Shown here: one piece after another, positions 1-46,022 of the stretch
Numbering within the stretch: the stretch's first letter is position 1
Layout: every line of letters begins with the position of its first letter
Assembly: GCA_964016885.1 (NCBI GenBank)
Contig: CAXHJY010001462.1
Span: 1-46,022 of the forward strand
From: Eledone cirrhosa
Lineage: Eukaryota
Length of the DNA stretch: 46,022 nt
Direction of reading: 5' to 3'
Position numbers and translations under genes: made by a program
Notes under the pieces: model-generated
What the model was told of the DNA's origin: nothing
The model's database searches: none
What the model saw: only the letters and a program-made list of their open reading frames with translations

Positions 1-65
1 TGTATGTGTAGGCTTGTACACACATGTGTGTGTGTGTGTGTGTCTATGTATATGTGTATATATGT

Positions 66-112
<47 letters not shown>

Positions 113-126
113 GATATGTACATGTG

Positions 127-183
<57 letters not shown>

Positions 184-246
184 ATGTATGAATATATGTA
201 TGTGTATATGTGTGTATATATGTGAATGTGTATGTAGGTGTACGCT

Positions 247-310
<64 letters not shown>

Positions 311-400
311 ATATGTATATGTGTATGCGTGCAATTATATGTGTATATATGTGTGTGTGTGTAAGTATGCTTTTGTGTTTTTTTGTGTGTGTTTGCATGT
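1..400. repeat. Mixed (TG)n/(TA)n microsatellite, probably internal to the 3' UTR of a PLE entering from the left
   Basis: TG-rich on the + strand, opposite to most arrays in the window. It occupies the same position relative to an HHR as the TG/TA tract in the Hydra-type PLE 3' UTR (~9065-9560). Confidence 0.9.
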
Positions 401-505
401 GTAGTTTTATTTTATTTTTCCTTTCCTTCTCCCTTTTCCAGCCTCACTTTCATATAGATTGCATTTTTGTTTTTAGAATCCATATTCAATAAACAAACCA
501 GGATT

Positions 506-565
506 TTTCATTCTGAGGATTGAAAGCAAAACCTTTTGCTTTTAAGAAACCACTGGTAAATGGAA
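506..565 (+). ncRNA. Type I hammerhead ribozyme
   Basis: Stem I TTTCATT(506-512)/AATGGAA(559-565); core CTGAGGA(513-519); stem II TTGAAAGCAAAA-CC-TTTTGCTTTTAA; GAAA(546-549); short stem III CC-ACT-GG; GUA triplet with predicted cleavage after 558. Confidence 0.85.
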
Positions 566-671
566 TAATTGCCTTATGTTGTTTATTACATAATAATAAT
601 AATAATTAAGCTCTGTTGCATACATAGAGCACTCTTTTTTCCTGGACTTTTCCGATGGAATTACTTCATTC

Positions 672-4373
<3,702 letters not shown>

Positions 4374-4407
4374 AGATTTGAATGGATACAGTTTAGTTGA
4401 AAGGAAT

Positions 4408-4524
4408 TTATTGACACGTGTTTCTATAACAGTTACATAACCTAAAACAGCTATCTACAAACTTTTAGTTATGCAGACATTCAGTATTTCAATGTTATTA
4501 TTTACTGTCATTTCATCAGAATAA
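4408..4524 (-). ncRNA. Hammerhead ribozyme, inverted-arm copy of 9856-9972
   Basis: The + strand shows TTATTGACACGTGTTTC ... TCATCAGAATAA, the reverse complement of the HHR at 9856-9972. Confidence 0.65.
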
Positions 4525-5091
4525 TATTACTGAGGACCTATTTAGTTTTTATAGAGAATATTAGGAGGGAGGGGTGAAGTTGTTAGAAGAATAGTTGAAG
4601 GAGTGGTTTTTCGATAGCAGTGAGAATTCTTGGTGGCAGTGAGTAATTAGATTCCCATCTGTTGTTTTGACATTTTTTATAGAATATATTATTGGTTATT
4701 TTTCTAAATCTATAGAAGGATTAGAGATAGTAAAGATATGCGTGGTTGGTTTTGTGTTTGCACTTAACATTCAGACTTAAATTTTTCTTTCAAGTGTACG
4801 TATTCTTTCACCCACGCATTCACACACAAATATATTTGCACACCTCTACAAAATACATATACTCACAATTCACATATTCATACTTACATATATATACACA
4901 TGCATACACATATATATACACACATGTATTCATGTACATACATACGCGCTCATGTGTATACATTTTCATACTCAACTTATCTTTATATATACACACGTAT
5001 AGACACACACATATATACATACACACTCTAGTCCATGTGTACACACATACACATACATACACATCCATATACACATACATACATACACATA

Positions 5092-5152
<61 letters not shown>

Positions 5153-5476
5153 ATACATATACATATATACACATATATACATATACACACACACATATAT
5201 ATATATATAAGCACTTTAATACATGAATACACTTACATCTAACTATACACATCAAACATATATATATATTTACTTATTTATATACATTTTCACATATATA
5301 TACATACTTATGGACGTTTTTAGACATTCATTATCGCATATTTGTACCTATTCTCATCAGCATATCTTTTCATTATTAGTATGGTAATTTAAGGTTATTA
5401 ATATATGTTGAGAAGAGATTGTTTTTATATTTTTCTAACTAGATTAAGGTTTATATAGTTGGGGGATGTCCCTCTT

Positions 5477-6988
5477 TTATGTAATATTCTGCTTGTAGTG
5501 GGAAAAAAAGGTTTTAGTTCTGTGACGGCAGAATAATGTTCGTTCAATTCTGTTATTCAGCAGTTTCTTCTTGTGTGTGATTATGTAATAAATCTCAAGA
5601 TTACACAATTTGCAGAAATTTTGGCTCCTGGAAAAGCTTTGGGTTTTAGCTAATTTTTCCCATTTTAGGGTAAACTTTTGATTGCTATCCCTGAGCGTCC
5701 AAGCTTTTTCTGCTAAAGTTGTTACATTTCTTTGGCTCTGGTGTTTTATTGAGTAAGAATGCCTATACAATCGAGATTTAAACGATGTTGCCGTTGATCC
5801 CACGTAATACCACTCGTTGCCTCCGGATTTAATGGTACACTTATAAATAATATTTTTTTCCAGGCAGTTATTGCCGAGGGGGCAGTTGTCAGGATAGGTG
5901 CAGTTACAGTTGTGTACGTTGGGTTTTCTCTGGAGTAGTATTGCGGACGAACTTAGGTGTGGTTTATTTATGTTCTGTAGTGTATTGTCTACTGTTTTTT
6001 TGGGGTTCTTTGTACTTAAGTTCTTAGTGTTTTCGTTTAACCTTCTAGTATTGATCTTTTTTATGTGTTGTTCAAGGTTTAACGCTGTAGAGTATGACAG
6101 TCTTATAGTGGTAGGGTTTAGGATTTTGTGGTATTTGTGTGATGTGGGAAAATGTCTTTTAATTATTTTAAAGAAGAGTACTGGTAAATTTGTACTAATG
6201 GAGCTATTGTATTCGGGGTTATACCATAAGTACTCTTTGCATCGCTTTCTATTAGTTTTGTTTGTTGGTTTACTGGTGTGCATACTATGGTAGTAAGTGT
6301 GGTTTGGTGTTGTGTTATTATATCTACCTATGTGGGATTTATTTTGGGTGTTTTGATTGTTCCCATCTATGTACTCTATTTTGTTGAGGTAGCCTGCTTT
6401 ACTAAGGGCGTTATCGTAGTACTCGGCGTGTTCCTTAAATACTTGTATGTTAGAAGATAGACCCGAGATTCTAAGGGAAATATTTTTAGGGATAGATTTA
6501 ATTATAGAGATGGGGTGGTTAGACCCAACATTTACGTATTTGAGATTTTCATTCAATTTATGAAACGGTTTAATCAAACCAGAGTTTAAATTGAGTGTGA
6601 CATCCAGGAAGTTAACTACTTTAAGGTTGTATTCATATGTTATAGTTAGTCCTATTTCGAGTAGTAGTTTTCTTATATCTTTGCGTAGTTTTTCTAGTTT
6701 TTGGTTATTAAGGTTTTTAGCTAGGAGGAGAACATCGTCGCGGTATATTCCGCCGTGGAGATTGCTGAATTTTTCCTGGAGTCTAAAGGCGATAAATAAC
6801 CCCACAATATCAGTTATTTCCGCCGAATCGTTAGAGCCCATTGTTATGTCAAAGTTAGAGGGTCCATCTTTACGTACCCAATAACTGTTCTCAAATTTGA
6901 CTATAGTTTTCCTAGCTTCTAATATAATCTTAATTTCATCGTTTGTAATGTCAGAGTTATCCTTAGCAAACTTAATGGCTCTATTCAA
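5477..6988 (-). CDS. Partial PLE RT (C-terminal part) plus GIY-YIG endonuclease, inverted-arm copy
   Basis: Translation LNRAIKFAK...ITMGSNDSAE...GIYRDD...CNCTYPDNCPL...IIYKC...YYVGST. It differs from the + copy at about 3 residues. The first ~108 aa of ORF 5477..7312 are antisense read-through of the spacer. Confidence 0.85.
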   Translation of the reverse strand: MNRAIKFAKDNSDITNDEIKIILEARKTIVKFENSYWVRKDGPSNFDITMGSNDSAEITDIVGLFIAFRLQEKFSNLHGGIYRDDVLLLAKNLNNQKLEKLRKDIRKLLLEIGLTITYEYNLKVVNFLDVTLNLNSGLIKPFHKLNENLKYVNVGSNHPISIIKSIPKNISLRISGLSSNIQVFKEHAEYYDNALSKAGYLNKIEYIDGNNQNTQNKSHIGRYNNTTPNHTYYHSMHTSKPTNKTNRKRCKEYLWYNPEYNSSISTNLPVLFFKIIKRHFPTSHKYHKILNPTTIRLSYSTALNLEQHIKKINTRRLNENTKNLSTKNPKKTVDNTLQNINKPHLSSSAILLQRKPNVHNCNCTYPDNCPLGNNCLEKNIIYKCTIKSGGNEWYYVGSTATSFKSRLYRHSYSIKHQSQRNVTTLAEKAWTLRDSNQKFTLKWEKLAKTQSFSRSQNFCKLCNLEIYYIITHKKKLLNNRIERTLFCRHRTKTFFSHYKQNIT

Positions 6989-6989
6989 A

Positions 6990-8891
6990 GAATTACATAA
7001 AAAATATAGAAAAACGAGTGAAGTAACCCTTAAGCACATCAATGATGAGGCATGCGAAATAGTGAAAAATCTCGGAATCGAAGATAGGACAGGACCACTC
7101 TTACCGGCGGTACCCACCTTCAATCTTAAGGACCACAAGGTAAACTTTGATAATGACCCTAAAATTAGATTAATCTGCCCCTCTAAATCAGATATAGGTA
7201 AAATAAGCAAATATATCTTAGATAGAATCATCCCCCAAATTAAGGCTAAGGTTAACATTAAACTCTGGGGGAAGACCCAAGAAGCAATAAGATGGTTTAA
7301 TAGCATTAGCAATAAGAATAAATCTAAGTTTATCCAGTTTGATATCGATGAATATTACTCATCGATATCACCTGAAACTTTGAATAGAGCCATTAAGTTT
7401 GCTAAGGATAACTCTGACCTTACAAACGATGAAATTAAGATTATATTAGAAGCTAGGAAAACTATAGTCAAATTTGAGAACAGTTATTGGGTACGTAAAG
7501 ATAGACCCTCTAACTTTGACATAACAATGGGCTCTAACGATTCGGCGGAAATAACTGATATTGTGGGGTTATTTATCGCCTTTAGACTCCAGGAAAAATT
7601 CAGCAATCTCCACGGCGGAATATACCGCGACGATGTTCTCCTCCTAGCTAAAAACCTTAATAACCAAAAACTAGAAAAACTACGCAAAGATATAAGAAAA
7701 CTACTACTCGAAATAGGACTAACTATAACATATGAATACAACCTTAAAGTAGTTAACTTCCTGGATGTCACACTCAATTTAAACTCTGGTTTGATTAAAC
7801 CGTTTCATAAATTGAATGAAAATCTCAAATACGTAAATGTTGGGTCTAACCACCCCATCTCTATAATTAAATCTATCCCTAAAAATATTTCCCTTAGAAT
7901 CTCGGGTCTATCTTCTAACATACAAGTATTTAAGGAACACGCCGAGTACTACGATAACGCCCTTAGTAAAGCAGGCTACCTCAACAAAATAGAGTACATA
8001 GATGGGAACAATCAAAACACCCAAAATAAATCCCACATAGGTAGATATAATAACACAACACCAAACCACACTTACTACCATAGTATGCACACCAGTAAAC
8101 CAACAAACAAAACTAATAGAAAGCGATGCAAAGAGTACTTATGGTATAACCCCGAATACAATAGCTCCATTAGTACAAATTTACCAGTACTCTTCTTTAA
8201 AATAATTAAAAGACATTTTCCCACATCACACAAATACCACAAAATCCTAAACCCTACCACTATAAGACTGTCATACTCTACAGCGTTAAACCTTGAACAA
8301 CACATAAAAAAGATCAATACTAGAAGGTTAAACGAAAACACTAAGAACTTAAGTACAAAGAACCCCAAAAAAACAGTAGACAATACACTACAGAACATAA
8401 ATAAACCACACCTAAGTTCGTCCGCAATACTACTCCAGAGAAAACCCAACGTACACAACTGTAACTGCACCTATCCTGACAACTGCCCCCTCGGCAATAA
8501 CTGCCTGGAAAAAAATATTATTTATAAGTGTACCATTAAATCCGGAGGCAACGAGTGGTATTACGTGGGATCAACGGCAACATCGTTTAAATCTCGATTG
8601 TATAGGCATTCTTACTCAATAAAACACCAGAGCCAAAGAAATGTAACAACTTTAGCAGAAAAAGCTTGGACGCTCAGGGATAGCAATCAAAAGTTTACCC
8701 TAAAATGGGAAAAATTAGCTAAAACCCAAAGCTTTTCCAGGAGCCAAAATTTCTGCAAATTGTGTAATCTTGAGATTTATTACATAATCACACACAAGAA
8801 GAAACTGCTGAATAACAGAATTGAACGAACATTATTCTGCCGTCACAGAACTAAAACCCTTTTTTCCCACTACAAGCAGAATATTACATAA
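6990..8891 (+). CDS. 5'-truncated PLE reverse transcriptase plus C-terminal GIY-YIG endonuclease (Hydra-type)
   Basis: RT motifs LKDHK, RLICP, FIQFDIDEYYSSI, ITMGS and GIYRDD; CxCx5C linker (CNCTYPDNC); GIY-YIG as IIY...YVG...FKSRLYRH; CxxCxxE. The first ~30 aa of ORF 6897..8891 come from the inverted arm, and no native start is present. Confidence 0.9.
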   Translation, partial: ELHKKYRKTSEVTLKHINDEACEIVKNLGIEDRTGPLLPAVPTFNLKDHKVNFDNDPKIRLICPSKSDIGKISKYILDRIIPQIKAKVNIKLWGKTQEAIRWFNSISNKNKSKFIQFDIDEYYSSISPETLNRAIKFAKDNSDLTNDEIKIILEARKTIVKFENSYWVRKDRPSNFDITMGSNDSAEITDIVGLFIAFRLQEKFSNLHGGIYRDDVLLLAKNLNNQKLEKLRKDIRKLLLEIGLTITYEYNLKVVNFLDVTLNLNSGLIKPFHKLNENLKYVNVGSNHPISIIKSIPKNISLRISGLSSNIQVFKEHAEYYDNALSKAGYLNKIEYIDGNNQNTQNKSHIGRYNNTTPNHTYYHSMHTSKPTNKTNRKRCKEYLWYNPEYNSSISTNLPVLFFKIIKRHFPTSHKYHKILNPTTIRLSYSTALNLEQHIKKINTRRLNENTKNLSTKNPKKTVDNTLQNINKPHLSSSAILLQRKPNVHNCNCTYPDNCPLGNNCLEKNIIYKCTIKSGGNEWYYVGSTATSFKSRLYRHSYSIKHQSQRNVTTLAEKAWTLRDSNQKFTLKWEKLAKTQSFSRSQNFCKLCNLEIYYIITHKKKLLNNRIERTLFCRHRTKTLFSHYKQNIT

Positions 8892-9220
8892 AAGAGGGAC
8901 ATCCCCCAACTATATAAACCTTAATCTAGTTAGAAAAATATAAAAACAATCTCTTCTCAACATATATTAATAACCTTAAATTACCATACTAATAATGAAA
9001 AGATATGCTGATGAGAATAGGTACAAATATGCGATAATGAATGTGTCTAAAAACGTCCATAAGTATGTATATATATGTGAAAATGTATATAAATAAGTAA
9101 ATATATATATATGTTTGATGTGTATAGTTAGATGTAAGTGTATTCATGTATTAAAGTGCTTATATATATATATATATGTGTGTGTGTATATGTATATATG
9201 TGTATATATGTATATGTATG

Positions 9221-9292
<72 letters not shown>

Positions 9293-9855
9293 TATGTATG
9301 TATGTGTATATGGATGTGTATGTATGTGTATGTGTGTACACATGGACTAGAGTGTGTATGTGTATATATGTGTGTGTCTATACGTGTGTATATATAAAGA
9401 TAAGTTGAGTATGAAAATGTATACACATGAGCGCGTATGTATGTACATGAATACATGTGTGTATATATATGTGTATGCATGTGTATATATATGTAAGTAT
9501 GAATATGTGAATTGTGAGTATATGTATTTTGTAGAGGTGTGCAAATATATTTGTGTGTGAATGCGTGGGTGAAAGAATACGTACACTTGAAAGAAAAATT
9601 TAAGTCTGAATGTTAAGTGCAAACACAAAACCAACCACGCATATCTTTACTATCTCTAATCCTTCTATAGATTTAGAAAAATAACCAATAATATATTCTA
9701 TAAAAAATGTCAAAACAACAGATGGGAATCTAATTACTCACTGCCACCAAGAATTCTCACTGCTATCGAAAAACCACTCCTTCAACTATTCTTCTAACAA
9801 CTTCACCCCTCCCTCCTAATATTCTCTATAAAAACTAAATAGGTCCTCAGTAATA

Positions 9856-9972
9856 TTATTCTGATGAAATGACAGTAAATAATAACATTGAAATACTGAA
9901 TGTCTGCATAACTAAAAGTTTGTAGATAGCTGTTTTAGGTTATGTAACTGTTATAGAAACACGTGTCAATAA
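9856..9972 (+). ncRNA. Type I hammerhead ribozyme with minimal palindromic stem III and greatly extended stem II
   Basis: TTATT-CTGATGA(9861-9867) ... GAAAC-ACGT-GTC(9956-9967)-AATAA. Stem II base is ATGACAGT/ACTGTTAT enclosing ~70 nt, with an A-A mismatch at the first stem II pair. TATAAAA lies at 9827. Confidence 0.65.
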
Positions 9973-10122
9973 ATTCCTTTCAACTAAACTGTATCCATTC
10001 AAATCTTTCTATTTTTCTCCGGATTACTTTTGGAACTACAACTGGAACCGTCGAGCAAACTCTACGTGAGCTGATAATCTACTGTGTGTAATATTTATAT
10101 TAGAACACAACGGAAAATACTG

Positions 10123-13729
<3,607 letters not shown>

Positions 13730-13973
13730 AAAGGGAGCAGCGGCTGTTAGGGCAAGACGTGTTTTGCTTGGGCTCTGCTAGAGTCAGCAGCAACACACAA
13801 CCACGTGTTGCTACACACACACACACACAAGAGGAAAGAGAAAAAAATTTAAAATTCATGAGACCAATAGAGATATGTACATTTATATATTTATATCTAG
13901 ATATTGCTATTATCATTTACAGTCCCTCTGTGTTTAATGTATGTTCATTAGTATATGTGTTGTTATTTCTGCT

Positions 13974-14722
13974 TGCATTTTGCATATATACATATATATA
14001 TCTATATATATGCTTGCGTGAACCCCTCTCAAAAATTCGTTGGATTTTCTAATTGGATACCCCGACACTGGATACCAACACGGAATACACCTGAACTTCT
14101 ACCAGGAAATCTTTCGTTTACCGAAAATCTTTCGCGGATATAGAGGTTATCTCCCTTGCTGGACACCATGTGCGTCTCAGCTAGGGTTAGCTTTTTTATT
14201 CGTTTGGACAAGACCCGTTGATAAAGTGTTCCGGTCCGTCCGCTCTCTAGAAGTCTTATATATTTTTATGTGGGCTGATAGGGGGCGGATTAAGGAATTG
14301 CAGAAACCCAAGAAGCTAGATTTACCATCTTTCTAGTGGGTCCGGGTAAGCTTTTTACATTCATATGATTTATTGATTTATTGATATTTTATCTGAGTGA
14401 CCCGAATCTTCCTGGTCGTAATTTTTCGGCCGCATGGGTGATTTTAGACATAATCTTTGTGTGTTGGTATTTTAACGATAGTTATAGCTCTGATTTATCT
14501 GAATTATTGAGCCCTCTGCCACTCATGTCGGATTTGTTTATCGTAAACTCGTGAGCCGATTTTCCGATACTCGATTATTCTACTGCATTTTACATATATA
14601 CATATATATATCAATGCTTGCGTGGACCCCTCTTAAAGATTCGTTGGATTTTCTAATTGGATACCAATCACTGAATACACCTGAACTTCTACCAGGAAAT
14701 CTTTCATATCAGTGAAAATTTT
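13974..14722 (+). repeat. Imperfect ~140-155-bp direct repeat pair (~13974-14130 and ~14583-14722)
   Basis: Both copies contain TGCTTGCGTG(A/G)ACCCCTCT...TTCGTTGGATTTTCTAATTGGATACC...GAATACACCTGAACTTCTACCAGGAAATCTTTC. Confidence 0.85.
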
Positions 14723-14914
14723 CTTTTCTTTGCTTCATATATACAAAATTTTGAAGAGAGAGGAAAAGAGAGAAGTGATCTATGAACTTGTAACATCTCA
14801 CTGACCCCACGTCACCACAATAACAATAACGCCTACACTCGCTCCCCACCATCACCACATTACTCTAAGGTCGCTGTCCTGTCCCCTGTTGACATACTGC
14901 TGACTCTCTTTTGA

Positions 14915-15310
14915 TGTATGTATGTGTGTATACGTGTGTGTGTGTGTGTGTGTGTGTGTATGTATATCTCAGTGGATGCGACCAGATTTCAACACAGCAA
15001 CAACTACAACAACAACAGCAACAGCAACAACAACACCATCGTCTGTGTTGAATGTGTGTGTGTGTATGTATTTGTATATATGCGACAGCAATAACAGCAT
15101 CAACACCATTGTCTGCAGCAACAGCAGCAGTGAAATGAAGGACAACAACAACAACGACAACAACTACAATAACAACTACAGCACCAACAACTGCTACCAC
15201 CATCACTGACCATCCACCACCACCACGCTGATACCATCCACCACCACCACACTGACACCATCCACCATTACCAGCGTAAAGCAAACAATTATTATTGTTA
15301 TTGTTATTAT
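14915..15310. repeat. Low-complexity (TG)n, (CAA/CAG)n and (CCA)n tracts
   Basis: Direct reading of the sequence. Confidence 0.8.
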
Positions 15311-15738
15311 ATACAAGCCGAACTGGACTGGGAAAGGTCAACAGTTGACATGATAGTGATTTTGACGATTTTGATTTTGATTTTGTATCAGTACTGTCGG
15401 TAATATATGTATATATATATATATGTGTTAGTGAGTGGTGTGTGTGATTGTATGCATGAATGAGTGTTGGTATGTGTGGTTGTGGTTTGTATGCATGAGT
15501 ATTGGTGTGCGAGTCGTGTCAATAAGTTTTTTTTTTTTTTTTTTTTAATGACCATGCTGTAAAATGGAGGGGTAGAGAGGGCCCTTGAGTCTAGTAAGAC
15601 ATCCTCTCTAGTGCTGGTGGCACAAATAAAAGCACCCAGTCCATGCTGTAAAGTGGCGCTGGTGTTAGGAAGGGCATCCAACCAGTGTATCAATGCCAAA
15701 AAGCTTATCAGCACAGCAACAAAACAGCATAGAAAAAT

Positions 15739-17864
15739 ATGAAGACGTCGCATCTCAGAGTTGCAACACTTAATGTTGAACTCTCAGAGGTAGATCTGCT
15801 GAAATAGCGGAGATACTGGAGAGAAGGCAGGTGGATGTGTGCTGCGTGCAAGAGGTGAGATGGAGAGGTGCCTCTGCGAGACTAGTCGTAGGCAAGCGTC
15901 TTAGCTATAAGCTATTCTGGGTAGGTAAGGATGATGGGTTAGGGGGAGTGGGCATTTTCCTGGCTGAGAAATGGATCAATAAGACAATAGAGGTAGTTCG
16001 AGTTAGTAATCGAATAATTAAGCTTAGATTAGTTGTAGGTAGGAGACTACTGACAATCATCTCGGTCTATGCTCCCCAAGCAGGCCAAGGCAAAGATGAG
16101 AAAGACTGCTTTTATGAGCAACTTTTGCAAACAACCACAATGACAGAGGACGGAGACATCGTTATGCTAGCAGGAGACTTCAATGGTCATGTTGGACAGC
16201 TCCAGGATGGTTACACTGGGGTACATGGTGGGCACGGTTACGGTTCAAGAAATGAAGAAGGAGTGAGACTTCTTGAATTTTGTGATGCAAGTACATTGAC
16301 TATTTGCAACACAAACTTCCAGAAACCTGCCAATCACCTAATAACCTACAAATCTGGTGAGCACATAAGCCAGATTGACTTCCTGCTAGTTAGGCAGCGG
16401 GACAGGCAGATAGTGTCTAATACCAAGGCATACCCTGGGGAAGAATGTACCCCACAGCATAGGTTAGTTGTTAGTGATATCTCAGTAAGCAAGAGATGGA
16501 ATGAGACATATAGGAAGGTGTGGAGAAGAAAGGTCTGGAAGCTAAAAGACCTTTCACTAAAATACAAATTTAGGAAAGCCCTTCAAGATGTATATGACGA
16601 AAAAGAAGACGATTTAGAGACGTATGACATAGATAATAACTGGAAGTTCTTACGTGACAACTTGCTGCAGGCTACTGATGAAACCTGTGGCTGGAGCAGA
16701 GCTCCAACCAGACAGAGAGTGACCTGGTGGTGGAACAGCACAGTAGATAAGGCTATTAGAGACAAAAGACTAGCATGGAAGGCTTGGAAAAAGGGTGGGA
16801 GTAGGGAAGAATATACAGCCACTAAGAGAGAAGCTAGACGTCAGGTGTACTTAGCACGCAGGGAGGCAGAGAGTAGGAGGTTTGCCAATGTTCTGCGACG
16901 GGAAGATCAGAGGCGTGCGGTGTTCCACATTGCAAGGCAGTGTGTCAATGCAAATCAGGATGTTGTTGGAGATAAATGTGTCCGGGATGATGCCGGTGTA
17001 CTTAGTGTCACGAATGACCAGAAAAAGGAGGCCTGGAAATGTCATTATGAGAGACTGATGAATGTGGAGAACGAATGGGAGAGAGAGAAATTACCCTTGG
17101 TAGATCCGACAGAGGGACCAGCTATTGAGATTGACGAATATAGGGTCCAAGAGGCGATTAGGGAAATGAAAAATGGTAAGGCGGCCGGACCATCGGGAAT
17201 AGTTGCTGAGATGCTGAAGGCATCAGGGGACGTAGGCACTAAACTGGTTGCACGCATCATCAATCAGGCTATATATGGTGGTGTCATACCCAAAGACTGG
17301 TGCAGCAGTATTCTCATAAATTGCTACAAAGGTAAAGGGGATGCTTTGGAGAGGAGCAATTATAGGGGTATAAAACTGATAGATCAGGTTATGAAAGTGG
17401 CAGAAAGGATTTTAGCACAACTAATTAGAGAAAGGGTCAAACTAGATGAGATGCAGTTTGGTTTTGTGCCTGGGAAGAGTACAACAGATGCCCTCTTCTT
17501 GGTGAGACAAATGCAAGAGAGGTTCTTAGAGAAGAATAAGCCACTATACTTAGCCTTTGTTGACCTAGAGAAGGCCTTTGATAGGGTACCCCGATCTGTC
17601 ATCTGGTGGTCCCTAAGGAAGCTAGGTGTTGAGGAATGGCTTGTGAGGACAGTGCAAACTTTGTACAGAGGTACTCTCAGTAAAGTCAGGGTAGGAATGG
17701 AGTTTAGTGAGGAATTCCAGATACAAGTAGGAGTACATCAAGGTTCGGTCCTCAGCCCGCTCTTGTTCATTATAGTCCTCCAAGCCATAACAGAGGAGTT
17801 GAAGACTGGCTGTCCATGGGAACTTCTCTATGCTGACGATCTGGCTCTTATAGCAGAATCAGTA
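15739..17864 (+). pseudogene. 5' half of an RTE-clade LINE ORF: AP endonuclease plus RT up to the YADD motif
   Basis: ATG at 15739 gives MKTSHLRVATLNV; a 1-bp deletion near 15778 then shifts into TLRGRSAEIAEILERRQVDVCCVQE. APE motifs SVYAPQ, GDFNGHVG, QIDF and QHR. RT motifs YRGIKL, QFGF, FVDLEKAFD, GVHQGSVLSP and YADD. Confidence 0.9.
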
Positions 17865-19673
17865 GTAAAGAATAAATCAAATTTCACTCCGCCAAAAGGA
17901 AGAAATATTTATCTCGACCAATACATTGACATCCTGTCTAAATTTCCTCTTAGACATAATACTAATGTTAGGCCAAACATTAACAAATCAGAAATGTCTG
18001 CACTTAAACGTATACAAAATGATAAAACAATAATAATTAAACAAGCAGATAAAGGGGGTGCAGTTGTTATAATGGATACTGAATACTACAAGGATTTGGT
18101 TGAGGAACAACTGAAAGACACAACATTCTATCATGAAATACCGTCAAATATAGACCACAACATCATGAAGAAGATCAACAACCTGGCTTCAAAATACCAC
18201 AACTCATTTACTGATAAGGAAAGAGACTACATCACCAATTTTGAGCCGAAACCCAGCAACCTGTATGGCCTACCGAAAGTTCACAAGTCAAAAGAAATAC
18301 AACTGGCAGTAAGAGAACAAAACAGTGAGTACATTAAATTATTACACCCAAAAGACTTAAAACTTAGACCTATTATAGCTGGTCCAACATGCCCCACTCA
18401 CCGTCTAAGCAATTTTGTTGACATTATTTTGAAACCACTATGTATTCTCATACCCAGTTTCATCTGGGATGATATCGACTTCCTGTCCCATCTTCCCAAA
18501 ACCACGGAAACGAATTCACTTCTACTCAGTTTTGATGTGGTAAGCCTTTACACCAATATTACACATGATTTAGGAATAAAGGCGGTTAAATACTGGGTGG
18601 AAAAACATAGAGAAGTGATTCCCATTAGATTCACAGTGCCATTTATATTAGACGCAGTTAAACTTATTCTGGAAAACAACACTTTCTTCTTCAATGGAAA
18701 GAATTACATCCAAATTAGAGGCACAGCGATGGGAACGAAGTTTGCTCCCGTTAACGCGAACTCTGTAATGGGATACTTAGAACAACAACTCTACCAAGAA
18801 ATAGAGGAAAAATATAGTACTGACTTTAGAAAGTACATTGAAAAATCTTGGAAGAGATACCTTGACGACTGTTTCATCATCTGGACAGAATCTCTAGATA
18901 CTCTGGATGAGTTCAATATCCTCCTGAATAACCTACACCCATCTCTCCAATTCACAAAAGAGATGAGTAGGACCAAATTACCATTCCTAGATATGATAAT
19001 CAAAAACGACACCACCATTACCACGGATATATATTATAAACACACAGACACCCATCAATATCTGAATTTTAAGTCGTGCCCTCCACCTCATACAAAACGC
19101 AACATCCCATACTGCCTAGCCAGAAGAATTTGTACCATTGTAGAAGATACGAATACCAGGTACAAACGCCTAACAGAACTAAGAGAATTTTTGCTCAAAC
19201 AAAAATACCCATCTCTACTTATAGAAAATGGCATACAGCGGGCTATAAAAATACCTATACAACAACTTAGAACAACCCAAGGAAGAAGAAACCAAGAACT
19301 GGTCATACCATTTATAATGACACACAACCCATGTCACCAGAATATATTCAACACTGCCAAAGCAAACCTACCGATCATTGCACAAAGTAATGAATTAAAA
19401 GGCTTAATCACAGATCGATCTTTGACTCTTAGTAAAAGACAGCCAAAAAATTTGAAGCAATTGCTAACAAAAGCAAAGTTTGACCTTAACAACAAAGACC
19501 AATCATTCACTGTATCTAAATGCAATGATAATCGATGCGGCACATGTCAATCCATACACGCCGGTCAATATATGAAAACAAAAACTGGAAAAATATTCCC
19601 AAATGCAAATATGAACTGCAAAAGCAGAAATCTAATTTACTGCATTAAATGCCCAAATTGTGAAGAACTATAA
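15831..19673 (+). CDS. Chimeric 1280-aa open frame: RTE APE-RT(partial) fused in frame to a Neptune-type PLE RT
   Basis: No stop across the junction ...LLYADDLALIAESV|VKNKSNFTPPKGRN... at ~17862-17867. Confidence 0.8.
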   Translation: MDVCCVQEVRWRGASARLVVGKRLSYKLFWVGKDDGLGGVGIFLAEKWINKTIEVVRVSNRIIKLRLVVGRRLLTIISVYAPQAGQGKDEKDCFYEQLLQTTTMTEDGDIVMLAGDFNGHVGQLQDGYTGVHGGHGYGSRNEEGVRLLEFCDASTLTICNTNFQKPANHLITYKSGEHISQIDFLLVRQRDRQIVSNTKAYPGEECTPQHRLVVSDISVSKRWNETYRKVWRRKVWKLKDLSLKYKFRKALQDVYDEKEDDLETYDIDNNWKFLRDNLLQATDETCGWSRAPTRQRVTWWWNSTVDKAIRDKRLAWKAWKKGGSREEYTATKREARRQVYLARREAESRRFANVLRREDQRRAVFHIARQCVNANQDVVGDKCVRDDAGVLSVTNDQKKEAWKCHYERLMNVENEWEREKLPLVDPTEGPAIEIDEYRVQEAIREMKNGKAAGPSGIVAEMLKASGDVGTKLVARIINQAIYGGVIPKDWCSSILINCYKGKGDALERSNYRGIKLIDQVMKVAERILAQLIRERVKLDEMQFGFVPGKSTTDALFLVRQMQERFLEKNKPLYLAFVDLEKAFDRVPRSVIWWSLRKLGVEEWLVRTVQTLYRGTLSKVRVGMEFSEEFQIQVGVHQGSVLSPLLFIIVLQAITEELKTGCPWELLYADDLALIAESVVKNKSNFTPPKGRNIYLDQYIDILSKFPLRHNTNVRPNINKSEMSALKRIQNDKTIIIKQADKGGAVVIMDTEYYKDLVEEQLKDTTFYHEIPSNIDHNIMKKINNLASKYHNSFTDKERDYITNFEPKPSNLYGLPKVHKSKEIQLAVREQNSEYIKLLHPKDLKLRPIIAGPTCPTHRLSNFVDIILKPLCILIPSFIWDDIDFLSHLPKTTETNSLLLSFDVVSLYTNITHDLGIKAVKYWVEKHREVIPIRFTVPFILDAVKLILENNTFFFNGKNYIQIRGTAMGTKFAPVNANSVMGYLEQQLYQEIEEKYSTDFRKYIEKSWKRYLDDCFIIWTESLDTLDEFNILLNNLHPSLQFTKEMSRTKLPFLDMIIKNDTTITTDIYYKHTDTHQYLNFKSCPPPHTKRNIPYCLARRICTIVEDTNTRYKRLTELREFLLKQKYPSLLIENGIQRAIKIPIQQLRTTQGRRNQELVIPFIMTHNPCHQNIFNTAKANLPIIAQSNELKGLITDRSLTLSKRQPKNLKQLLTKAKFDLNNKDQSFTVSKCNDNRCGTCQSIHAGQYMKTKTGKIFPNANMNCKSRNLIYCIKCPNCEEL

Positions 19674-20105
19674 GTCGGTCAAACTGGAAATGCACTATCG
19701 GAACGTGCACGGGTACACCGTCAACAAATCAGAGACCAAAATGTCTGTCAGATACCCTTAAGCGGCCACCTGGCAACATGTGGTCAGGGAATATTTATAA
19801 TATTTCCATTCTACAAATTACACAGCCCAAGTGAAATCAAGAGAAAAATCAAAGAAGAGAATTTTATTGATAAATTCAAACCCAAGCTAAATTAACAATA
19901 ATAACGCCTAGGGGTATTACTTCTACTACCACTATGACCACGACCACTAACAACAACAACAACAACAATAATAATAATAATAAAAGTGATGTTGATGGTG
20001 ATGATTAATAGAAAATGCTATTTTCATCATTTCAAAAAGCAAAACAATTGATACATTGGGTATGACTATTGGACGTTAGCATGCTCAACCAGCCGTGACG
20101 CTTAA

Positions 20106-20212
20106 ACCAATCAGCTGTAGTAATTCAGTGAAACTACACACTGATTGGTCGAAATACAGTTTACAGGGCTTTGCATTCTGGAGCCACTTTTCTCTGTATA
20201 AAATGTATAAAA
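20106..20212 (+). promoter_or_regulatory. Putative pLTR promoter: inverted CCAAT pair plus two TATAAAA boxes upstream of the HHR
   Basis: ACCAATCAG(20106-20114)/CTGATTGGT(20141-20149); TATAAAA at 20197 and 20206. Confidence 0.45.
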
Positions 20213-20275
20213 GGTAGTAAATTTACCCATCTCATTACAGTTGAAAATTGCAAACTCGACTGTCACCACATATCA

Positions 20276-20314
20276 TGAACCTGAAGATTGCGAAAGCATG
20301 AAAGTACTTGTTCA
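20276..20314 (+). ncRNA. Minimal type I hammerhead ribozyme (dimer type)
   Basis: TGAAC-CTGAAGA-TTGC GAAA GCAT-GAAA-GTAC-TT-GTTCA. Stem I is TGAAC/GTTCA, loop III is palindromic GTAC, and cleavage is predicted after 20309. Confidence 0.75.
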
Positions 20315-20480
20315 ATTAACACTTAGAATTTAATATTCTATCATGCTATTTCATTATAATACCATATTATATATATTTTAAAGGATTGTAAATAAAACGA
20401 GTAAATCAGACAAAGTTGGAATTCCTCTTATTAATATAATCTTCTATACACAATCATACACACCCGTGTATATTTACCTA

Positions 20481-21145
20481 TCTATATCTATATATATATA
20501 TATATATACACATACACACATATATATATATATACACATATATATATATATATACACATATATATATATATATACACATATATATATATATATACACATA
20601 TATATATACACACACATATATATATATATATACACACATATATATATATATACACACACATATATATATATATATACACACATATATATATATATATACA
20701 CACATATATATATATATATACACACATATATATATATATATACACACATATATATATATATATACACATATATATATATATATACACACATATATATATA
20801 TATATACACACATATATATATATATACACACACATATATATATATATACACACACATATATATATACATACACACACATATATATATACATACACACACA
20901 TATATATATACATACACACACATATATATATACACACACATATATATATACACACACATATATATATACACATATATACACACACATATATATATACACA
21001 CACATATATATATATACACACACATATATATATATACACACACATATATATATACACACATATATATATATATATATACACACACATATATATATATATA
21101 TACACACACATATATATATATATACACACATATATATACACACAC

Positions 21146-21176
<31 letters not shown>

Positions 21177-21735
21177 TATATACATACACATATATACACA
21201 TACACACATATATACACATACACACATATATACACATACACACATATATACATACACACACATATATACATACACACATATATACATACACACATATATA
21301 CATACACACATATATACATACACACACATATATACATACACACACATATATACATACACACACATATATACATACACATATATACATACACACATATATA
21401 CATACACATATATACATACACATATATACATACACACATATATACATACACACATATATACATACACACATATATACATACACACATATATACATACACA
21501 CATATATACATACACACATATATACATACACACATATATACATACACACATATATACATACACACATATATACATACACACATATATACATACACACATA
21601 TATACATACACACATATATATATACACATATATACATACACATATATATACATACACATATATATACACACACATATATATACACACATATATATATACA
21701 CACATATATATATACACACATATATATATACACAC

Positions 21736-21767
<32 letters not shown>
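20481..21767. repeat. (TA)n/(CA)n compound microsatellite
   Basis: Direct reading of the sequence. Confidence 0.97.
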
Positions 21768-22410
21768 GGTGGCTGCCAACTCGTTTTCGAGTACGGCCAC
21801 CACTTTATATCCATGTAGGAGAACCCCTACCGAAGCGCTGAACGAGTGTGACTTTTTAGTCCAGCCAGCGACTTGAAAACTCTGGTACAAACACTACACT
21901 TGTGACAATTATTGACACATAGTGCTGGGCCCATGGTACCATGTGAGGACAAGTGCAGAGAGATCTCCAGATATAAAGCAATGCCTGTGCCGTGAAGCTT
22001 TTATAGTGAGCAAAGGCACTGCACAAAGCCAGTCCCACTCTCTTAACCAAGATGATATTTACCACTCTTAACCAAGATGATATTTACCAAAAAGAAGAAC
22101 AAGTCAACAAGTCAACATCATTGGATACCATCAGGGTTGCAGGTGTTATATCAGAGTTTTCCTTCTCCTAGAATTCTGCCTTGACAAAGGCTAAGGGGTC
22201 ATCTCTCCCAGTGATTTTGGATGGCCATTGACTCTTAAGAGCTCCTTTGCCCTTTGACAGGCTTTGTTTTTAGTCCTGCAGGATGTCCAAAGCCACCCTC
22301 CTCACCAAGAAACCTTGGTGGGGTTGCCAGTTTAGTCGCCAACGACCCGACCATGAGACAGGTTGTACTGGGATACATGTTACCAGTAGCACCAACTGGT
22401 GACCTGACAT
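21768..22410 (-). mobile_element. Non-coding 610-bp-family element, copy 1 (643 bp, more diverged); probably a non-autonomous RTE derivative
   Basis: Same termini as three later copies, plus extra 25-bp and 8-bp tandem duplications. The minus strand carries CTAGGAGAAGGAAAACTCTGA, which I recall from RTE-type 5' UTRs (not verified). Confidence 0.65.
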
Positions 22411-22656
22411 AATATGTGTATATATATATATACACATATATATATACACATAGTATTAGTTATACTATTTATGGTTATGTAAATACAAAACCTTATGCAG
22501 TTATAAGTATTTTACACACACCCTAAATAGTGGTAGGCAGTAATGTATTACTACCTTATTACCAGTAAGTTAAGTAGCTCAATGTAAAAACATCAGATGA
22601 TTTACAGAGCAGTTATATGAAATATAAGAATCAAAGAACTGTTCAAAACATTATTG

Positions 22657-22703
22657 TGCTTACAGCTGTTTCCTCCAAACCGAGGTTTGGATTCTTCGGA
22701 GCA
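22657..22703 (-). ncRNA. Hammerhead ribozyme (left arm of the fold-back element)
   Basis: Reverse complement of 22949-22995. Confidence 0.65.
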
Positions 22704-22948
22704 ATTTATTAATGCATGGACAGTTATATGACCTCCTTTTCAGCAGAGAGACATACCGATACATATTCAAACATTGATACATATTCAAACATTGTGGGTC
22801 AACATTCATTACACAATTTAGACTGCCACTCTAAATTCTGTAATTAATGTTGACCCACAATGTTTGAATATGTATCAATGTTTGAATATCTATCGGTATG
22901 TCTCTCGGCTGAAAAGGAGGTCATATAACTGTCCATGCATTAATAAAT

Positions 22949-22995
22949 TGCTCCGAAGAATCCAAACCTCGGTTTGGAGGAAACAGCTGTAAGCA
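22949..22995 (+). ncRNA. Minimal type I hammerhead ribozyme, U4C core variant
   Basis: TGCT-CCGAAGA-A TCCAAACC TC GGTTTGGA G-GAAAC-AGCT-GTA-AGCA. Loop III is palindromic AGCT, and cleavage is predicted after 22991. Confidence 0.65.
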
Positions 22996-23035
22996 CAATG
23001 TTTTGAACAGTTCTTTGATTCTTATATTTCATATA

Positions 23036-24188
<1,153 letters not shown>

Positions 24189-25444
24189 ATCATCATCATC
24201 ATCATCATCATCAGGTTTAGCGTCCGTGTTCCACGCTTGCATGGGTTTGGACGGGGGTTTTCCCACTTGAGGCAAGAGTGGTTGTCTTGCTCGCATAGGA
24301 CTGTCTGGCGGGTTTTCTACAGTTGGATGCCCTTCCTAACACCAACCACATTTACAGTGTGGGGCTGGGAGGTTTTTACCGTGTTGCCTACACGGCCACA
24401 TTACAGCGTGGACTGTCTGGCGGGTTTTCTACAGCTGGATGCCCTTCCTAACACCAACCACATTTACAGTGTGGGGCTGGGAGGTTTTTACCGTGTTGCC
24501 TACACGGCCACATTTACAGCGTGGACTGTGTGTTTTTTGTCGTGACACCTACACGATCTCATTTGTTTCGGCCTGGATGTTGTGGGACCAACATAACTTT
24601 ACATTGAAAGGGGCGGTGTGGGTGGGGTGGAGGGTGGTGGGACGGGGGTGTGTTTTGATAGAGATGCCTACTGACTGTAGTAGGTTTTTACTTTGTATTT
24701 AGGTAAGGCGGGTCTTCTCTATTACTGAGTACCGCCAAAGGTCTCGGTCCAGTGACATTGTCTTGGAGAGGTGTAAGCGTGTGAGGTCGGAATTTATCAG
24801 CTCGTCCCATGTTTTTCTGGGTCTGCCTACTCCGTGGCTACCGTCTATCTTTATTGCCCTGCACTTTGTTATACAGCTGTCGTCTTTCATGCGCATCACG
24901 TGACCGTACCAACGTAGCCTTCTCTCGAGTAAACAACATCTGATCCCTCTTATTTCTAATTTTTTCCTTAGTTCGTTTATGCTTTGCCGTTCACGTATAT
25001 TACTATTGCACATCCAGCGGAGCATGCAAGCTTCGTTCCTCTCTAGTCTGCGTATATCCTCTGCACACAATGCCCAGGTCTCACTGCCATGCAGCATTGC
25101 TGTTCGTATGCAGGCATCGTATAACCTGCCTTTCATTTTTAGGGAGAACCCTCTAGCGGCTAATAGTGGTATAAGCTCTCTGAACTTTTTCCATCCAGTT
25201 CTGACTCTAGCTACTGTACTTTCAGAGCACCCTCCCCCACTGCTGATTTTGTCACCCAGATAACGGAAGCTGTCCACTATTTCTATAGAACCCTCTGCGC
25301 AGTTGAAGGAGCTAGTATATTGTGGGCACTTGCTGCTACTTATTGCACCAGAGCACCGGCCACATGTAAAATCTATGTTCTTAGTTAGCTTACCTGTGAT
25401 TCCACTACATCTTTTATGCACCCATACTTTGCATTTGGGACATA
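24189..25444 (-). mobile_element. 5'-truncated RTE LINE 3' fragment (PHD-like finger, RT thumb, 3' UTR, (GAT)n tail)
   Basis: 24699-25444 translates to [12 protein letters not shown]...FRYLG...MLHGSETW...[11 protein letters not shown]...GRPRKTW. (CAT)n lies at 24189-24212. Confidence 0.92.
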
Positions 25445-25811
25445 CACATATATATATATACACATATATACACATATATATATATATATATACACATATA
25501 TATATATATATATACACATATATATATATATATACACACATATATATATATATATATACACACATATATATATATATATATACACATATATATATATATA
25601 TATATACACATATATATATATATATATACACACATATATATATATATATATACACATATATATATATATACACATATATATATATATATATACACATATA
25701 TATATATATATACACATATATATATATATATACACACACATATATATATATATACACACATATATATATATATATATACACACACATATATATATATATA
25801 TATACACACAC

Positions 25812-25868
<57 letters not shown>

Positions 25869-25905
25869 TATATATATATACACACACACATATATATATA
25901 TACAC

Positions 25906-25936
<31 letters not shown>

Positions 25937-26273
25937 TATACATATATATACACACATATATATACATATATATATATATACACATATATATATATACACA
26001 CATATATATACATATATATACACATATATATACATACATATACACACATATATATACATACATATATATACATATATATACACATATATATATACACATA
26101 TATATATATACACATATATATATATATACACACATATATATATATACACATATATATATATATACACATATATATATATATACACATATATATATATATA
26201 CACATATATATATATACACATATATATATACACATATATATACATATATATATATATATACACATATATATAC

Positions 26274-26322
<49 letters not shown>

Positions 26323-26335
26323 CACATATATATAC

Positions 26336-26366
<31 letters not shown>

Positions 26367-26379
26367 CACATATATATAC

Positions 26380-26410
<31 letters not shown>

Positions 26411-26495
26411 CACACATATATATATATATACACACATATATATATATATACACACATATATATATATATACACACATATATATATATATACACAC

Positions 26496-26546
<51 letters not shown>

Positions 26547-26585
26547 CACATATATATATATATACACATATATATATATACACAC

Positions 26586-26618
<33 letters not shown>

Positions 26619-26691
26619 CACACATATATATATATATACACATATATATATATACACATATATATATATACACATATATATATATACACAC

Positions 26692-26740
<49 letters not shown>

Positions 26741-26750
26741 CATATATATA
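25445..26750. repeat. (TA)n(CA) microsatellite array
   Basis: Direct reading of the sequence. Confidence 0.97.
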
Positions 26751-28900
26751 TCTATCTAAGGCGGGTAAAATTCCCGAGATCCATGGACGAGTTCTCTCCA
26801 GCGGTCTCTGTCCCTCATTATCGTTGCCATATCCTGCATCTCCAACAGACCAGTGTCTGTCCTTAGGGCATCAACATATGTTAACCTTGGTCTTCCTCTT
26901 CTAGTGTGTCCATGTAGGGGCTCCCAAATGAGTACTGAGTGCAATGTCAACTCTGGATGTCGGTGAGCATGTCCAGCCAACCTCAGTCTCCTCTGTGTCA
27001 CTTTTGAGCTGACTTTTGGGATGCTCCCATACAGCTCTGAGTTTTTCATCCTCAGTGTATACTGATTAATGTTCAGAGCCATCCTCAGCATTCTCGTGTA
27101 GCACCCATCCACCATCTGAGTGAGTCTCTTTGTCAGTGTCCAAGTCTCAGACCCATACAGCAGCACAGACTCCACTACAGCAATGAAGAGGCGGATTTTC
27201 AGGTCTCTACGAAGGTCCGACTTCCACACCGATCTCAAGCTGTGACACGCCGCCCAGGCCTTGCTCTTCCTCTCAACCACATCATCTTCCGTATTCCCAA
27301 TCTTTGCTCCCAAATACAGGAAGTCCTCAACCAATTCCAGCGGCTTCCCACCTACATTAGTGATCCCCTCTGGCTTCTCAACATTCTCTACCAGATATTT
27401 TGTTTTAGTCTCATTCATTCTCAGCCCCACACTCATCGACACAGTCTCAACCTCCCACATCAAATCCTCTGCCTCCTTCACTGTATTTGTCACCAAAACT
27501 ATGGAGTCGGCAAATTCAGTATCCGATACCTTTTTCGCCCCAACTCTCCTGCTCTGAGCCGGTGCTACAGTAAAGCCAGTGTCCTGGTGTTTCTCCAGTG
27601 CAAGGCGCATACAATAGTCCACTACGATGATAAAAAGGTAGGGAGCCAATGTATCTCCCTGGAGCACTCCAGCCAGTATCTCAAAGAACTCTGTCATCCC
27701 ATCAGGTGTAATGCCTTGGGCTTTGGTGTTGGTGTAGAGCAGTGATATCAGGTCCACTATCCTCTTGGGGATTCCATAAGCCTGTAAGATCTTCATCAGG
27801 CAGTAACGGTCCACAGAATCAAAGGCCTTCCTAAAGTCAATGAAAACCATGACCGCAGGAAGGCACTTTGCTCTAGCTCCCTCTAATATCCTCCTCAGCA
27901 TCAGGATGTGACTGGTGGTTGATCTACCCTCTCTGAAGCCGTTCTGGTTGTCCCTGAGCTTCTTCTCCATCTCAGGCTGGATCCTGTTAAGAATCATCCT
28001 GTTGAAGGTCTTTGCCACAAGTGACGTCAGTGAGATACCCCGGTAGTTGTTGGTGTTAGAGAGTTCTACCTTCTTTGGCACTGGGACGATGTTACTGATC
28101 CTCCACTGATTCGGGGCAACTCCTTTCTCCAGTGCCCCGTTACAGAACCCCAGGATGATATCATCAAAATCACACCTCTTCATCACCTCTCATGCCACTC
28201 CATCTTCTCCATGAGCCTTGCCCTCCTTCATCTTCTTGGCTCTCTGAAGCTCCTCTCTGGTGAAGGGCTCTGTCTCAACATCCAGTTCCTCAAACAGCCG
28301 CCTGATCTCCCCAGTGCTCTGGGCTGTGGAGGGTGGCTCTCCTAGTAGGGTCCTAAAATGGTCTAGCCATTTCCTCTTCCTATCCTCGGGCCCCGTTCCC
28401 TGGATCTGACTCGAACACCTTTTCCTCCCTGTGATCTCGTTGATGATCATCCAGCTCTCCTTACATCCAGATCTGTCAACTGCTCTCTCCACACTTCTGA
28501 TCTTCTCTATCAGTGCCTCCTCTCTGACCTCAGTGTAAGCGGTACAGAGCTCTTCCCTCATCACCTCCACAGTCTCCACCCTCTCCTCCGTAGGATCAAC
28601 ATAGAATTGGTCCCTGGCAGCTTTCAGGTGTTCTCTGGCTGCACACACTTTTGGGTCTGCAGAGCTGATGTGCTTCCCTTTGTTCTTTTCCTCGGCACCA
28701 GGGTTTCACTTGCTTTCGCCACTGCATTGGTGAAGTGCCCGTACCTCCTCGTCACACTCTCCTCAGTCCATCCAATCTCTCTCTCCTCTGACTCTCCACA
28801 CAGAGCACTAAACCTGTTTCTCACTTCCACTGTGAACCTCTCCTGTAGCTTATCATCTTCCTTGGAAGCTCCCCAGTCATAGATAGTTCTCCGGGGCTGA
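26751..28900 (-). mobile_element. 5'-truncated, frameshifted RTE-clade LINE of a second family (RT domain, no APE left)
   Basis: ORFs 28624-28900, 28190-28648 and 26756-28186 give VEVRNRF, YRGISL, QNGFR, FIDFRKAFD, GVLQGDTLAP, FADSI (catalytic D lost), FLYLG, YGSETW and GRPR. Confidence 0.92.
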
Positions 28901-28943
28901 TACACATATATATATATACACATATATATATATATATACACAC

Positions 28944-29004
<61 letters not shown>

Positions 29005-30724
29005 TATATATATATATACACACATATATATATATATATATACACACATATATATATATATATATACACACATATATGTATATATATACACACATATATA
29101 TATATACACACACATATATATATATACACACACATATATATATATACACACACATATATATATACACACACATATATATACACACACACATATATATACA
29201 CACACATATATATACACACACATATATATACACACACATATATATACACACACATATATATATACACACATATATATATACACACATATATATACACACA
29301 TATATATATACACACACATATATATATACACACACATATATATATACACACATATATATATATACACATATATATATATATACACACATATATATATATA
29401 CACATATATATATATACACACATATATATATATACACATATATATATATACACATATATATATATACACATATATATATATACACACATATATATATATA
29501 CACATATATATATATACACATATATATATATATACACATATACACATATATATATATATACACATATATATATATATACACATATATACACATATATATA
29601 TATATACACATATATATATATATACACATATATATATATATACACATATATATATATATACACATATATATATATATACACATATATATATATATACACA
29701 TATATATATATATATACACATATATATATATATATACACATATATATATATATATATACACATATATATATATATATACACATATATATATATATATACA
29801 CATATATATATATATATACACACATATATATATATATACACACATATATATATATACACACATATATATATATATACACATATATATATATATACACATA
29901 TATATATATACACACATATATATATATATACACATATATATATATATATACACATATATATATATACACATATATATATATATATACACATATATATATA
30001 TATACACATATATATATATATACACATATATATATATACACATATATATATATACACATATATATACACATATATATACACATATATATACATATATATA
30101 TATACACATATATATATATACACATATATATATACACACATATATATATATATACACACACATATATATATATACAAACACACACACATATTTATATATA
30201 CACACACAAACACACATATTTATATATACACACACAAACACACATATTTATATATACACACACAAACACATATTTATATATACACACACAAACACACATA
30301 TATATATATACACACACACACAAACACACATATTTATATATACACACACACATATATATATATATATACACACATATATATATATATACATATATATATA
30401 TACACATATATATATATACACATATATATATACACATATATATATACACATATATATATATACACATATATATATACACATATATATATATACACATATA
30501 TATATATACACATATATATATATACACATATATATATATACACATATATATATATACACATATATATATACACATATATATATATACACATATATATATA
30601 TACACATATATATATATACACATATATATATATACACATATATATATATACACATATATATATATACACATATATATATATATACACATATATATATATA
30701 TACATATATATACATATACATATA
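28901..30724. repeat. (TA)n/(CA)n compound array with a CAAACACACATATTTATATATA landmark block
   Basis: Landmark block at ~30173-30345. Confidence 0.95.

Positions 30725-46022: not shown

What the first reader, a model, noticed from the sequence alone, without database searches (positions are those of the whole stretch)
15739..20480. In-frame LINE-Penelope chimera: APE, RTE RT, Penelope RT, GIY-YIG and hammerhead in one reading frame
Seen: a single frame runs from an RTE AP endonuclease and RT (to YADD) straight into a Neptune-type PLE RT and GIY-YIG. The missing RTE 3' half is not found after the PLE; the PLE ends in (TA)n, and the unique block to the left begins at (TA)n (13729). Established: LINEs and PLEs are separate retroelement orders with different endonucleases. 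Inference: this is not a simple nested insertion. Either the PLE RT primed in (TA)n and template-switched onto an RTE-containing RNA, making 13729-20480 one chimeric insertion, or a deletion fused two neighbours. A dual-RT, dual-nuclease family is the exciting alternative. Caveats: an in-frame join arises by chance 1 time in 3, and this copy has a 1-bp deletion near 15778 and a stop at 19671.
Basis: partly seen in the sequence, partly recalled or inferred. Interest (0 to 1): 0.75.

Follow-up and report, generated by a model that had tools for sequence, protein, structure and literature searches.

The report
One-off fusion of two jumping genes
Broken copies of two common, unrelated jumping genes are joined in frame at a 10-letter look-alike patch; the join occurs once in the genome assembly and most likely comes from an ordinary deletion between neighbours, not from a new hybrid element.

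Summary
The frame is real: 15780-19670 (1297 codons) runs from an RTE-type AP endonuclease and RT into a Penelope-like RT and linker. It is not a family. The junction 38-mer occurs once in the 3.0-Gb assembly, while each half is 98-99% identical to a separate young, high-copy family. The parents share 9 of 10 letters at the join (17856-17865); 48 of 200,000 random joins do so, and 117 of 258 such patches are in frame. The 'unique' left block is the RTE's own 5' UTR plus a nested third repeat, so (TA)n on both sides simply reflects both families' target. Locus L117 shows the undeleted arrangement RTE-(ATG)n-(TA)n-truncated PLE. Both halves are crippled: frameshift, stop inside the GIY-YIG, RT end and PHD finger lost, PLE N-terminus lost. 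The hammerhead lies in the 3' UTR, not in frame. Best reading: microhomology-guided deletion between neighbours (0.6); rivals are a PLE template switch, internal priming by the RTE, or a library chimera. Reads of the assembled animal were not available.

The parts
10123..13729 (.). (TA)n-rich microsatellite, left flank and likely insertion target of the RTE
   Evidence: other RTE copies begin at the same letters, mostly after TA-rich DNA
13732..15738 (+). 5' UTR of the RTE family (complete 5' end), with a short internal repeat unit and CA/CAA/GT simple repeats
   Evidence: shared with all 29 other loci fetched and continuous with the RTE ORF in 20 of 20 extended loci
14118..14587 (+). 470-bp 3' piece of a third high-copy repeat (tandem unit of about 600 bp that ends in (TA)n elsewhere), nested in the RTE UTR; replaces about 13 nt, no target duplication; single-copy junction
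15739..17865 (+). RTE ORF, 5' two thirds: AP endonuclease and RT up to 8 codons past YADD; 1-bp loss near 15778; lacks about 314 codons (end of RT, PHD finger, C-terminus) and the (ATG)n tail
17856..17865 (+). Junction: 10-nt patch in which the two parents match 9 of 10; the window follows the RTE through the mismatch and the PLE after the last three shared letters
   Evidence: single copy
17863..19892 (+). Penelope-like ORF2 without its first 96 codons: RT (YLDD 18858-18869), C-x4-C-x2-C linker (19521-19547), GIY-YIG with CCHH residues (19629-19892) broken by a stop at 19671
19893..20478 (+). PLE 3' UTR / pseudo-LTR, with the family's normal 3' end
   Evidence: the same stretch recurs direct or inverted upstream of sister copies
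20276..20314 (+). Minimal type-I hammerhead-like motif (CUGAAGA core, 3-bp stem II, GAAA, palindromic stem III); cleavage untested
   Evidence: 23 of 27 sister occurrences identical over 48 nt; no Rfam match
20479..21767 (.). (TA)n/(CA)-mixed microsatellite, right flank and target of the PLE

Best explanation
A full-length RTE LINE copy and a Penelope-like copy are joined at a 9-of-10-letter match, once in the assembly, likely because the DNA between two neighbours in one (TA)n tract was deleted by microhomology-guided joining, and the open frame is likely chance. Shown: the two parent families, the exact join, its single copy, the decay of both halves, and an undeleted tandem of the same two families elsewhere (L117). 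Inferred: that both elements first inserted separately; that at least about 1 kb (RTE 3' end, tail, spacer, PLE 5' part) was lost; that the join was made on DNA, either in later break repair (favoured) or while the PLE attached its 5' end. The product is predicted to be a dead copy: no start codon for the endonuclease, a cut RTE RT, a PLE RT without its conserved N-terminal block and a stop in the GIY-YIG.
For: One match of the junction 38-mer with up to 1 mismatch; only the window carries both halves among 40 scored of 2514 candidates and 40 of 1175. 9/10 match at the join against 48 of 200,000 random joins; 117 of 258 such 10-mer pairs between the two ORFs are in frame. Both families insert in (TA)n and 3 of 40 ten-kb loci hold both (L104, L117, L125); L117 has intact RTE ORF, (ATG)n, 1.1 kb (TA)n, then a PLE cut 112 nt upstream of the junction site, same strand. 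2 of 45 other RTE loci have also lost their 3' end. 0 of 44 PLE loci are joined to this RTE and at most 3 of 32 truncated ones to foreign non-TA DNA, so a switch onto foreign sequence is not this family's habit. Private changes: 12 non-synonymous to 7 synonymous; 6 in 2122 RTE bases, 17 in 2613 PLE bases, each near its own family's median (2.8 and 5.0 per kb). Precedent: a Penelope inside a LINE with a microhomology 5' junction and no TSD, and microhomology deletions in Penelope copies (PMC3846280, passages).
Against: No undeleted allele of this locus was found: its other private junction is also single-copy, and L117 is a different locus (it shares 1 of the window's private PLE alleles). The age difference between the halves is not significant (p=0.09 for the ORF part, 0.26 with the UTR). 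The 4 internal deletions of 20 nt or more seen in sister copies have only 0-2 nt of exact microhomology, so long microhomology is not typical of deletions here. All four biological routes give the same final sequence, and a target duplication cannot be read in (TA)n. The junction was not seen in reads.
Confidence: 0.6

Rival explanations
1. One chimeric insertion: the PLE RT primed in (TA)n, copied 2.6 kb of its own RNA, jumped at the 10-nt match onto an RTE RNA and copied it to its 5' end; the third repeat came later.
For: Same strand, microhomology, natural PLE 3' end and natural RTE 5' end bound the block. PLE 5' truncations often join other copies of their own family (20 of 44 loci). RT template switching makes same-sense chimeras in LINE-1 (PMC13174262, passages).
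Against: 0 of 44 PLE loci joined to this RTE; the PLE half carries about twice the private changes of the RTE half (not significant); needs a further 4 kb of copying; both ends are equally explained by two ordinary insertions.
Confidence: 0.13
2. RTE-driven join: a break near the 5' part of an older PLE copy primed the RTE RT inside the RTE RNA, which explains the lost RTE tail; the complete RTE 5' end was then attached to (TA)n with loss of some target DNA.
For: The likeness goes on past the join: after a 6-nt loop in the RTE, 11 of 12 further letters match the PLE side, as a primer would need. The PLE half looks older. The same PLE stretch, 8-18 nt upstream, took two separate SINE-like insertions in L115 and L120. 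3'-truncated, tail-less L1 insertions with target deletions are described (PMC1920257, passages).
Against: Those L1 cases are mostly also 5'-truncated (18 of 21 in PMC1920257, passage), while this RTE is 5'-complete; 43 of 45 sister loci keep the (ATG)n tail.
Confidence: 0.13
3. Library or assembly chimera: two repeat copies from different places were joined in an amplified library or during assembly.
For: The window is a whole, unplaced 46-kb contig made almost only of repeats; no listed contig bridges the junction in X1, X3 or X4.
Against: Those runs differ from the assembly's family alleles (for example at 17909 and 19346) and lack most private alleles of this copy, so they likely come from other animals, and such contigs drop rare variants. 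A 10-nt overlap is too short for overlap assemblers and blunt ligation leaves no homology (general knowledge); the sequence is clean, 98-99% to both families with few indels.
Confidence: 0.1
4. A mobile dual-RT, dual-nuclease family.
For: The frame is open across the join, and the block has a LINE 5' UTR and a PLE 3' end with hammerhead motif.
Against: One copy; 115 RTE-only, 5 PLE-only and 0 double hits among the 120 best of 531 public proteins of 713-2270 aa; neither RT is whole; neutral-looking decay.
Confidence: 0.02

Closest known systems
Pen2_Av Penelope inserted in a non-LTR retrotransposon, Adineta vaga (PMC3846280; passages read)
   Same: PLE joined to LINE DNA at its 5' side through microhomology, no target duplication; microhomology deletions disable copies
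   Different: There the PLE sits inside the LINE and is an intact partial tandem; here the LINE's 3' part is gone, the PLE ends in (TA)n, and the join happens to be in frame
LINE-1 chimeric insertions by template switching or RNA ligation, e.g. U6/L1 and Alu/L1 (PMC13174262, passages; PMC2104539, search listing only)
   Same: Two RNAs' sequences in the same sense, the 3' partner 5'-truncated
   Different: Those are shown by TSDs and recurrence; here one case, no readable TSD, and the 3' partner is a PLE
Non-classical (endonuclease-independent) L1 insertions (PMC1920257; passages)
   Same: 3'-truncated LINE without tail or TSD, microhomology at the junction
   Different: Mostly short and 5'-truncated; verified by empty alleles, which are lacking here
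Neptune/Nematis-type EN+ PLEs (PMC8557442; passages) and single-ORF RTE-type LINEs with a PHD finger (Pfam)
   Same: The two parent families are ordinary members of these kinds
   Different: Each half here is a truncated, mutated copy

Membership tests
EN+ Penelope-like element, Neptune/Nematis type (3' half) | RT followed by a C-terminal GIY-YIG endonuclease with CCHH residues | tested here: met
   Intact sister L106: RVT_1 and GIY-YIG; window 99% alike but stopped at 19671
EN+ Penelope-like element, Neptune/Nematis type (3' half) | CX2-5CxxC linker between RT and EN (PMC8557442) | tested here: met
   C-x4-C-x2-C at 19521-19547, kept in 5 of 5 public relatives aligned
EN+ Penelope-like element, Neptune/Nematis type (3' half) | Pseudo-LTRs, tandem and inverted copies, microsatellite bias | tested here: met
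EN+ Penelope-like element, Neptune/Nematis type (3' half) | Hammerhead motif in the pLTR | tested here: inconclusive
   Core letters and stems present and conserved; monomer fold no better than shuffles (z 1.33); no Rfam match; dimer fold -16.4 kcal/mol predicted; cleavage untested
Neptune clade proper (against Nematis) | Position in the RT tree among named references | not tested
   No named reference sequences came from the tools
RTE-type LINE (5' half) | Single ORF with AP endonuclease then RT; short-repeat 3' tail | tested here: met
   Sisters have one ORF of 1022-1025 codons stop to stop with APE, RT and PHD, and an (ATG)n tail; the clade name RTE rests on this layout and on recall, no tree made
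Mobile chimeric family | Several copies of the same junction with different flanks | tested here: not met
   1 match in the assembly
Mobile chimeric family | Intact, selected fusion ORF | tested here: not met
   Frameshift, stop, 12 non-synonymous to 7 synonymous private changes; 0 of 120 public hits with both halves
Single-event template-switch chimera | One target duplication around the whole block, or an empty allele | not testable with these tools
   Flanks are (TA)n; no allele in the assembly; no reads shown to be of the same animal

The most novel reading that the evidence does not exclude
A Penelope-like RT jumped onto a LINE RNA and copied it to its 5' end, making in one step an element with a LINE promoter region, APE-RT-RT-GIY-YIG in one frame and a PLE 3' end with hammerhead: a snapshot of the cross-order module swapping that is invoked to explain how retroelements gained and exchanged endonucleases.
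Probability: 0.13. Interest if true: 0.5.

Novelty: new member of a known kind. Interest (0 to 1): 0.15.

Why it matters
Little as it stands: a single dead chimera in a repeat-filled contig. It shows that where a LINE and a Penelope-like family share one microsatellite target, tandems are common and a short deletion can put their domains in one frame almost half the time, which is a plausible raw material for domain shuffling between retroelement orders. It also warns that a long multi-domain ORF in such genomes is no evidence of a new family. A proven cross-order template switch would be a worthwhile note on PLE mechanism.

Tried and rejected
Undeleted allele: the UTR-insert junction is single-copy and the contig's left end is another high-copy repeat, so no anchor to a chromosome was found. 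L117 as the source locus: rejected, its RTE is 5'-truncated and it shares 1 private allele. No sister shares the window's private PLE alleles beyond 0-2 hits a site. Reads: no RNA holder listed. Contigs of X1-X4 show only the parental continuations as loose ends at 17856 and 17865 (both tables were cut); in RAD run X19 six reads cover 17868-17875 but were not listed, so nothing can be said. Rfam found only simple-repeat miRNA noise. The junction patch is not among the top local alignments of the two families: it is a microhomology, not shared ancestry. The first deletion count left out full-length copies by a filter and was redone. Hit counts include loci fetched twice, and all sister loci were picked as the nearest matches to the window, so divergences are biased low. 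Literature: searches for a LINE-PLE fusion listed nothing on point; PMC11167929 has no passage on microhomology or switching; PMC13282606 has none on chimeras. Only open-access full texts were searched, no supplements were read, and repeat libraries such as Repbase or Dfam could not be searched. No structure prediction was run, as it would not decide anything.
Full report
Observation. The + strand has a stop-free frame from 15780 to 19670, 1297 codons. Pfam finds an AP endonuclease and two RT stretches. The first RT ends 8 codons after YADD; the frame goes on into a Penelope-like RT, a C-x4-C-x2-C linker and the start of a GIY-YIG, whose YIG tyrosine is a stop at 19671. The family ATG at 15739 is out of frame through a 1-bp loss near 15778, and the first in-frame ATG is at 16140. 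The hammerhead-like motif is at 20276-20314, in the 3' pseudo-LTR and outside the ORF.

Setting. The window is the whole of an unplaced 46-kb contig of a 3.0-Gb assembly, made of (TA)n tracts and repeats.

Parents. The RTE half has at least 559 candidate places, with 40 of 40 scored at 99-100%. The PLE half has at least 1175, with 39 other places scored at 99%. Intact RTE sisters have one ORF of 1022-1025 codons with APE, RT and a PHD finger and end in (ATG)n. Intact PLE sisters have an upstream ORF of about 480-500 codons, a 775-codon RT/GIY-YIG ORF, and direct or inverted pseudo-LTRs. The window lacks about 314 RTE codons and the tail, and the first 1557 nt of the PLE, with 96 codons of its second ORF; these hold a block conserved in 5 of 5 public relatives aligned. 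Neither RT is whole.

The left block. It is the RTE's 5' UTR: all 40 scored candidates of 5022 matched, the 14 other loci in which an exact 20-mer from the start was found begin at the same letters, mostly after TA-rich DNA, and in 20 of 20 extended loci the UTR runs into the same ORF. Inside it, 14118-14587 is the 3' part of a third repeat (2849 candidates; a tandem unit of about 600 bp that ends in (TA)n elsewhere), which replaces about 13 nt without a duplication. So (TA)n on both sides is what two separate insertions would give as well.

The junction. The parents match at 9 of 10 letters over 17856-17865; the window follows the RTE through the mismatch and the PLE after the last three shared letters. 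In 200,000 random joins of the two ORFs, 48 had such a match, so the join was guided by homology. Of 258 pairs of 10-mers with at most one mismatch between the two ORFs, 117 are in frame, so the open frame had a chance near 45%. After a 6-nt loop in the RTE a further 11 of 12 letters match. The junction 38-mer, with one mismatch allowed, occurs once in the assembly; a 2-kb query across it found both halves only in the window among 40 scored of 2514 candidates. Among the 120 best of 531 public proteins (713-2270 aa), 115 match the RTE half only, 5 the PLE half only and none both.

Decay and age. Of 19 private coding changes, 12 are non-synonymous (one is the stop) and 7 synonymous. The RTE ORF has 6 private changes in 2122 bases and the PLE 17 in 2613; family medians are 2.8 (21 copies) and 5.0 (24 copies) per kb. 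The difference leans to an older PLE but is not significant (p=0.09; 0.26 with the UTR), and the comparison sets were chosen by nearness.

Background in this genome. 3 of 40 ten-kb loci hold both families. L117 has an intact RTE ORF, its (ATG)n tail, about 1.1 kb of (TA)n and a PLE cut 112 nt upstream of the junction site, on the same strand: a deletion of about 2 kb at the same patch would give the window's join. It is not the source of this locus. 2 of 45 other RTE loci have lost their 3' end. Of 44 distinct PLE loci, 12 run on past the view, 20 join their own family, 9 join (TA)n, 3 join other DNA and none joins this RTE; two of the 44 (L005, L020) are really SINE-like insertions in longer copies. 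Against my reading: 4 internal deletions of 20 nt or more in sister copies show only 0-2 nt of exact microhomology, and no undeleted allele was found.

Reads. Contigs of runs X1-X4 show only the parental continuations at the junction, and no listed piece bridges it. These runs differ from the assembly's family alleles (17909: T in 40 of 52 assembly hits, C in nearly all of the depth in the runs) and lack most private alleles of this copy, so they likely come from other animals and do not test the assembly. RAD run X19 was inconclusive.

Mechanism. Four routes give this same sequence: later deletion between tandem neighbours; PLE 5' attachment to upstream RTE DNA with target loss; a PLE RT switch onto RTE RNA; and internal priming of the RTE RT at a break in PLE DNA. 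I put the two DNA-level joins together at 0.6 (later repair favoured), the RNA switch and RTE priming at 0.13 each, an artefact at 0.1 and a mobile family at 0.02. That the join is a one-off of two ordinary families holds under all but the last.

Known cases. PMC3846280 (passages) describes a Penelope in a LINE with a microhomology 5' junction and no TSD, and microhomology deletions in Penelope copies. PMC13174262 (passages) describes same-sense LINE-1 chimeras from template switching or ligation, shown by TSDs. PMC1920257 (passages) describes tail-less 3'-truncated L1 insertions. PMC8557442 (passages) gives the linker as a mark of Neptune and Nematis and links it to microsatellite bias. Searches for an in-frame LINE-PLE fusion listed none in this open-access library; that does not cover repeat databases, subscription journals or supplements.

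Verdict. Real in the assembly, single-copy, dead, and explained by known processes; interest 0.15.

Noticed in passing
window 14118-14587; L088-L101: A third high-copy repeat (2849 candidates) with a tandem unit of about 600 bp that ends at fixed letters before (TA)n, like a non-autonomous PLE or retrozyme; no canonical hammerhead core found by pattern in four copies. It may be related to the scrambled-hammerhead repeats of earlier notes; not tested.
   Followed up: partly
L115 and L120, PLE position 1539-1548 (8-18 nt upstream of the junction site): Two insertions of one SINE-like family, of different lengths, at the same site of the PLE ORF with 9-10 nt duplications, in 2 of 44 loci: a possible insertion hot spot set by tail-target likeness.
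   Followed up: partly
window 4370-10000 (ORFs 6885-8888 + and 5480-7354 -): Another Penelope-like family as a large inverted pair with a 668-codon RT/GIY-YIG-like frame that Pfam does not name.
   Followed up: no
L102 4064-5551 and sisters: The PLE family has an upstream ORF of about 480-500 codons, in another frame and overlapping the RT ORF by about 90 nt; no Pfam family above cut-off. PLEs are described as single-ORF in PMC8557442 (abstract).
   Followed up: partly
RTE family, e.g. L123: 5' UTR of about 1.6-2 kb with a variable number of short tandem units and simple repeats, and a PHD finger directly after the RT, shared with many public relatives.
   Followed up: partly
window 22614-23035: A 420-bp near-perfect palindrome (96%) ending in (TA)n.
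   Followed up: no
window 31237-38300: Tandem units of about 2.9-3.3 kb made of a 650-bp repeat, a SINE-like piece with (ATG)n and (TA)n; a further copy of the 650-bp repeat at 21767-22420.
   Followed up: no
window 26759-28900 (-), 24782-25307 (-), 39455-40346 (+): Pieces of other LINE families; the last two are 91% alike and about 68-70% like the 3' half of this RTE.
   Followed up: partly
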